Source: a virus (Duplodnaviria > Caudoviricetes). Taken from it: a stretch of DNA of 64,000 nucleotides. Positions 1-64,000 of the stretch are shown in pieces. The DNA is taken from the IMG/VR virus record IMGVR_UViG_3300042992_001693, positions 1-64,000 of that record; one strand, written 5' to 3'. Numbering within the stretch: the first letter of the stretch is position 1; each line of letters begins with the position of its first letter. The position numbers and the translations under genes are program-made. The notes under the pieces were generated by a model, which worked only from the letters and a program-made list of their open reading frames with translations, was not told the origin of the DNA and did not search any database.

Positions 1-115
1 CATTGATTAGTTCATGACCACAGGAATCAAGAACAGATTCCATGTCTTCAAAGTTTGGTGCAAGTATTTTCATATATTCTTTCACTTGTGTTAGTTTATT
101 TTAGTTTCTTATTAA

Positions 116-595
116 TCACCAAGATGAAGTATAAAACAATCGTTCTTTATCCCAGTTGGTGTTGTCAATAAGATTAGAAATTTCATCAATTGCTTTTTCA
201 ATACGTTCCCAATAGTATTCATCAACATCAGTTGATCCAAAAAAGAAACCAGAAACTGGCATCATTTCAGAAGGATCATTTTCTGATTTTGTATTCAGTA
301 ATGTTTCCAGCAAATCAATTAAAACATCTTTGTCTAGTTCATAATGTGCGCAGTTGTCGATTCCTACTTGAACATGTGTGACAAACCAATTATGAAGCGC
401 ATTAAATTTGCGCCAATAGGCCACCTGATGAAAGATAGTATAATAGTCTTTAAAAGTATCTGGATATGGTTGATCTAATGGCAAAAACTCTACGATTTTT
501 GGATCGTTTGGATTGGGTTCCCTGTCGAGTTCGTGCAATTCGTCGATGGTGTGTTTGGTCTTTTTGACCTTAAAGATATACATGTCTAGTCCCAT
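116..595 (-). CDS. conserved phage hypothetical protein (MGLDMY N-terminus)
   Basis: 159-aa ORF with a promoter motif 6 nt before the ATG; ends in a GFFFGS...YxSSW pattern typical of a large-phage hypothetical family. Confidence 0.75.
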   Translation of the reverse strand: MGLDMYIFKVKKTKHTIDELHELDREPNPNDPKIVEFLPLDQPYPDTFKDYYTIFHQVAYWRKFNALHNWFVTHVQVGIDNCAHYELDKDVLIDLLETLLNTKSENDPSEMMPVSGFFFGSTDVDEYYWERIEKAIDEISNLIDNTNWDKERLFYTSSW

Positions 596-618
596 GGCTT
601 TATTCTATTTTAGTTTTT
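596..618 (-). promoter_or_regulatory. AAAAACTA-N3-TAGAAT-N6-ATG promoter motif (one of about 16 copies)
   Basis: minus strand reads AAAAACTA AAA TAGAAT AAAGCC ATG. Confidence 0.7.
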
Positions 619-620
619 TA

Positions 621-815
621 TTAGTATCGAAATTCAGTTTCATCAACTGCATCTTTCATTAGTTGTCGAAACAACACACGCCAAGACCTTTCGTTTAGAA
701 TTTCCATTCTTTGTTTATTGATTATTACTTTGCTTTCTTCAAGTTGATCTTTATAAGAAGCTACTTTCTTTTCGAGATATTTGATTCTGTTTTCAGTTTT
801 TTTAGTATCACTCAT
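621..815 (-). CDS. hypothetical protein
   Basis: 64-aa ORF in a tightly packed minus-strand array. Confidence 0.6.
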   Translation of the reverse strand: MSDTKKTENRIKYLEKKVASYKDQLEESKVIINKQRMEILNERSWRVLFRQLMKDAVDETEFRY

Positions 816-1008
816 AAGAAAATGTTTTTACTACTCTGTTTGGATTTTTCATAAGTTTCATAACCATATCTTCTGCGGCTTCCGCTGTCGCCCAAATTCC
901 ATAATCAAAATCTGTAATCCAAAAACAAAGAAACTTAAATTGAATTGCATAGTATATTCTAGCAGTTCGATTGTCTATGCGTTCTACAATTCTATATTGT
1001 TCACTCAT
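808..1008 (-). CDS. hypothetical protein (YRIV...K.L.FW paralog family)
   Basis: shares a motif with 1547..1825 and 15415..15684. Confidence 0.65.
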   Translation of the reverse strand: MSEQYRIVERIDNRTARIYYAIQFKFLCFWITDFDYGIWATAEAAEDMVMKLMKNPNRVVKTFSYE

Positions 1009-1024
1009 TGTTTTCTAGAGTTCC

Positions 1025-1225
1025 TTACTTCAGCTGTATTGTACTTTCCACAAGTTCTGTCACATACAGAGATGGATTCTTGCCTGTTTCTAGTTTCGTT
1101 TCATACCAATCTTCAGCAACTTCTCGATCATCAAATTCTTGTTCTTTTCGCTCTGAATCAAAAGTCCAAGTGAGAATATACTTTACAACCCTATTGTTTT
1201 TAACTTTCGTCATAATTTGCTTCAA
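1025..1225 (-). CDS. hypothetical protein
   Basis: 66-aa ORF collinear with neighbours. Confidence 0.6.
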   Translation of the reverse strand: MKQIMTKVKNNRVVKYILTWTFDSERKEQEFDDREVAEDWYETKLETGKNPSLYVTELVESTIQLK

Positions 1226-1252
1226 GAGTATCAGTATGAACTACATCCTTCA

Positions 1253-1408
1253 TTAGTTTTTGAAAGTTTCTTCGCCATTCTTGTTCATAATACAGAATGT
1301 GTTTTGCTTATGTATTTCAGCATTAGCAACCAGTAAATCATCTTTCAAATCGTCTATCTTTCCTTGAAGACGTTTAATTTTTGCTTCGTGTTTTTTATCG
1401 TCGTTCAT
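1253..1408 (-). CDS. small coiled-coil protein (not in ORF track)
   Basis: MNDDKKHEAKIKRLQGKIDDLKDDLL..., 51 aa; TATAAT lies 5 nt upstream of the ATG. Confidence 0.6.
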   Translation of the reverse strand: MNDDKKHEAKIKRLQGKIDDLKDDLLVANAEIHKQNTFCIMNKNGEETFKN

Positions 1409-1546
1409 ACCTAATTATATCAGTGTTCCTTAATACCAAAGATCATCATCACTAGCTTTATAGATGATATAGCATACTGCAAATGTTGCCAGAGATGCTA
1501 AAACTATTATTGCTATCCACATAATGATTATAGCCATACTCATAAT

Positions 1547-1825
1547 TTAATAGTTCATTTTTGGTTGAGGGTCGTTTGTCAAAACAACTTCTTTTCTCTT
1601 TTTCTTAGGCTGCATCAACTTATCGATGATTGCCAAAGCTTCTTCTTTAGAATTAAACCAACTTTTATAATTAGCAACATCGTCAATGCCAAATATAAAG
1701 GAGTTATTAAGTATGTCAAACCAGAAGCAGAGAACCTTTCTCTCTACATGATAGATCTCTTTGCTATCAACTCCTAACCTCCTTTTAATTATTCGATACG
1801 TTGCCATAATTTTAGTCTTTGTCAC
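1547..1825 (-). CDS. hypothetical protein (YRII...K.L.FW paralog family)
   Basis: YRIIKRR...VERKVLCFWFD. Confidence 0.6.
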   Translation of the reverse strand: MTKTKIMATYRIIKRRLGVDSKEIYHVERKVLCFWFDILNNSFIFGIDDVANYKSWFNSKEEALAIIDKLMQPKKKRKEVVLTNDPQPKMNY

Positions 1826-2201
1826 TATAAGCCTCAGCTAGTTTCTTTGCCGCAAGAGCATACACCTCAAAGAAAGTTTCACGATCTTCTAGTGATAGAT
1901 CTAACACTCGCTCACCTACAGTCTCTAAGAATGTGTCTTCTTCTTTAGTGCTATAGGTAAGATCAGCAATCACTATAATATTCTCTTTGCCTTCAAAGCA
2001 GTTCTTGTGAATGCTACACATATTTTTTCTGACATAATCTCCATCATTCTCCCACCCAAGAACATCAATATATTCTTGCAATTTACCGTATTTACCATTA
2101 GGAAAGTACTTAACAATAACCAGTCTATTGTCTACATCCTCTGGAGGTTTACCAATATAGGTCGGAGGTTGTGCGCCAATGTTGTCAATTCTGATCTTCA
2201 T
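1812..2201 (-). CDS. hypothetical protein
   Basis: 129-aa ORF; promoter motif 7 nt upstream. Confidence 0.7.
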   Translation of the reverse strand: MKIRIDNIGAQPPTYIGKPPEDVDNRLVIVKYFPNGKYGKLQEYIDVLGWENDGDYVRKNMCSIHKNCFEGKENIIVIADLTYSTKEEDTFLETVGERVLDLSLEDRETFFEVYALAAKKLAEAYSDKD

Positions 2202-2235
2202 GATGTGTTTTATATTTTAGTTTTTTATTAATAGA

Positions 2236-2322
2236 TGGTAGCCACGGTCGGGGTCGAACCGACAAGCCGATTAGGGCAACGGATTTTAAGTCCGCAGTGT
2301 TTACCAATTTCACCACGTGGCC
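2236..2322 (-). tRNA. trnL: tRNA-Leu(TAA)
   Basis: GGCCACG/CGTGGCT acceptor, GCGGA-CTTAAAA-TCCGT anticodon arm, long variable arm, GGTTCGAC T-loop, encoded CCA. Confidence 0.95.
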
Positions 2323-2327
2323 ATTTA

Positions 2328-2555
2328 TTATTGTTTATTCATCCAATCAATTACATCATGCAAACCTTCAGATTTATTACCATCTCCATAACTGCAGAAA
2401 TGTTTTCCTGTGGTTTTTTTACCATGCCAAGGATGTTGATCGGTTTTGGTGTTTTGCCAAGTATAGATTTGACCATAAGGTTCATTGTCTTTAGAAACAT
2501 TGATGAATGTTTTGTTGTTTGAACCTTTCAAACGCTTGCTGTAAGTGAGTCGCAT
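2328..2555 (-). CDS. hypothetical protein
   Basis: 75-aa ORF; promoter motif 6 nt upstream. Confidence 0.7.
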   Translation of the reverse strand: MRLTYSKRLKGSNNKTFINVSKDNEPYGQIYTWQNTKTDQHPWHGKKTTGKHFCSYGDGNKSEGLHDVIDWMNKQ

Positions 2556-2576
2556 GTCAGTATGTTAATCTAGTTT

Positions 2577-3212
2577 CTAATTAATGCAATAGAATTTTTT
2601 ATAAACAATTTTCTCTAAACCAAAGTTATTAAGATTTGGAAGTATTGAATTTCTAATAAAGTTTCTTCTGTATTTGGTATCATTGTTTGTAGGATCTTCT
2701 ACAACAAATTCCCAAAGGTTATTATTATCAATGTAGTCTTTTATATTCGACTTTTTTGTTTTCAAAAAAGGACGAATCATTTTATGATTATTATTATGAA
2801 ATTTAGTTGCGATTGGAATGGGTGTGTATTCTGGACAACCTTTTAATGTATTCATCAAATATGATTCAACAGCATCATTGAGATGATGACACACAATAAT
2901 ATCTTTGTTTAGACTAGAAAAAAATTTAAGTCTTTCTTTTCTAAGATGATCTTCAATTCCATGTTTGACATTATCATTAAAGTTAGTTCTTTTACCCAAG
3001 ACTAATTTGATATTATGTTGCGAGCAAAATCTTTCAACAACTCTCTGCATTTTTGCATTTGTTGATTGGAAGTTATGATTGAAGTGACAGGCAGATACTT
3101 TATCTTTGTATAACCTTGATAGCAAGTGTAAACATGCTATAGAATCAATTCCTCCACTTACAGCAACACAAAAATCTTCTTTAGGAATTAATGATCTATC
3201 AAGTCTAATCAT
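2577..3212 (-). CDS. tilS: tRNA(Ile)-lysidine synthetase, minimal catalytic-domain form
   Basis: PP-loop AVSGGIDS, HFNH, R..R..F, HHLND..E, RPFL, EDPTN...YRRNFIR; probable start MIRLDRS at 3212, 1 nt after the upstream stop. Confidence 0.9.
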   Translation of the reverse strand: MIRLDRSLIPKEDFCVAVSGGIDSIACLHLLSRLYKDKVSACHFNHNFQSTNAKMQRVVERFCSQHNIKLVLGKRTNFNDNVKHGIEDHLRKERLKFFSSLNKDIIVCHHLNDAVESYLMNTLKGCPEYTPIPIATKFHNNNHKMIRPFLKTKKSNIKDYIDNNNLWEFVVEDPTNNDTKYRRNFIRNSILPNLNNFGLEKIVYKKFYCIN

Positions 3213-3213
3213 A

Positions 3214-3399
3214 TCAATACATGTTTCCGCTGAACATGTTGCCTTTGGATACATATGTTCCATCAACCTTAGTCAATGTATTACTATTTCCATAAAGACT
3301 ACGAGAAACAATAACACCTCGACTTGAAGGTTTCTTAAACGATTCTGATCTCCAACTGCTTTTGATTACTTTGATAGGTGCTTTGAATTTGTTTGACAT
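3214..3399 (-). CDS. small basic hypothetical protein
   Basis: start reassigned to MSNKFK because AAAAACTA-AGA-TATTAT-N6-ATG precedes it (3400..3422). Confidence 0.6.
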   Translation of the reverse strand: MSNKFKAPIKVIKSSWRSESFKKPSSRGVIVSRSLYGNSNTLTKVDGTYVSKGNMFSGNMY

Positions 3400-3413
3400 G
3401 GCTTTATAATATC

Positions 3414-4091
3414 TTAGTTTTTTATTAGTTTCCAACCACATTTAGTCTGTAGTTGTCTTCCTTGTTTTAAATGATTGAATGCACCTATAGATAATCCTGT
3501 TTTTTTAGACATATCTGTCAAAGATAATTCCAATGTTTCTAAAGTATACACATTAAACCATTTAATTTTATTGAGTTCGTTTTTTGTTAAACTCATTTTA
3601 TTTTTAGAATCTTCTTTGTGTGTATAAGATGGTCTGACATATCCTTTTTGTTTTTTTATCTGCCAACTTTTTTTAGCCCAAGCACTCCTATTTTCTGTTG
3701 TAGCTTTTACCATGTTATTTAAATTTTTATTATTATGCCAATATGTTTTTAAAGATTTTGATATTTTTAATTTAGTTTCTTCTGATGGTATACCACCATT
3801 ACCACCCTCTGTTAGATTATAACCATTAGGAGAAATAGTATTGTGGTTATTTATATAATAAATTTCTTTATCGCAACACTCTTTAATTGAATTACAAGTT
3901 TCTAAAACTTCCCAATCAAAGTTATCAATACCATACTTACGTATTGCTTGTTTAAAAAGATAAAAATAATGTTTATTAGAAGGTGAATTTGCTTTACATA
4001 AATGCGCTTTCTTTCTTTCTTCTAAAGTTTTTGTAGTATATCCTATATACTGTTTTCCATTAATTTTATTAGTAACCATATATACAATCAT
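3414..4091 (-). CDS. GIY-YIG homing endonuclease (free-standing, NUMOD-like tail)
   Basis: IVYMVTNKINGKQYIG, LFKQAIRKYG..NF.WEVLE, E..YI......PNGYN, GG.GG...SEETK.KIS. Confidence 0.9.
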   Translation of the reverse strand: MIVYMVTNKINGKQYIGYTTKTLEERKKAHLCKANSPSNKHYFYLFKQAIRKYGIDNFDWEVLETCNSIKECCDKEIYYINNHNTISPNGYNLTEGGNGGIPSEETKLKISKSLKTYWHNNKNLNNMVKATTENRSAWAKKSWQIKKQKGYVRPSYTHKEDSKNKMSLTKNELNKIKWFNVYTLETLELSLTDMSKKTGLSIGAFNHLKQGRQLQTKCGWKLIKN

Positions 4092-4185
4092 GCTATATTA
4101 TTTAGCACAAAAATATAAAAAATAATATAGAGGTTGTTTATTTTAAACATCTGATTGTTATAATCTAGTTTTTATTTGATAACAA

Positions 4186-4311
4186 TCACCTCCCTTGCTT
4201 GGCATATTTTTTCTTGTAATTTTTTGAATTCTTCAAACGGGAAGATTTCGTTTTGGCATGAATTCCTTTTCTCTTAATTCTGTTGTCGTTTTTTGTTGTT
4301 TTAGTTTTCAT
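4186..4311 (-). CDS. 41-aa highly basic small protein (not in ORF track)
   Basis: MKTKTTKNDNRIKRKGIHAKTKSSRLKNSKNYKKKYAKQGR; preceded by TTGCAT-N16-TATAAT-N6-ATG. Confidence 0.7.
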   Translation of the reverse strand: MKTKTTKNDNRIKRKGIHAKTKSSRLKNSKNYKKKYAKQGR

Positions 4312-4364
4312 AAAGTTATTATATCATTAAAGTTTTAATATGCAAATGTTTTTTATTATAAAGG

Positions 4365-4439
4365 TGGAGCCGATTGTCAGATTCGAACCAACGACCTACT
4401 CATTACAAATGAGTTGCACTACCACTGTGCTAAATCGGC
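4365..4439 (-). tRNA. trnT: tRNA-Thr(TGT)
   Basis: GCCGATT/AATCGGC acceptor, ACTCA-TTTGTAA-TGAGT, GGTTCGAAT, CCA. Confidence 0.95.
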
Positions 4440-4445
4440 TAAAAA

Positions 4446-4521
4446 TGGCTCCAAAGGTTGGGATCGAACCAACGACCTAGAAGTTAACAGCTTCCCGCTC
4501 GTTCCACTGAGCTACTTTGGA
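4446..4521 (-). tRNA. trnN: tRNA-Asn(GTT)
   Basis: TCCAAAG/CTTTGGA acceptor, GGAAG-CTGTTAA-CTTCT, GGTTCGATC, CCA. Confidence 0.95.
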
Positions 4522-4532
4522 GTTAAAAATAC

Positions 4533-4670
4533 TTTCTATTGCTGAAGAAGCTTTGGTCTTAAAGACACCACTCGTTTATCCTTCTGTCACTTTTCTGCTA
4601 GTAGAGGCTCGTCGGAGATTTCCAATCTGCTTTCCCAACATACTTCGGGCGATAAAGACCACAATAGAAA
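4533..4670 (-). ncRNA. candidate structured RNA A (unknown family)
   Basis: nested closing stems TTTCTATTG/CAATAGAAA and TGGTCTT/AAGACCA, inner GTTGG/CCGAC and AGATT-GGA-AATCT; GC-richer island upstream of tRNA-Asn. Confidence 0.5.
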
Positions 4671-4677
4671 AAAGAAA

Positions 4678-5856
4678 TTATATATCATCTATTACTTGTA
4701 ATGGAAAATATCCAGATTTATGATTAAAATTTGGATACATTTTTACCATTATTCTTGTAATTGGCAGTCCGTCTGTTTTTATTTTACCCTTTTCACCATA
4801 TATTTTTAAATGTTTGTGACAAACTAATAAATCTCTTTTAAAATCACTTAATTTGACCATCTGACCATTTTCAAACTTTACAATTTTTTGACCATCGAGA
4901 ATTTCACCATACATTTTGTCGTCATATTGATGTATTTCATTAAACTCTGTATTGAATATATACCCATCCCCTGGAATAATAGTGTATATATCATTCTTTT
5001 GCATGTTTTCTAGCAGTTTTAATGTCTCATATTGAGACATTTTTTCTTCTAACAGTGGGATAATGTTGGCTGTTCCGTTTGAATTTGTAGTGTAATAATA
5101 CATTGAGATATTTTTAGGTAAATTCAGATATTTAACATAATTCAAAGCTCTATTTTTATCTATTTTATTTTTATTTTTTGCTATATCTTCAAAGTTTAAG
5201 TTTTTAAGATATTCATATTCATGAATAAAACTTATTTTTCTAGCTTTAATATCCATATAACTATTCAAAAGTTTAGGAATATCTGTATTGTAAAATGTAT
5301 GCATTTTTTCATTTCCTACTATTTTATAAAGATCATGTATACTGCTGTGTTTAATATTACTAACATCTACACTGTATTCATATTCACCAGATCTTGTTTT
5401 TGGATATAAAAAAATAAAACGTTCTCCGTGCTCATCATCTACTTCTTCTATATAAATTAATTTGTTTATTTTAGATTCAATATTTTTTAATTTTATATTA
5501 ATAGTTTTTAATATATTATTTATGCGCTCATCTAAATATTTTTTTCTTTTTTTATATTCTTCGATTTTATTGTCGTCTAAATCATAATCATCTTCTCTAA
5601 AATCATCTATTCCGATTAATATAGCCGTTGGTTTTTTATTTAAATGTTGTAATACTATACCTTCATTTGAATTATATTCTTTGGTCTTATATTTTATAGA
5701 TTTATTATCATACATTAAAGTTATTCCATAACCAGTGAATGATTGATTTGGTAATCTTGAATCTATGCTCACATTGGTTCCTCTGCGCAACCCATTTTTT
5801 AAAATAAATTCTAAGTCATCTTCATTACGTAATGTATGTATGATACCATCAATCAT
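4678..5856 (-). CDS. late-promoter hypothetical protein, possible ADP-ribosyltransferase-like N-terminus
   Basis: 392 aa; TAAATA-N6-ATG; N-terminal IIHTL...ILKNGL pattern. Confidence 0.55.
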   Translation of the reverse strand: MIDGIIHTLRNEDDLEFILKNGLRRGTNVSIDSRLPNQSFTGYGITLMYDNKSIKYKTKEYNSNEGIVLQHLNKKPTAILIGIDDFREDDYDLDDNKIEEYKKRKKYLDERINNILKTINIKLKNIESKINKLIYIEEVDDEHGERFIFLYPKTRSGEYEYSVDVSNIKHSSIHDLYKIVGNEKMHTFYNTDIPKLLNSYMDIKARKISFIHEYEYLKNLNFEDIAKNKNKIDKNRALNYVKYLNLPKNISMYYYTTNSNGTANIIPLLEEKMSQYETLKLLENMQKNDIYTIIPGDGYIFNTEFNEIHQYDDKMYGEILDGQKIVKFENGQMVKLSDFKRDLLVCHKHLKIYGEKGKIKTDGLPITRIMVKMYPNFNHKSGYFPLQVIDDI

Positions 5857-5897
5857 TGTTTTTATTTAATAAAGCACAATAGAAAAACATAGAAAAT

Positions 5898-5994
5898 GAT
5901 TTGCCCATAGCATTTCGGCCTACGACTCATCAAGGGCTGTGACTATCTAGGGAACCGCTCCTAGCAACGTCATACTTTATCGCGCATGAATACG
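5898..5994 (-). ncRNA. candidate structured RNA D (3' trailer of the atypical CAT tRNA)
   Basis: serial hairpins TCATGC/GTATGA, TGAC..CTAGG/CCTAG..GTCA, GCCC/GGGC. Confidence 0.35.
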
Positions 5995-5996
5995 AA

Positions 5997-6067
5997 TTGC
6001 GAGGGGAAGGAATTTAACCTTCACTCTAGACTATGGGCCTAGCGATCTCCGTATGATCCCTCTCGCA
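5997..6067 (-). tRNA. atypical tRNA with CAT anticodon (Met/Ile2-like, possibly degenerate)
   Basis: TGCGAG/CTCGCA acceptor, GATC/GATC D-stem, CTAGG-CCCATAG-TCTAG, GAAGG-TTAAATT-CCTTC; C33, no TTC in T-loop, no encoded CCA. Confidence 0.7.
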
Positions 6068-6072
6068 AAGTG

Positions 6073-6265
6073 TTTTCCCCACTACCGAATAATTAACCAA
6101 GCGGAGCTTTGATCAATTTGAAGAAACACAGTGACTATTTCATCTTGGTAGCGACTCCAAGCCTACTTTAATTTATGTCGGATTACGTTTGTCATCATCG
6201 GGTTGCTAACCCGCTCTCTGTCAACTCGCTCATTGTAGTGTCTTTGCCTACAATGGCAGGGAAAA
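6073..6265 (-). ncRNA. candidate structured RNA C (~190 nt, multibranch)
   Basis: closing TTTTCCC-TGCC/GGTAG-T-GGGGAAAA; hairpins CATTGTAG/CTACAATG, CGGGTT/AACCCG, CTTGG/CCAAG; no ORF. Confidence 0.55.
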
Positions 6266-6270
6266 AATGA

Positions 6271-6370
6271 TGGGGTTATTCTCATATCATTATTAAAACC
6301 GTGCGCTGTTTAGTATGCATCCATCAAGCGTAGAGGGTATGAGGAGAATAAAGTCGCTAAACTCTGCCCC
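6271..6370 (-). ncRNA. candidate structured RNA B (~100 nt rod with possible pseudoknot)
   Basis: GGGG/CCCCA ends, TTATTCTC(CTC)ATA/TATGAGAATAA stem, GTTTAG/CTAAAC cross-pairing. Confidence 0.5.
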
Positions 6371-6390
6371 ATTGAAAATTATTAACTGTT

Positions 6391-6813
6391 TTATGAAAAC
6401 AGCCACTGCCAATCTTCTGGCATGTCAGAAATATTTAAAACTTTAGCTTTTATTTTAGTTATTTTATTTGTAATTGCTTTTTGAAGTCTGTGATGCCCAT
6501 CTAAAATTGACTGCTTTCCGTTGTTTTTATTTAAAATTAAAATTGGATAGTCAAGATTAGCTTTTTGAATATTAGCTAATGTTTCGGGATCAGTTTTAGT
6601 TTGGTGAAGAGCTAAAGGCTTAAGACTATCAACATTTATTTCTGATATAGGCATATCCTTAGAAAAAGCAAACAAATCACTAATAGTTACTTTAACTAAT
6701 TTACCGTCATTTGTTGTATCTTCCCAACTAGTCTCTTGCCAATTATCACCGTGCATGCTTTCAATAATCTTACTATATGCTTCACTAAGTAAAATTTGAT
6801 CTCTGTGTTTCAT
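6391..6813 (-). CDS. ParB/Srx-like domain protein
   Basis: DLDYPIL...ILDGHHRL.KA; TAAATA-N5-ATG late promoter; N-terminal LLSEAY..IIE motif. Confidence 0.7.
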   Translation of the reverse strand: MKHRDQILLSEAYSKIIESMHGDNWQETSWEDTTNDGKLVKVTISDLFAFSKDMPISEINVDSLKPLALHQTKTDPETLANIQKANLDYPILILNKNNGKQSILDGHHRLQKAITNKITKIKAKVLNISDMPEDWQWLFS

Positions 6814-6830
6814 TATTATATTTATTAGAT

Positions 6831-6905
6831 TGGTGCGGGATATCAGAGTTGAACTGATCTCTCAAGTTTGGAAAACTCACATATTAGCCGATATACGAAT
6901 CCCGC
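6831..6905 (-). tRNA. trnG: tRNA-Gly(TCC)
   Basis: GCGGGAT/ATCCCGC acceptor, TGAGT-TTTCCAA-ACTTG, AGTTCAACT, CCA. Confidence 0.9.
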
Positions 6906-6910
6906 GAAAA

Positions 6911-6996
<86 letters not shown>

Positions 6997-7023
6997 AATA
7001 ATAAAATTGGTGGACGCGAGGAG

Positions 7024-7233
7024 CATCACACTATGGTTTTCACCACCAGATTTCTCTGTTTGTGCGCTGGACTATGCCTTTACCTTAGTATTTTTACTTT
7101 AGGTAGGTGATTATAGTCTCTACACCTTCTCATTATCTGAGCTTGGCTCGGCATTGGGACGGATATTATTCCAGACCGTTCACCGAATTTACACCTTACT
7201 AACTATTCGTTTCCAAATAGCAGACCCTCATTA
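7024..7233 (-). mobile_element. group I intron (IC3-like, no ORF), 210 nt, in the tmRNA T-loop
   Basis: P AAATTCGGTGAA, Q AATGCCGAGCCAAGC, R GAAGGTGTAGAGACTA, S AAGGCATAGTCC; P3 AGGTG/CACCT, P7 GACTA/TAGTC, P8 TACCT/AGGTA, GAAA-capped P2 and P9; upstream exon ends in U, intron ends in G. Confidence 0.92.
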
Positions 7234-7428
7234 AGTTGAACTCCTGTCCTCTATCAACTTACATTAACCTTCAAACATGCTTATATTGTCTCGTTAAGGT
7301 GAGACTTTCCTGTTAGGGACGACCGATTTCTCTGCCATCCTCCACCAATGTATTAGACAGAATACATACTGTTTTATTACCTGTTTTGTATCCAAGAGCA
7401 GAGCAGGTTTATCTCTTGGCGTATTTGC

Positions 7429-7509
7429 TTAGGCAGCTAAAGCAAGTTCGCCTTGTGGGGCGAAAACGCGATTAGCAATACCACGCACAGCGTTAACAAT
7501 TCTGTTGCC
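7429..7509 (-). other. tmRNA tag reading frame (A)GNRIVNAVRGIANRVFAPQGELALAA*
   Basis: ATAAAC resume context followed by GGC; 26 codons ending GCT GCC TAA. Confidence 0.85.
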
Positions 7510-7614
7510 GTTTATGTTTTTTTGATCAGCTTTTTAAGAGGCCAACTGATCAACCTCTACATGCTAGTTGAATGCTTATCAATACAGTCGAAACCAGAAC
7601 GCGCCCGATAAAAT

Positions 7615-7692
7615 TGGTTGCGGGTTTCGGAATTGCACCGAAACTACTTCTGCTTATGAGACAGATCCAGCACTACTACTGGTTGACCCGCG
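7615..7692 (-). tRNA. trnM: tRNA-Met(CAT), initiator-like acceptor
   Basis: C1:A72 mismatch (CGCGGGT/ACCCGCA-A-CCA), TCTGT-CTCATAA-GCAGA (lacks the three GC pairs), unusual TGCAATT T-loop. Confidence 0.85.
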
Positions 7693-7703
7693 ATTGAAAA
7701 TTA

Positions 7704-7816
7704 TGCCGACTAGAAAGGCGACTATAATATGTTCCCTTACTCACCCGCATACGCAGTTCTGCAAGTCATTTATATTATAGTACAGGGCATGAAGCCCTTT
7801 AACCTTAATAGCGGCA
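7704..7816 (-). ncRNA. candidate structured RNA E (~113 nt)
   Basis: closing TGCCG-CTA/TAG-T-CGGCA, AAGG/CCTT, GGGC-TTCAT-GCCC, CTATAATAT/ATATTATAG; sits between two tRNAs with tRNA-like short spacers. Confidence 0.5.
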
Positions 7817-7819
7817 AAT

Positions 7820-7894
7820 TGGTACTTGCATGGAGAATCGAACTCCAATTGTACGGATGAAAACCGTAAGTCCTAACCGTTAGACGATGCAAGC
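7820..7894 (-). tRNA. trnE: tRNA-Glu(TTC)
   Basis: GCTTGCA/TGCAAGT acceptor, TACGG-TTTTCAT-CCGTA, GAGTTCGATTCTC, CCA. Confidence 0.95.
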
Positions 7895-7990
7895 TATAAA
7901 ACTTAAATTTTTTCTGTCAAAGAACTTTGATTATTGATTCGCTTTCGAATCAACCATCAAGACAATCGATTCGATTGAAGTGATGCAAGA

Positions 7991-8018
7991 ATCATAACAT
8001 ATTTATCTTACATGTCAA
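7991..8018 (-). promoter_or_regulatory. sigma70-like promoter heading the RNA cluster
   Basis: TTGACA-N16-TATGAT, followed by a leader hairpin TTGATTCG-AAAG-CGAATCAA (7934..7953). Confidence 0.65.
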
Positions 8019-8174
8019 ATTAAATTTTGTCTTTCCATAATAAATACAAAGGCCAAATTAAAAAAAAGAATCCCCATAAAGTCTCATCCATTTTTTTATG
8101 ATACAAAGAATAAAACAAACCGATTGTGTGAATGACACACATAGCTTTTAAATAAAATGTAACAGCGTCCATGG

Positions 8175-8582
8175 TTATTTTCCTTTATAGACATAAAAGT
8201 CTCCATCAAAAAACCAAACTTTTCTATTTCCAACTTGTTCAAGGATGCATTCACAATTTGCACAAGGTTTTGAAATTGCTGGTTTATCATTGTTGTCGAT
8301 CCTAACATTAACAAATGTTATATCACTACAATCTTCAACTCCTAATTTAATTAAACAGGAAATTTCAGAATGGATACCTGCTGTATAATTTGAATTAAGA
8401 TCTTTTGTTGGTTCATACACACCAAATTTATGATGAGGATGAAGCTTATTGTAATTATTATATCCAATGGCAAGCATTTTATTTCCTTTAAAAGCAAACG
8501 TGGTGTGAAAACACTTACCAGTTTGTTTTGTAGGTTTTAATGCTCTTGTAATTTCTTCTAATCTTTTGAAATTAATAGCCAT
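8175..8582 (-). CDS. Zn-dependent cytidine/dCMP deaminase-fold protein
   Basis: IHSEISC ... SKPCANC (HxE...PCxxC). Confidence 0.8.
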   Translation of the reverse strand: MAINFKRLEEITRALKPTKQTGKCFHTTFAFKGNKMLAIGYNNYNKLHPHHKFGVYEPTKDLNSNYTAGIHSEISCLIKLGVEDCSDITFVNVRIDNNDKPAISKPCANCECILEQVGNRKVWFFDGDFYVYKGK

Positions 8583-8856
8583 TGGGTATTAACTTATAAA
8601 CATCAAATACCGTGTTGGATGTGTTTCCAGATGTTTCTTTAATCAAATCACACTCACCATATACTTGTACAAGATTTTTAATTCTTTCTTCAAGAATATG
8701 TGCGTTGATTTTTTTATCAGAATTTAATTTGCAATGATGAATTGACAAATAACAAGTATCATCATACTCCACCAATTCTGTCAAAGGATGCAAACATTCA
8801 TAGTCTGATACAAAATCTTTGATGATGTTGTTGATTTCTTCTGGTGTGATTTTCAT
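8572..8856 (-). CDS. hypothetical protein
   Basis: 94-aa ORF overlapping neighbours. Confidence 0.6.
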   Translation of the reverse strand: MKITPEEINNIIKDFVSDYECLHPLTELVEYDDTCYLSIHHCKLNSDKKINAHILEERIKNLVQVYGECDLIKETSGNTSNTVFDVYKLIPNGY

Positions 8857-9179
8857 TATAGTGCTGTATATTCTTCAGTAAATTCAATTCTGACATTTTC
8901 CCTTGGAACGTCTTTGAAATAATTCAAAGCTCTAGCTTCAACAGAACGAAACCTATCAAAGATTAATTCACGAGTTGCAGGAACTTTAGGAAGAGTGAAT
9001 CCTTTCTCAGACAATGCGCGATTAAGAGCGATTTTCATTGCTGTTTCTTTGTCATAATTGTCATGTGGACTGCACAAAGAATAACCATAATAAACTTGAT
9101 CGTTTTCTTTTACAGCTACCACAACACCACGTGGGTTGTACTTATCATCTCTGATATATTCTTTAATCATTGTTTGCAT
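8856..9179 (-). CDS. hypothetical protein
   Basis: 107-aa ORF; AAAAACTA-TTA-TATACT-N6-ATG upstream. Confidence 0.7.
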   Translation of the reverse strand: MQTMIKEYIRDDKYNPRGVVVAVKENDQVYYGYSLCSPHDNYDKETAMKIALNRALSEKGFTLPKVPATRELIFDRFRSVEARALNYFKDVPRENVRIEFTEEYTAL

Positions 9180-9214
9180 AAATTCAGTATATAATAGTTT
9201 TTTATTAGTTGAGT

Positions 9215-9255
9215 TAGGGAGTGAGAAGCAATAATCCGACTGTTCTCACTCCCTA
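9215..9255. repeat. 13-bp perfect stem-loop downstream of rIIB
   Basis: TAGGGAGTGAGAA-N15-TTCTCACTCCCTA, no U-tract. Confidence 0.7.
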
Positions 9256-9265
9256 TCATCATCAT

Positions 9266-10264
9266 TCACAAAATAACAAGAGTCACGCCATCGATTTCGT
9301 CCCAGTATTCATTGAGTTCTTGAAGAGCATCCAACACTTCTTGTTTTGATGGATATTCTGGAGAGAAACTATTTTGAATTTGTCTGACACTAACATCATC
9401 ATATCCTTCATCGCGTTTGTTGTTGAGATATTTTTCAACTCTCTCCACAAAAGCTGTGCGTTCTTTTGCAAAGTTTGGCACGAGATTATCATTACCTTCT
9501 CCATCAGTCACCGAAGATTCGATTTCATATTCATAATCAGAAACGACCTCGTATGCTGATACTCGACACTTTTGGCAATTGTAATCAGTTGGAACGCTAA
9601 CAACATCTTTAGGGTTGACTTTGACTACGACTACTCTCTGTCCGAAAGAACGAGCATAATCAAGAGAACCAACATGCAAACCGAAACTACAATGATTGTT
9701 TCTATTGTCATCTACATTGCGGCGTTTGACTTCAATCTTGGAACCAACACCGTTGAAAATCTTACCGTCTGTTGTTGTAATACCTTGAACAACGACAGTT
9801 TTAGGATTACCATGAATGCTGTAATAATGTTCTGATACACCTTTGTATGCAAGAAAGCAACCATCATCTGTAATTGGAAGTTCTTTGTATTCAAGAAACT
9901 CCATAAGCTCATCAACAGAACTTGAGGCAGGATTATCTTCAAGATTATTCCAGAATTTAGTGAAATGTTCAAGAGGAAGATCATCACGAACAATGCTTTC
10001 TACCTTTTGAGATAGTGCTGGAGGCAATGCTTCTCCGTTGTAATAAACTTGATCTTCAATGATTTCAAATCCTTCTACTTTATCAATAGATTCAAGAGTG
10101 AAATCAATTGGATACAAAATTTCATTGATAGCATCTTCTTGCTCATCACTTGGAAGAGTGAAAGATTTAATGATTTTTGGATATTTACGATCTGTCTTTT
10201 CAACACGAACTGAACCATTGTTGATAAACAAAATAATTGCGGATTGGTTGATGATGTATGTCAT
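9266..10264 (-). CDS. rIIB: rIIB-like protein
   Basis: DGCFLAYKGV, GLHVGSLDYA, VKVNPKDVVSVPTDYNCQKCRV; directly downstream of rIIA. Confidence 0.85.
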   Translation of the reverse strand: MTYIINQSAIILFINNGSVRVEKTDRKYPKIIKSFTLPSDEQEDAINEILYPIDFTLESIDKVEGFEIIEDQVYYNGEALPPALSQKVESIVRDDLPLEHFTKFWNNLEDNPASSSVDELMEFLEYKELPITDDGCFLAYKGVSEHYYSIHGNPKTVVVQGITTTDGKIFNGVGSKIEVKRRNVDDNRNNHCSFGLHVGSLDYARSFGQRVVVVKVNPKDVVSVPTDYNCQKCRVSAYEVVSDYEYEIESSVTDGEGNDNLVPNFAKERTAFVERVEKYLNNKRDEGYDDVSVRQIQNSFSPEYPSKQEVLDALQELNEYWDEIDGVTLVIL

Positions 10265-10270
10265 AGTATT

Positions 10271-10298
10271 ATTATAGTTTGTTTGTTTGTTTTGTCAA
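10271..10298 (-). promoter_or_regulatory. sigma70-like promoter of rIIB
   Basis: TTGACA-N16-TATAAT-N6-ATG. Confidence 0.7.
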
Positions 10299-10321
10299 TG
10301 AGATTGTATTTTAGTTTTTTA

Positions 10322-12202
10322 TTAATCTTTTATCAGAAGGAGTTTACGAAGATCGCGTCTATCCAATGGTGATCCATATCGAGACACACTGTTGTAAATA
10401 CGACTTCTGGTAGAATTTTCTGCTCTAATGTTTGTCATGATCTTTTTGATCTTTTCAATTTTATCTGGATACCTTTTGAGATGTTTAAGAACAGTTGGGT
10501 TGATATTAATTGCATTGCATGTGCATGTCAAATCATATTCAATGCTTCTTTGTTTTTTCTGAAATTCTTCAAGATTTTTAAGTCTGGTGTGTGCGTTTTT
10601 GTATTCAGTGGAATCTGGATGCAACCAACCCAAATCATGAAGTTGATCTACCATTTTTTTACTTTTGCTTGATACACAGTAAGGATCATTGTTTGTGTAC
10701 TCATTATTATGATAAATTGTACGATGAAAAAGGTGATTAATACAATCAATTGTTTCGTGCCAATTTGAATCAGAGATTTCTCCAAACTTATTGTCTACAT
10801 ATTCTTCAAACTCTTCACTGGTAAAAGAACCAAGTTTATTGTAACGACTGAATACGTTATATTTCATCAAAGTTTTATTTTTCTCAAGCTTTGGAAGCTT
10901 CATCTTTTTAACATCAATGATCTCAATGTCTGAAGTGTCAACATTACAAGAGTTTGAATCGAGCGGTGATTCATCTTGAATATAAACAAAACCGTGGTAA
11001 TTTGCAAAACCTGCAAGATGTTTTGCTAGACGCAACTTCCAATTTTTTAAATTTTTAATATTTGGAAGTTTATAAATTGGAAGCTTACCATTAGAGTATT
11101 CAAGATTATTTAAATATGCAACTTCATATGCTTTTATACTCATTAATGCCGCATGGGTTTCTGGAATATATTCAGACATGGCATAAGTAAACCAATCATC
11201 CTCGAAATACTTTGAAGTTTTGCTTTTGACATATTCACCCAGAGGTTTAGGAACAATTTTACTGATTTGTTCATTCTTAAAAGTTTCGATATGTGACACA
11301 ATATCGTTGATAACTTTTTGATTGTTTGGTGTATCTTCTATGCTTTCTCTTGAAATTGGAATGCTGAGTTTTCCAATTGGAACATCGACAACATATATGT
11401 TTTCATTATTAAAAGTGCAGAATCGAATGGGAATCTTTTTATATACCACACCTCCCATACGAATATAAATGTGATTATAATCATAATCTTGATGAGATTT
11501 TTTATATTGATGCATTCCATATTCTCCCAGTTTGACAGAATGAATCGGTGAATCTGGAACTACAGTTTCAGAGTTATCAGAAAGAAACTCAATCTTTGTA
11601 TCATGGTGTAGATTTTTAACAAATTTGGAAGTTGTATTCCTAAATGAATATGAATCACTGTCTGATACTTCAAAAGAAATTTCAATTCCACTTTCGTTTG
11701 TAGGTTCTTCAGAGATCTTAAAAATCTCTCCGATTGGAACACCTTTGTCTCCTCCACCAAGAACGCATGCATACACACTACAAACACCGTTGTAATAAGA
11801 GTTGATGTAAAATGTATCGGTATATGAATGTGCCGCTTTTGAACCAATACCAAAACCACCTACATATTCATTGGAATGGTTTTTGGTGCTTTCGAAATAC
11901 ATTCCAAAAATGTTACGAACACCATGTTCATCCAAACCTTTAGCGTAATCTCTAACGCTCCAAGTTTTGGTATTTTTTACTGTTTTGATTGCAACAACAA
12001 CTGGACGATCAATCTCGTACTTTTTGTGTTCATCAACAGCATTGCAAATATATTCGCGAACGCATGCAAGAATTTTATCATTGTAAATCTTGTCACGCAG
12101 GAAGTATGCGGCAATGTCCATGCCTTTGGCAGACATTCCCATGGTGCTTTTTTGAAGCGAGTCTGATGCGATTGTTGGTGATGTTGTAATTCCAATTTTC
12201 AT
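10322..12202 (-). CDS. rIIA: rIIA-like protein (GHKL ATPase N-domain)
   Basis: REYICNAVD, VRDYAKGL, STK..SNEYVGGFGIGSK, LSIPISRESIE. Confidence 0.85.
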   Translation of the reverse strand: MKIGITTSPTIASDSLQKSTMGMSAKGMDIAAYFLRDKIYNDKILACVREYICNAVDEHKKYEIDRPVVVAIKTVKNTKTWSVRDYAKGLDEHGVRNIFGMYFESTKNHSNEYVGGFGIGSKAAHSYTDTFYINSYYNGVCSVYACVLGGGDKGVPIGEIFKISEEPTNESGIEISFEVSDSDSYSFRNTTSKFVKNLHHDTKIEFLSDNSETVVPDSPIHSVKLGEYGMHQYKKSHQDYDYNHIYIRMGGVVYKKIPIRFCTFNNENIYVVDVPIGKLSIPISRESIEDTPNNQKVINDIVSHIETFKNEQISKIVPKPLGEYVKSKTSKYFEDDWFTYAMSEYIPETHAALMSIKAYEVAYLNNLEYSNGKLPIYKLPNIKNLKNWKLRLAKHLAGFANYHGFVYIQDESPLDSNSCNVDTSDIEIIDVKKMKLPKLEKNKTLMKYNVFSRYNKLGSFTSEEFEEYVDNKFGEISDSNWHETIDCINHLFHRTIYHNNEYTNNDPYCVSSKSKKMVDQLHDLGWLHPDSTEYKNAHTRLKNLEEFQKKQRSIEYDLTCTCNAININPTVLKHLKRYPDKIEKIKKIMTNIRAENSTRSRIYNSVSRYGSPLDRRDLRKLLLIKD

Positions 12203-12244
12203 AGTTTGTGTTTGATGATGGCACTAGTTTAATCTAGTTTCTTA

Positions 12245-13171
12245 TTAATATGATTTGAAATTTTCAGATAATATTTTGACGATAGATTTGTCTTTTGCTT
12301 TAAGTTCAACTTCCCAAATACAATCAAGGTTATTTGAAACCACGTTTGGAATGTGAGAAGCATAATCAGTGTGTGATTTGGTGTTGTTGATACCTTCACT
12401 CCAATGCATTACAGGAGTATATGATTTCCATGTGTTTTTAAAATCATTCATATAACAACGATTAGATGGGTTTATTGCATCATGGAGATTGTCAAACACG
12501 CAAGGCAACAAGCTACCAAACACATTGAAAACATTTTCTGAATTCCAATAACCATTGTCTTCATTCTCAACAACTAATCGTTTTTGAACACCAACGTCAC
12601 AACGAGAAAGATTACTCATGAATCTCTGACAGTATTGTTCAATTGTTTCAACTTCTAAGTTTGGATTTTTACTCACATGCAAACACATGGGAGTGTTGTG
12701 ATCTTGAGAACACCCCATCAAATCAAGAACATAAGATTGGTGATTAAGTTCACAAATAGATTTATCAACAACAGCATCAGTATATGATGATAGCACATTA
12801 AATTGATCTGGATGAGAAGATATAGTAATGCCGATTTTTCTAGCGTGATCACCAGCAAGCAATAGCATATTTTTAATTTGCTCAAAATCTGGTAGATCAT
12901 TGTAATTTAAATCGAGAGTGCTGTCTGTAATTAAAGGAAATAGATTGGATGATACACGATAATGTGATATACCAACAGAAGCACAATGAACAATAATTTG
13001 CGCTGTGATTTTAGAATTATGAAGGATGCGAGATGATAATTCTTTGATAGCAATGTGTCTTTGCATACTGACAAATTGCTTTCGTGTCATGGTCTTGAAT
13101 GCGGTTTTTTTATTTTTATCTTTCAGCAATTCGCTGATGCATACAAGTCCAAGTTTTGGTGTTGCTGTCAT
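12245..13171 (-). CDS. uvsE: UV damage repair endonuclease (UVDE)
   Basis: LGLVC, YRVSSNLFP, SSHPDQFNVL, LVVENED, FDNLH, MHWSE, HTDY, EVELKAKD. Confidence 0.9.
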   Translation of the reverse strand: MTATPKLGLVCISELLKDKNKKTAFKTMTRKQFVSMQRHIAIKELSSRILHNSKITAQIIVHCASVGISHYRVSSNLFPLITDSTLDLNYNDLPDFEQIKNMLLLAGDHARKIGITISSHPDQFNVLSSYTDAVVDKSICELNHQSYVLDLMGCSQDHNTPMCLHVSKNPNLEVETIEQYCQRFMSNLSRCDVGVQKRLVVENEDNGYWNSENVFNVFGSLLPCVFDNLHDAINPSNRCYMNDFKNTWKSYTPVMHWSEGINNTKSHTDYASHIPNVVSNNLDCIWEVELKAKDKSIVKILSENFKSY

Positions 13172-13201
13172 GCAACTATGGTAATTTAGTTTTTTATAAA
13201 T

Positions 13202-13237
13202 AAAAAAAGCGGGTGTCTAGTTAATAGACACCCGCTT
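13202..13237 (-). terminator. Rho-independent terminator
   Basis: AAGCGGGTGTCTA/TAGACACCCGCTT stem followed by a T run on the minus strand. Confidence 0.8.
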
Positions 13238-13248
13238 ATTAATAACTA

Positions 13249-13551
13249 TCAGAGAGCAATCAGACGATTGTTTCTGAGTTCGCAAGCAAAGTCACGAGTA
13301 TCAACATTGACCCAGCTGTGGGTGTGTTGATTCTTGCGTTCAAGAACCAATGTTTCTCCTCCAAGCATCATAAAAGATCCATCTGGATTTTGAATGAACT
13401 TAGCTGAAAAAATCTTAGGATTCTTTCGTTGGTTGCGATTACGGAGCCATTGCTTGTTTTTTCTTGTCATGTTTGTGTCGGTATTACTCATATTATTATG
13501 TCGGTTGTTTGTTGTTTGTTGTTTATTCTGGATCTTGTCCATTTGGTCCAT
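13249..13551 (-). CDS. basic hypothetical protein
   Basis: ORF ends just before the terminator; true start probably at MSNTD. Confidence 0.6.
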   Translation of the reverse strand: MDQMDKIQNKQQTTNNRHNNMSNTDTNMTRKNKQWLRNRNQRKNPKIFSAKFIQNPDGSFMMLGGETLVLERKNQHTHSWVNVDTRDFACELRNNRLIAL

Positions 13552-13741
13552 TTTCTAGGAAGTGTTCAACTTCAAGAACACACACCAAAGAGTCTATCTG
13601 TTTTTTCAAATTTGTCAATAGCTTTTGTTTTTTTACAACTGATTCGTAGCAAGCTACTTCCATATTCATCACATCATTAAATTGCTGTTCTGTAATTTTT
13701 ATTTGCTCGTCGATTTCTTCTTCGGTCATGTCGTACTTCAT
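13523..13741 (-). CDS. small coiled-coil hypothetical protein
   Basis: 72-aa ORF. Confidence 0.55.
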   Translation of the reverse strand: MKYDMTEEEIDEQIKITEQQFNDVMNMEVACYESVVKKQKLLTNLKKQIDSLVCVLEVEHFLENGPNGQDPE

Positions 13742-13776
13742 TGTATGTTAGTTTTTTATTAATTTATTTTAACAAC

Positions 13777-14010
13777 TTAATTATTATTTTTTGCTTTTTT
13801 TATTATATCATCAATGCCTTGAATGATTTCGACAACATCAGAATTCTCAAATACCAAAAGTTTTGGAACTCCTTTGATTTGATGTTTTTTAAAGAACTCA
13901 AAGTCTTCTTCAAATTCTACAGTTTCCAATTCGATGTTATCTTTTTTTAATTTACTTTTCAACATGTGACATGGGCCACATGTTTTTGATGTTGCTAAAA
14001 CAAGTTTCAT
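13777..14010 (-). CDS. glutaredoxin/NrdH-like redoxin
   Basis: CGPC active site, IKGVPKL. Confidence 0.85.
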   Translation of the reverse strand: MKLVLATSKTCGPCHMLKSKLKKDNIELETVEFEEDFEFFKKHQIKGVPKLLVFENSDVVEIIQGIDDIIKKAKNNN

Positions 14011-14041
14011 TTAATCTATGATATTAAAAATAAATGATATG

Positions 14042-14491
14042 TCAATCTTTTTTCCAAGTATAAAAAATCTGCCAATCTTCACTCACTGCAAAATGAACTT
14101 CATCATCCCAATCCCATTCATGATCATAAATTCCAGTGTCCTTATCGTATTCATCTTTCACACACTCTGGTAGATTTAAAAATGGGGTATCTTCATCGTA
14201 ATAACAATATTTTGCGATATACTCGTTCAATTGTTGATAATCATCATAGTATTCTGTATCTTCTGGATCACCGATATGTCTTTCAAGAATAGATTCTACA
14301 GATTCTTGATATTCATCGAGTTGTAAAACAGCATAATAGTCTGAATAGCACCCGCCACCTTCATAACCATAAGCGGCAATAATGACTTTATCGTCATCTA
14401 AAACTTTTTTTGCCATTGCGAGACGGAGAGTATTATCACCCTCGTCAAAATTGCGGGTTTTTTCTCTTACTGCTAAAAATTGTATGTTCAT
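14042..14491 (-). CDS. acidic hypothetical protein
   Basis: 149 aa; promoter motif 6 nt upstream. Confidence 0.65.
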   Translation of the reverse strand: MNIQFLAVREKTRNFDEGDNTLRLAMAKKVLDDDKVIIAAYGYEGGGCYSDYYAVLQLDEYQESVESILERHIGDPEDTEYYDDYQQLNEYIAKYCYYDEDTPFLNLPECVKDEYDKDTGIYDHEWDWDDEVHFAVSEDWQIFYTWKKD

Positions 14492-14516
14492 ATATTGATT
14501 GTATGTTAGTTTTTAA

Positions 14517-15188
14517 TTAGTTAAATCTCAACACATCACGTTGCATCATTATAGCATTTGCCTCTAAACGATACCTTTCAGCAGTCTCTCTCGCTTCATC
14601 GCGTTCACGTAATGCTTCTACTCTTTCTACCTTGGCTTGTATCCATGCTTCTTGAGTAATTTTCAAATCGCTTAATGCTTCATCGCGTTGCTCCTGCATA
14701 CGATGTTCACGTAGCACGGCAGTTTCATAATTGTCAACTGCTTCGTTGCGCTGACGCTCTGCGGCATGAAGCTCTGCAAGGCGGTCGGTTGCCGACATGT
14801 CGAAAACGTCTCGACTATCCCGCTTGAGAATTGCGGCGACAATTGAAGCGAGATTGTGACTTGTCTCGTTGCGTTGCTCTGTCACGGCGGCGAGTTCGCG
14901 TTCGAGATTTTCTCGCTCAGTTGTTTCTTCGGCGAGTGCTTTCGCTAAGTCGCCAATCATCTCAGGTAGGTTCTCCGCTGTGTGCGTTGGAATGTAGCCG
15001 ACTGGCATGGCTGACAAGCATTGCTTCAATAGGTTTTGCGCCTCAGCAAGGTTGCGTTCTAATTTGCAACCTTCTCGATAACATTGATCGAGTTGCCAAT
15101 TCATCCTTGGGGTTGTGGATGTGGGTTGATTGAATGCTGAATCCATTCGTGGAGTATCACTCATCACTCTCTCCTTCCCATTTTCCAA
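14517..15188 (-). CDS. coiled-coil mosaic hypothetical protein
   Basis: repeated ERELA/EQRNE/EQRDEA heptads; central part visibly GC-richer than the flanks. Confidence 0.65.
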   Translation of the reverse strand: MENGKERVMSDTPRMDSAFNQPTSTTPRMNWQLDQCYREGCKLERNLAEAQNLLKQCLSAMPVGYIPTHTAENLPEMIGDLAKALAEETTERENLERELAAVTEQRNETSHNLASIVAAILKRDSRDVFDMSATDRLAELHAAERQRNEAVDNYETAVLREHRMQEQRDEALSDLKITQEAWIQAKVERVEALRERDEARETAERYRLEANAIMMQRDVLRFN

Positions 15189-15411
15189 TAACTTTTAGAT
15201 ATACTACTGCGCATGCACGGATATATTTCTTAAACTGATTGTCAGTTAAATTATCTTCAGCTTCAACCAATACATTTGCAAGATTAAACAGCAGTCCATT
15301 CTGTGGGTGTTTTATCCATCTCCTACTAGAGTCCCAATCTTTAGCTTCCTCTGGATTACAATCCCAGCCGCAATGTTCAGCAATAATTATTTTCAGTTGT
15401 TCGTCAGTCAT
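15157..15411 (-). CDS. truncated member of the MTDEQIN family
   Basis: MTDEQLKIIIAEHCGW...EAEDNLT...YLKVIGKW, like 26077 and 26433. Confidence 0.6.
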   Translation of the reverse strand: MTDEQLKIIIAEHCGWDCNPEEAKDWDSSRRWIKHPQNGLLFNLANVLVEAEDNLTDNQFKKYIRACAVVYLKVIGKWEGESDE

Positions 15412-15414
15412 AAT

Positions 15415-15684
15415 TTATGGATAGTATGAACCGTGTTCTGATTTTGGCCAGACAACCTCTGGACCTTTTCTGTTAATTTTTAGAACTTCTTCAATCTCTT
15501 GATAAACTTCGAGAGCCTCTTCAAAGGTATCCCAACTCAACCCCCTGCCATAAAACTCAGAATCGATATCATACGGTACAATATCGTGCCACCCGAATAA
15601 CCATTTTCTTTGAATGTAATACTTCGCTTTAGCTAGGCGAGAGTTTCTATGACGAGATTCCTTTACGATTCTGAATTTTGGCAT
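15415..15684 (-). CDS. hypothetical protein (FRIV...K.LFGW family)
   Basis: FRIVKE...YYIQRKWLFGW. Confidence 0.6.
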   Translation of the reverse strand: MPKFRIVKESRHRNSRLAKAKYYIQRKWLFGWHDIVPYDIDSEFYGRGLSWDTFEEALEVYQEIEEVLKINRKGPEVVWPKSEHGSYYP

Positions 15685-15701
15685 ATGTTTTGTTTATTGT
15701 A

Positions 15702-16019
15702 TCAAGACTCTTTTTTCTTACGAGCGGGTTTTTTCTTTGCTGGTTCTGTGGATGTTTTAGATTTACGAGCGGCTTTTTTCTTTGCTGGTTCTTCGGGCGT
15801 TTTAGCTTTACGAGTACGCTTAGGCTTACTTGTTTTATTTTCCATCTTCTCTTCTTTATAAGTCACATCATAGTCGATGATGCTATCGGCTTCACATCCC
15901 TCCGAGTAATCTTTAGGATTGTAAAAATAACAAACAAACGCTCTTATTGCAACAAACAGTATTGAAAAAATAACTGATGTCCATATGCCGATTTCGATTA
16001 TATTAGTTAATGTATTCAT
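15702..16019 (-). CDS. membrane-anchored protein with Lys-rich histone-like tail
   Basis: N-terminal hydrophobic helix; tail with two EPAKKKxARK repeats. Confidence 0.65.
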   Translation of the reverse strand: MNTLTNIIEIGIWTSVIFSILFVAIRAFVCYFYNPKDYSEGCEADSIIDYDVTYKEEKMENKTSKPKRTRKAKTPEEPAKKKAARKSKTSTEPAKKKPARKKKES

Positions 16020-16030
16020 ATTTTTTGTAA

Positions 16031-16606
16031 TTAGATTTCGTCTTTTAGTCTACCACTTTGTTTCATCCAAATCATAAGATCAATTTGCGCCACACTCATA
16101 TGTGGGAAATTATGTTTTGCAAGAAACAAAAATTGTTTTTCTAGTTGTTGATAAAGTTTTTGATTTTGAGGTGTACTTTCTGGAGCGTCATCGACACCGT
16201 TATCACGCATCCAAGCAAGAATATGAGTATCAAGTACGGCACACTCACAATTCTGTCTAGTATGCAACAAAAAGAAACGAGCAGTTTTCGGTCCAACACC
16301 ACGAATTTGTAAAAGATCTTCCAAAGAGCAATTGCGCAAATCAAGATTAAGAGAATCCAAAATAGCTTTGGTGAGTCTGTTATACTGACCGATACGAGAA
16401 GCAACAAGAGCATTGTGAATGCCGACTTCACCAAGGTTTTGTAGGTATTCAAATGGAAGGACATCTTTGTTTAAAAGTCGAGCGAGACATTTACTAGCGT
16501 AGTCGCTATTCTTTCCAGCAACAAACATGCTGAAAAGCCAAAACGATTGCAGTTCATAATCGTTACGATTGAAGTTGGTGATTTGAGTTGGGGTTATTGC
16601 TTGCAT
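16031..16606 (-). CDS. HhH-family DNA glycosylase-like protein (EndoIII/OGG-like)
   Basis: LLQIRGVGPKTARFFL helix-hairpin-helix, AVLDTHIL catalytic Asp, D..IW. Confidence 0.75.
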   Translation of the reverse strand: MQAITPTQITNFNRNDYELQSFWLFSMFVAGKNSDYASKCLARLLNKDVLPFEYLQNLGEVGIHNALVASRIGQYNRLTKAILDSLNLDLRNCSLEDLLQIRGVGPKTARFFLLHTRQNCECAVLDTHILAWMRDNGVDDAPESTPQNQKLYQQLEKQFLFLAKHNFPHMSVAQIDLMIWMKQSGRLKDEI

Positions 16607-16698
16607 GCCCTTATACTAAATTAGTTTTTTATTAATTCTTTTTTAGAGTTTTTATAAACAAATATACCACAATGCAAAACAAAACCAATTTTATTATC

Positions 16699-17004
16699 TT
16701 ATTGTTCTTCTGGTTGTTCTGCAGAAGATCCTTCAGAGTTTGGTTGCTCTGTAGTAAATTCTTCAACGTTTCCTTGAATTCCAAAAGATACTGTAATGTT
16801 TCCTTGTTCATCTTGATTTACTATTTTTTGATGTTGCAAACTTAACAAATCTTTTGAAAATGTTTTATCAATTTGCCATAATTGTTTGGCTGCCCAATTT
16901 AAATGTGGCGATGCCATCAACACGACTACAGAACCAAGTTCTGATGTTGTTAAGTTTTCTTCGACTATTGATACTGGGATTTCAATTACTTTTTCTTTTT
17001 TCAT
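16699..17004 (-). CDS. hypothetical protein
   Basis: 101-aa ORF coupled to the upstream stop. Confidence 0.6.
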   Translation of the reverse strand: MKKEKVIEIPVSIVEENLTTSELGSVVVLMASPHLNWAAKQLWQIDKTFSKDLLSLQHQKIVNQDEQGNITVSFGIQGNVEEFTTEQPNSEGSSAEQPEEQ

Positions 17005-17960
17005 TATTTCGATTCTAATTGTTTGACTAATTCTTTTAGAAAAGTTTCATCTTTTATTGAATTCACTTTCCATACTGATTCTGATCCTCTGCCATATTTG
17101 CATAATTTATTTTCTGCAACCAACTCTCTCAATATATTATTAGCAGTTTGTGTGCTAATGTCAAGTTCTTCAGATACACGCGCAACAGTAATCAAAGGTG
17201 GTTCTACCATATTAATGATATGATTCTTCCTTGTTTGTGATATTGAAACTTTTGAGGTTTTTACTTTTTCCTCTGGTTCATACGCTCCCAAAAATGTATA
17301 TCCAGATGATTCCATGATTGCTTTGTATTGTGCTGTTGGTCCGAATCTATTCTTGTAAACATTGATTATTCTATAATCTTTACCAAGTTCTTCGTCTTTG
17401 TCAATTTTCAAATTAACATCAACAGCATATGGTAAAGTAGTTCCGCCTTTCAGTTCTCCGCTTGTTGTCATTTGAACAATGAAAAGCAAAGCGCAATCGT
17501 ATACTTTAGCTTTTTTAATCAATGTATTGACAAAATATTGAACCTTTTGTCTTGAATTCAAATCATTATCGGTTGTTAAACATTGAAAGCTATCAATCAC
17601 CAAGAAATCCATATTCTTCATATGCTGTACGATTTCATCTACATTTGTGATTGTGGCAATTTTTAAATTTTTAACATTCAAACGCTTCGCATTGTATGCG
17701 ATTTGTCTAATATCTTCTTCTCCAGATGTATAACCAACCTTGTATCCCTTGGTTGTTAACTTTTCTGAAAGAATTAAAGAAAATACACTTTTACCAGTTC
17801 CTGGTTTTGCTATTAAAGTCATCGTAGATCCTGGCAATATACCATCTCCGAATATAGAATCTAATTCATCATCGCCTGTTTTAATTCTATTAAAGTAACT
17901 ACTTGGAATGGATACATCTCCAATACGAGTAAATTCAACATGTTCGTGATTTAATAACAT
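17004..17960 (-). CDS. RadA/Sms-like RecA-family ATPase with C-terminal HTH
   Basis: IKTG..ELD.IFG.GILPG, Walker A AKPGTGKS, YTSGEE, VIDSFQ, KGGTTL.YAVD, KNRFG. Confidence 0.85.
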   Translation of the reverse strand: MLLNHEHVEFTRIGDVSIPSSYFNRIKTGDDELDSIFGDGILPGSTMTLIAKPGTGKSVFSLILSEKLTTKGYKVGYTSGEEDIRQIAYNAKRLNVKNLKIATITNVDEIVQHMKNMDFLVIDSFQCLTTDNDLNSRQKVQYFVNTLIKKAKVYDCALLFIVQMTTSGELKGGTTLPYAVDVNLKIDKDEELGKDYRIINVYKNRFGPTAQYKAIMESSGYTFLGAYEPEEKVKTSKVSISQTRKNHIINMVEPPLITVARVSEELDISTQTANNILRELVAENKLCKYGRGSESVWKVNSIKDETFLKELVKQLESK

Positions 17961-17996
17961 GACGTTAGATTACTCTAGTTTTTTATTAATGAATCT

Positions 17997-18191
17997 TTAT
18001 TCGAAATTCTTAATGAACCAATCAGAAATTTCCCAATGGAAGTCTTTTTCATTTTTGATAGATCCAGCCCTTACATAAATGTAACTTTCGGGATGTTCCC
18101 CATCGTAATCGCTCCAAACTTCAATAACATCATCATCATTCATGATGAAATAATAATTGTTGATTTCCGCTTCGTATTTACCTTTGCTCAT
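17997..18191 (-). CDS. hypothetical protein
   Basis: 64-aa ORF. Confidence 0.55.
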   Translation of the reverse strand: MSKGKYEAEINNYYFIMNDDDVIEVWSDYDGEHPESYIYVRAGSIKNEKDFHWEISDWFIKNFE

Positions 18192-19072
18192 AGTCTTGTT
18201 ATTACTTGTTTAACTGCATTTTTAAATTTATATGTTGCTACATTATTAGGCACATTTTTCCAATTTGTGATTATCTCTGCAAAAAATTCATCGGGATTAC
18301 TTACAGAATAAGCAGATGGCCATTTCATAAGTTTGGCTATCTTTTCTCTTTGTAATTTGTAATCTTCTTTTTTAGAATCTTGCAATCTATATGTTTTTTT
18401 CTTTTTAATTCTTCTATGGTATTCGTCTAACATATCCACATACGCTTTTAATAATATTGGATATGATTGTTTTGGAATTAAATCAGCAATAAAGTGAGCA
18501 TATTCATGCAACAAAAAATCTGGTCTATTGGTATAGTGTTGATCTAAATAAATCACTCCTCTGGAATAATAAGCAGGTACAATGTCTTTCGGATCATATG
18601 ATATATTTTCGTTTTTTATATCTGTAATTACGATCTTTGGTCTTTTTAATGGTAAAATACCATAAACTTTTTTTAAAAATTCAGGAACTGTAACTTTTAA
18701 TTGATCTATTACTCTTATTCTACTTGGAGTATTAAGAAATTTTTCATCTTTTTTGATATTGATTTCAATACCTTGATGACTTAATTCATCAACGCCACGT
18801 ATGACAAATTTAATATAGTTTCTTTTTGATACCGTTGGTTTTAATATACGCTCTCTTAATTTTTCTTCGGTTTGTTTTAAAAATCTATCAGCAGATTCTG
18901 GATTTCTTAATTTTAATAATTTATAAGTATCTTGAACTTTTTGCTGTTTTAATTTTTTAGAAAGTTCTCTCTTAAACACAGATTGTTTTGAAAGAGTTTT
19001 AAGCTCTTTCAATTCCTGCTTTCTAAGAGGGTTTTTTTCTCTTTTTTCAAAGAAAATATCGAAACTGTCCAC
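18188..19072 (-). CDS. zincin metallopeptidase-like protein, probably late/virion-packaged
   Basis: LLHEYAH plus downstream NPDEFFAE; TAAATA-N5-GTG; N-terminus MDSFDIFFE. Confidence 0.65.
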   Translation of the reverse strand: MDSFDIFFEKREKNPLRKQELKELKTLSKQSVFKRELSKKLKQQKVQDTYKLLKLRNPESADRFLKQTEEKLRERILKPTVSKRNYIKFVIRGVDELSHQGIEINIKKDEKFLNTPSRIRVIDQLKVTVPEFLKKVYGILPLKRPKIVITDIKNENISYDPKDIVPAYYSRGVIYLDQHYTNRPDFLLHEYAHFIADLIPKQSYPILLKAYVDMLDEYHRRIKKKKTYRLQDSKKEDYKLQREKIAKLMKWPSAYSVSNPDEFFAEIITNWKNVPNNVATYKFKNAVKQVITRL

Positions 19073-19080
19073 TGTAATAT

Positions 19081-20196
19081 TTAACTTGCTACGATAGTTT
19101 TTCCAAGGGTGGATACATGAGCCATTCCATTATCAACTCTGACTTGTTCAACCGAATAAGGTTGAATGCCATTACATTCATCTAATCCAACAATACTAAA
19201 GCCATTCTGCCAATTAGGAGCAGATGCATAGACAGGCTTAAGATCACATGCACAAGCGTTCTCCCAAGCATAAACCTGTGTATCTGGACGCTTACCAATA
19301 CCAGGAATTCTTTGCGCTGTAGCGCCAAATCTATGGGTATGGTTATGCATCAATGAGATGTTAAACTTATCAAGCATACCTCTAGCTGAATATCCACCAT
19401 TCTTACGAACAACATCACCATGCATGATAACAAAGTCATCAGTCAAATTAACATAATCTACCAGATTTACATGTTTATTATATTCACCTAAAAATATTTC
19501 TTCATATGAGAGTCTTTCTCTAATTTCTGGTAAACATCCAAGTTCACCGATTCTTTCAGATAGATAGCGCCACCAACGACCATTAACATCGTTACCGCTA
19601 TGATTAGCATTTACTTCATAAATTGTAGTATCTTCTGGTGATAAACTTATAAGTTCCTTTAAGAAAGATTGATACGCTACTCTTTCATCAAGCAATGAAT
19701 ATTGATGACGAATGTCTTTTGAATAACGAGACACTGCAAAAAGATCAAGAGTGTCGCCATTTAAAACAATAGTTTTCGGTCTTAATTCTGCGACTACTTC
19801 AAAAAACACATCAAGTGTTTTTGGGCAGTGTTTTGGAAAATGCATATCTCCAATAACCAATGCATAATTTTCAGATGACTTACTGTATGCTGTGGATTGT
19901 GGAACTGTTACATTGATGGGAGCTAATTGTTCCAAGAAAGAAAATACCTCATCTTCTGTCTTTTTAAATCTTGTTGGTTTTTCTCTTTGAAGATTCTCAT
20001 TTATATGTCCTTGAACTTCATTATCACTACCTGACTCGAAATTGAAAAAGTCGGTATCATAATTTGATTGAGATTGTTTTTCATAAGCTTTGACCCAATC
20101 AAAAGCTGTTGAACGAGGAACGCCAAAGGTTCTTTGAATTTCATTAAATGACATTCCGTCTCGTTTGGCTTGGATTACTTGTTGTTTTATATTCAT
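19081..20196 (-). CDS. HTH + calcineurin-like metallophosphoesterase
   Basis: IGDMH, NGDTLD, NANH, MHG, HNHTH; N-terminal HTH SFNEIQRTFGVPRSTAFDW. Confidence 0.8.
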   Translation of the reverse strand: MNIKQQVIQAKRDGMSFNEIQRTFGVPRSTAFDWVKAYEKQSQSNYDTDFFNFESGSDNEVQGHINENLQREKPTRFKKTEDEVFSFLEQLAPINVTVPQSTAYSKSSENYALVIGDMHFPKHCPKTLDVFFEVVAELRPKTIVLNGDTLDLFAVSRYSKDIRHQYSLLDERVAYQSFLKELISLSPEDTTIYEVNANHSGNDVNGRWWRYLSERIGELGCLPEIRERLSYEEIFLGEYNKHVNLVDYVNLTDDFVIMHGDVVRKNGGYSARGMLDKFNISLMHNHTHRFGATAQRIPGIGKRPDTQVYAWENACACDLKPVYASAPNWQNGFSIVGLDECNGIQPYSVEQVRVDNGMAHVSTLGKTIVAS

Positions 20197-20405
20197 GCTT
20201 GTTGTTTGTTAAAAAATTCTTTAAATGATTGTTTAAATTTATTTATATCTTCTTGAGTAGCAGTTTCTAATTCTCTTTCTGCTTCTTCATATGTATCATG
20301 ATTTGAAACAAAGTCAACTTTACCATTTCCAACATTATAAAGAATGTCATAGGTATTATCATCAGATCGTCTAACAATTCTAAATCTACTTTTTCGAGGA
20401 ATCAT
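20193..20405 (-). CDS. hypothetical protein
   Basis: 70-aa ORF. Confidence 0.55.
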   Translation of the reverse strand: MIPRKSRFRIVRRSDDNTYDILYNVGNGKVDFVSNHDTYEEAERELETATQEDINKFKQSFKEFFNKQQA

Positions 20406-20598
20406 ATGAATTATTTATTGAGGTGACATCAACATACTTTAATCCAAATCCGCAATCGTCTACGAGATAGTTTATTGCTTTGTAAGCATCGGTTGGAAAA
20501 AATCCAATTTTTGGGTAGAGTACATACAGGTCATTTGAAACATTTATGTTATGTTCCTTTAGTAAAGTTATAGCTTCTTCTTTGTTTTTGAAGTTCAC
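20386..20598 (-). CDS. hypothetical protein
   Basis: 70-aa ORF. Confidence 0.5.
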   Translation of the reverse strand: MNFKNKEEAITLLKEHNINVSNDLYVLYPKIGFFPTDAYKAINYLVDDCGFGLKYVDVTSINNSYDSSKK

Positions 20599-20655
20599 TT
20601 ATCTGACTATTTAACCAATATAATTTGATATTAGTTAAGCCATGTGAATCTTTTT

Positions 20656-21003
20656 TTAAAATTCAGTTTTCCAATTAAGTTTAGAAGATTTGCAAGAAAT
20701 ATTAATATCATCACGATCTTCAAGATCACTGATGTCATATTCTATCTCATCAAGCCATTCATTATATTCACAAGTTTCGAATACTTCTTTTATAATAGTT
20801 TCATCAAAAGTTTGATGGAAAAGTATTGTTTTGAATGTTTCAATCCAATCTTCAATATTGGCATCTGGACCGAGTGTCAAATGAATGGTTTTATCTGGAC
20901 GAAATCCACCTTCGATAGTTATTTTAATTGGTTCTGTTTTCATATAATTCATAATATTAAAATTTCCAAGCTTGTATTGTATGTTTAAATGGTTCACCTT
21001 CAA
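20656..21003 (-). CDS. hypothetical protein
   Basis: acidic ORF; true start probably downstream (MKTEP). Confidence 0.55.
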   Translation of the reverse strand: MKVNHLNIQYKLGNFNIMNYMKTEPIKITIEGGFRPDKTIHLTLGPDANIEDWIETFKTILFHQTFDETIIKEVFETCEYNEWLDEIEYDISDLEDRDDINISCKSSKLNWKTEF

Positions 21004-21661
21004 TATTTTTTACAAGTTCAAGCATCTTCTCAGCAATCTCTCTAATTTCTTTTTGTGCATGCTCAGAGTTACGAAGCTTCAAAAAGTTTGCAAAACTTCT
21101 CATATTAAATTGTACATCAGCTTGAATTTGAGAATTGTAAGTTTTAAAAAATCGTGCGCTTTCTTTTGCACGTTTACGACCAAGAATGGGTGTAAGTTCC
21201 TCTAGACACTGATGATAATACTTATTGCCCATTTTTGTATACTCTTCAAGAACTCCTGCCCAACTATAAACAGATATAGATTCATGTGAATTGCCAGCAC
21301 AACCATCTTCATCTGCATTGTCTAATGCAATCCAATCAGTAGGAATGTAATACTTATCATCATTCAATTCTTTGTATCGGGCTGATTCAGCATTAATACT
21401 AGCAATGCGATGCTTGAGCAGGTGAATATGAGCGCTAACATCGGTATCAACAAGAAAATGCACACTACCTTTTTCAAAGGGTGTTTCGTGACCGTTAGAC
21501 CAGAGCATGTCGATGAGTTTAGGAATGCGCGATTTCTTTTCATCATTTAATTCTCTTGATGTGCTTGTCCATGCACTACATGCAATAATTTCGTCTGAAC
21601 CATAATGTCCAATTAGTTCTACTTTATTTATCATAATATTAGTAATCTTTTTTGTATTCAA
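20957..21661 (-). CDS. thyX: flavin-dependent thymidylate synthase
   Basis: GHETPFEK, HLLKHRIASINAESARY, ESARFFK, NMRSFANFLKLR.SEHAQ.EIR. Confidence 0.9.
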   Translation of the reverse strand: MNTKKITNIMINKVELIGHYGSDEIIACSAWTSTSRELNDEKKSRIPKLIDMLWSNGHETPFEKGSVHFLVDTDVSAHIHLLKHRIASINAESARYKELNDDKYYIPTDWIALDNADEDGCAGNSHESISVYSWAGVLEEYTKMGNKYYHQCLEELTPILGRKRAKESARFFKTYNSQIQADVQFNMRSFANFLKLRNSEHAQKEIREIAEKMLELVKNIEGEPFKHTIQAWKF

Positions 21662-21893
21662 GATTTTGAATTTCTGCTAAATGATCAACGAGATTTGCTA
21701 ATTCTTGGTCATTTAGAATAGTCATATCAGTGTAAGGTTTTCCTCTTAAAGTCATCCACGCTTGTTTGATTCTGAAAAGAAAACCAATAGAAATATCATA
21801 TTGAAAATGAGCGAACTCTGTTCCAAAATCTGGATCATGACTCACATAAAGTCCCCCATGTCCGCAATCGCATTTAAAAAATTTACCATTCAT
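21639..21893 (-). CDS. hypothetical protein
   Basis: 84 aa; promoter motif 7 nt upstream. Confidence 0.65.
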   Translation of the reverse strand: MNGKFFKCDCGHGGLYVSHDPDFGTEFAHFQYDISIGFLFRIKQAWMTLRGKPYTDMTILNDQELANLVDHLAEIQNLEYKKDY

Positions 21894-22004
21894 ATGTGTT
21901 TTTATATTCTAGTTTTTTATTTGTCATCGTCGTATTTTTCAAAAATAATAAGAGCGGCAATTGCAAAAATAATCATTGAAACGCTGTATAAAATAATTGA
22001 TATT

Positions 22005-22196
22005 TCACTCATCATAATCGTATCCTATTTTATGAGTCTCGATCCAGCGATAATTTCTTTTATCACCTACACGCTCAATAGTCATATGACCATTTTCATA
22101 TGCTTCACGATGTGTTTCATTAACACCCATCCAAAAACCAGCAATCATACACAAAGCTGTATGAATGACCAATAAAATTACAACGATAATATTCAT
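22005..22196 (-). CDS. small membrane protein
   Basis: N-terminal hydrophobic helix. Confidence 0.55.
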   Translation of the reverse strand: MNIIVVILLVIHTALCMIAGFWMGVNETHREAYENGHMTIERVGDKRNYRWIETHKIGYDYDE

Positions 22197-22199
22197 AAT

Positions 22200-22538
22200 T
22201 TAAGAATTCATTACCTTCAATAAATCTCTTCTATTTTCAACAGAAAATTCTTCATCACCAATCTTTACTTGCATTCCTCTTTCTCCCATATCATTATCAT
22301 AAATATACCACATAATCCAACCATCTGGATCAACAATATCTACTGTATCTTCAAATGCTTTCCAAACTGTATTGTAAAATGAACCATTAATATCCATAAA
22401 CCCCGCATCATGTGCTTTGTCCATTACTTTTTTCAAAGCAATATATGAATCTAAAATTTTATTTAGTTCTTCAATAGTAAGTTGTTTGTTCATCTTATTT
22501 CTTTGATTTCTAGTTCGTCTAATATTGTACTCACACAT
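22200..22538 (-). CDS. hypothetical protein
   Basis: WIMWYIYDND.G motif. Confidence 0.55.
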   Translation of the reverse strand: MCEYNIRRTRNQRNKMNKQLTIEELNKILDSYIALKKVMDKAHDAGFMDINGSFYNTVWKAFEDTVDIVDPDGWIMWYIYDNDMGERGMQVKIGDEEFSVENRRDLLKVMNS

Positions 22539-23173
22539 CCATCAAAGTCAACTACAGAATACTGATGAAAATGACCGCAATAGTGACGAGATGCTCCACA
22601 AAGTTTGATTAACACATCATGATCTTTGCGTTCTTGTAAACACTCATCCCAAAGTGTTTCATCACGATCACACCAACTAGAAATTCCATCTTTGTCAAAT
22701 GAACCACTCCATGTAGGTGCGCTATGTGTTACAAGTATATCACAACGCTTTATTTTAGAATGATCTAAAACAAACTTTTCATCTTTCCAGTATGAGATAC
22801 CTTCTGTTCGCATACGACGATCAACGCTAACTGCCCCACCAACAAAACCAAACTTTTTGTCGTTTAGCGTTAGATAAGTATAATCGGACAATAGTTTAAA
22901 ATTACTCATGCTTACTCTTCCATCAAAATAAGATGGATCATCATGATTGCCACGAATGCCAATAAAGTCAATGCCCTTGCCACCAAAAAAACTATTGATA
23001 TAGTCAAACTGACGAGATTGTTGTTTGTCAAGTTTAAATCCAATACCCAAATCGCCCACACCAATCAGTGTGAAGTTACGAATTTCTGATGCTTTAATTT
23101 TTAAGAAAAGCTGATCCCATTTGCCATGGATGTCTCCTACTATATAAATTGGTTTGTTCATAATTGACTGCAT
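22490..23173 (-). CDS. metallophosphoesterase
   Basis: GDIHG, VGDLG, IRGNHD, THSAP, YCGHFH. Confidence 0.85.
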   Translation of the reverse strand: MQSIMNKPIYIVGDIHGKWDQLFLKIKASEIRNFTLIGVGDLGIGFKLDKQQSRQFDYINSFFGGKGIDFIGIRGNHDDPSYFDGRVSMSNFKLLSDYTYLTLNDKKFGFVGGAVSVDRRMRTEGISYWKDEKFVLDHSKIKRCDILVTHSAPTWSGSFDKDGISSWCDRDETLWDECLQERKDHDVLIKLCGASRHYCGHFHQYSVVDFDGCVSTILDELEIKEIR

Positions 23174-23763
23174 ATTTTCTCGTGTCTTTTTTTAAGTTTG
23201 TCGTTATAGTTATTAGGATCTAAGTAAAAATCTAATGAATGCAATTGTGTTGATGAAAGTTTTCTAAGAGCTGGAGAGTATGGAGATTTACTATTTTTAG
23301 TCCATGATCTTAATTTTTCAACAGTATGATAAAAGAATAGATAGCAGTTTGCGCCTCGTGTGTAGTTATCGACATCAATATCAAGTTTATATTTTTTGAT
23401 AGTTTGAAGTGCAATACACTCACAATGCCATTCCAATTCTATAGCATCCTTTACTGCCTGAGATACTATCTTTTTAGAGTATCTCTTACCATCAAGCCAG
23501 TTGAACAAAATGTCACATCCTTTCACTTTTGAATTAAAGAATTTACGATGATGTTTCCATTGTAAGTAATGAGAATATTCATGCACAAATATTTCAAATG
23601 CACAGTCGCGTTTCATTGCGACTACAAATTCTTTTTGATCTTTATTATCATCAAACCAACCACCATATTTACCATCTATAGCTCTTGTCATAATAAGCTT
23701 TATTGAAAAGCCGTCATCGAGCAATTCATTTACTGCTTTTGCTATAAAGGTATTTTTATCCAT
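23158..23763 (-). CDS. HExxH zinc-binding hypothetical protein
   Basis: FVHEYSHYLQ, later LEWHCE. Confidence 0.6.
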   Translation of the reverse strand: MDKNTFIAKAVNELLDDGFSIKLIMTRAIDGKYGGWFDDNKDQKEFVVAMKRDCAFEIFVHEYSHYLQWKHHRKFFNSKVKGCDILFNWLDGKRYSKKIVSQAVKDAIELEWHCECIALQTIKKYKLDIDVDNYTRGANCYLFFYHTVEKLRSWTKNSKSPYSPALRKLSSTQLHSLDFYLDPNNYNDKLKKRHEKICSQL

Positions 23764-23778
23764 ATTCTAAGAATGGTT

Positions 23779-24186
23779 TTATTCTTGTATATTACTTAAA
23801 TATTCTGCGTAATAGACCCTATTATAATTACGTTTTCTAGAGTTTTCTGTTTCTTGTGCAATTTTTAGTGGTTCAGTAATATACTCACGTACTCTAAAAC
23901 TTCCAACATTATCATAGGTCCATAGCATATTTTTTCCAATTGGATACATATACGCTACTACCGCATGACCATAATCCTTTCCATCAATATTACTCTTATA
24001 ACGATAAAGAAGAACCTCACTCCATTTTACTTTTTTACCAAGTGATTCTTTAAATGTGATAGCAGTTGGCAAGCATGAATTTGGCATTGATTGCATCACT
24101 TTCCATTCTGGGTTTTGAGGAGTACGTGTAAATATTTCGCATGAAGCTAATAAACAAGTGAAAGTAATTATTAATATTGTTTTCAT
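23779..24186 (-). CDS. putative lipoprotein with Cys/His peptidase-like motif
   Basis: signal peptide ending LLASC; NSCLP...GHAVV..YD. Confidence 0.55.
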   Translation of the reverse strand: MKTILIITFTCLLASCEIFTRTPQNPEWKVMQSMPNSCLPTAITFKESLGKKVKWSEVLLYRYKSNIDGKDYGHAVVAYMYPIGKNMLWTYDNVGSFRVREYITEPLKIAQETENSRKRNYNRVYYAEYLSNIQE

Positions 24187-24198
24187 AATTTTATATAT

Positions 24199-25014
24199 CT
24201 ATATATCTTCTTTACACGGTTTATAACCTGCTTTCTGCGCTTCCTCATCACACAATGTAGTATACCACGATCCGCGCTTGCATAGTTGTCCACACTTTCC
24301 AGTATATTGGCAAGTAAGTGAAGAAAGATGTTCGGCATAACGAACCATACCTTTTACAACATCATTGCCACCATCATAATAGACACGTAGAGTGCCAAAC
24401 TTTTCTTTGTATTGAGCAATCGTTACAGAAGGTGGAGAGACTCCAATATAAAGATCTAGACGATTAAAAAGAATTTTATCAATTGTACTTACAATATTAC
24501 GAATACGTGCAGCAAAAGTTTTGTTAATTTTCTCTCTCTCTTCATTACTTGGAGAAGCAAACTTTGCACCTTTGGGCAGTCGCTTTTCAAAATCTCTATA
24601 TGGATTGAACTTTCTATAAATTGGATCTCTTACATATTTCCAATATAGTTGACGAAACTTTAGACGAAGCCTTTGCTTAGGATTAATTTCAGTATGCTTA
24701 TGGTGCGACACATAGTCATCAATACACCCAAACAATGAATCGACAATGCTCATCCATCCAATTGGACAATCATTCCAACAACGTTGACTTTGTGGCAATA
24801 ACTCTCCATTCTCATTAGTTGGAAACAAACGAGGATATTTTTTAAAGAGATACTCTTCAAATATATCACCATCCTCTATTTCACTTAGAATATGTTCTTT
24901 TAATTCTTCTACTGATTTATATTTCATATTTGTATGTTTATCACATGGACCGTCATTATAGCCATGACTTGCTAAAGCATCGCACTCTAGACAACTTTGG
25001 ATGTTCATGTCCAC
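24199..25014 (-). CDS. conserved phage hypothetical protein
   Basis: CPIGW, QYKEKFGTLRVYY, S..TC..TG..G, W..TLC. Confidence 0.7.
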   Translation of the reverse strand: MDMNIQSCLECDALASHGYNDGPCDKHTNMKYKSVEELKEHILSEIEDGDIFEEYLFKKYPRLFPTNENGELLPQSQRCWNDCPIGWMSIVDSLFGCIDDYVSHHKHTEINPKQRLRLKFRQLYWKYVRDPIYRKFNPYRDFEKRLPKGAKFASPSNEEREKINKTFAARIRNIVSTIDKILFNRLDLYIGVSPPSVTIAQYKEKFGTLRVYYDGGNDVVKGMVRYAEHLSSLTCQYTGKCGQLCKRGSWYTTLCDEEAQKAGYKPCKEDI

Positions 25015-25595
25015 ATTTTTTGATAGTGTTTAACGATAGTGTTCATAGCCCACATATCTTTTTCTTCAATTAGCGCTTCAAGACGACGAACCTCAGCATA
25101 TGCTTCTTTATATGGCATACCATAAAGCTCTTCACAACTTCTCATTGTGCAATTGCCATTTTCCTCTTTAATGAAAAGATCATTGATTGCTTTTGAACTT
25201 GGTGTTGGATATGAAACTTCAAGATGTAGTTCAAGTCCTGGTCGCTCGGTTTTAATATAATTATAAACCTCACGAAGTTCATTATCAGTATTTTTAACAC
25301 TATCAACATACTCTTGTGAGATATATCCCTTTTCAAGATCTTCAGTCCAATCAGTATGATCTTGAAGACCTTTTTCGTCTTCTACATAGTGTATTAGACA
25401 AGCAAAAAGCAAGTGTGGAATAAGCGTTACCTTGTCACACCATGTATTTGGAATAGTTTTTGTCAACCACTTTTGACGTGGATTAAAAAATGCAGATATT
25501 CTGTATCTCACATCCCACCAAAAAAAGCTGTTAAACAGCAATGATGGGTGTTTAAAGACTCTCAAAACGTTAGTTGTATATGTATCCATTATCAT
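25005..25595 (-). CDS. hypothetical protein
   Basis: 196-aa ORF. Confidence 0.65.
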   Translation of the reverse strand: MIMDTYTTNVLRVFKHPSLLFNSFFWWDVRYRISAFFNPRQKWLTKTIPNTWCDKVTLIPHLLFACLIHYVEDEKGLQDHTDWTEDLEKGYISQEYVDSVKNTDNELREVYNYIKTERPGLELHLEVSYPTPSSKAINDLFIKEENGNCTMRSCEELYGMPYKEAYAEVRRLEALIEEKDMWAMNTIVKHYQKMWT

Positions 25596-25596
25596 A

Positions 25597-25920
25597 TTAG
25601 TATTCTTCTTTCCAAGTATCGTGTAGATTATATCTCAGCATACGATGAGATGCAAGTAAAAAATTAATTGGATCTTGTACACCAATGTTTCCATTATTAC
25701 ATTCTTCTACAATATATGCCGTTACCGCTTCTTCTAGTGCAAAGAGACGATGCGCTTCATTAACATAACGAGTAATTTTATCTGGCAATGCTGAATAAGA
25801 AAGATCTTCACCAGCGATTGGCACTCGCTCATAGATATCAAACAGCAGTTGACGCACTTCTGCTTCAGTGAGGTCAGATACAAATTCAATTGTAGTTTTC
25901 ATCTCTAAATAGTCTATCAA
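25597..25920 (-). CDS. hypothetical protein
   Basis: 107-aa ORF. Confidence 0.6.
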   Translation of the reverse strand: MIDYLEMKTTIEFVSDLTEAEVRQLLFDIYERVPIAGEDLSYSALPDKITRYVNEAHRLFALEEAVTAYIVEECNNGNIGVQDPINFLLASHRMLRYNLHDTWKEEY

Positions 25921-26080
25921 TCTTTTCTAAATTGTCAACTATAGAATCTTGTGACATTGTAATGTTTCGTGCAATATACATGCGATTACAGATATCTTTT
26001 AGAATCATAAGTTGAGTCAAAGAATCATATTTGTCGATTCTTTTTAAATCTTTTTTATCGGGTACAGTTGTCATAATCAT
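25886..26080 (-). CDS. hypothetical protein
   Basis: 64-aa ORF beginning at a repeated junction. Confidence 0.55.
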   Translation of the reverse strand: MIMTTVPDKKDLKRIDKYDSLTQLMILKDICNRMYIARNITMSQDSIVDNLEKIDRLFRDENYN

Positions 26081-26436
26081 ATTTTATCAGAGTTCCATTT
26101 CTCAATTGTTTTTAGAAATGCTTCAGCACGTTGGCGCGAGGTTGCGTGACATACAGAAAATCTACATGGTAGAGGATTTTCTAATCCGTCATTATTTTTA
26201 AATGTCACATCACAAAGCTCATCCTCAAAAAGTTCAGCTTGCTCAAAATCTAATGTTGCCTCCGCTTCATGCATTGCATTGAGGTCATTGCAATAGTCAG
26301 GGATTTCTTCATCAAATGTATGGTGTTTATATCCAACCACCACCCTTATAGTACCTTCGGTTACACCTATTGTCACATTTTTGTATCCACACGCTTCTGC
26401 AATTGCGATGTTGATTTGTTCGTCTGTCATAATCAT
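26077..26436 (-). CDS. MTDEQIN...DLNAMHEAE family protein, copy 1
   Basis: tandem paralog of 26433..26792. Confidence 0.7.
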   Translation of the reverse strand: MIMTDEQINIAIAEACGYKNVTIGVTEGTIRVVVGYKHHTFDEEIPDYCNDLNAMHEAEATLDFEQAELFEDELCDVTFKNNDGLENPLPCRFSVCHATSRQRAEAFLKTIEKWNSDKI

Positions 26437-26792
26437 ATTTTATCTGAGTTCCATTTCTTAATTGTTTTTAGAAATGCTTCAGCACGTTGGGCTGCGGTTG
26501 CACAAAAAAGATCAGGATACATTCCAGCTTCGGGACTCTCGATGTAACACATTTCCATACTTGTTTTAGGTAAGGTAATCCTATCGAGTTTATTTCCGTA
26601 GTTGTAAAGTTGTTCTTTTGTCAGCATCTTCTCCGCTTCGTGCATTGCGTTGAGGTCATTGAGGTAGTTGGGGAACTCTGGCTCCTTTGACCACCAGAAG
26701 GAGCCGTCTGGAGCATGAGTTTCGTTTTTCTCGTATTTCCATCCACACGCTTTCGCAATTGATATGTTGATTTGTTCGTTTGTCATAATCAT
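26433..26792 (-). CDS. MTNEQIN...DLNAMHEAE family protein, copy 2
   Basis: near-identical termini to copy 1, different middle. Confidence 0.7.
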   Translation of the reverse strand: MIMTNEQINISIAKACGWKYEKNETHAPDGSFWWSKEPEFPNYLNDLNAMHEAEKMLTKEQLYNYGNKLDRITLPKTSMEMCYIESPEAGMYPDLFCATAAQRAEAFLKTIKKWNSDKI

Positions 26793-26971
26793 ATTTTATT
26801 GTTTTTTCCAAACCCAACGCTTTGGTTTCTTTGATTCCAAATACGCTTCACGATCTCTGTCAGCTTGGCAACCTTGTGGTCCTCTGCAAGCACTTCTCAA
26901 AACTCCGTATTTTAAACACGAGCATTCATAAGTGACTTTAGGTTTTTTATTCATATTTTATTAGAGTTCAA

Positions 26972-27166
26972 TTACTGATAATCATTTAACCAAAAGAAGT
27001 CATAATCTCGATCATTGCGAATTACCACAAACTCTGAAGCGCCTCGTTCGTATACTGAGGCAATTGACTTCTTGATATACTCCAATGACTCGTCAAATGC
27101 CATTTCATGCAATTTATGATTGCAATCTCTGTATTCAATAATTGTATCCGAATCATTCATAATCAT
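26972..27166 (-). CDS. hypothetical protein
   Basis: starts at the same junction motif. Confidence 0.55.
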   Translation of the reverse strand: MIMNDSDTIIEYRDCNHKLHEMAFDESLEYIKKSIASVYERGASEFVVIRNDRDYDFFWLNDYQ

Positions 27167-27507
27167 ATTTTACTTTTGTTCCTTCCATTGCCATTCTACT
27201 GATCCGCTGTTATCGACTTTCCATTCTGCATAGCCACGTTCTATAGCTTGTTTTTTGAGCGTGTCTCTTTGCCACAATGCAGCAAATGCTAGAATAATTG
27301 CACAAAAAAACATTACAGCTAAAAATATAAAAGGTCTTGTATCACTCATATTACCAGTGTCGTATTGTATTTGCCATAATGAAAAAGCAGGTAATCAAAT
27401 TCACAATCCAAAAAATTGTTCTTACTATTGCAGCGGCATCAGACTCACGATCATTGTCGCTAATCTTTGATCCCATTGCTTTAGCCCATATTCTCCATAA
27501 CTTCATA

Positions 27508-27732
27508 TCAGCAAAGATTTCTCAATCCGTCTTGTTTAATTTCTTTTAATTCTTGCAACAGTTGCTGTGCTTTTTTTTCTAATGCTTCACGACAATAGTT
27601 GTATGTGCCGTCTGGTCGTTTACCATTCGACACAAGCGCAACAAACTCACGGAGTTTCATAGTTTCAAGCATATGGTAAATTTCAAGTGGACTTAGGTTG
27701 TTCATATCATCATTATACCAAAGTTCCTTCAA
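27508..27732 (-). CDS. hypothetical protein
   Basis: GKRPDGTYNYCREAL motif. Confidence 0.55.
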   Translation of the reverse strand: MKELWYNDDMNNLSPLEIYHMLETMKLREFVALVSNGKRPDGTYNYCREALEKKAQQLLQELKEIKQDGLRNLC

Positions 27733-27742
27733 ATGTAAATAC

Positions 27743-28411
27743 TTAAATGTATCTTAATTTAAATTCACCATCGGAATAAATTTCCACATAAGAACATTGA
27801 TGGTCGCAAAAAGATCCAGAGTTTATGTAAACGCATGTTTCAAATTGTTTTATTTCAGCATGATGTGTATGACCAGCAAGCAAGACATGATATTTCTTTC
27901 CATGTTTGTCTGCAAATTTTCGAGATACAATATCTTTGGCATCAATCCAAGATTTACTCAATCGTTTTAAAAACCTTGATGTTTTGTGAGATCTATCACA
28001 TTTTTGAATCCAATAATAGAGTCCAGTAAAAAACCATGTTAAAAATGGTCGGTGTTTAATCCAGTAATCATACTTGTCACCATGTTCAAAAAAGAATCTT
28101 TTGTTATTGATTGTAGTCGCGTAATTTTCGAGAAGCTCCATTCCAGTAATCGCACTTAAAAATTCAGCATTGCTGTCATGATTCCCCTTGACAAGAACTA
28201 CGTTATGACTCTTTGAAAGTTTGCGTATTTTTCCAAGAATTTTCCAGTCACGTTTATCATAACGTTTAAATGAATAGTTATCAAACAAATCGCCATTAAT
28301 TATAAGTGTATTAAATTTTAAGTTTAGCACCCGTAAGACTTTTTCTTTTTGACTTACATCAGTACCTAAATGAATATCACTTATAACTAAAACTTCGATC
28401 ATAGTTCCCAA
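27743..28411 (-). CDS. LpxH-like metallophosphoesterase (UDP-2,3-diacylglucosamine hydrolase family)
   Basis: VISDIHLG, INGDLFD, VKGNHD, FEHGDKYD, AGHTH, YINSG. Confidence 0.8.
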   Translation of the reverse strand: MGTMIEVLVISDIHLGTDVSQKEKVLRVLNLKFNTLIINGDLFDNYSFKRYDKRDWKILGKIRKLSKSHNVVLVKGNHDSNAEFLSAITGMELLENYATTINNKRFFFEHGDKYDYWIKHRPFLTWFFTGLYYWIQKCDRSHKTSRFLKRLSKSWIDAKDIVSRKFADKHGKKYHVLLAGHTHHAEIKQFETCVYINSGSFCDHQCSYVEIYSDGEFKLRYI

Positions 28412-28686
28412 TATCTCCTGTGTACACTATCACCACACTGCTCGCAGTCATGCTCGTCAGTTTCCCAATTGTCTGGTTGAAAGCATTGAATCAAATCGTC
28501 GAGACTTACAGTGTGTTGTTTTAATTCTTTTTTAAACTGCTCACAAAGATAGTCTACAAACTCGTCAGTTTCTTCATCGGTAAGACAGGTTGGTTCATAC
28601 TCACCACCAACAACTTTGTCATTGATTTCAGTACAGAATGTCGTACATCCTTCGCTAATTGTAATTTTATATTTCATTTGTCCCAA
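28399..28686 (-). CDS. hypothetical protein with C-terminal CxxC
   Basis: HDCEQCGD. Confidence 0.55.
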   Translation of the reverse strand: MGQMKYKITISEGCTTFCTEINDKVVGGEYEPTCLTDEETDEFVDYLCEQFKKELKQHTVSLDDLIQCFQPDNWETDEHDCEQCGDSVHRRYWEL

Positions 28687-28848
28687 GAATAGCCAAAAAA
28701 GTTATGAATTGAAAACCAACCATATTTCAGTTTGGTTTGACGATGATAATCATTATAAGAAATCTTTGGTAAAAAATTATCTCTTTCTAATTGTAAATGC
28801 CAATAAATAAATCGAATGTTAATTAGTGTGTTGTCCATATTTTATATT

Positions 28849-29229
28849 TCATTTTAATAATTCTGGATTTTCAAAAATATTTCCAACTACTTCAATATCA
28901 TCCTCCCCCCAAATTCCCCGAATATCATTTTTATTAATCCAAGTTAAAAAACACCCTTCATCAAAAATCACTTTGCCGACAAAGTTTTCATTTTCGTATT
29001 GGTCAGATGTCGCTTTTACAATATCTCCCTCATAAATCTCATCACCGTTTTTATCTTTGAGTCCAGTGTATTGTTGAGGAGTTATATCATCGAATGGAGC
29101 AATATCAACATAATTGCATTCCCCCTGACAATCATATGTCACCATATCATCTATAAAATTGATTGCTTTTAAATAGACAAATCTTTTTTCTTTTTTGTGC
29201 CAATAGCGAAATTTAATTTCTCTGCTCAT
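28849..29229 (-). CDS. YopX family protein
   Basis: MSREIKFR.W, QYTGLKDKNG.EIYEGDIV, IEVVGNIFENPELL. Confidence 0.9.
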   Translation of the reverse strand: MSREIKFRYWHKKEKRFVYLKAINFIDDMVTYDCQGECNYVDIAPFDDITPQQYTGLKDKNGDEIYEGDIVKATSDQYENENFVGKVIFDEGCFLTWINKNDIRGIWGEDDIEVVGNIFENPELLK

Positions 29230-29744
29230 AGTCTCGCTTTGATAAACTCTACAACATCTTCAAAGAAATATTCGTCATCATCATTCAAGCCATAATACTC
29301 TCTTGTTTGATAGTAGTTTTTAGTGACGATGCCCATCATGTCCATCTTGTTGTAATTATAGCGAGGTGGAAGATTATCAATCAATACATTGTCTTTGTCT
29401 GCGATAGGCATTGGAAGTGTGCCTTCGCCACCATAACCATGTGAAATGCTATACTGCTGAATGTCTTCGCGTGTGTAGATGTGATCGTTATCTAAACCAA
29501 ACTCACCAAGTCGATTTAATTCGTGAGCATAGTCACGAGTAGCGCTTGTAAGAATATAAACGTTTTCTTTGCCTACGACACTGTTGTAGTATTCAAAGAG
29601 TCGCTTTGCGCACGGACGAATCATCGTACGATAGGTATGCATGTCTTCACTGAGTATAAACTCAACATACTCGCTAGGCGGCACGCTGTTTGCATATGTA
29701 TGCAAGATACACTCATCTAAATCTTGGAATATTCTTTTAATCAT
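29226..29744 (-). CDS. HAD/NIF-like phosphatase
   Basis: IFQDLDECILHT (DxD), IRPCA, ILTSA, VLIDN. Confidence 0.75.
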   Translation of the reverse strand: MIKRIFQDLDECILHTYANSVPPSEYVEFILSEDMHTYRTMIRPCAKRLFEYYNSVVGKENVYILTSATRDYAHELNRLGEFGLDNDHIYTREDIQQYSISHGYGGEGTLPMPIADKDNVLIDNLPPRYNYNKMDMMGIVTKNYYQTREYYGLNDDDEYFFEDVVEFIKARL

Positions 29745-29766
29745 AAATTAATCATCTAAAAATAAG

Positions 29767-29997
29767 TTATAGTTCGTAATCTCTAATCAAAAATGCTGGA
29801 GTTCTTTCCCCGACATAAGCACCTAATTGATTGAATTCATAATACTCAACAGCCTCTTCATAAGACATACCACCTTTTTGAAGTTTTTCAAGAACTAATT
29901 CTCTATCATATAGAATATAGGACTCTCCCCCAAATCTTTCAACAACTCCAATGATACAATCGTCGTATCCATCCATCTTGAGTAAATCTTCGTCCAT
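29767..29997 (-). CDS. conserved phage hypothetical protein
   Basis: DGYDDCIIGV...EEAVEYYEFN.LGAYVGE.TP. Confidence 0.7.
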   Translation of the reverse strand: MDEDLLKMDGYDDCIIGVVERFGGESYILYDRELVLEKLQKGGMSYEEAVEYYEFNQLGAYVGERTPAFLIRDYEL

Positions 29998-30338
29998 TAT
30001 TGGTCTTCTATTTTTTTGATAATAGCTTCAGTTCCTTGAATCATATCCACAACCTTATCATCTTCCATAACAAAAAGACGAGGAATTGATTTCACATTAT
30101 TATCTTTAAAAAATTTAATGTCAACATCAGCATCTTTTATTTCAACTTTATCAAATAAATTTTTAGCTTTTAATTGAGATTTGATCATTTGGCACGGTCC
30201 GCACCATCCTGCACTTGCTAATATTAATTTACTCATTTGCTTTTTCTTTCTAAAAATAAAATCATAGTTTTCTCTTCCTTCTTTTGTCAGAGATTTTGAT
30301 TTAATTTCATCTCCAGTAATTGGATTGGTTGTTGCCAT
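29997..30338 (-). CDS. glutaredoxin-like protein with N-terminal extension
   Basis: WCGPC, VKSIPRL; preceded in frame by MATTNPITGDEIKSK...NYDFIFRKKK. Confidence 0.75.
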   Translation of the reverse strand: MATTNPITGDEIKSKSLTKEGRENYDFIFRKKKQMSKLILASAGWCGPCQMIKSQLKAKNLFDKVEIKDADVDIKFFKDNNVKSIPRLFVMEDDKVVDMIQGTEAIIKKIEDQ

Positions 30339-30340
30339 AA

Positions 30341-30577
30341 TTATTCAAAAATTTCTCTTCTTACCTTGGTTGTATATTCATCTTCAGAAGAGCAATTAAA
30401 CACATAATCATAAAGCCAATCATTATCCCAACCAATCTCATCAGTCAACTCGGAATAAATAAGTTCTTGCGCTTCTTGAAGCTTAATTACCGCTTCTCTC
30501 GCTGCTTCTACTTTCGTCTGTTGTTCTTTGTTTAACTTCTTCATATCTTTCTTTTGATTGATTGTATGCAAGTGCAA
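30341..30577 (-). CDS. hypothetical protein
   Basis: 78-aa ORF; probable start MKKLN. Confidence 0.55.
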   Translation of the reverse strand: MHLHTINQKKDMKKLNKEQQTKVEAAREAVIKLQEAQELIYSELTDEIGWDNDWLYDYVFNCSSEDEYTTKVRREIFE

Positions 30578-30648
30578 GGTTTAATTTTTGTATTGTTTTT
30601 GGATTACACGGAAATGTTTTACCACGAAAGGTATATAGTTTTTCTTCT

Positions 30649-31449
30649 TCAGCTTTCATACCATCTATCTATTTTTTCTCTGTATTCTTTAATTAAAATT
30701 CTAATGTTGCTTAGAGCATGACCAAGATCATTTTCATCCATAATAGTCTCAGCAAGTTTACACTCACGATCAATATTGTCAATAAGCTTTTGTTCAACTG
30801 TTGGATATTTTTTACGATTCTCTCTGAACTGCACTTCCATTTCTTTGCGTTGAGCTGCGACCTTTGCTTTACTTTCTGCAAGTTCTTCATCGGTTAATTT
30901 TTGCGGCTCTTCATGTTTAACTAACTCGATATCACCAACCAACTTACCATCTTTAAAAAGTGCAGAATATTCTATCCATCCACGGACGAACCTCATCCAC
31001 TCATCGCTATTTCCAGCATGATCATCGAGTTCATGATATTCTGGATGACTATAGCTTTCATAGAAGTGAATGTTTCCGCTAAAACATTCTTTCTCATACC
31101 ACTCTGCTTCGACTACAAAGTGACCCATCGCAGCTATCTTTTCACTAAACGGTGCATCGTCTGCAACCTTTTTACCCTCTTCCCAACGACCTTCAACCTG
31201 CTTAAACCATAATTGGCCATTCCCATCAATCCTGTAAGTTGACATTGCTTGGTTTGGTGTGTCCTTTGTTTGAAAGGCAATATCACTCACTTTATCTCCC
31301 CAAAGAGAGATAACTGCATCTGGCAACTCTGGTAGAGTTGTTCCTACTCTTATATAATCGTACATTCCCATAATTTTTATTTTGTTAGTGATTGCGCTAC
31401 AATTAAGCCTAAGTTGGATATAGCATATCCTCCCCACACTACTGCCCAT
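30649..31449 (-). CDS. hypothetical protein (MGMYDY family)
   Basis: probable start MGMYDYI; FQTKD, GNIHFYE, W.EY.ALF.DG. Confidence 0.65.
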   Translation of the reverse strand: MGSSVGRICYIQLRLNCSAITNKIKIMGMYDYIRVGTTLPELPDAVISLWGDKVSDIAFQTKDTPNQAMSTYRIDGNGQLWFKQVEGRWEEGKKVADDAPFSEKIAAMGHFVVEAEWYEKECFSGNIHFYESYSHPEYHELDDHAGNSDEWMRFVRGWIEYSALFKDGKLVGDIELVKHEEPQKLTDEELAESKAKVAAQRKEMEVQFRENRKKYPTVEQKLIDNIDRECKLAETIMDENDLGHALSNIRILIKEYREKIDRWYES

Positions 31450-31596
31450 GCATAATTTTGTTTATATGCATGAGCAATGCATACACAAGTATATAGTATA
31501 AAAGCTAAAAATACAACTATATTTTCAAATGTTAACTGCATATATGTTTAAATTGTGTGTTATAAGTCAAGTTCTGCTTGACCTGTTGTGCATATC

Positions 31597-32607
31597 TTAA
31601 TCTAGTTTTTTATTAGTGAATTTTTTCTTATAAAACTCAACAGTTTCTTTTAAAGCATCGTCAAATTTTTTAAATTCTGATTTGTATGTCATTTTTTCTG
31701 ATGCTATTGCGTATCTAAAATCATGTCCTTTACGATCTTCGACAAATTCAATTGCATCTTCAATCTTTTTATCACCGTTGTACAATATGTCAAGAATTTT
31801 TTTAATCAAATCTAAATTTGAATATTCAAAAGCTTCTGGAGAAGATACATTGTATACTTGACCAGACTCTCCTCGGTCGGCAATTTCAAGGATACACTTG
31901 TTGTGATCTTCAACAAAAATCCACTCTCTTACATTTTCTCCTTTACCATAAACTGGTATTTTTTTATCGTTTAATAAACTTTTAAGAATTGTTGGAATGA
32001 ATTTTTCGTCATGTTGATTAGGACCAAAATTGTTACAGCATCTTGTAACAAGAATATCCATACCGAATGTTTGGTTAAATGCCAATGCTAGTAAATCAGA
32101 TGCAGCTTTTGATGCTGAATACGGACTTCTTGGATTTAATGGTGTGCTTTCTAAAAATACTCCCTCGTTTGCTGGCAATTGTCCATATACTTCATCAGTC
32201 GAAATACAAATAATTCTAGCATCGGGATTATTAGTTTTCATGAATTCTAATAATTTAGAAGTTCCCACAACATTACTAGTTATAAAACTAGTGGGATCAT
32301 TTATTGATCTATCTACATGAGATTCTGCTGCAAAATGAAAAACATAATCAAATTTTGTTTTGTTTAAAATTCCATTATAAAAGAAACTTTTATTACAATC
32401 TAGCTCACATATATCCATATGGATTTCTCTGTAATTATTATATTTTGAAAGTACCGAACCTGTTAATTTTCTGTGACCAATTCCCCATTTATCAATATTA
32501 AATATATCAACTTTTTTATAATTATCATTAATATATTCTATAAAATTGCTTCCAATAAAGCCACATCCTCCTGTAATTAGAACCGATTTTCCATTTAAAT
32601 CAATCAT
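31597..32607 (-). CDS. rmlB: dTDP-glucose 4,6-dehydratase
   Basis: VLITGGCGFIGSN, HFAAESHVDRS, STDEVYG, PYSASKA, RCCNNFGP, REWIFVEDH, DRKGHDFRY. Confidence 0.95.
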   Translation of the reverse strand: MIDLNGKSVLITGGCGFIGSNFIEYINDNYKKVDIFNIDKWGIGHRKLTGSVLSKYNNYREIHMDICELDCNKSFFYNGILNKTKFDYVFHFAAESHVDRSINDPTSFITSNVVGTSKLLEFMKTNNPDARIICISTDEVYGQLPANEGVFLESTPLNPRSPYSASKAASDLLALAFNQTFGMDILVTRCCNNFGPNQHDEKFIPTILKSLLNDKKIPVYGKGENVREWIFVEDHNKCILEIADRGESGQVYNVSSPEAFEYSNLDLIKKILDILYNGDKKIEDAIEFVEDRKGHDFRYAIASEKMTYKSEFKKFDDALKETVEFYKKKFTNKKLD

Positions 32608-32669
32608 AAGAATAATTTACCACCCTATTGCAAATTGTCAATCTCGTTGTAATTAAATTAAATAATTTT

Positions 32670-33143
32670 ATGGAATATCAAGATGACAGTTTAGATGAAG
32701 TCGCTGATAGCATTATAGACCAACTTAAAAATCAGGGTCAAAATTTAAAAAATATTGAAAAAGATTATCCAGAACTTTCTCCAGAAGATGTCGATTCTTT
32801 TATTTTAAAATATGGATCAAAGGCTGTTATTGATCTTGCTGATGTACTGAAAGAGCAAGCGGATCTTGTAAAACAAACAGGAGACGAAAAACAAGTACTG
32901 GCATTGGCTGAATTGGCAAAATCATTTCAAGGAAATTTAGAAGTATTACAAAAGAGAAGCATTGCAAATAATAAAAATGACACTGCTGTAAAAATAAAAC
33001 AAATGGATATTGATAGTAAAAAAGAATCTCAAGAACATGAAGAGATGACTCGGTTAACTATGAGCAGAGAAGAACTTTTTAAAATTATGATTCAACAAAC
33101 AGCAGATGTTCAAAAAGAAAATAATAAAGTTATAGATATATAA
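32670..33143 (+). CDS. late helical protein, possibly terminase small subunit-like
   Basis: start reassigned to MEYQDD (TAAATA-N5-ATG); helical with C-terminal LTMSREELFK. Confidence 0.4.
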   Translation: MEYQDDSLDEVADSIIDQLKNQGQNLKNIEKDYPELSPEDVDSFILKYGSKAVIDLADVLKEQADLVKQTGDEKQVLALAELAKSFQGNLEVLQKRSIANNKNDTAVKIKQMDIDSKKESQEHEEMTRLTMSREELFKIMIQQTADVQKENNKVIDI

Positions 33144-34064
33144 TTATTTTTTTATTCCCAGTTGACCAACGTTAGTACTCAATTCATACTCGACATTTTT
33201 AGTTTCGGTTTCAATTTTCAAGCTGCTTTTTCTTCTTTCAAAAGAATCATAAATATCACCCATTAAATCAGTTTCAACTTCTTCTCCGTTTATATCTACA
33301 ACAACTCTAGAGTTTGATGATTTTGATGTGTTTTTAGATGAGTCGAATGAATTGTATGTTTTCTTATCATAAAATATTCTATAATTTTCATCTTCTAAAT
33401 ATGTTTTAACTTTTGAAAAAATATCAGAACTTATCTGTGTCAATACATTATAAAAAAATCTATCACGAACACAATAAGTGCCATATGCTTGACTTTGCCA
33501 AGATCCTGAATCTTCAGTGTCTATTCTATCTTGAGGTTTTTTATCTATCAACGGCAATGTATTATCAATACAAGAAGTTGGTATCATACCACTTCTAAAA
33601 ACATTTTCTGTTATTGTACTTCCTTCAATGGATATATCTTGTAAAAATTTTGGAATTTTATTATACACATCAACAGTTTGTCCAATCGGAGCTGATGAAT
33701 TTGGAACTATGGTAACATTAGAATTCGTCACTTCTATATTTCCACATCTTCCCATTATATCTGGTATGTTTTTAAAATATTTTTTATTTTTTGATAATTC
33801 TCTGGTATATTGACCCAATGGTCCTCCCAACAATTGATTTACATAATAACGAACGGTGAATATATCTAATTGAGAACCTTCAGAATCTAGCTTGTTTATA
33901 AATTTTTCAAGTTGATTAAGTCCTAATTCATAAACTTTTTTAAATTCTTCCATGAATTCTCTATCCTTGGAAGTAAACTCTGGAAATTCATTAAGATTCT
34001 TGATGTTTTCAAGATCTTCTTTTGTGAACTCTATAGCTCTTAATATTTCAACTTTATTTCGCAT
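33144..34064 (-). CDS. hypothetical virion-region protein
   Basis: 306-aa ORF at the end of the baseplate operon. Confidence 0.6.
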   Translation of the reverse strand: MRNKVEILRAIEFTKEDLENIKNLNEFPEFTSKDREFMEEFKKVYELGLNQLEKFINKLDSEGSQLDIFTVRYYVNQLLGGPLGQYTRELSKNKKYFKNIPDIMGRCGNIEVTNSNVTIVPNSSAPIGQTVDVYNKIPKFLQDISIEGSTITENVFRSGMIPTSCIDNTLPLIDKKPQDRIDTEDSGSWQSQAYGTYCVRDRFFYNVLTQISSDIFSKVKTYLEDENYRIFYDKKTYNSFDSSKNTSKSSNSRVVVDINGEEVETDLMGDIYDSFERRKSSLKIETETKNVEYELSTNVGQLGIKK

Positions 34065-34076
34065 TGTGTTTATTTG

Positions 34077-35390
34077 TTATTCAGCATCATCGCTAACATT
34101 ACTAGTTGGACCTATATATGTTTTTGTACAAAAAAATTGATTTCTATATAAATCAGCATAAAATATATGTTGAATTTCTGTTACCAACCATCTACCAAGT
34201 AATTTTTCATCACTTTTCCATTGTTCTTTTTTTGTTTTATATATATCTATGAATTTACCACTTTGTCTAAATGTATCTCCCAAATTGACAAATGTCGCTT
34301 GTAAATTATAAAATATCAAAGCGGCATTCATTTCAGCTTCAATTATCTTAACACTATCTTCAATTTGAAAAGGCATTCTATAATGCTTAAATTTCTCTGG
34401 TAATGTATTATTGAATACTAAACAGGGTTTTGGCTTACCACCTATTGAACTGAAAACATCAACAAACTTTTTCTTCCACTTGTCTTTTAATTTTTTAATA
34501 TCTATTTTTTTAATTTTAGTTTCTCCCAAAATAGGATCATAACCATGCACTATTCTATTTACAAAAAAATTATTTGTAATATCATGAGATGGTGTTGAAT
34601 ATCCTATATTTCTACTACCCCCAATGTATGTTCCAGTCTCAGCGTCTGCAGGAGGGTTGTTTGGATTACTTGGATCAAATTCGCTGGTTAAATCTCCAAT
34701 CGCAAAAGCATCCATTAAATTTTCTTTCTTTTTATTATCTTCAAACAATTTTGAAATTAATTGAAGATTGAATTTTTCTTTAGAATGATCCCATTGCAAA
34801 AATGCCTTTACATAAATATCATCCGCCTTTGCATAAAAAACTCGCAACAAATAATATACAAGATCTATATACCTCCAATTTAAAGGTGGTATGTATGATA
34901 ATTCAAAATCTCCAGATTCCCAATCACCAATTTTATCTTCTCCTAAAAGTTCTTTAAAAATATCTTTTAAAATATCTCCAACTTTACCTGAAAATGTTTT
35001 TGCGTATGGTATTTTTTCTAAAAATGGTAATACTTTAGCATCAACTAAATTGAAAGTTTTAATATTTTCTAATCTATTGTCGGGATATCCAGCATTATCA
35101 TCGCTAGTTATACAAAATGTGTTTTCATATTTTTCTTTTTTACCATCTTTGGCTTTGAACATTATTTTAAATTTGTCTCTGCCATCTCCTCTTATAAAAT
35201 ATTTATTTTCTACAAAATCATAAGGGTTAGCAATTGATATTGTACCAGATTCAAACGGTTCGAATATATTATCAACCAATGTCATTCCTTTAACAGCAGA
35301 TTTCGTGAATTTAACTTCTTGACCATCCGAATTGGTCAATTTAAATTCACACTCAAATTCAGCATCGTTGATTTTAAAAATGTCAGCCAT
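34077..35390 (-). CDS. putative baseplate hub protein
   Basis: synteny after gp53-like; DNIFEPFESGTISI, QSGKFIDI, GRWLVTEIQH.F. Confidence 0.45.
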   Translation of the reverse strand: MADIFKINDAEFECEFKLTNSDGQEVKFTKSAVKGMTLVDNIFEPFESGTISIANPYDFVENKYFIRGDGRDKFKIMFKAKDGKKEKYENTFCITSDDNAGYPDNRLENIKTFNLVDAKVLPFLEKIPYAKTFSGKVGDILKDIFKELLGEDKIGDWESGDFELSYIPPLNWRYIDLVYYLLRVFYAKADDIYVKAFLQWDHSKEKFNLQLISKLFEDNKKKENLMDAFAIGDLTSEFDPSNPNNPPADAETGTYIGGSRNIGYSTPSHDITNNFFVNRIVHGYDPILGETKIKKIDIKKLKDKWKKKFVDVFSSIGGKPKPCLVFNNTLPEKFKHYRMPFQIEDSVKIIEAEMNAALIFYNLQATFVNLGDTFRQSGKFIDIYKTKKEQWKSDEKLLGRWLVTEIQHIFYADLYRNQFFCTKTYIGPTSNVSDDAE

Positions 35391-35788
35391 TAATAATGTC
35401 TCCCTCCGAAAATTGTAGAGTTAGTGATATCAACATATATGGAAGTTTTATATACAATTGGTATGTATGATATTTCCGTTCCTCCATTCACATAAAATGG
35501 TGCGCCATCGAATTTATCTTTATTAAGTAAATATATTATCCACCAACTTTTAATATCTCCATAAATTCTATATGATAGTGTTGTTAGTGGTGTTCTAGCT
35601 TGTACATTATAAAATTCTAAAAATTGGTTTCCTAATGTTGGAAATTCTATCTTTTTAAGAATATTATATGTATAAAATTCTTTATCATCTATAGATTGTT
35701 TGAATATTTTAAATATTCTTTCATAATCTTCGATGTTTAATGCGCTCAAAGATGTAATCTCATTTTGATATTGACCAGCGTCCACCAT
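35390..35788 (-). CDS. baseplate wedge gp53-like (LysM-like)
   Basis: TLSYRIYGDIKSWWIIYLLN. Confidence 0.7.
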   Translation of the reverse strand: MVDAGQYQNEITSLSALNIEDYERIFKIFKQSIDDKEFYTYNILKKIEFPTLGNQFLEFYNVQARTPLTTLSYRIYGDIKSWWIIYLLNKDKFDGAPFYVNGGTEISYIPIVYKTSIYVDITNSTIFGGRHY

Positions 35789-35789
35789 A

Positions 35790-36650
35790 TTATTTTACCT
35801 TTTCCATAAAGTTTGATGGTTCTGCTGTCAATGGTTGCAGTCCCATGTTTATTTCATATGCTTCGGGCATGATAACTCCGTTGACCATTCTTTTAGTTCC
35901 TAATAAACGAACACTGAATGAACTACAGTAAGCCCATGGTATATAACGATATCCATATAATTTAGCTCTAAAAATTCTAGGAGGGTCCATTGATATGGCA
36001 TCGTTTCTTTTGGGTCTGTTAATTTCAATTAATTTTTTAACCAATTCGTAATTTTTATTAAAATCAGAATTTAAAGTATTTGATAAAATAAAAGAAATAT
36101 CCATCGCTCCTTCATTTGCAGAAGAATAATCATACATTTTTGGGGTTTCTATATATGACCCAGGGCTACCACCGCCCTTAAGACCTTCCATCAACGCACC
36201 CACCGCACCGCCTATATCTTTATTTTTAAAAGCACCTTCGGCTTTATTTATACCTTGATCACCGACCATTGCTGTTATTTGAGTAGCACCTCCAATATAT
36301 TTTTGAGCTATGGTATCTAATGTAGATCCTATGCCACCGCTTCCTCCAAATCCATCTTGGAATGTATCTCCAAATTGATTATTGAAACTTCTAGCTTGAT
36401 CACTGAAATATGGAAAATAAAAATCGTCTTCTAATTTTGCAGATTTGTATAAATCATTATAAAATTGTTCTGCTGATTTGTTGGCTACTTCTAAATAAGA
36501 AGTTAATCTATCTATAACTTGATTTGATACAATTCTATATGAACGCAATACCACTTTAGGAGCATCATTTCTTAAAGCAGCTCCTCTTGGTACACTCGTC
36601 CAATCATAATCTTTTACAACATTGTATTTACCCACAATATTATTTATCAA
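35790..36650 (-). CDS. baseplate/tail-tube cap gp48-like
   Basis: tube-like fold motifs, PPRIF, YCSSFSV; synteny. Confidence 0.45.
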   Translation of the reverse strand: MINNIVGKYNVVKDYDWTSVPRGAALRNDAPKVVLRSYRIVSNQVIDRLTSYLEVANKSAEQFYNDLYKSAKLEDDFYFPYFSDQARSFNNQFGDTFQDGFGGSGGIGSTLDTIAQKYIGGATQITAMVGDQGINKAEGAFKNKDIGGAVGALMEGLKGGGSPGSYIETPKMYDYSSANEGAMDISFILSNTLNSDFNKNYELVKKLIEINRPKRNDAISMDPPRIFRAKLYGYRYIPWAYCSSFSVRLLGTKRMVNGVIMPEAYEINMGLQPLTAEPSNFMEKVK

Positions 36651-39091
36651 CCAAGAGCATATACACTCCCAGCATATCCCATTCTATTATCACTTAATGA
36701 TATTCTATTTTTACCACCATCTGACATCATAGGGATTGGTTGAGGAATAACAGATGCGCTACCACTTGAGCCATTCATTCTTTTCATTTCTTTAAGTGTC
36801 AAATTACCGATATTGACAAGCGCTTCTAAATATTTACATTGATTTAAACTAGCATGTTCAATAATTTGAGCAACACTTATAGCTTCATTGTTTTTAAATT
36901 CTGTTTGGTCATTTTTAGAATTTAGACCTTTTTCATTATTTGTTAATGTTTCATATTTGTTATTTGGAATTTCACCAGCTAAATTAATAATATCTTCAGA
37001 AAGTTTAACAAAGGCGTTAAGCATAACAGATTTAATATCGGGAATGATTCCTGAAAATATATCTTTTAAACTTTCTAAGTATGAAGAAAAAGAATCTGAA
37101 ACTATTGGTTTTGCTGCATTAAAAACATCAACTATAATTGAACCAATACCCTTTAATGATTCTGATATTGTTGGTTTTGCTGCATTAAAAACATCAACTA
37201 TAATTGAACCAATACCCTTTAATGATTCTGATATTGTTGGTTTTGCTGCATTAAAAACATCAACTATAATTGAACCAATACCCTTTAATGATTCTGATAT
37301 TTTTGGTGATATTTTATCGAATGCGCTTGATAACATATTATATAAATTATCAACTCCCACAATCAGTGCTGATTCTATTTTTGGTAAAATTAAACTTATT
37401 TGGTTTGAAAATTTATCAAATATATCACTTGTGAATTTTTCAAGTTCTGGAAGTATTTCGGAAAACTTTTTAAATGCTGCATCAAATGCGTTTTTACCTA
37501 ATGTTTTCAAAGAAGAAAACATATCACTTGCAAGACTTCCAAGACTTTCAAGACCAGAACCTATAGAATCTGCCATTTTAGAAAAGAATCCTTTGCTTTC
37601 CTCTTTTGGTATATTGTCATTTTTGTTTTTGGATGTTGGTTTAGGTGCGGAGACCGTTGCATTATCTCCAGTTTCTGCTCCAGTTTCATCCAATATACCA
37701 AACCATTCTAGAGGTTTTCTCAAGAAAGCTGGCAATTTGTGTAATTTACCTTTTATCCAATTCTTTAATCTATCTTTCCAACTTCCATCAGGAGATAATG
37801 ATTTTTCATCTTCGGTTTCTCCTCCAAGTAACCAACCAGCTAACATATTGAAACCACTTACCAAAGGACCACCTCCAACAAAAGCAAGAACACCCTCTCC
37901 TAAAAGTTTAAATCCTTCTCCAATATTTCCACTTGTGAATGCATCCCACGCCATTCCAAATCTTTTTATGCCGCCCACAATAGGCAAGTTCATAGCATTA
38001 TCAGATATGTATGTTCCAATTTGAGATATCCATCCTTTGATAGTTCCCATAACTCCACCTTCATTTATTTGGGCTTGTTGTTCTTCTTTGCTTGCAGATA
38101 AAAATGATGATAACCATTCATATCCTTTTATTAAAAACCCACCCCCTGGTACAATGGATATTAATCCATAAACAGTCTGTTTTAATCCTTCGCTCCAATT
38201 ACCAGATCCAAAAGCATCCCAAGCCATTCCAAAGCGTTTAAGTGATCCAACTATAGGTATATATAATGCATTATCCCATATCCATTTACCCATGTTAGAT
38301 GCCCAGCCCTTGATTGTTCCCAGAGCATTAGCATTGCTTAATGCACCTCCTTCAGCAAATGTTCCTTGGGATTCTAAAAATGCTTTTAATACATCGACAC
38401 CTATTGATAATATAGGACCAACAAATGGAACAAAATTAGCCAATCCGCTCACTATTTCAAGCAATCCTGGAATTATTCTACCAGCCTTAAATTCTTTATA
38501 AGCGAAAAACAAACTAATTAATCCTCCAACATATGGAATTCTTTTTAAAGCTGTTAATGCAAATCTTTTCAAAAAGGTCGCGCCTAATAATTTCAACCCA
38601 CCTATTAATCCAACCTTGCCTAAAACCTTCATTGCATCACCAGCAAATCCCACTTTTTCAAACAATGACGCTATTAAGGTAGGTATAGCTGCTCCAATTA
38701 ATGCAACTCCACCGACAAGAGGTAATAAAAAGTCCAATAAATTAAAACCTTTTTTCTTATCTGGTGATACTGCAGTTTCTTTAGGTTTGTTTTGTCTTTC
38801 TAGTTTAGAAATTAATGTTTGTTGAGTTGTGTCTTCTTTTTGCTTTTTCTGATAAGCAAAAAAAGATTCATTAAACAATGAAAATACTTCTTTTAGTTTT
38901 TTCTTATCAGATCCTGATAAAGAAGAATCTTCTCTTTTTTTACCAAGAGAAGAGTTATTAATATTATTATCTATTAAATTTTGTTGAGTATTGGGTACGC
39001 CTTTTTCTTCTTGAATTTTTTCAAGATTGTTTAAGATTCGACCTATTGTTACTATGATATCACCTAGCTCCACATAATTATTTAGGATCAA
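36647..39091 (-). CDS. tape-measure-like protein
   Basis: 814 aa, Gly/Ala amphipathic repeats (KRFGMAWDAF twice), hydrophobic segments, 22-aa tandem repeat. Confidence 0.7.
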   Translation of the reverse strand: MILNNYVELGDIIVTIGRILNNLEKIQEEKGVPNTQQNLIDNNINNSSLGKKREDSSLSGSDKKKLKEVFSLFNESFFAYQKKQKEDTTQQTLISKLERQNKPKETAVSPDKKKGFNLLDFLLPLVGGVALIGAAIPTLIASLFEKVGFAGDAMKVLGKVGLIGGLKLLGATFLKRFALTALKRIPYVGGLISLFFAYKEFKAGRIIPGLLEIVSGLANFVPFVGPILSIGVDVLKAFLESQGTFAEGGALSNANALGTIKGWASNMGKWIWDNALYIPIVGSLKRFGMAWDAFGSGNWSEGLKQTVYGLISIVPGGGFLIKGYEWLSSFLSASKEEQQAQINEGGVMGTIKGWISQIGTYISDNAMNLPIVGGIKRFGMAWDAFTSGNIGEGFKLLGEGVLAFVGGGPLVSGFNMLAGWLLGGETEDEKSLSPDGSWKDRLKNWIKGKLHKLPAFLRKPLEWFGILDETGAETGDNATVSAPKPTSKNKNDNIPKEESKGFFSKMADSIGSGLESLGSLASDMFSSLKTLGKNAFDAAFKKFSEILPELEKFTSDIFDKFSNQISLILPKIESALIVGVDNLYNMLSSAFDKISPKISESLKGIGSIIVDVFNAAKPTISESLKGIGSIIVDVFNAAKPTISESLKGIGSIIVDVFNAAKPIVSDSFSSYLESLKDIFSGIIPDIKSVMLNAFVKLSEDIINLAGEIPNNKYETLTNNEKGLNSKNDQTEFKNNEAISVAQIIEHASLNQCKYLEALVNIGNLTLKEMKRMNGSSGSASVIPQPIPMMSDGGKNRISLSDNRMGYAGSVYALG
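37105..37300 (+). repeat. three exact 66-bp tandem repeats (KPTISESLKGIGSIIVDVFNAA)
   Basis: units start at 37105, 37171 and 37237. Confidence 0.95.
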
Positions 39092-39825
39092 GCATCAAAG
39101 AATGCGACATCAATATCAATTTGGTGAACTTCTCCATCAATTTCAACTTTAAGAACTTCAACTTCTTTTTGCTTTATATCTTGTATAAATTCAATAATTT
39201 GTTTGTTTATAGATAAAGGAAGATTGTTTACAATTTTGATACGATCTCTTACTGAAATTTCAGAAAATTGAACAGTATCTTCTCCAACGGTGAGTGATTT
39301 TATATATTTTACAAGTTCATATGTATATATTTCGCTCAAACTCTTACCGACATCTTTATCAGCTTCTTTTTTGAGAACATCAACACATGTCGAAATGACT
39401 TGATTTTCTGCTGTTAATGTCGGTACTTCTAAATCTATTTCAATACCTCCTGTAATTTTCTTGTTTAATGTATGTTTAATTTTTTTCAATTGCTCGACTA
39501 CACCATTAAGCACATCGTATTGTTTATTTGAAATTTTTATAAAACTTCCCATACTATCAATTCTTAATTGAATTACAATTAATAATTTATCTATAATTTT
39601 TAAATCTTTATTATTGGTATTTTCAATAATAATATCATTTAGATTTTTTTGGAATTTTAATGGACCTACGATACCATCAGTTATTGTTGATATAATGTCT
39701 TTTTGTTGTTTGAATGTTAAAGATTCAGAATCTATTTTTTTACCAGTTGATAAAACATCAACTTTTATTTTATCATCTTTTAATTGTTCGATTTTATCAA
39801 GGAAGTTTTTTACATTATCGTCCAT
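39088..39825 (-). CDS. baseplate hub assembly protein (gp26/gp51-like)
   Basis: LTFKQQKDII, LEVPTL, synteny before tape measure. Confidence 0.45.
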   Translation of the reverse strand: MDDNVKNFLDKIEQLKDDKIKVDVLSTGKKIDSESLTFKQQKDIISTITDGIVGPLKFQKNLNDIIIENTNNKDLKIIDKLLIVIQLRIDSMGSFIKISNKQYDVLNGVVEQLKKIKHTLNKKITGGIEIDLEVPTLTAENQVISTCVDVLKKEADKDVGKSLSEIYTYELVKYIKSLTVGEDTVQFSEISVRDRIKIVNNLPLSINKQIIEFIQDIKQKEVEVLKVEIDGEVHQIDIDVAFFDA

Positions 39826-39846
39826 TCTTCTATTTACAAAATTGTA

Positions 39847-40572
39847 TTAAAAATCAAGCGATGGTAAGTTTTTTTGTTGAGATTCTATTTCATCACTATA
39901 TTTCTTTATATAAAAATTTACATCTTTTACATCAGAATTCATTAAAATATCAGCACTTATTCTTTTAGATATAAAAAATATAACATCTTGAAAATATTCT
40001 TTTGAATAATTTCCAAAAAGACTTTTTAAAAATAAAAATGGGTCGTTTGTATAAAAATTCAATTTAATATTTTCCAAAGCTTTATTTTCAAGTTTAAAAA
40101 TTTTTGTTTTATCTTTTGATAAAATGTCTATCAAATTTGAAAATATTTTAGCTGGTAATTTATCAATAACCATTTTTTTATCATAAAAACTTAAATCTGA
40201 TAAATTTAATGATACATTAGAAATGTTGATATTTTTTATAAGATTATATATCGGCATATTACCACCATCATATACAAAAGTGTTAGCTAATTGCAATTCG
40301 CAATTAAAATCATCATTTTCAAAATATAAACCGCTTTCTATTTCATCAGATAATTCATTTAATAAATAAGATATTTGAAGATTTAGTTGTTTTCCATTGG
40401 GATTGAAAGTTAATGTATCATTCACATGATATTCCCAAAATTTCAATATGGTTTTGAATTTTTGATATACATTATCTCCTTCAAATTCATTAAAAAAATC
40501 ACAAAGTTTTTGATTTTGATTTGTATCTATAATTTCTGCGACTTCTTTTAATTTTAAAAAAGTTAGTCTCAT
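39847..40572 (-). CDS. hypothetical baseplate-region protein
   Basis: 241-aa ORF. Confidence 0.55.
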   Translation of the reverse strand: MRLTFLKLKEVAEIIDTNQNQKLCDFFNEFEGDNVYQKFKTILKFWEYHVNDTLTFNPNGKQLNLQISYLLNELSDEIESGLYFENDDFNCELQLANTFVYDGGNMPIYNLIKNINISNVSLNLSDLSFYDKKMVIDKLPAKIFSNLIDILSKDKTKIFKLENKALENIKLNFYTNDPFLFLKSLFGNYSKEYFQDVIFFISKRISADILMNSDVKDVNFYIKKYSDEIESQQKNLPSLDF

Positions 40573-40582
40573 ATTATATTAA

Positions 40583-41179
40583 TTATAACTGTTCGTAATT
40601 TTGACAAGCAAATGTTATAGATTTTATTTTAAAATCGGTATTGTCGTAATTTAAAGTAAATCCTTCAACCGCTGTCGGAAATGCTTTTTTAAATCTAAAT
40701 CCTTTTCTAAATTGACCTTTGTTTGTATATTGTTTAATTTCAACCGTTCCTTTTAAACTAGAACCAGTTTCAACCAATCCTTTGATGCCCAATGCTATCA
40801 TCCAAGGTCTGAAATAATTATGTTCTAAATCTTGATTGGTTTCTAATATATTAATAGTAACATTTCTGCTTAAAAAATCACTTCTAGATTCTAAACCATA
40901 ACCAGGTAAAAAACCTCCAGTATTACCCATGCTCATAGGCGTAAATGAAGATGACTCGTTTGGTAATTGAACTTCTTGAGCTACCAACAAATTACCATTT
41001 TTAATCATATCTCTAGGAGACATTTTAGCTTGCCATTTTTCACCAGCTCGTGATAATACTGAATTTATAGATCCTGTACCTACACCATCAACAGTAACTG
41101 TCCAAAAAACAGGGAGACTAAGGCAAAACTTAGACTCCCTGCTAAAAGCATTTAAAAAATCATTTATCTGTACGCCCAT
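40583..41179 (-). CDS. tail tube-like initiator (gp54-like)
   Basis: tube fold: VQLPNES, F..AFPTAV..F.L.Y, SITFA. Confidence 0.55.
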   Translation of the reverse strand: MGVQINDFLNAFSRESKFCLSLPVFWTVTVDGVGTGSINSVLSRAGEKWQAKMSPRDMIKNGNLLVAQEVQLPNESSSFTPMSMGNTGGFLPGYGLESRSDFLSRNVTINILETNQDLEHNYFRPWMIALGIKGLVETGSSLKGTVEIKQYTNKGQFRKGFRFKKAFPTAVEGFTLNYDNTDFKIKSITFACQNYEQL

Positions 41180-41200
41180 AGATATATTTAGGCGAATGGA

Positions 41201-41773
41201 TTAAACGCTAAAATCTTTATAAAAATGATAACTAAATGTAGATGTGAATGATACAATTTCACCAGTGCCTTCAGCAATGTTATAAGTTAAATCTCCGATT
41301 TGTCTTATACCAACGCCGATTAATTGTATAGTTTTAACGATTTGTAAAGGTTGTCCGCTTGTAGCACCTGATTCTCTTGTGCAAGGAATTGAAAGAACAT
41401 CAAGAGTGAGTGTGCTTTCTGGTCCTGGCATACATAAGTTAGCAGTTGTATCTTCGTTATTAAATGCCACTCTGGATGCTTTTTCAAGTTTAGTTCTTAA
41501 ATCAAGATTTTGATCACAATAAAAATCTATACTATAACCTTCAGCATTTGCATAAGTTGCTCTTCCACCAAGGTTAAATTGCTGACCTGCATAGCTCACA
41601 GTCTTATTTTCGATTGTTCTTCCTGGAAGAATACCTGACTTAGCATAAATCAAATCAGTTTCTCCATTCAAGTTGAGACCTGGGAGTGTGATTTGTTTTA
41701 TTCTAAAAAGGAAATCTCTTGAGAATTGTTTTTGTGCGGCTTGCGAAAAGAAGGTTTCAATATTTGCTGGCAT
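41201..41773 (-). CDS. tail tube protein gp19-like
   Basis: FSRDFLFRI, KSGILPGRTI, YAG, GRATY, F.YH; TAAATA-N5-ATG. Confidence 0.8.
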   Translation of the reverse strand: MPANIETFFSQAAQKQFSRDFLFRIKQITLPGLNLNGETDLIYAKSGILPGRTIENKTVSYAGQQFNLGGRATYANAEGYSIDFYCDQNLDLRTKLEKASRVAFNNEDTTANLCMPGPESTLTLDVLSIPCTRESGATSGQPLQIVKTIQLIGVGIRQIGDLTYNIAEGTGEIVSFTSTFSYHFYKDFSV

Positions 41774-41868
41774 GTAATTATTTAGTCTAGACGCAATAAA
41801 AAATGAAATACTATAAAAATTTTAATAGATATTATTGATTTACTGCGGCTATTTCACTAAATAATTAA

Positions 41869-42699
41869 ATGGGAATAAAATATTCATTAAGTGAAAACGA
41901 TTTAATAAAAATTAAAGAAAATTATGGTAAAATGCCAAATAAAGATCTTTTAAAAATTTTAGACAATGATTGCAGTGTGGGGATTTTAACGCATACTGCG
42001 AAAAAATTAGGAGTTCGCACAAAGCGCGATGTTGTTATAAGAGTTCAATTATCTGAAACATATGATAAAATTATAGAAATTTTAAATATAATAGAAGATA
42101 AAAAAGCATATTCATTAGAACATGCCACGCAATTAGGGAAACTGCACATATCAACATTTTTAAAATCTATCAAAAAATATCCAAAACTTTTAGAACAATA
42201 TAATAAAATAAAATGGAATGATGTTTTTGATTTAAAATGTTCTGTGTGTAATTCTTTATTAACTTTAGATAATTATAGAAGATTGAATAATATTACCTGT
42301 TCAAGAGGTGCTAATAAGAATAGATTTAGAAAATGTGATGCTTGCCATACCCTATCAAATAGGGTCATAGACACACCCGTTAAAAAAATAGGACTTATAT
42401 TTTCTTCGGCTAAATCGAGAGCTAAAATGAAAAATATGGATTTTACAATTACAAAAAATGATATAATAAAAATGGCAAACGATCAAAATTCGAAATGTTA
42501 TTACACTGGAGATATTATGGAATATGAAATAGGGAATCCAAAAATGATATCTATTGATAGACTGGATAGTTCCAAAGGATATACATTAGATAATATATGC
42601 CTTGCAACTTGGGAAATTAATAAGATGAAAGCTGATATAAATTTCGGCAGATTCCTAGAAATCTGCCGAAAAATAAATTCAAACTTTAAATCTGATTAA
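41869..42699 (+). CDS. free-standing HNH-type endonuclease (His-Me finger) with zinc-finger
   Basis: CYYTG, SIDRLDSSKGYTLDNICLATWEINKMK; CSVC...CDAC. Confidence 0.8.
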   Translation: MGIKYSLSENDLIKIKENYGKMPNKDLLKILDNDCSVGILTHTAKKLGVRTKRDVVIRVQLSETYDKIIEILNIIEDKKAYSLEHATQLGKLHISTFLKSIKKYPKLLEQYNKIKWNDVFDLKCSVCNSLLTLDNYRRLNNITCSRGANKNRFRKCDACHTLSNRVIDTPVKKIGLIFSSAKSRAKMKNMDFTITKNDIIKMANDQNSKCYYTGDIMEYEIGNPKMISIDRLDSSKGYTLDNICLATWEINKMKADINFGRFLEICRKINSNFKSD

Positions 42700-42700
42700 T

Positions 42701-45049
42701 TTATACGATTTCGTTAAAGTTAGCATCTGTGCGAGTCGCTGTGAATGTTACTAATATGAATTCAGCTGCTCTGGTTGGTTTAATTAAGATATCAGCTCTC
42801 AACTCATTGTTATCAATAACTTCGGGAGTATTAACTCGCTCATCAGCTACGATGAGATAATCGTATAATCCTTGATTTTGTTTAGCAAACTCAAGCAATG
42901 GAGTGATTGTGTTTACAAATCTTGTTCTGGTGAACTCAGTGTTTGGTTCGAATAAGAAATATTTGGATGCTTTCTTAACTGGTCTTTCAAGTGCTAAGAA
43001 GAGTCTTCTTACGTTGATTCTATCAAAGGCGCTTGGTTTGCGGCTAAGAGTTTTTTGACCCATTACAACCATACCGTCACTTGCACTGAAATATACAGGG
43101 TTGATATTAACTTTATATAATTCATCGCGTTGCTTTTGATTTGGATTAACTGCTAAATCAAGTGCTGATGTTGTAAGAACACCTCTGTTGAATCCAGCTG
43201 GAGCGATCCAAGGGAATTCATTAGCATCGGTTCTTGCCATTACTGCAGCTGCGTGTGGAGATAAAGGCATCCAATACTTGTCACCAGTGAAATCGTCATA
43301 TGTTTGAACCCAGTTACCATAAACTGCAGCATATGATGTGTTGGTTAATGACAATTGGTGTCTGATTGGCCAATAAACATCTGTTTGGAATGTTCTAGTT
43401 CTGTCTGAAAGAATCTTTGTATTCTTACCTGTTACCAAGAAGTGTCTAATTGGATCTGCTATGAACATACAATCTCCTCTACCACCAGTGTTGCTAGGAA
43501 GATTACAGAAGTTTTCAAATTGATTGAACACTGCTGTGTAGTTTGCTCTCAAATTAGTAGCTGAAAGATTATTATCTATCGGCTGTGATGTTCTCATTGA
43601 ATCAACGTTTGTTTTTATAGTGTTATTGTAGAGAGTTTCATCATAGAATGGTGTTTGAGCAGCACACGCCATGGTGAATATTGTTCCTAACCCACCTTCA
43701 ACTACAAGATCAATGTCGTAAATTTCATCATTTTTAACTGATTCTAATGCACGATTTATTTTAGTTGGAACATTTCCTACAATTTTCTGTCTGATTACAG
43801 TATTGCTAAATGCTCCAAGTGGAGTGAGAGCATCAGCATAACCGATGTCAGCGGATAGTGATTGTATAGTAGAAAGGCTTATAGTACTATTGTTTCCAGA
43901 TCCTGGAAGATCTACAGACAATATTGAATAATTTGTTACCATTCCTTGTGTCAAGACACGTATTCTCTTTTGTGGAATACCGCTTGAATTCAAGCTTGTT
44001 TGGCGGAACTTATTAGAAATGAATGGGTTTACCATTATTTCAACATTTCTGCTGTTTGTATCGACAGATTCTAAGAAGAATGGAACCGCTGGTCCTCCAG
44101 AAGGATTCAATTGAGTTCTGAAAGTGTCGATAGATCCTACAATCGCATCATCAAGGACATAATCAAGCTTGAATGATTCGGTAGCGTATGTACTCTTACG
44201 AAGTTTGAAAACTGCAACATTTAGAAGGTCATCATCTTCACGACCATCAATATTATAGTTTGTAAGTTTTTCCATTATTTCAGAAACACTGTTAGCAGTT
44301 CCACCTGGGGTTGAACTGAGGCCAAACTCAAGTGTTCCAGTGGGAACATCTGTGTAAGTAATGTTGTTTGGTGTTGAAACAAAGTTACCACTCAAGCTGA
44401 GGGTCTTCACTCCGACGATAGCATCGAAATTTGTAGCTGGGTTGATGTTGGTATTATCTGCTATACCGACATAATATCCTTCAAATTGACTGTTGATTGT
44501 TGTTTGTGCTTTGTTGAAAACAATCAATCCAGCTCTACCAAGATCGGTAACTGCACTCAATTGGTTTCTTGATGAAAGACCAGTGTCTGACCAATCAAAT
44601 AATGTTCCTTCAAGAGCTTGTCTGTATTGGGTTTCGGTTAAAGTTACATGAACAGGCTGTCCTAATACATATGTAGCGGCTGATAAGTCGAGAGTTGATG
44701 TTACAGCATCGTTGAAAATTGCTTTTGCTGGATAAACGAGAGCAGAAAATCTGCTTCCAAAACCGTCACCGCTTCCATCACCGTAAGGTAATCTGAAAGT
44801 ATAAACATTCGCAGGTGAATTAAGAAGCTCTCTTACTGAGTAGTAGAAATAGCGTTCGGAGCTATTTGTAGGAGTTCCATAAATTTGTTCCAGTTCATCT
44901 CTTGTTGAGATCTTTATAACTTCATCAATTGGTCCTTGATTAGCAAATCCTGCTAAAAACACATTTGTTCCAACATTTTGAGGTATTCTTAAAGAAAGGT
45001 CGCGTTCTCTGATTTCAACACCTGGAGATTGTATAGTTCTAGTTGCCAT
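42701..45049 (-). CDS. tail sheath protein gp18-like
   Basis: SPGVEIRERDL, GPIDE, PWIAPAGFNRG, QRDELYK..INP, GQKTL...SAFDRINVRRLF, EFILVTF.ATRT. Confidence 0.95.
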   Translation of the reverse strand: MATRTIQSPGVEIRERDLSLRIPQNVGTNVFLAGFANQGPIDEVIKISTRDELEQIYGTPTNSSERYFYYSVRELLNSPANVYTFRLPYGDGSGDGFGSRFSALVYPAKAIFNDAVTSTLDLSAATYVLGQPVHVTLTETQYRQALEGTLFDWSDTGLSSRNQLSAVTDLGRAGLIVFNKAQTTINSQFEGYYVGIADNTNINPATNFDAIVGVKTLSLSGNFVSTPNNITYTDVPTGTLEFGLSSTPGGTANSVSEIMEKLTNYNIDGREDDDLLNVAVFKLRKSTYATESFKLDYVLDDAIVGSIDTFRTQLNPSGGPAVPFFLESVDTNSRNVEIMVNPFISNKFRQTSLNSSGIPQKRIRVLTQGMVTNYSILSVDLPGSGNNSTISLSTIQSLSADIGYADALTPLGAFSNTVIRQKIVGNVPTKINRALESVKNDEIYDIDLVVEGGLGTIFTMACAAQTPFYDETLYNNTIKTNVDSMRTSQPIDNNLSATNLRANYTAVFNQFENFCNLPSNTGGRGDCMFIADPIRHFLVTGKNTKILSDRTRTFQTDVYWPIRHQLSLTNTSYAAVYGNWVQTYDDFTGDKYWMPLSPHAAAVMARTDANEFPWIAPAGFNRGVLTTSALDLAVNPNQKQRDELYKVNINPVYFSASDGMVVMGQKTLSRKPSAFDRINVRRLFLALERPVKKASKYFLFEPNTEFTRTRFVNTITPLLEFAKQNQGLYDYLIVADERVNTPEVIDNNELRADILIKPTRAAEFILVTFTATRTDANFNEIV

Positions 45050-45086
45050 ATCTTTATTTATGTTTTTTCAAGTATTTTTTTTTAAA

Positions 45087-45689
45087 TTAATCTATAGTTA
45101 ACTTAAAAAGTTCTTGATCTATTAATTCTGTATGTAATTGACTGTACAAAAATACAAAACCACTAACCAATCTCATATCACCTCCAGGCTGATAATCATA
45201 ATTCAAACCTTTTAAAGTTGTTGGGAATGCTTTCTTATAAGTAAATTTAATTCTTTTTTTACCATAATCATCCAATCCGTATATTGTTAGATCGGTTTGA
45301 TAATCATTAAAATTAGCATCTATGCTGACATTTCTAGTATTATATTCCCCGCTTTTTTGATCATGTAATAAATTTAACCACTGATATATGCACCAATAGT
45401 TATTATATAATCCATCAACCGCAAAATTTACTTCAACGGGTGGATAACTATTTTTACTATGAGATGAAATATATAGTGTTGATCCAGCATATCTTGTTTC
45501 AATTCCAGGAACCGTTATGTCAGGAACACTTGTTCCAAATATTGAAAATTGAACATTGTCAGGTATTACAGTTTTATTATTTCTATTATGTTTTGTTGAA
45601 AATTCTTTTAAAATTGGCGGTACGTCAAAAACCAATAAAAATTTGTCCTTTGCTGCTTGATTCAGAGGGCTTTGTTTAATCTCTTGCAT
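45087..45689 (-). CDS. tail completion/tube terminator gp3-like
   Basis: VPDITVP, V.F.VD..YNNY..IYQWL, AFPTTL. Confidence 0.65.
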   Translation of the reverse strand: MQEIKQSPLNQAAKDKFLLVFDVPPILKEFSTKHNRNNKTVIPDNVQFSIFGTSVPDITVPGIETRYAGSTLYISSHSKNSYPPVEVNFAVDGLYNNYWCIYQWLNLLHDQKSGEYNTRNVSIDANFNDYQTDLTIYGLDDYGKKRIKFTYKKAFPTTLKGLNYDYQPGGDMRLVSGFVFLYSQLHTELIDQELFKLTID

Positions 45690-45691
45690 GA

Positions 45692-47287
45692 TTAAAAGTA
45701 TTTATCCATAAATTCTGTTTGTCCCGCATCTAAATCATATCTAGGATTTGTAAACCCACCTCCCAAGCCAACCCAGCCATCAGCTTGTAAATCTGCAATA
45801 TCTGAATTTAATTCTGTTGAATTTCCAAAATATACGGGAGCTATTTGACTATTTTCAATACCATCAACCTGTTCGTTGGTATATATAGATGTTGAATTTT
45901 CAAAATATTTCAATCCAAAATTGTTGAGTGTTATTTTTGAAGGTTTTCCACAATCATCATATTCTTCAACTGTGAAATATTGTTCTATTAAATCATCATG
46001 CAATATCATCAAAGCCCAAATCATAGCCATTGTTCTATCATCATGCTTTCCAGAACTAGCTCCCCAACTATCATTGGGCAATTTAACAAAATCTTTAACA
46101 ATTTCTTCTAAAGATTCTTTATTTCTAAATTGAACTGCTAATTTATCATTATAATAATATCTTGCATTTGCAACCGCATTATACTTTGTATTTCTAGAAG
46201 AAATCATACCAAGCAATTGTGTGCTTTTTCTACCAGCTAATTTACTACCCCAGGATACAATTTTATCCATATATCCCATATCCAAAGCCAATCTATCAAC
46301 AACTTGTCCGCCTTGATTGTTTCTTTCTATACAAACCAAAGGTTTTCCCCAGTGACATAATATTTCATGTACTTTATTAGCAAATTCAGCTACTGGAATG
46401 GTGTTGTCATAATATTCAGCAACTTCAATTATTTCGTTTAAATCTGTTATATCTAATATTTTTATACAACTATAATCTCCACCAACGCCATCGGATGTAT
46501 CAACACCAGCAACATATATCTTTTCGGGCTGAGGATGTTCAAATATTTTGTATTTTCCATCCATCAATACTTCAACAGGCTCTGAAAGAAATTGTTTCAT
46601 TTTATTGTATGCATCTTCTGTCATTGAGCCAGTACCTGCATTCATAAATTTACAATTAAATTCTTGCTCCCATTTATCTTCAGAAGCTAACCCACCTTTG
46701 ATTTCCTTTGCCCACTTTTCATCTCTTCCTGGAACTTCATGCCATAAAATTTTATCATGACTCCAATTGTTAGTGTTTTCAATTGCTCCTCTATATATAT
46801 CATAAAAAAGATTGCCAGTTCCATTTGGAGTAGAACACATGAAAACTTTTGCTTTTTTAGAAGATGATACAATAGGAAATACAGATGCCCAAAAGGGGTC
46901 CATTAAGTGAGGTTCGATGAATGCACACTCATCAATTATGAGGCATTGGTGCGATAATACACCATTTACATAGTATCTATGAACATCTTCGATATCCAAA
47001 AAATCATATACCAACTCATTATTCTGATATGATTCAATATTGATAACTTTTATATTACCGTATAATGTATCACCTATTTTTATATTCCTTGCATATATCC
47101 AAATATTGTGGGTTAACATTATTTTATGCATGGGAGTGCAATCTAACGATAATCCATCATCAAGAGTGAATCTAATTTTGTCAGGATTTGTCCCGATCAT
47201 TATGCCTCTAAAATCTTTGAAACCTACATCCGTTAAGATTTCAAATCTATTATTTTTGTAAGTTTTATGTGTTGTGAAATCGGCCAT
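45692..47287 (-). CDS. terL: terminase large subunit C-fragment: IntC (aa 1-114) + C-extein
   Basis: CTPMH (block B), VYDFLDIE, NGVLSHQ/C then LIIDECAFI (Walker B), STPNG, EQEF, GVDTSDG.GGDYS, HDDRTMA. Confidence 0.92.
   Translation of the reverse strand: MADFTTHKTYKNNRFEILTDVGFKDFRGIMIGTNPDKIRFTLDDGLSLDCTPMHKIMLTHNIWIYARNIKIGDTLYGNIKVINIESYQNNELVYDFLDIEDVHRYYVNGVLSHQCLIIDECAFIEPHLMDPFWASVFPIVSSSKKAKVFMCSTPNGTGNLFYDIYRGAIENTNNWSHDKILWHEVPGRDEKWAKEIKGGLASEDKWEQEFNCKFMNAGTGSMTEDAYNKMKQFLSEPVEVLMDGKYKIFEHPQPEKIYVAGVDTSDGVGGDYSCIKILDITDLNEIIEVAEYYDNTIPVAEFANKVHEILCHWGKPLVCIERNNQGGQVVDRLALDMGYMDKIVSWGSKLAGRKSTQLLGMISSRNTKYNAVANARYYYNDKLAVQFRNKESLEEIVKDFVKLPNDSWGASSGKHDDRTMAMIWALMILHDDLIEQYFTVEEYDDCGKPSKITLNNFGLKYFENSTSIYTNEQVDGIENSQIAPVYFGNSTELNSDIADLQADGWVGLGGGFTNPRYDLDAGQTEFMDKYF
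46946..47287 (-). mobile_element. split intein, C-part (114 aa, ends His-Gln)
   Basis: blocks B, F and G in a separately initiated ORF. Confidence 0.88.
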
Positions 47288-47288
47288 A

Positions 47289-48152
47289 TTATTTTTTAAA
47301 TCTTCCTATTATATAATTTTCAGGAATTTGTTCTTTATTCGCAAATCTTTTATTTTTTAAGGTTATAGGATCATGAGCAAAAACACTTCCTTTATTTAAA
47401 TTTTTATGTGATTGTTTTCTATCAATTCCAGATCCTTTCACCCATCCGATTGGAATACTTTCTGTTTTGGATATTCTTTTAATTTCTTTAGATACTGGAT
47501 TATGAATATAAATTTTACCTTTGCCTCTGAATTCACTTGCTTTCTTCGGATCATCTGAATATATTTTCAATTGTGCCTGTTTCATATTTTCAACAGCTTC
47601 TTTGGATCTCTTCATACCAACATGTTTCAATCTCATTTTTTCAATCTTTTCAGGATTTTTGTTTATCTTATCCATTCTAATTTTATGTTTTTCTGGATTT
47701 GTAACTATCCATTTTTTAATACCTTTCCCTAATTTTGCATTTCTCTCAGGATTATCATAACAAACCTCTCTCATTTTAATCATATGGTTAGGATCACTCC
47801 ATAAAATTTTTGCAGATTTTGATAACTTCTCTCTAGCATAATCTGACCACTTAATCTGACTAACTCCCCCAGTTCTGATATTATAATTTGAAGGATCTTC
47901 GATAAAACTTTCTGTAACTAACCGAATCTCTTCTTCGATAGCCTCTTCATATGTTTCATAAAATTTCAAAATATCTTTTCTAAAATTTTCAATACCGTAT
48001 TTATTAATCGACATCTTTATCAAAGAACCAGACCCCATATAACCATCTTCCAAATTATCAGTTTTATGAATTCCAATATATATTTTATTATTAATTAGAT
48101 TTGTTATTTGGTAGATATAATTATATTTTCTCTCGATAGAACTTAATCTCAT
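47289..48152 (-). CDS. GIY-YIG homing endonuclease between the terL fragments
   Basis: YIYQITNLINNKIYIGIH, DGYMGSG, KYGIENF, YNIRTGG; start reassigned to MRLSS (TAAATA-N5-ATG). Confidence 0.9.
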   Translation of the reverse strand: MRLSSIERKYNYIYQITNLINNKIYIGIHKTDNLEDGYMGSGSLIKMSINKYGIENFRKDILKFYETYEEAIEEEIRLVTESFIEDPSNYNIRTGGVSQIKWSDYAREKLSKSAKILWSDPNHMIKMREVCYDNPERNAKLGKGIKKWIVTNPEKHKIRMDKINKNPEKIEKMRLKHVGMKRSKEAVENMKQAQLKIYSDDPKKASEFRGKGKIYIHNPVSKEIKRISKTESIPIGWVKGSGIDRKQSHKNLNKGSVFAHDPITLKNKRFANKEQIPENYIIGRFKK

Positions 48153-48189
48153 AATTATATTTAATGCATCATAATAGAAAAGACCGCAT

Positions 48190-48843
48190 TTATACATTAA
48201 CTAACAGTGTATGTATTTCATCACCATCGGATTTGATAATATCTGCCAATTCTTTCATAGATATATCACAAATCTGACCAGAAAATTTATCCCTCACAGT
48301 CACCATGGATTCGCCTACCACACATGATACACTTTGTCCACGAGCTGCAGTTCCTGTTGTTGTTGTAATGCTAATTCTGCTATTATTTTCAAGTTCCATA
48401 CTTGTTTTAGCATACTCAACAACTGGAGATTTTAACCAGTTTGGTAACATTTCATATGCCATTCGAACACGACTAAAAATTTCAATAGCTGTTGATTCTT
48501 TATTAGCTACCAATAATATTCTCTGATCTGGAAAGAAATTCGCTATCCATAATATATAAATTGTCATCAAAGTACTCTTGCCTATCTGACGACTTGCTAA
48601 TAAACAGAAGAATCTGTTTTCCATCATCTTTTTTAAAACTCTTTTTTGAGCTTTATATAATTTGATTTTTTTCTTACCATCATCAACATTCAATATAAAG
48701 AAATAATTTTCAGCAAAGTGTAAAATATTTTTAGAACATTTTTCTAATTCTGTTATTTGGTCTGGAGTATATGCAAATGAGCTGCCTTTAGATGGGAGAT
48801 TTTGATTTCCCATGTAAAATTTTACATCTTCTTTCTTTGCCAT
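48190..48843 (-). CDS. terL: terminase large subunit N-fragment: N-extein (aa 1-173) + IntN
   Basis: Y.GN.NL, LYKAQ, ASRQIGKST (Walker A), VANKESTA.EI, LELENNS, RGQSVS then CVVGESMVTV. Confidence 0.92.
   Translation of the reverse strand: MAKKEDVKFYMGNQNLPSKGSSFAYTPDQITELEKCSKNILHFAENYFFILNVDDGKKKIKLYKAQKRVLKKMMENRFFCLLASRQIGKSTLMTIYILWIANFFPDQRILLVANKESTAIEIFSRVRMAYEMLPNWLKSPVVEYAKTSMELENNSRISITTTTGTAARGQSVSCVVGESMVTVRDKFSGQICDISMKELADIIKSDGDEIHTLLVNV
48193..48324 (-). mobile_element. split intein, N-part (44 aa)
   Basis: block A CVVGESMVTVRD followed by a stop after 44 aa. Confidence 0.85.
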
Positions 48844-48877
48844 CCTGTTTATTTATATAAAAAAGATAAATAACAAT

Positions 48878-49849
48878 ATGTTCAAAAAAGACATGCAACA
48901 AATCGGGGATGTTTATGGGGATGTTTTAAATTCCTTAAAGCATAATATCATCAAAGAAGATAAACAACCAGAAAATGCTTTTAATAGTGATTTTCCTAAA
49001 CAAGATGGAGGACCGTCTGAAAAGGGAGGTTATAGTAAAGCATTGCATGATAATTGCGGAGGTGATTGCGATGTTTGTAAATGTGGGGATAGTAATCGTG
49101 AAGAAGATTCTGAAGAAACAACAACTGGATTTAATAACAAAGCTTTGGAATCAATCGTTTCAAAATTAGAAAACCCCGACTTAACTGCTGAACAAAGAGA
49201 ATCTTTAGAGAAAAAGAAAAAAGAAATAGAATTGATGTTACAATCTGAAGAAGGAGAAGAAAATATTAAAGAAGAAAGTATAAAAAGTGGAAAAGAAATA
49301 CTAAATAACATTATGACTAAAAAAACACTTAGTTTCGACAAATTGTATAAGTCCGTTCTTAATGAAAATTTCGGAATGGGTAATGAAGATGCTGAAAATG
49401 ACATCAAAGGTCTTGGTCTTGATGACGAAATGTCAGATGATGAGATCGGTGATGAAGTTGACAGCGAAGGTGATGTAACCATCACACTTGATCGCGCAAC
49501 CGCAGAAAAACTTTTAGATATTATCGGGGCTGCTATGGGTGAAACCGAATCAGAATCAGAAGGTGAAGCAGAAGGCGACGAACTTGATTTCGGTGGTGAA
49601 GACGAAGGTCCAGAGTTTGGTGAAGAAGACGAAGAAACTCTTGGAAAAGGTTCATCACTCACAGGAAAGAAGAACACCGTTGGTAAAGTAAAGCCAAAAG
49701 GTGGTAGCGCAAGTTCAGATGTCACTGATGAAGTTGGCGATGACGGCGATTATGGTCATGCAATTTTAAACGCAAAGCAACCTAACATGGGTACTGGTTC
49801 CAATAACAAAGTTGGTAACTACAAACAAGGTGCTGAGTACATAAGATAA
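48878..49849 (+). CDS. very acidic head-associated protein (scaffold/core-like)
   Basis: long D/E tracts, coiled coil, SFDKLYKSVLNE motif; late promoter. Confidence 0.5.
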   Translation: MFKKDMQQIGDVYGDVLNSLKHNIIKEDKQPENAFNSDFPKQDGGPSEKGGYSKALHDNCGGDCDVCKCGDSNREEDSEETTTGFNNKALESIVSKLENPDLTAEQRESLEKKKKEIELMLQSEEGEENIKEESIKSGKEILNNIMTKKTLSFDKLYKSVLNENFGMGNEDAENDIKGLGLDDEMSDDEIGDEVDSEGDVTITLDRATAEKLLDIIGAAMGETESESEGEAEGDELDFGGEDEGPEFGEEDEETLGKGSSLTGKKNTVGKVKPKGGSASSDVTDEVGDDGDYGHAILNAKQPNMGTGSNNKVGNYKQGAEYIR

Positions 49850-49875
49850 TTTAAACAAACCCAAAATAAAATATT

Positions 49876-49902
49876 AAAGGGAGTCTTTCGACTCCCTTTT
49901 TT
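49876..49902 (+). terminator. Rho-independent terminator
   Basis: GGGAGTC-TTTC-GACTCCC followed by a T run. Confidence 0.85.
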
Positions 49903-49916
49903 ATTAAATAATTACA

Positions 49917-50258
49917 GTGAAAACGTTCGATCAATTTTTCTTAGAATATGCTCATGATATGGCACTGGGAGGAGCTAAATTAGGAGTCCATCTCAATAAA
50001 AAAGGAGGAAACTTAACAATAGATCCCAGTGAAAGAAAAATTATGATGAAGCGACCTGAATATAAACCACAATTATCATTGGGTCAACAATTTGTAGGTA
50101 ATATGTTTGCAGATATATTAATGAAATTGTTTAATTCAACCGAAAGTTATGATAACTTTCAAGAAAATAAAGTTCTAACTTGTAAAAACAGTGATCTGGG
50201 ATTGCAATGTAGATATATCAATAATCAACCAGCAGCAGTTGTAATAAAAGTTAAATAA
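49917..50258 (+). CDS. putative internal head protein
   Basis: N-terminus MKTFDQFFLE resembles the T4 capsid-targeting sequence. Confidence 0.55.
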   Translation: MKTFDQFFLEYAHDMALGGAKLGVHLNKKGGNLTIDPSERKIMMKRPEYKPQLSLGQQFVGNMFADILMKLFNSTESYDNFQENKVLTCKNSDLGLQCRYINNQPAAVVIKVK

Positions 50259-50262
50259 TTTT

Positions 50263-51066
50263 ATGGGATGTCCTGTAACACCATTATCATGTCTTGAGCC
50301 TTCAAATATCTTTGCTGGTATATTTTCACCAGCGTGTGGTGGATTTGCAGACCCTTCTAGATTTCAAGCTGAACGAGCTGTTTATAACAGCGGATTTAAT
50401 GAACTAATTAATAATTTCGGAGTTGATGTTGATTATTATATACACACATATAATTTATCAGCAGCTAATAATTTTTATGGAGAACATACAACAGCTCCGT
50501 ATTATGGACCTATAAAAGTACGTGCATATGTAGAATATGAACACAACTCAGTACCATTACAAGTTTATGGTTGGGAGCCTGATGATAGTGTTACAATGTA
50601 TATACACATCAACACATTTATAACAGCTTATAAATCTTTAAGCGTATATCCAGCAAACGGTCAAAGAATAGAACCAAAAGCGGATGATGGTTTTATTTTA
50701 ACTCCATTTGGGTGTGATAGACCTTATTCAAGAAGCCCTAAACATTTTGTTGTAACTCAGGTAATTGACGAAGATAGCTCAACTATCAATCCAATGGCGG
50801 GACATTATGTTTGGAAGATTAATGCTAAGAGATTTGATCACAGTTTTGAAGCTGGATTTAATCATGAAAATGATAATGTTCAAGTATACGATAATTCATT
50901 CAGTGGAGTTTTAAGTTCTTCTATAATTGAAAATGACGGAACTACACTTTCAGAACAAGTATCCAGCGCTGCAAAAACTTATAATTTTGATGTTGATGAA
51001 TATGTTAAAGAAAAAATCTTTAATAACAAAGTTAATGACACATCAATTTATGGTGATTATTTTTAA
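50263..51066 (+). CDS. neck/head-completion protein gp14-like
   Basis: ELINNFGVDVDYY, YGE, DD.VTMYI, YVWKI.AKRF. Confidence 0.55.
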   Translation: MGCPVTPLSCLEPSNIFAGIFSPACGGFADPSRFQAERAVYNSGFNELINNFGVDVDYYIHTYNLSAANNFYGEHTTAPYYGPIKVRAYVEYEHNSVPLQVYGWEPDDSVTMYIHINTFITAYKSLSVYPANGQRIEPKADDGFILTPFGCDRPYSRSPKHFVVTQVIDEDSSTINPMAGHYVWKINAKRFDHSFEAGFNHENDNVQVYDNSFSGVLSSSIIENDGTTLSEQVSSAAKTYNFDVDEYVKEKIFNNKVNDTSIYGDYF

Positions 51067-51067
51067 A

Positions 51068-51955
51068 TTATAAATTTTTTAGTATTTTTTCAATATTAAA
51101 AATTTCATTATAATCATCGTATGGACATTCATCAATCATTCCTGTAATGTCATAATCAAACAAATAAGAATTCGCGGAGCCTTCTAAATATGAATTTTCT
51201 GATAATATATTATTATGCAAAGAATAACCAAAAAGTTCTGGCTTTGTAATATTCCAAAATACGGTAGATTTCAACCCTAAAGCAGCAGATGCGTGTTGTA
51301 AGCATGAATCTATTAATAATCTTTTATCTGACCATAATAATAAACTTATAAGAACTTTTTTAGACATTTTTTGATCAATTCTTAAACAATTATTTAAAAC
51401 TGGATGATTATCGTAACACACATGCATTATGTTATAATTTTCAGATAATACATTTACTAATTCTTGAGCAATCGCAGGATGTATATCTCTAGCCCAAGAG
51501 TATGGTAAACTTTGAGTAGCAGATCCAGCTCCCCCGAATGGTTGAAATATTAAAAGGGGTTTGTTATCTTTAAAGTTAATTAAAGTTCTAGATATTTCTT
51601 TTTCTCTAGAATTTAAATAAATTTGCGGAATTTCATTATTATATTCAACTCCTATCATATCGCACCATGTTTGAATCAAGTGTTTTTCTTTAGTGATATG
51701 CGATGTTTGTTTGTAAGGTTCTTGAGCAAAAATTTCAACATCTTTTTTATAAATAAAATCTCTATAAAAATATTGATTGCTTCCTAATCTTAATGATTTT
51801 TCAATTATTGGATTATTGTAAAATATTTCAGGATATGCACATGAAACTATAATTTTAGTTTCTGGATTTTTATTATGATATGCTTTTAAAACTGCTGATG
51901 CTGCTATGTGTTTACCGACCCCGCCTTCAATATGAAAAATCGCTGTTTCTGCCAT
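51068..51955 (-). CDS. GT-B (GT9-like) glycosyltransferase
   Basis: IEGGVGKHI, IFQPFGG, LIDSCLQHA.AALG. Confidence 0.6.
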   Translation of the reverse strand: MAETAIFHIEGGVGKHIAASAVLKAYHNKNPETKIIVSCAYPEIFYNNPIIEKSLRLGSNQYFYRDFIYKKDVEIFAQEPYKQTSHITKEKHLIQTWCDMIGVEYNNEIPQIYLNSREKEISRTLINFKDNKPLLIFQPFGGAGSATQSLPYSWARDIHPAIAQELVNVLSENYNIMHVCYDNHPVLNNCLRIDQKMSKKVLISLLLWSDKRLLIDSCLQHASAALGLKSTVFWNITKPELFGYSLHNNILSENSYLEGSANSYLFDYDITGMIDECPYDDYNEIFNIEKILKNL

Positions 51956-52000
51956 AAAAATTAATTATTGTAATTTAAGTCAAAGTCAATAAGTAGATCT

Positions 52001-52789
52001 ATGAAAGAAAAAGAAATATTTTTTATTAACGGAATGCCAAGATCTGGTTCGACACTGCTTTGTAATATATTAGCACAAAACCCAGAATTTCACGTCACAG
52101 CCACCAGCGGTTTATCTGAAATAGTCAAAGGGATACACGAATTCTGGAAAACAAGTCCGATAATCAAAGCATCAGAATCTCCAGAAAAACAATTAAGAAT
52201 TATAAAAGATTTATTTCAATCTTATCATTCTGATACAGATAGACCCATAGTTTTTAATAAATCCAGAGCTTGGGCAGGATTGATCGAATTAGTTGAAAAT
52301 TCATTAGATAGACCTATAAAAATAATAACCACGACTCGTGATATTCCTAGTGTATTAGCTTCTATGGAAAAACTTTATAGAAAAGAAATCAAAAATATCA
52401 ATAGTCCTTTTCAATCTGGACCTCAAATGAGTACACTTGAAGGTAGATTAAATGTATGGGCAGCATCTGATGGCTTGGTTGGGGGAACTTATAATGCAAT
52501 TTTAGATGCTATTTATAGAGGGCATCGTGATAAGTTTCATTTTGTAAATTATGAATTATTAACCAGAGATCCAAAAACCACAATGATAAATGTTTATCAT
52601 TTTTTAGGAAAATCATATTACGATCATGATTTTACAAATGTACAACAATATACAAAAGAAAACGATGCTGAACACGGGTTTACGGATTTACATACAATAA
52701 GACCAAATATACAACCACAAATAGATGATAGTAGATCTATATTAGGAGGGTTATATGATAGATTTGGCAATTTTAATTATGAATTTTAG
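52001..52789 (+). CDS. sulfotransferase family protein
   Basis: PAPS-binding GMPRSGSTLL..IL.QNP, FNKSRAW, RD...VL.S.EKL, VNYE.LT. Confidence 0.85.
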   Translation: MKEKEIFFINGMPRSGSTLLCNILAQNPEFHVTATSGLSEIVKGIHEFWKTSPIIKASESPEKQLRIIKDLFQSYHSDTDRPIVFNKSRAWAGLIELVENSLDRPIKIITTTRDIPSVLASMEKLYRKEIKNINSPFQSGPQMSTLEGRLNVWAASDGLVGGTYNAILDAIYRGHRDKFHFVNYELLTRDPKTTMINVYHFLGKSYYDHDFTNVQQYTKENDAEHGFTDLHTIRPNIQPQIDDSRSILGGLYDRFGNFNYEF

Positions 52790-55776
52790 AGGAAATGTAA
52801 TGGTATCTTTCTAAGAGATCCATTAACACCAATTACTAAATATTGGGCAATCGCACCCGCTGTTGCGGTAGTACTCAATGCAAATGATTCAGAACCTATT
52901 GAAATTTGATTTGAAGCACTGACAGTAGCAAAGTTACCAAATGCAATTGCGTTGCTCAATCCATTGGTGAGTGTATTTGAATTTCTACCTATTAAAATAT
53001 TGCCATGTCCTGATAAGTTGGTAAATCCTGCGCATAGACCAACAAATATGTTATTGCTTCCGTAATTATTATAACCAGCACTTAAACCAATAGACAGTAC
53101 ATTACTTCCACTTAAAGTAGTGACATTATCGCTAATTGAAAAATTAGTACCTTGACTTCTTACAAGATAATTACTAGCAGATAATTGTAAAGAAGATGCG
53201 GTTAATGTTCCATAAATTGCTTGAGAAACTTGGAATGCGTTTGAAACATTTACTCTAGCGCCAAAACCACTGTTTCCTTGGAATGTTGTATATGTACTTT
53301 GCCAATTTGCGCTGTTGGCTGCTACAATTGTATAACTATTTTCCCAATCCGTGCTTAATGCAGTCATGGTTGCAAACGTGTTGTTCCAATTTGCACTGTT
53401 AGTTTGTGTTATTGTATGTGCTAAGTTCCATTGATTACTGTTACCACCACTAGCATACATTACAGAATTTGAACTTAAAGCTCCAGATACTGAGAGATTA
53501 CCAATAATATTAAATCCAGACAATTCGAATTGTTTAATATCTATTACGCTTATATTAGCAGATAATACATTAAGTGTAGTTACATTAGCAACATTTATAT
53601 TAGCAGTTAATGCATCGATTCTAGACATGTTTGAAGACAAAGCTTCAAAATATATAGAAGATATTCTATTATTAACTGTGAGATTGTTTATTTTGGCAGG
53701 GGTTCCTATAAATACTGTATTTCCAGAAGATGATATTGATATATTTTCTGTATTTAAAACTATTTGATTTGATTGTGTTGCGATTGCATTTGTTCCAATT
53801 ATAATTGAACCACTCAATGAACTGAACGCAGGACTTAAAGTTCCTGAATTACTACCAATGAAAATATTTTCTGAACCGTTTTTATTATGAGTTCCAGAAT
53901 ACACACCCACTGCTATGTTTTTTTGTCCTGTAATGTTACAACTCCCAGCATAATGACCTATAAAAGCATTACATGTGCCTATTGTAGTTCTAAAACCAGC
54001 ACCCGTTCCGAAAAAGTTATTTCTCCCACCTGATGTAACATAACGACCAGCGAGACTACCTATAAAGTTATTTACATCTGCTGTATTAATATAACCAGCA
54101 GCTGCGCCAATGAAATTATTGTCCGAGCCTGTTGATCGAGCCCCAGCAGCCGTTCCTATAAAATTATTATTATTACCTGTGGTATTGCAATAACCTGCAC
54201 AAAATCCAATAAAATTATTATAATTAACTTGAGTATTTACACCAGCTTTAGTTCCTATAAAGTTATTATGATTTCCATAGGCGCTGTTTCTTCCAGCAGC
54301 AAAACCAAAGGAATTATTATAGAATCCATATGTGTTACCACACCCAGCATAACGTCCTATAAAGTTATTAAATCCGCCGATGGCGTTACAAGCACCAGAA
54401 TGGTCGCCTATAAAATTATTAGAGCATCCAGTTGTATTACTACGACCAGAATTTTTACCAACAAAAAAGTTATAACATGCGGCAGATCCACCATTCACAT
54501 CGCCATATGCTCTACTGTTAAATCCAGCACATTCTCCTAAAAATATGTTATGATTGGTTGATTGACAATTAATAAGAATAGTAGTTCCATTGTCGTAATA
54601 ACTATATCTAGATCCTAAAGAATGACCAGCTTTAAATCCAATTGCTATGTTGCTTTGGGGAGCTATGTTAGCTTTTGGAGAAAACGGATTTGTGTACCCA
54701 TAACCAGCTTTATAACCTATAAATGTATTGTTTGTAGGATTACTTGTATATTGAGATATATTACTACCAGCAGCGAAACCTATAAAATTATTATTAGATC
54801 CTGTGGTATTGCTGAAACCAGCACTTAATCCAATAAAATTATTATTAGATCCTGTGGTATTTTTAAAACCTGAGCTAAGACCTATGAATGTATTACTACA
54901 TCCTGTGGTATTAAAAAACCCAGAATTTGATCCAATAAAATTATTTGAATTTCCAAATGTATTTGATCTACCAGCGTTATTTCCTATAAAGGTATTATAA
55001 CAGCCACCTCTATTACAAAAGCCAGCGCGGTTTCCTATAGCAACATTAAGAGATCCTGATAAATTAGTATATCCAGATCTCACACCTATAAAGGTATTTG
55101 AAGATCCTGTTGTGCTATTTCTACCAGCATATCTGCCAATATTTGTATTGTCACTTCCTGTGGTATTTGATGTTCCTGCGCGATTGCCTATGAACGTATT
55201 CCCATCTCCAGAAGTATTGCATGCGCCAGCATAACAACCCATAAAATTATTAAAAGAGCCATTGTTATTTCGTCCAGCACCAAACCCCACAAAATTATTA
55301 AAAGTGCCTGTGTTATTTTCTCCAGCTGCATTTCCTATAAAAGTATTATGAGAGGCATTGTTTCTAAAACCAGCTCTAGATCCTATAAACGTATTCGAAG
55401 TTCCTGTTGTGTTTAGTAAACCAGATGAAAGACCTATGAATATGTTATTAGTTCCGCTTATAGCGTTGGTATGTGGTCTTATTCCTAATGAGGTTGATGT
55501 TGATTGAAATACATGACCACCTGATAATATAAGATTTGATGCTGTTAATGAACCGAATATGGTTTGGGATGTTGTAAAATTATTATTTCTATTAACTGTT
55601 GCAAACTGTCCACTGAGTTGAGAAAATCTACTTATTGAAAATAAACTTCCAGAAAGATAAGTTGTCAAAGAACTTAAAGCACCTACTCTTGTCACACCAC
55701 TTTGCACAAGAGGTATTTGTTCAGATCCCTGATATGGTAAATTATTCAAGGGAAGTTGAGAAATTTTAACAGCCAT
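52786..55776 (-). CDS. long repeat fibre protein (tail-fibre-like)
   Basis: 996 aa, dozens of ~14-aa NNFIG..AG..NTTG repeats; TAAATA-N5-ATG. Confidence 0.75.
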   Translation of the reverse strand: MAVKISQLPLNNLPYQGSEQIPLVQSGVTRVGALSSLTTYLSGSLFSISRFSQLSGQFATVNRNNNFTTSQTIFGSLTASNLILSGGHVFQSTSTSLGIRPHTNAISGTNNIFIGLSSGLLNTTGTSNTFIGSRAGFRNNASHNTFIGNAAGENNTGTFNNFVGFGAGRNNNGSFNNFMGCYAGACNTSGDGNTFIGNRAGTSNTTGSDNTNIGRYAGRNSTTGSSNTFIGVRSGYTNLSGSLNVAIGNRAGFCNRGGCYNTFIGNNAGRSNTFGNSNNFIGSNSGFFNTTGCSNTFIGLSSGFKNTTGSNNNFIGLSAGFSNTTGSNNNFIGFAAGSNISQYTSNPTNNTFIGYKAGYGYTNPFSPKANIAPQSNIAIGFKAGHSLGSRYSYYDNGTTILINCQSTNHNIFLGECAGFNSRAYGDVNGGSAACYNFFVGKNSGRSNTTGCSNNFIGDHSGACNAIGGFNNFIGRYAGCGNTYGFYNNSFGFAAGRNSAYGNHNNFIGTKAGVNTQVNYNNFIGFCAGYCNTTGNNNNFIGTAAGARSTGSDNNFIGAAAGYINTADVNNFIGSLAGRYVTSGGRNNFFGTGAGFRTTIGTCNAFIGHYAGSCNITGQKNIAVGVYSGTHNKNGSENIFIGSNSGTLSPAFSSLSGSIIIGTNAIATQSNQIVLNTENISISSSGNTVFIGTPAKINNLTVNNRISSIYFEALSSNMSRIDALTANINVANVTTLNVLSANISVIDIKQFELSGFNIIGNLSVSGALSSNSVMYASGGNSNQWNLAHTITQTNSANWNNTFATMTALSTDWENSYTIVAANSANWQSTYTTFQGNSGFGARVNVSNAFQVSQAIYGTLTASSLQLSASNYLVRSQGTNFSISDNVTTLSGSNVLSIGLSAGYNNYGSNNIFVGLCAGFTNLSGHGNILIGRNSNTLTNGLSNAIAFGNFATVSASNQISIGSESFALSTTATAGAIAQYLVIGVNGSLRKIPLHFL

Positions 55777-55815
55777 GTCTTTATTTATTTAGTTTTTGTA
55801 TAAATACTCCAATAT

Positions 55816-56037
55816 ATGAAAAAAATAAAATTATTAAAGGGATTACTACAAAAAGAAGAAAAAATACTCGATGCTTTTGAAGATTTACAAAATTTTTTGG
55901 ATTCTACCGAAGATGAAGAGTTGTCTAGCATGGGAAATGAATTGCATGAATTGTTGATTGACTTTTTTCAAACCAATGATACATTAAACATATATGACAT
56001 CCGAAATTTCGTCGAAGAAGAATACGAATCCAACTAA
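55816..56037 (+). CDS. small acidic hypothetical protein
   Basis: 73-aa ORF after a TATAAATA promoter. Confidence 0.6.
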   Translation: MKKIKLLKGLLQKEEKILDAFEDLQNFLDSTEDEELSSMGNELHELLIDFFQTNDTLNIYDIRNFVEEEYESN

Positions 56038-56878
56038 TGTTTTAATTTTAGGAGCTGGTTACGTAGGAACAGAATTGTTCTCATGGGTCAATAAAGAAAA
56101 AAACAACTATTGGCTATATTCCAGAAAAAATCTAGATTACTCTGATCAATCAGTGTTGAGTAAGTTTTTACTTAATAACAAAATTGAGTATGTCATTAAC
56201 TGTTCTGGATTTACTGGTAGACCAAATGTTGATGAAGGGGAAATTAAGAAAAAAGAGTGCTGGGAACTTAATGTCTTGCTGCCTTTAAAAATTAGTAAGA
56301 TTTGCAAAGCTCTTAATATTAATTACATTCATATTTCATCGGGATGTATCTACTCTGGTTATGAAAAGGAATTTACTGAAGAAGATGCTCCTAATTTTGG
56401 ATTGTATGATCATTCGTCTTTCTATTCAAAATCAAAACATGCATTTGAAACTCTGAATGATTATGGATGTACAATCCGTGTTAGAATGCCATTCGGTGAT
56501 GATCTTCATGAAAGAAGTTTTATTACTAAAATCTTAAAATATGATAACTTAGTTAACTATAAAAACTCTAAGACATATCTTCCAGATCTCTGTAACTTTA
56601 TCGAATATATTGTCGATAATAGTATTAATGCTAATAAGATAGGAGTAATTAATTTTGTAAATCCTGAAGCTAAAGATACAGAGTTTCTAGTTGAACGTAT
56701 GAAAGTGTTTAATAGCTATCAAAACAAAAATTGGAAGTTTGTAGATATTAAAGATATTAATATTACAGCACCTAGATCCAATTGTGTTCTTTCTATTGAT
56801 AAGTTAAAAAGTATGTTTCCTGACTTCCACATCGAAACAGAAGCAGATGCAATTGAAATGGCACTAACTAATATCTAA
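55994..56878 (+). CDS. NDP-4-keto-6-deoxyglucose 3,5-epimerase/4-reductase (NRS/ER-like SDR)
   Basis: LILGAGYVG, INCSGFTGRPNVD, HISSGCIY, SFYSKSK, VRMPF. Confidence 0.75.
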   Translation: MTSEISSKKNTNPTNVLILGAGYVGTELFSWVNKEKNNYWLYSRKNLDYSDQSVLSKFLLNNKIEYVINCSGFTGRPNVDEGEIKKKECWELNVLLPLKISKICKALNINYIHISSGCIYSGYEKEFTEEDAPNFGLYDHSSFYSKSKHAFETLNDYGCTIRVRMPFGDDLHERSFITKILKYDNLVNYKNSKTYLPDLCNFIEYIVDNSINANKIGVINFVNPEAKDTEFLVERMKVFNSYQNKNWKFVDIKDINITAPRSNCVLSIDKLKSMFPDFHIETEADAIEMALTNI

Positions 56879-56882
56879 TTTT

Positions 56883-57614
56883 ATGAAAGCAATAATTTTA
56901 GCGGGAGGCAAGGGTACACGATTGTATCCATTAACACGTACTATCAGTAAACAACTATTGCCTGTTTATAATAAGCCAATGATCTACTATCCTCTTCAAA
57001 CATTGAAGGATATGGGTATTAGAGAAATACTAATTATTACAGCAGATTCTCAACAATGTAGATTGTTTCAGAATCAACTCAGACATGGGGAACCGTATGG
57101 TTTAAAAATTGAATATGCTATTCAAGAAAATCCAGGGGGATTACCTGAAGCATTTATTATAGGTGAAAATTTCATTGGAAATGATGATGTCACTTTAATT
57201 CTAGGAGACAATGTCTTTATTACTAATTCAGAAATTAAAGCAATTCCAAACACCATATACACATATAAAGTGAAAAACCCATCTGCATATGGCGTTGCTG
57301 AAATCGACGACGAAGGTAAATTAATCAACATTATCGAAAAACCAGCAGAATATGTTAGCGATAAAGCGGTTGTTGGATTGTATGTTTTTACTAATATCGC
57401 TATTAAACTTGCGAAAGGATTGACACCTTCAAAAAGAGGAGAACTTGAAATTGTCGATCTTATTAAAAAAATAGACGATGCCGAAGGCATATCTGTTCAA
57501 GAATTTGAAGGTTTTTGGTTTGATTGTGGAACTCACAATGATTTGCTTGACTGTGCGAATTTAGTTGCTACAATTGAACATAGAACAAACAAAATTGTAG
57601 GATTATCAGAATGA
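56883..57614 (+). CDS. rmlA: glucose-1-phosphate thymidylyltransferase
   Basis: IILAGGKGTRLYPLT, SKQLLPVYNKPMIYYPL, LILGDN, PSKRGELEI, WFDCGT. Confidence 0.95.
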   Translation: MKAIILAGGKGTRLYPLTRTISKQLLPVYNKPMIYYPLQTLKDMGIREILIITADSQQCRLFQNQLRHGEPYGLKIEYAIQENPGGLPEAFIIGENFIGNDDVTLILGDNVFITNSEIKAIPNTIYTYKVKNPSAYGVAEIDDEGKLINIIEKPAEYVSDKAVVGLYVFTNIAIKLAKGLTPSKRGELEIVDLIKKIDDAEGISVQEFEGFWFDCGTHNDLLDCANLVATIEHRTNKIVGLSE

Positions 57615-58522
57615 ATTTATGGATTGAAAAATATAGACCGCAAACATTAGATGATATGTGTTTGTTGGATAGTACAAGAGCCTTTTTCTCATCTTTTACC
57701 AATGAAATACCCCACTTCCTATTCACAGGAAATCCTGGTACTGGAAAAACTACCATTTCTAGAATAATTGTACAAGATATCTTAAAATGCGATTACTTGT
57801 ATATAAATGCATCAGATGAAACTGGCATTGACAATATAAGAGTTAAAGTATCTGGATTTGTACAAACAAAAAGTTTTGATGGTGGTATCAAAGTTGTTGT
57901 TCTTGATGAAGCAGATGGTTTATCAAAAGAAGCTCAAAAATGTTTGCGTAATTTAATGGAAGATTATGCTAAAGTCGCTAGATTCATTTTAACAGCAAAT
58001 TATCGTCACAAAATTATAGCTCCGTTACAATCTAGATGTCAAAGTGTAGATATTAGACCGACATTGAAGGGGGCTGTTAAAAGATGCTTATATGTTTTAC
58101 AAAATGAAGACATTGACATACCTAAAGAACAAAATAAAGCATTAATCGATCTTGTTAAGAATTATTTCCCAGATCTTAGGAAATGTATCAATGAAATTCA
58201 GAAACACTCAATCGATGGTGTTTTAAATATCGATGGAAAAACAGATAACAACAGTTTATGTTCTTACATATGGACTGGTATTTTAAACAAATCATCATTA
58301 CAAACTAGAAAATATTTGATTGAAAATGATCATTTGTTTGATAATGATTACGACCAGTTGCTTTCTAATCTTTTAAATTATATCTATGATTTAGAAGTCG
58401 ATGAATTACAAAAAAAACAAGCTATCGTGCAAATTGCAGATAGCTTGTTTAGAAGTAGTAATGTGATTGACAAAGAGATCAATGCATTTGCATGTCTTTT
58501 GTCTTTAGAGAATATATTTTAA
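57611..58522 (+). CDS. clamp loader subunit gp44 / RFC small subunit
   Basis: LWIEKYRP, GNPGTGKT, INASDE, LDEADGL, LQSRC, FPDLRK. Confidence 0.92.
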   Translation: MNLWIEKYRPQTLDDMCLLDSTRAFFSSFTNEIPHFLFTGNPGTGKTTISRIIVQDILKCDYLYINASDETGIDNIRVKVSGFVQTKSFDGGIKVVVLDEADGLSKEAQKCLRNLMEDYAKVARFILTANYRHKIIAPLQSRCQSVDIRPTLKGAVKRCLYVLQNEDIDIPKEQNKALIDLVKNYFPDLRKCINEIQKHSIDGVLNIDGKTDNNSLCSYIWTGILNKSSLQTRKYLIENDHLFDNDYDQLLSNLLNYIYDLEVDELQKKQAIVQIADSLFRSSNVIDKEINAFACLLSLENIF

Positions 58523-59196
58523 GCGGTTGCAGGAAGTGGAGGAGGAGTAGCAGCTGATTGTTGTGATCCACCAGCATTATAACCTTGCTTAAATGCACCG
58601 CCAATACCACCAGTAAATCCTGTGTCTTGAGCAGATTGCTTTTGACCAGCGGTTTGACCTTTGGCTTGCTCAAGTCTGTTCATTATTTGGGCAAGTGACA
58701 TATTAGTAACATCGCCTCTTAAATCAATTAAACCTTTGTTTTGAGCTGCTTGAACTAAATCAATCAAGTCCATAGCAGATTTTGAAGCATTTTCAATTGC
58801 TTGAGCTTGTTCTTTATCTGCTGCTGCTGTATTGTAAAGATTTCCAACATTTTGAGCAGCTTGACCAGCGGCTGCTTTTACGCCAGAACCAACTTGACCG
58901 ACTTTTTGAGCGGTTGTTTGTCCAGCTTGCTTAACGGCATCTACAGCCCCTCTACCAGCTGCTGCAAGACCCCTACCAGCTGCTGAACCAACAGCACCTA
59001 TACCAGAAGCAACTCTACCAGCGGCTTGTCCCAAAGCTCCTAAAATTTCTTCTATAACTTGAGCTTCTTCAAGTGTCATGTGAGGGAGTCTTTTCTGAAT
59101 TTCAGCAATTGTCATATGAGGTGCTGATTCTTGAAAAAGTTGAGCTGTATATGCTTCAGCGAGAAGCGCTTGATCTAATTTTGTTATTCTAGCCAT
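58519..59196 (-). CDS. Ala/Gly/Gln-rich putative head protein
   Basis: DQALLAEAY, VIEEILG; TAAATA-N5-ATG. Confidence 0.6.
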   Translation of the reverse strand: MARITKLDQALLAEAYTAQLFQESAPHMTIAEIQKRLPHMTLEEAQVIEEILGALGQAAGRVASGIGAVGSAAGRGLAAAGRGAVDAVKQAGQTTAQKVGQVGSGVKAAAGQAAQNVGNLYNTAAADKEQAQAIENASKSAMDLIDLVQAAQNKGLIDLRGDVTNMSLAQIMNRLEQAKGQTAGQKQSAQDTGFTGGIGGAFKQGYNAGGSQQSAATPPPLPATA

Positions 59197-59212
59197 ATTA
59201 TTATTTATGCGG

Positions 59213-59473
59213 TTAAGGTATTTTTTTTAAATAATCTAAAATTAAATTGTACATTTCTTGGGTGTGTTTGTTTATATCACCTCCAAATACTTTAGACACA
59301 TCTTTACCAACATCATATGCAACAGATTTTGCAAATTCATGCTGTTTATTTGTTTGCTTTAAAGAAGATTTAGAAAAAGCTCCAACTACTTTAGATCCAA
59401 GTCTTCTAATAAGACCTTCTTCTACGAGAGATTCTTTATATGCTTCGGCTATTTTTTGATTTTCGTTTATCAT
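59213..59473 (-). CDS. small putative head protein
   Basis: KIAEAYKESLVEEGL. Confidence 0.55.
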   Translation of the reverse strand: MINENQKIAEAYKESLVEEGLIRRLGSKVVGAFSKSSLKQTNKQHEFAKSVAYDVGKDVSKVFGGDINKHTQEMYNLILDYLKKIP

Positions 59474-59485
59474 AATAATATAATT

Positions 59486-60388
59486 TTAAGAAGCGTATGC
59501 TACAACTTCAATATCTTTACCTCCTGGATTTCTTCCAAGATTTTCAAAATTAAATGAAATCATACTGTTTTCAATTTCTTGTTCTTCATCAAATGGATCT
59601 CCACTTGTTGATTTTCTTCTAAAAGATAACATTTTCTGTGCGCTATGACCAGGATGATGATGAGCTTTTGATATGTCTATATCATTGGTAACAGCATCTA
59701 AGTCAAATCCAAGTTCATCCAATGCACTGGTGACAGCTCTCAATGCTTGTCCAGCGGTTTCAAAACGAGCGTTTCCATCTAAACCATAAATTGTCAATTT
59801 ATTTGTAATTTGATGTCTTTCTGAATCAGAAATTCTGGTTGGATTACTGGCAGCTTCATACAACATGCCAAGCATTTGATTATCTTTCTTTAATGTAGTG
59901 CTTTCTGGAAGTTTATATTCTGTTGGGGTGGCTTTCCCATTACCTTTGTCAGTTTTTCTGGTGATATGATTATTATCAATATTAACCACTTCTGGTTTTA
60001 TTGTAATTTTGTCTTTTCTCTTCCACTCATCAGGAATTGGGCTTAAATTGATGTCATCTGATGGGATTTTGTCAACCATATCAGAAGAAACTGTAACTTT
60101 ACCATAAATTCTGGTTCCACCTTGGTCCGCAGCGATTGTTAATACATAATTATCTGATGTTTTGAATTGATTGCCAGCACTGGCTCCAGATAGCTTATCT
60201 CCAACTTGAACCACCTTTATATTCAACCCACATGTTGCTAAATCGTCAACTTCTTTTTGTAATTCTGTTGACATTGCCTTGTAAGCATCGCATGATTTAT
60301 AGTTAGGTCTGAATTTAACAAGATCGCCAGTAAGATAATCATGACGAGCTACAACAGACTCAAAAATTGCATCAAATAATTTTCCCAT
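59486..60388 (-). CDS. putative head protein
   Basis: MGKLFDAIFE, internal LGMLYEA; late promoter. Confidence 0.6.
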   Translation of the reverse strand: MGKLFDAIFESVVARHDYLTGDLVKFRPNYKSCDAYKAMSTELQKEVDDLATCGLNIKVVQVGDKLSGASAGNQFKTSDNYVLTIAADQGGTRIYGKVTVSSDMVDKIPSDDINLSPIPDEWKRKDKITIKPEVVNIDNNHITRKTDKGNGKATPTEYKLPESTTLKKDNQMLGMLYEAASNPTRISDSERHQITNKLTIYGLDGNARFETAGQALRAVTSALDELGFDLDAVTNDIDISKAHHHPGHSAQKMLSFRRKSTSGDPFDEEQEIENSMISFNFENLGRNPGGKDIEVVAYAS

Positions 60389-60421
60389 GCAAATTATTTA
60401 GTTAAAATGATAAATAAAGTT

Positions 60422-62098
60422 ATGAATTTCAATAAACTTTGTGAAGTAATACTTGAAGCAAAAGGAACCAGACCAGGTCAAGCTTATAAAACCGCTAAGG
60501 AAACAACAGCTCCTATGGGATTTAGCGGGAGTTCGGCTGGATTTGGGGGAACTCAAGAAAAAAGAACACAACTGGATCGTTGGGAATGGTCAAATGAAAT
60601 AACAGCAGATCCAGAGACCAAAGGAGGTAGCGGCGAAGGATTACGCGCAATGAAAAGATTTTACAAAGTTTTAAACAACGCATTTCGCTTGTTAGAAAAC
60701 GACACCGATTTTAGTAAGAGAGTTTTATCAATGTCAAATGATATGGATAAGAAAAGACAATCTTATGGAAGAATCACAGTTGAAGATGAGAATGGAAAAA
60801 TGAAAACATTCGATGAGGAGAATGTGATGAAAATATTTCCTGGAAATATTGCAAAGTATGCTGGCGAAGAAGAAACAAGAAGAGCGAAAATATCATATTT
60901 GGAAACAGTTAAAAAGAATACTGAAAAACCAAAAGAGATAGAAGCAATTGATAGAGAACTTCAAGAAATAGAAGCAGAGCGTCAAGAATATGAAAATAAA
61001 TTAAACACCGCTCAAAATATATATAATCAAGTCTTAGAAAGAACCAATGAAATTGAAGAAGTCAATAAATCATTGAATGATCAAAAGATGGAAGCTTTTA
61101 AATATTATCTAAAATCAACAGCGGAACAGTTGCTGTTAGATAATGAACAGAAGCTTGCTGATGAAAGCAAATTGCAAGATTTGTTTCAATTAGATTGGGA
61201 AAGCACACCAAAGGGTATGCAAGAAAAAATGAACATGTTAAGAGCTTTAGCTTCTGAAGATTCAACTATAAATCCAATTCTTGCATATTTGGATATTTAT
61301 GATACTCGATACTCTGAAAGAGAAGCTGAATTAAGGGATCAAGAACTCAACGCAAATGTTAATATAACCAAAGTTAGAGATTATAATTCTTTACCATTTG
61401 TACAATTGGTCAACTTGTACAATAATATGAAATATAATGAAAAGTTTGGATTCAAACCTCATAAATTAGCTCCAGTTGCTATGGACTCTGATGAAAAATC
61501 AGATGGAGCATATATTGAATTGAAAAAAGTATTAGATTCAATCAATAATGAAGAAACATGGACAAGTAAAATTATCAAAAATAAAAAATATATCGAAGAT
61601 TTAATTGACATGTTATCACTTACAGATTCACAGAGACAAAATATCAAAGGATATACAAAAACTATGTGGAGTGATGCAACTGGTAGAACAAAAATCAACA
61701 CAGCTCAACTTATGCTTCAAGAACTCAACAAATATAGGAAGCAATTATCTGAAAATGTTTCAAATTCATTCGATTCTTATATATCATCCATAATGGAATC
61801 CATGGAGTTTGATCATGACGATTATGAAATCGATATGATCGAATTACTAGAAAAAAAATCAACTAAATGTACTGGTCCAACTAAAAAAGCCAGCAGTGAT
61901 AGAAAAGGTAAAAAGTGGACAAAATGCGCTCGCCAATCAGATGGTTCTTATAAAAGAATTCATTGGGGACAAGCTGGAGTTCGTGTAACTGGTAAATCAG
62001 GAAACACCAAGAGAAAAAAAAGCTTTAAAAAACGCCACGGATGTTCATCCGCTAAAGCAGGAACACCAAAAGCCATGGCGTGTAAAGATTGGGCGTGA
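60422..62098 (+). CDS. large coiled-coil protein with basic Cys-containing C-terminal domain
   Basis: start MNFNK after TAAATA-N5; C-terminus RKKSFKKRHGC...MACKDWA. Confidence 0.7.
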   Translation: MNFNKLCEVILEAKGTRPGQAYKTAKETTAPMGFSGSSAGFGGTQEKRTQLDRWEWSNEITADPETKGGSGEGLRAMKRFYKVLNNAFRLLENDTDFSKRVLSMSNDMDKKRQSYGRITVEDENGKMKTFDEENVMKIFPGNIAKYAGEEETRRAKISYLETVKKNTEKPKEIEAIDRELQEIEAERQEYENKLNTAQNIYNQVLERTNEIEEVNKSLNDQKMEAFKYYLKSTAEQLLLDNEQKLADESKLQDLFQLDWESTPKGMQEKMNMLRALASEDSTINPILAYLDIYDTRYSEREAELRDQELNANVNITKVRDYNSLPFVQLVNLYNNMKYNEKFGFKPHKLAPVAMDSDEKSDGAYIELKKVLDSINNEETWTSKIIKNKKYIEDLIDMLSLTDSQRQNIKGYTKTMWSDATGRTKINTAQLMLQELNKYRKQLSENVSNSFDSYISSIMESMEFDHDDYEIDMIELLEKKSTKCTGPTKKASSDRKGKKWTKCARQSDGSYKRIHWGQAGVRVTGKSGNTKRKKSFKKRHGCSSAKAGTPKAMACKDWA

Positions 62099-62117
62099 TG
62101 TTAATTAATTTAAAATT

Positions 62118-62303
62118 ATGAATGAATTTGATCAACTATATAATCTTCTTCTTGAGAAATATAAACCAAAAAAGAAGAAAAAAGTATCTAAATTAAGAGC
62201 TAAATGCCAAGCTAAAGCAAAATCTAAATACGATGTCTGGCCTAGTGCATATGCTTCAGGGTACGTCCAGAAATGTGTCAAAAGAAAAGGCAAAATGAAC
62301 TAA
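62118..62303 (+). CDS. small basic protein (WPSAYASG motif)
   Basis: MNEFDQLYNLLLE; KSKYDVWPSAYASGYVQKC. Confidence 0.7.
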   Translation: MNEFDQLYNLLLEKYKPKKKKKVSKLRAKCQAKAKSKYDVWPSAYASGYVQKCVKRKGKMN

Positions 62304-62304
62304 T

Positions 62305-62565
62305 ATGAATTCTTCAACAAAATTAACCCAAATTGAAATATTAGAAAACCTCAGAGATTGGTTTGCTCCTCATGTGGATAAAAAAGGTCGCAAATTCAAA
62401 GGATGGATAAATTGCAAAACTGGTGGTCCTTGTGGTAGAAAAGATACATCAAAAGGATCATATCCAGCATGTAGACCCACTAAAGCACAATGTGCTAAAA
62501 TTAAAGGTAAAATGTATAAAAAGAAAAGTTCTGCTAGAGTTCGTTGGAAAAAGAAAGCTGATTGA
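62305..62565 (+). CDS. small basic Cys-rich protein
   Basis: LRDWF...WINC..GGPCGR...YPACRPT. Confidence 0.7.
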   Translation: MNSSTKLTQIEILENLRDWFAPHVDKKGRKFKGWINCKTGGPCGRKDTSKGSYPACRPTKAQCAKIKGKMYKKKSSARVRWKKKAD

Positions 62566-62587
62566 TCTAATGCATTAAATATCTTTA

Positions 62588-63073
62588 ATGGCAATTAAAA
62601 TTAAATCTCTTGAAGCTAATTCATTAGACAAAACATCTTTAGATAATGGCTATTTATATAAAGATTTAGCGTTGGATCTTAATCCCGCATATTCTTATAA
62701 TAGTCAACTCAATAGAAAAGAATTTTTAAAAGACGTTCAAGCATCTTATGATGTTCAAGCTATAAAAAATAGTATAGTTAATGCTTTTTTAACAGCTCCT
62801 GGTGATAAAATATTAAATCCAACATACGGAATTGATTTAAGACGATTTTTATTTGAACCCATTGATGATTTCACAACTGAAATTATTAAAGATGATATTC
62901 AAACCAATCTTCCATTGATGGAACCTAGAATAACCATCGATAATATCTACATCTACCCAGATGAAGAAGAAAATCAATACGATATAGAGTTACAAATAAA
63001 CGTTCCCAGTTTAGGTGTTTATGGATTGAACATAAAATCTAGACTTAATTCTTCAGGATATACTATTTTATAA
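62588..63073 (+). CDS. baseplate wedge subunit gp25-like
   Basis: YKDLALD, AIKNSIVN.FLT.PG.KILNP.YG..LRRFLFEP, EPRI. Confidence 0.9.
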   Translation: MAIKIKSLEANSLDKTSLDNGYLYKDLALDLNPAYSYNSQLNRKEFLKDVQASYDVQAIKNSIVNAFLTAPGDKILNPTYGIDLRRFLFEPIDDFTTEIIKDDIQTNLPLMEPRITIDNIYIYPDEEENQYDIELQINVPSLGVYGLNIKSRLNSSGYTIL

Positions 63074-63098
63074 CTTCTCCCATTAAATATTTTTTAAA

Positions 63099-64000
63099 AT
63101 GAGTGATACAAAAACATTAGAATACAATTTACCAACGGATGCTTATATAAATTTCGATGCGGTATCTTTAAAGAATTTTATCATTCAGAGATTGAATGAA
63201 AGTTCAAAATTCACTGATCAAAACTATGAAGGAAGTAATTTATCATCATTGATTGATATCATTGCTTATACCACTCACGTTTTGATGTTTTATCTCAATC
63301 AAACAAGTTCAGAATCTTTATTCACACAATCATCGATTTATGAAAACATGAATCGTATTATTAAACTCGTTGGATACAACCCAACAGGAAAGCAAACATC
63401 TCAAGTACCAGTTAATTGCACAGCTAAATCAACATTACCAGCTGGTAGTTATTATTTGAAAAAATATAGTTACTTTCTAGTGGATAATATTCAATATACA
63501 ATATTGGATGATTTCTTTTTTGAAAAAGTAACCAACAGTGATGAAACTATAACAACGATAAATGATAATTTAATTTTATATCAAGGAAGTGTCGGAGAAT
63601 ATCCAACTTACACATCAGAAGGTTTGGAATTCGAAACGTTTCCAATAGTTGTTGATAATTTAGTCGATTCAAACAGCGTTAATTTTATAGCAGATGGTAC
63701 AATTTCAGTTTATGTAAAAGAAAAAGACACAGAAACTTGGTTTGAATATTCAAAAGTTAATACTATATTTTTCTCAAGTGCTAATGAAAAAATATATGAA
63801 CTGAGATTGAATGAAAATGGCCATTATGAAATAAAATTCGGTAACGATACATTCGGTAGAAAATTAGAACAAGGCGATGAAGTAAAAGTAATGTATTTGT
63901 TGAGTGATGGTAACGCAGGAACCATTAGTAAAAATGTAATTAACGGAAATAAGCTGTTCAATTATTCTTCCAGCACATTTAATCAAATATATGATGATGT
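63099..64000 (+). CDS. baseplate wedge subunit gp6-like (5' partial, runs off the window)
   Basis: NFDAVSLK.FI, FTD.NYEGSNLS.LID.IAY, YLNQ..SE, LVGYNP. Confidence 0.85.
   Translation, partial: MSDTKTLEYNLPTDAYINFDAVSLKNFIIQRLNESSKFTDQNYEGSNLSSLIDIIAYTTHVLMFYLNQTSSESLFTQSSIYENMNRIIKLVGYNPTGKQTSQVPVNCTAKSTLPAGSYYLKKYSYFLVDNIQYTILDDFFFEKVTNSDETITTINDNLILYQGSVGEYPTYTSEGLEFETFPIVVDNLVDSNSVNFIADGTISVYVKEKDTETWFEYSKVNTIFFSSANEKIYELRLNENGHYEIKFGNDTFGRKLEQGDEVKVMYLLSDGNAGTISKNVINGNKLFNYSSSTFNQIYDD

Follow-up and report, generated by a model that had tools for sequence, protein, structure and literature searches.

The window analysed here, a 64,000-nt stretch of viral DNA (positions 1 to 64,000 of IMG/VR record IMGVR_UViG_3300042992_001693), contains a phage tmRNA gene that is split in its T-loop by a 210-nt group I intron. 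Judged from its sequence, the locus is very probably a functional intron-form tmRNA gene whose intron most likely comes from a family of phage tRNA introns. It is apparently the first phage example of a gene type that has already been catalogued; in an incomplete literature search, we found no paper describing an intron-form tmRNA of a phage. What makes the gene notable is that it is phage-borne, that its intron occupies a rare T-loop subsite (subsite 8) and that the closest kin of this intron are phage tRNA introns. It is not a new kind of system. With the intron in place, making this phage's ribosome-rescue RNA would involve splicing as an extra step, and because the mechanism is already known the advance is modest.

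Among the products encoded in the window are rIIA, rIIB, a tail sheath and further virion proteins, together with a TilS-like PP-loop enzyme and UvdE; the DNA comes from an uncultured T4-like myovirus. The phage genome is probably about 200 kb in size; the nearest IMG/VR fragment is rated 16% complete by CheckV at 34 kb. A megablast search of the 12 kb flanking the tmRNA gene against GenBank phages returned no match.

A tmRNA gene in two exons

Both exons are on the minus strand. Exon 1 (7606..7234, 373 nt) carries the 5' strand of the acceptor stem (GGGCGCG), the pseudoknot region, the tag reading frame, the 5' strand of the T-stem and the entire 7-nt T-loop, so that it ends ...AGGAG-UUCAACU. 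The remaining 16 nt form exon 2 (7023..7008), which supplies the 3' strands of the T-stem (CUCCU) and acceptor stem (CGCGUCC), the discriminator A and the CCA. The gene is embedded in a tRNA cluster, and T4-type phages have tRNA clusters of a similar kind. ARAGORN finds seven tRNAs in the window. One of them, tRNA-Met(CAU) (7615..7692, minus strand), is 8 nt upstream of the tmRNA 5' end; another, tRNA-Tyr(GUA) (6911..6996, minus strand), which was also detected with RF00005, is 11 nt downstream of the CCA. This tight spacing suggests that the tmRNA is made and processed together with the phage tRNA cluster.

The covariance model RF00023 matches the minus strand at 7598..7232 with 78.4 bits (E=1e-28), above its gathering score of 47, and the alignment ends inside the T-loop. 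ARAGORN calls no tmRNA in the unspliced DNA. When 7233..7024 is removed and the exons are joined, it calls a complete tmRNA of 389 nt with the T-arm AGGAG-UUCAACU-CUCCU. The acceptor strands GGGCGCG and CGCGUCC pair only after exon joining, and the resulting stem includes a G3:U70 pair (G7604.U7014), the identity pair for alanine, and is followed by the discriminator A and CCA. Standard tools thus miss the gene, in that ARAGORN reports nothing and Rfam returns a truncated tmRNA and a sub-threshold intron. Phage intron-form tmRNAs are therefore probably under-counted.

Using rIIB as a synteny anchor, we compared 12 related viral loci. In one of them, L005, whose rIIB is 81% identical to that of the window, the tmRNA is uninterrupted and full length (RF00023, 135.2 bits). 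Exon 1 is 88% identical to this allele and exon 2 has the same sequence as its 3' end. The L005 junction, ...GGAGTTCGACT↓CTCCTCGCGTCCACCA (the arrow marks the insertion point here and below), is the predicted ligation product. The final base is T in exon 1 and G in the intron, which leaves one possible placement for the 210-nt insertion. A single pair of boundaries combines a terminal G with restoration of the 7-nt loop, and it is the same pair as that fixed by the L005 allele.

Uninterrupted tmRNAs also occur in L009 and L012. The one in L012 (5320-5673) has the T-loop GGCAGUU instead of UUCRANU, was missed by ARAGORN and is directly followed by a nuclease gene. The split gene itself is present in three other IMG/VR contigs from different metagenomes, with an intron that is 100% identical and an exon 1 that differs in one contig by two substitutions. 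Among other viral contigs, only those of the window's own phage group share the T-loop, guide and core arrangement, and a metagenome scan for further alleles gave one chance match with no tmRNA there.

The tag reading frame (7429..7509, minus strand; positions 98-178 of the joined tmRNA in the ARAGORN call) runs from the resume codon GGC to the stop, GNRIVNAVRGIANRVFAPQGELALAA. It encodes 26 residues ending LALAA; tmRNA tags are usually about 10 residues long. The frame is preserved in four phage lineages, represented by the window, L005, L009 and L012 (the last translated by hand). The tags form a recognizable family, being GN[NR]IV...ALAA in the window and L005, GNNKIV...ALAA in L009 and GKNNIV...ALTA in L012. 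The window tag begins with Gly-Asn, as do the Saprospiraceae tmRNA tags GNSYALAA and GNTQYAMAA, which hints at a Bacteroidota-type origin or host. Five related viral records, including one that is 87% complete, were searched for SmpB (PF01668) and had none, which is consistent with use of the host SmpB.

Phage-encoded tmRNAs, such as the mycobacteriophage forms, have been mentioned before (PMC11915505). The window gene resembles them in being a phage-borne ssrA, here inside a tRNA cluster, and differs from them in its interrupting intron and its unusually long tag.

The intron and its predicted splicing

The intron (7233..7024, minus strand) contains no open reading frame, has helices P1 to P10 and is exactly absent from L005. 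A local RF00028 search matches the minus strand at 7249..7044 with 43.2 bits (E=1.4e-9), a score below the gathering score of 50. The internal guide sequence (7224..7229, minus strand) reads GAG followed by GGU, the first triplet being the P10 guide for the 3' exon CUC and the second the P1 guide for the 5' exon ACU. P1 therefore consists of three base pairs, ACU/GGU, between exon positions -3..-1 and intron positions 8-10, with a U.G pair at the splice site (U7234 with the G at intron position 8). The P10 guide is at intron positions 5-7, and the terminal G is at 7024.

The remaining helices could all be mapped. In intron positions, they are P2 (14-31, with a GAAA loop), P3 (38-42 with 125-129), P4 (47-52 with 82-87), P5 (57-58 with 76-77, plus window-specific pairs within 60-74), P6/P6a (88-109), P7 (114 and 116-119 with 161-165, A115 being bulged), P8 (130-152) and P9.0 (169-172 with 203-206), followed by P9 and P9a, two hairpins capped by GAAA; the loops L2, L9 and L9a are thus all GAAA. 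The 5' strand of P7, the guanosine-binding helix, is GAGACU with its bulged A (7115..7120, minus strand), and it is invariant in all six aligned family members. It pairs with the family-invariant 3' strand AGUCC (7069..7073, minus strand) to form a pseudoknot with P3. Only 5 nt separate P7 from the 3' strand of P3, so there is no P7.1/P7.2. With its compact core lacking P5abc and P7.1/P7.2, its P2 and P9.0/P9 and its GNRA loops, the intron belongs to what we take to be subgroup IC3. The IC3 traits seen are the compact core, the GAAA-capped loops and a core pattern that is common to tRNA introns.

These results bear out most of the original prediction, which had described a phage tmRNA split in its T-loop by a group I intron, a T-arm and alanine acceptor restored by removal of 7024..7233, and an intron with complete P, Q, R and S elements, a 3-bp P1 with a U:G pair, GAG/CTC P10 potential and a terminal G. 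The split gene is supported by both Rfam models and by ARAGORN after joining, the restored arm by the 389-nt call and the L005 junction, the core by the mapped helices and an invariant P7, and the splice-site elements by direct reading. Of the checks proposed with it, the RF00023 search matched, the RF00028 search matched under its gathering score, and the survey of related phages for intron-less alleles led to L005 and its exact predicted junction.

Comparison of six family members, the window and five homologs, indicates that this structure is maintained. Pair cells are paired in 95% of cases, versus 34-41% when the partners are slid. Compensatory changes on both sides are found in 29 of 54 pairs, which none of 500 shuffles reached; this count is somewhat biased because the pair structure was taken from the window's own sequence, and the five other sequences retain the pairs. 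P7 does not vary among the six, P4 hardly varies, and all of them have the splice-site U.G. The minimum-free-energy fold of the intron has a z-score of -2.36. We interpret these patterns to indicate that the intron is a complete ribozyme under selection. Its P1 is limited to three exon base pairs because the T-loop of the window has an A where L005 has a G (AACU versus GACU), and a P1 this short could make splicing inefficient.

From these features we infer splicing, charging and rescue in the following way. The tmRNA would be transcribed together with the neighbouring tRNAs. The intron would then fold, its guide GGU pairing with the last T-loop bases ACU to place the U.G at the splice site and a guanosine being bound in P7. 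It would excise itself by two transesterifications, with the GAG/CUC pairing of P10 aligning the 3' exon. Ligation would remake the T-arm and allow the acceptor stem with G3:U70 to form. The 389-nt RNA could then accept alanine and, together with host SmpB, free stalled ribosomes, leaving the 26-residue tag ending ALAA on the proteins. It is reasonable to suppose that tmRNA function depends on splicing.

Two other fates of the insertion have to be weighed. It might be splicing-dead, making the phage tmRNA a recently inactivated pseudogene. The 3-bp pairing with the exon, an Rfam intron score (43.2 bits) under gathering and a region that varies among siblings through a nuclease-cassette indel would all fit such decay. 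We nevertheless consider it quite improbable, since all core helices and the guanosine-binding P7 are intact, the family-invariant columns are kept and the exons retain every tmRNA feature. Moreover, the gene persists in four assemblies (the window and three others), and the P10 guide fits the new 3' exon (GAG/CUC), compared with AUG/CAU in the closest relative.

Alternatively, RNases might remove the insert and leave an unspliced, two-piece tmRNA, and such tmRNAs are functional in several bacterial lineages (PMC11915505). This is the least probable explanation that we considered. What is inserted is a full group I ribozyme that covaries, has a U.G pair and a terminal G, and carries P1 and P10 guides matching the exons; removal by RNases would make the conservation of these features purposeless. 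In addition, nothing but the T-stem (5 bp) and the acceptor stem (7 bp) would keep the 16-nt 3' piece in place. Our preferred reading remains a one-piece tmRNA that is restored by splicing.

Relatives and probable origin of the intron

Intron-form tmRNA genes, whose T-psi-C loop carries a group I intron, were reportedly described by Williams in 2002. A 2025 census of bacterial and archaeal genomes lists 883 unique sequences from 21 phyla, with introns at four T-loop subsites and several independent T-loop invasions inferred (PMC11915505). Most of these introns are at T-loop position 7, and position 8 is occupied only in Saprospiraceae, in 14 instances (PMC11915505). The T-loop intron of the Clostridium botulinum tmRNA self-splices in vitro (PMC2729099). 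The census makes one statement of the original prediction outdated, namely that such introns are rare and described in C. botulinum. A second, that the intron disrupts a common integrase target at the 3' end of ssrA, has no visible bearing on the tmRNA gene of a T4-like phage. Membership in the phage tRNA-intron family and the position at the rare subsite 8 go beyond what had been predicted.

The window gene shares with intron-form tmRNAs in general its one-piece form, a group I intron in the T-loop, the U at position -1, the terminal G and the encoded CCA. The Saprospiraceae are the closest match in position. Group I introns were found in 33 of 141 genomes of this family, and four of these introns abut a truncated tmRNA match. 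In L152 and L153 the arrangement is GCGAG-TTCGACT↓intron↓CTCGC..., and the introns start with the guide GAG-GGUC; a brute-force splice search set no boundaries in L154 and L155. From the first two, position 8 of the census corresponds to the junction after loop nucleotide 7, as in the window, where the intron similarly follows T-loop nucleotide 7 and precedes the first base of the 3' T-stem strand (UUCAACU↓intron↓CUCCU). In other respects the two differ, the window intron being phage-borne, shorter (210 nt versus 284-291 nt) and remote in sequence. It also lacks a P7.1 region, which the main intron class has according to the census (PMC11915505). Its nearest relatives are tRNA introns.

These relatives were found through the core of the ribozyme. 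A 22-nt core segment has exact matches in 10 viral contigs, and the homologs, which are 76-82% identical to the window intron, sit in the anticodon loops of phage tRNA genes. The host gene is tRNA-Leu(UAA) in L012, L015 and the huge phage LR756501, tRNA(CAU) in L022, a Leu-like tRNA in L023 and a Lys tRNA in L021. Among GenBank phages, the only close relative is the intron core in the 735-kb genome of LR756501, inside tRNA-Leu(UAA). A two-block core pattern that includes the P7 5' strand recovered at least 120 loci from a bacterial genome collection. Among the matches listed, 106 of 120 are in tRNA genes (54 in Leu(UAA), 15 in CAU, 6 in Arg(CCU) and others elsewhere) and none is in a tmRNA, a check of the 14 loci without a tRNA context, and of the two Saprospiraceae loci as well, having shown no tmRNA. 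Group I introns that interrupt the anticodon loops of bacterial tRNAs have been mapped previously (bioRxiv 10.1101/2020.01.27.920355). The window intron shares with those of tRNA-Leu(UAA), tRNA(CAU) and tRNA-Arg(CCU) the core blocks, the compact architecture and the GAAA-capped P2 and P9. It differs from them in its host gene, a tmRNA, in its site at the T-loop/stem junction and in a P10 guide fitted to the new 3' exon. Within the window, nhmmer at maximum sensitivity found only the tmRNA copy and no donor intron.

Across the family, the guides track the exons. The P1 guide follows the 5' exon (GGU for ACU; GGGC for GCCU in L021) and the P10 guide follows the 3' exon (GAG/CUC in the window, AUG/CAU in L022). 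The 5' target ACU is common to the window, L022, L023 and L021. The correspondence with L022 extends to five bases, as its target, GACU↓C, is also the sequence of the intron-less tmRNA allele at the T-loop/stem junction (GACU↓C); the window now reads AACU↓C. A profile of the phage family scores phage tRNA introns at 165-202 bits and the Saprospiraceae tmRNA introns at 10-21 bits. A careful maximum-likelihood search with 107 introns placed the window intron in a clade with L022 and L023 (99/83), which L015 and L021 join at the next level (100/99). The intron most likely originated in the phage tRNA-intron family, whose members are inserted after U33/U34 in anticodon loops, and L022 is the closest of them.

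The alternative origin is a single invasion of subsite 8, shared with the Saprospiraceae tmRNA introns and reaching the phage by way of, for example, a host tmRNA instead of a phage tRNA gene. Arguing for this, L152 and L153 have the same insertion point, after T-loop nucleotide 7, and the same guide, GAG-GGUC, and the window and Saprospiraceae introns all fall within one 33-member starred clade. Forcing the window and the Saprospiraceae pair together cost 39 lnL units, and the AU test did not reject the joint clade (p=0.164); a value of p=0.74 from a quick tree was set aside because its free search was under-optimised, and the careful search was used instead. Counter to a shared invasion, an identical guide is demanded by the identical target ACU↓CUC, the profile scores of the Saprospiraceae introns are far below those of the phage tRNA introns and the best tree places the window with L022 and L023. 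The intron is also missing in the sister phage L005, which points to a recent gain within phages. On balance we regard the shared invasion as unlikely. The reading with better support, and the one that we favour short of statistical proof, is that a phage tRNA intron invaded this site separately.

A diverged intron of the same family was also noticed in a tRNA gene of L004 (15379-15649), L002 and L005 (15702-15975), which ARAGORN assigns to Thr or Asn. The equivalent place in the window (4365-4521) holds only intron-less tRNA-Asn and tRNA-Thr genes. Phages that share about 98% identity in that stretch thus differ in whether the intron is present.

The neighbouring nuclease family and other possible mobile elements

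The spacer between the tmRNA and tRNA-Tyr (6997..7007) is empty in the window. At this place L001-L004, L016, L018 and L019 have a cassette of about 640 bp, as seen by tblastn, in the ORF list and by alignment. Its gene encodes a free-standing protein of 193 amino acids (L004:13313-13894) and, in these siblings, lies between the intron-containing tmRNA and tRNA-Tyr. It begins 58 nt after the split tmRNA, runs up to tRNA-Tyr and is present in every sibling contig of the window's group. The protein is homologous to the ORF that directly follows the tmRNA in L012 and L009. The nuclease matches phrog_3322, phrog_374, phrog_1035 and phrog_3118, which are endonuclease, HNH and endonuclease VII families. 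A Pfam search with the tmRNA-adjacent ORF of L012 gave no match, and only PHROGs recognise the nuclease family.

At least 33 of 76 related viral loci (L159-L234) have a tmRNA beside a nuclease homolog, and most of these tmRNAs have ordinary, uninterrupted T-arms. In many loci, L203, L177, L199 and L223 among them, the tmRNA is separated from the nuclease gene by a degenerate repeat of its own 3'-terminal segment. One further phage tmRNA beside the same nuclease family, L204:1957-2497 (minus strand), has a T-loop group I intron. It differs from the intron of the window in that it starts ...TCGGGCCGTCA... in mid-loop, with an ambiguous junction (either an 8-nt loop or a non-U at -1). The tmRNA match at L198:273-603 stops within the T-loop and is followed by the intron-start sequence of L204, and no intron was called there.

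The arrangement recalls collaborative homing, as known for an ORF-less intron in the cyanophage psbA gene and the free-standing endonuclease F-CphI. Similar to that system, the intron-containing gene is followed in sibling genomes, at a distance of 58 nt, by a gene of HNH/endonuclease VII-like type. Unlike psbA and F-CphI, most nuclease-adjacent tmRNAs are uninterrupted, and the window lacks this putative homing nuclease. Three of the four possible combinations of intron and nuclease (both, intron only and neither) were seen in sister genomes. The intron may shield the T-arm DNA from the nuclease or travel with it, a suggestion that we keep tentative because most nuclease-adjacent tmRNAs have ordinary T-arms.

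One possible history, which we put forward with more doubt than confidence, combines these elements. The intron may recently have jumped from the anticodon loop of a phage tRNA (GACU↓C) to the T-loop/stem junction of the tmRNA (GACU↓C), likely by reverse splicing with retuning of P10. It might now be kept or spread because its insertion interrupts the DNA site targeted by a family of free-standing HNH homing nucleases specialised on phage tmRNA genes, in the manner of collaborative homing on an RNA gene. The locus brings together an intron-less sister allele, a candidate donor lineage of phage tRNA introns with a common 5-base target and a polymorphic neighbouring homing nuclease. This combination makes the route of intron site-switching experimentally testable.

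The same nuclease family is not confined to tmRNA genes. In L173, L178, L179, L181, L183, L187 and L189, its members are beside RAGATH-9, RAGATH-20 or RAGATH-22 RNAs. Further group I introns (51-87 bits) are near rIIB or directly beside nuclease homologs, at L013:17562-17890 and in L169, L171, L188 and L195; a splice search on the introns of the latter four found no tRNA or tmRNA host gene.

The tRNA cluster of the window has other possible signs of mobile DNA. Inside it is a gene for a SegE-like homing endonuclease of the GIY-YIG type, with a NUMOD3 motif (3414-4091, minus strand), for which segB in the tRNA region of T4 is a parallel. In addition, an ORF of 392 amino acids (4678-5856, minus strand) has no Pfam or PHROG match and occupies about 1.2 kb of DNA that L004, otherwise 96-98% identical, does not have. 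This DNA may have been inserted into the cluster as a mobile element.
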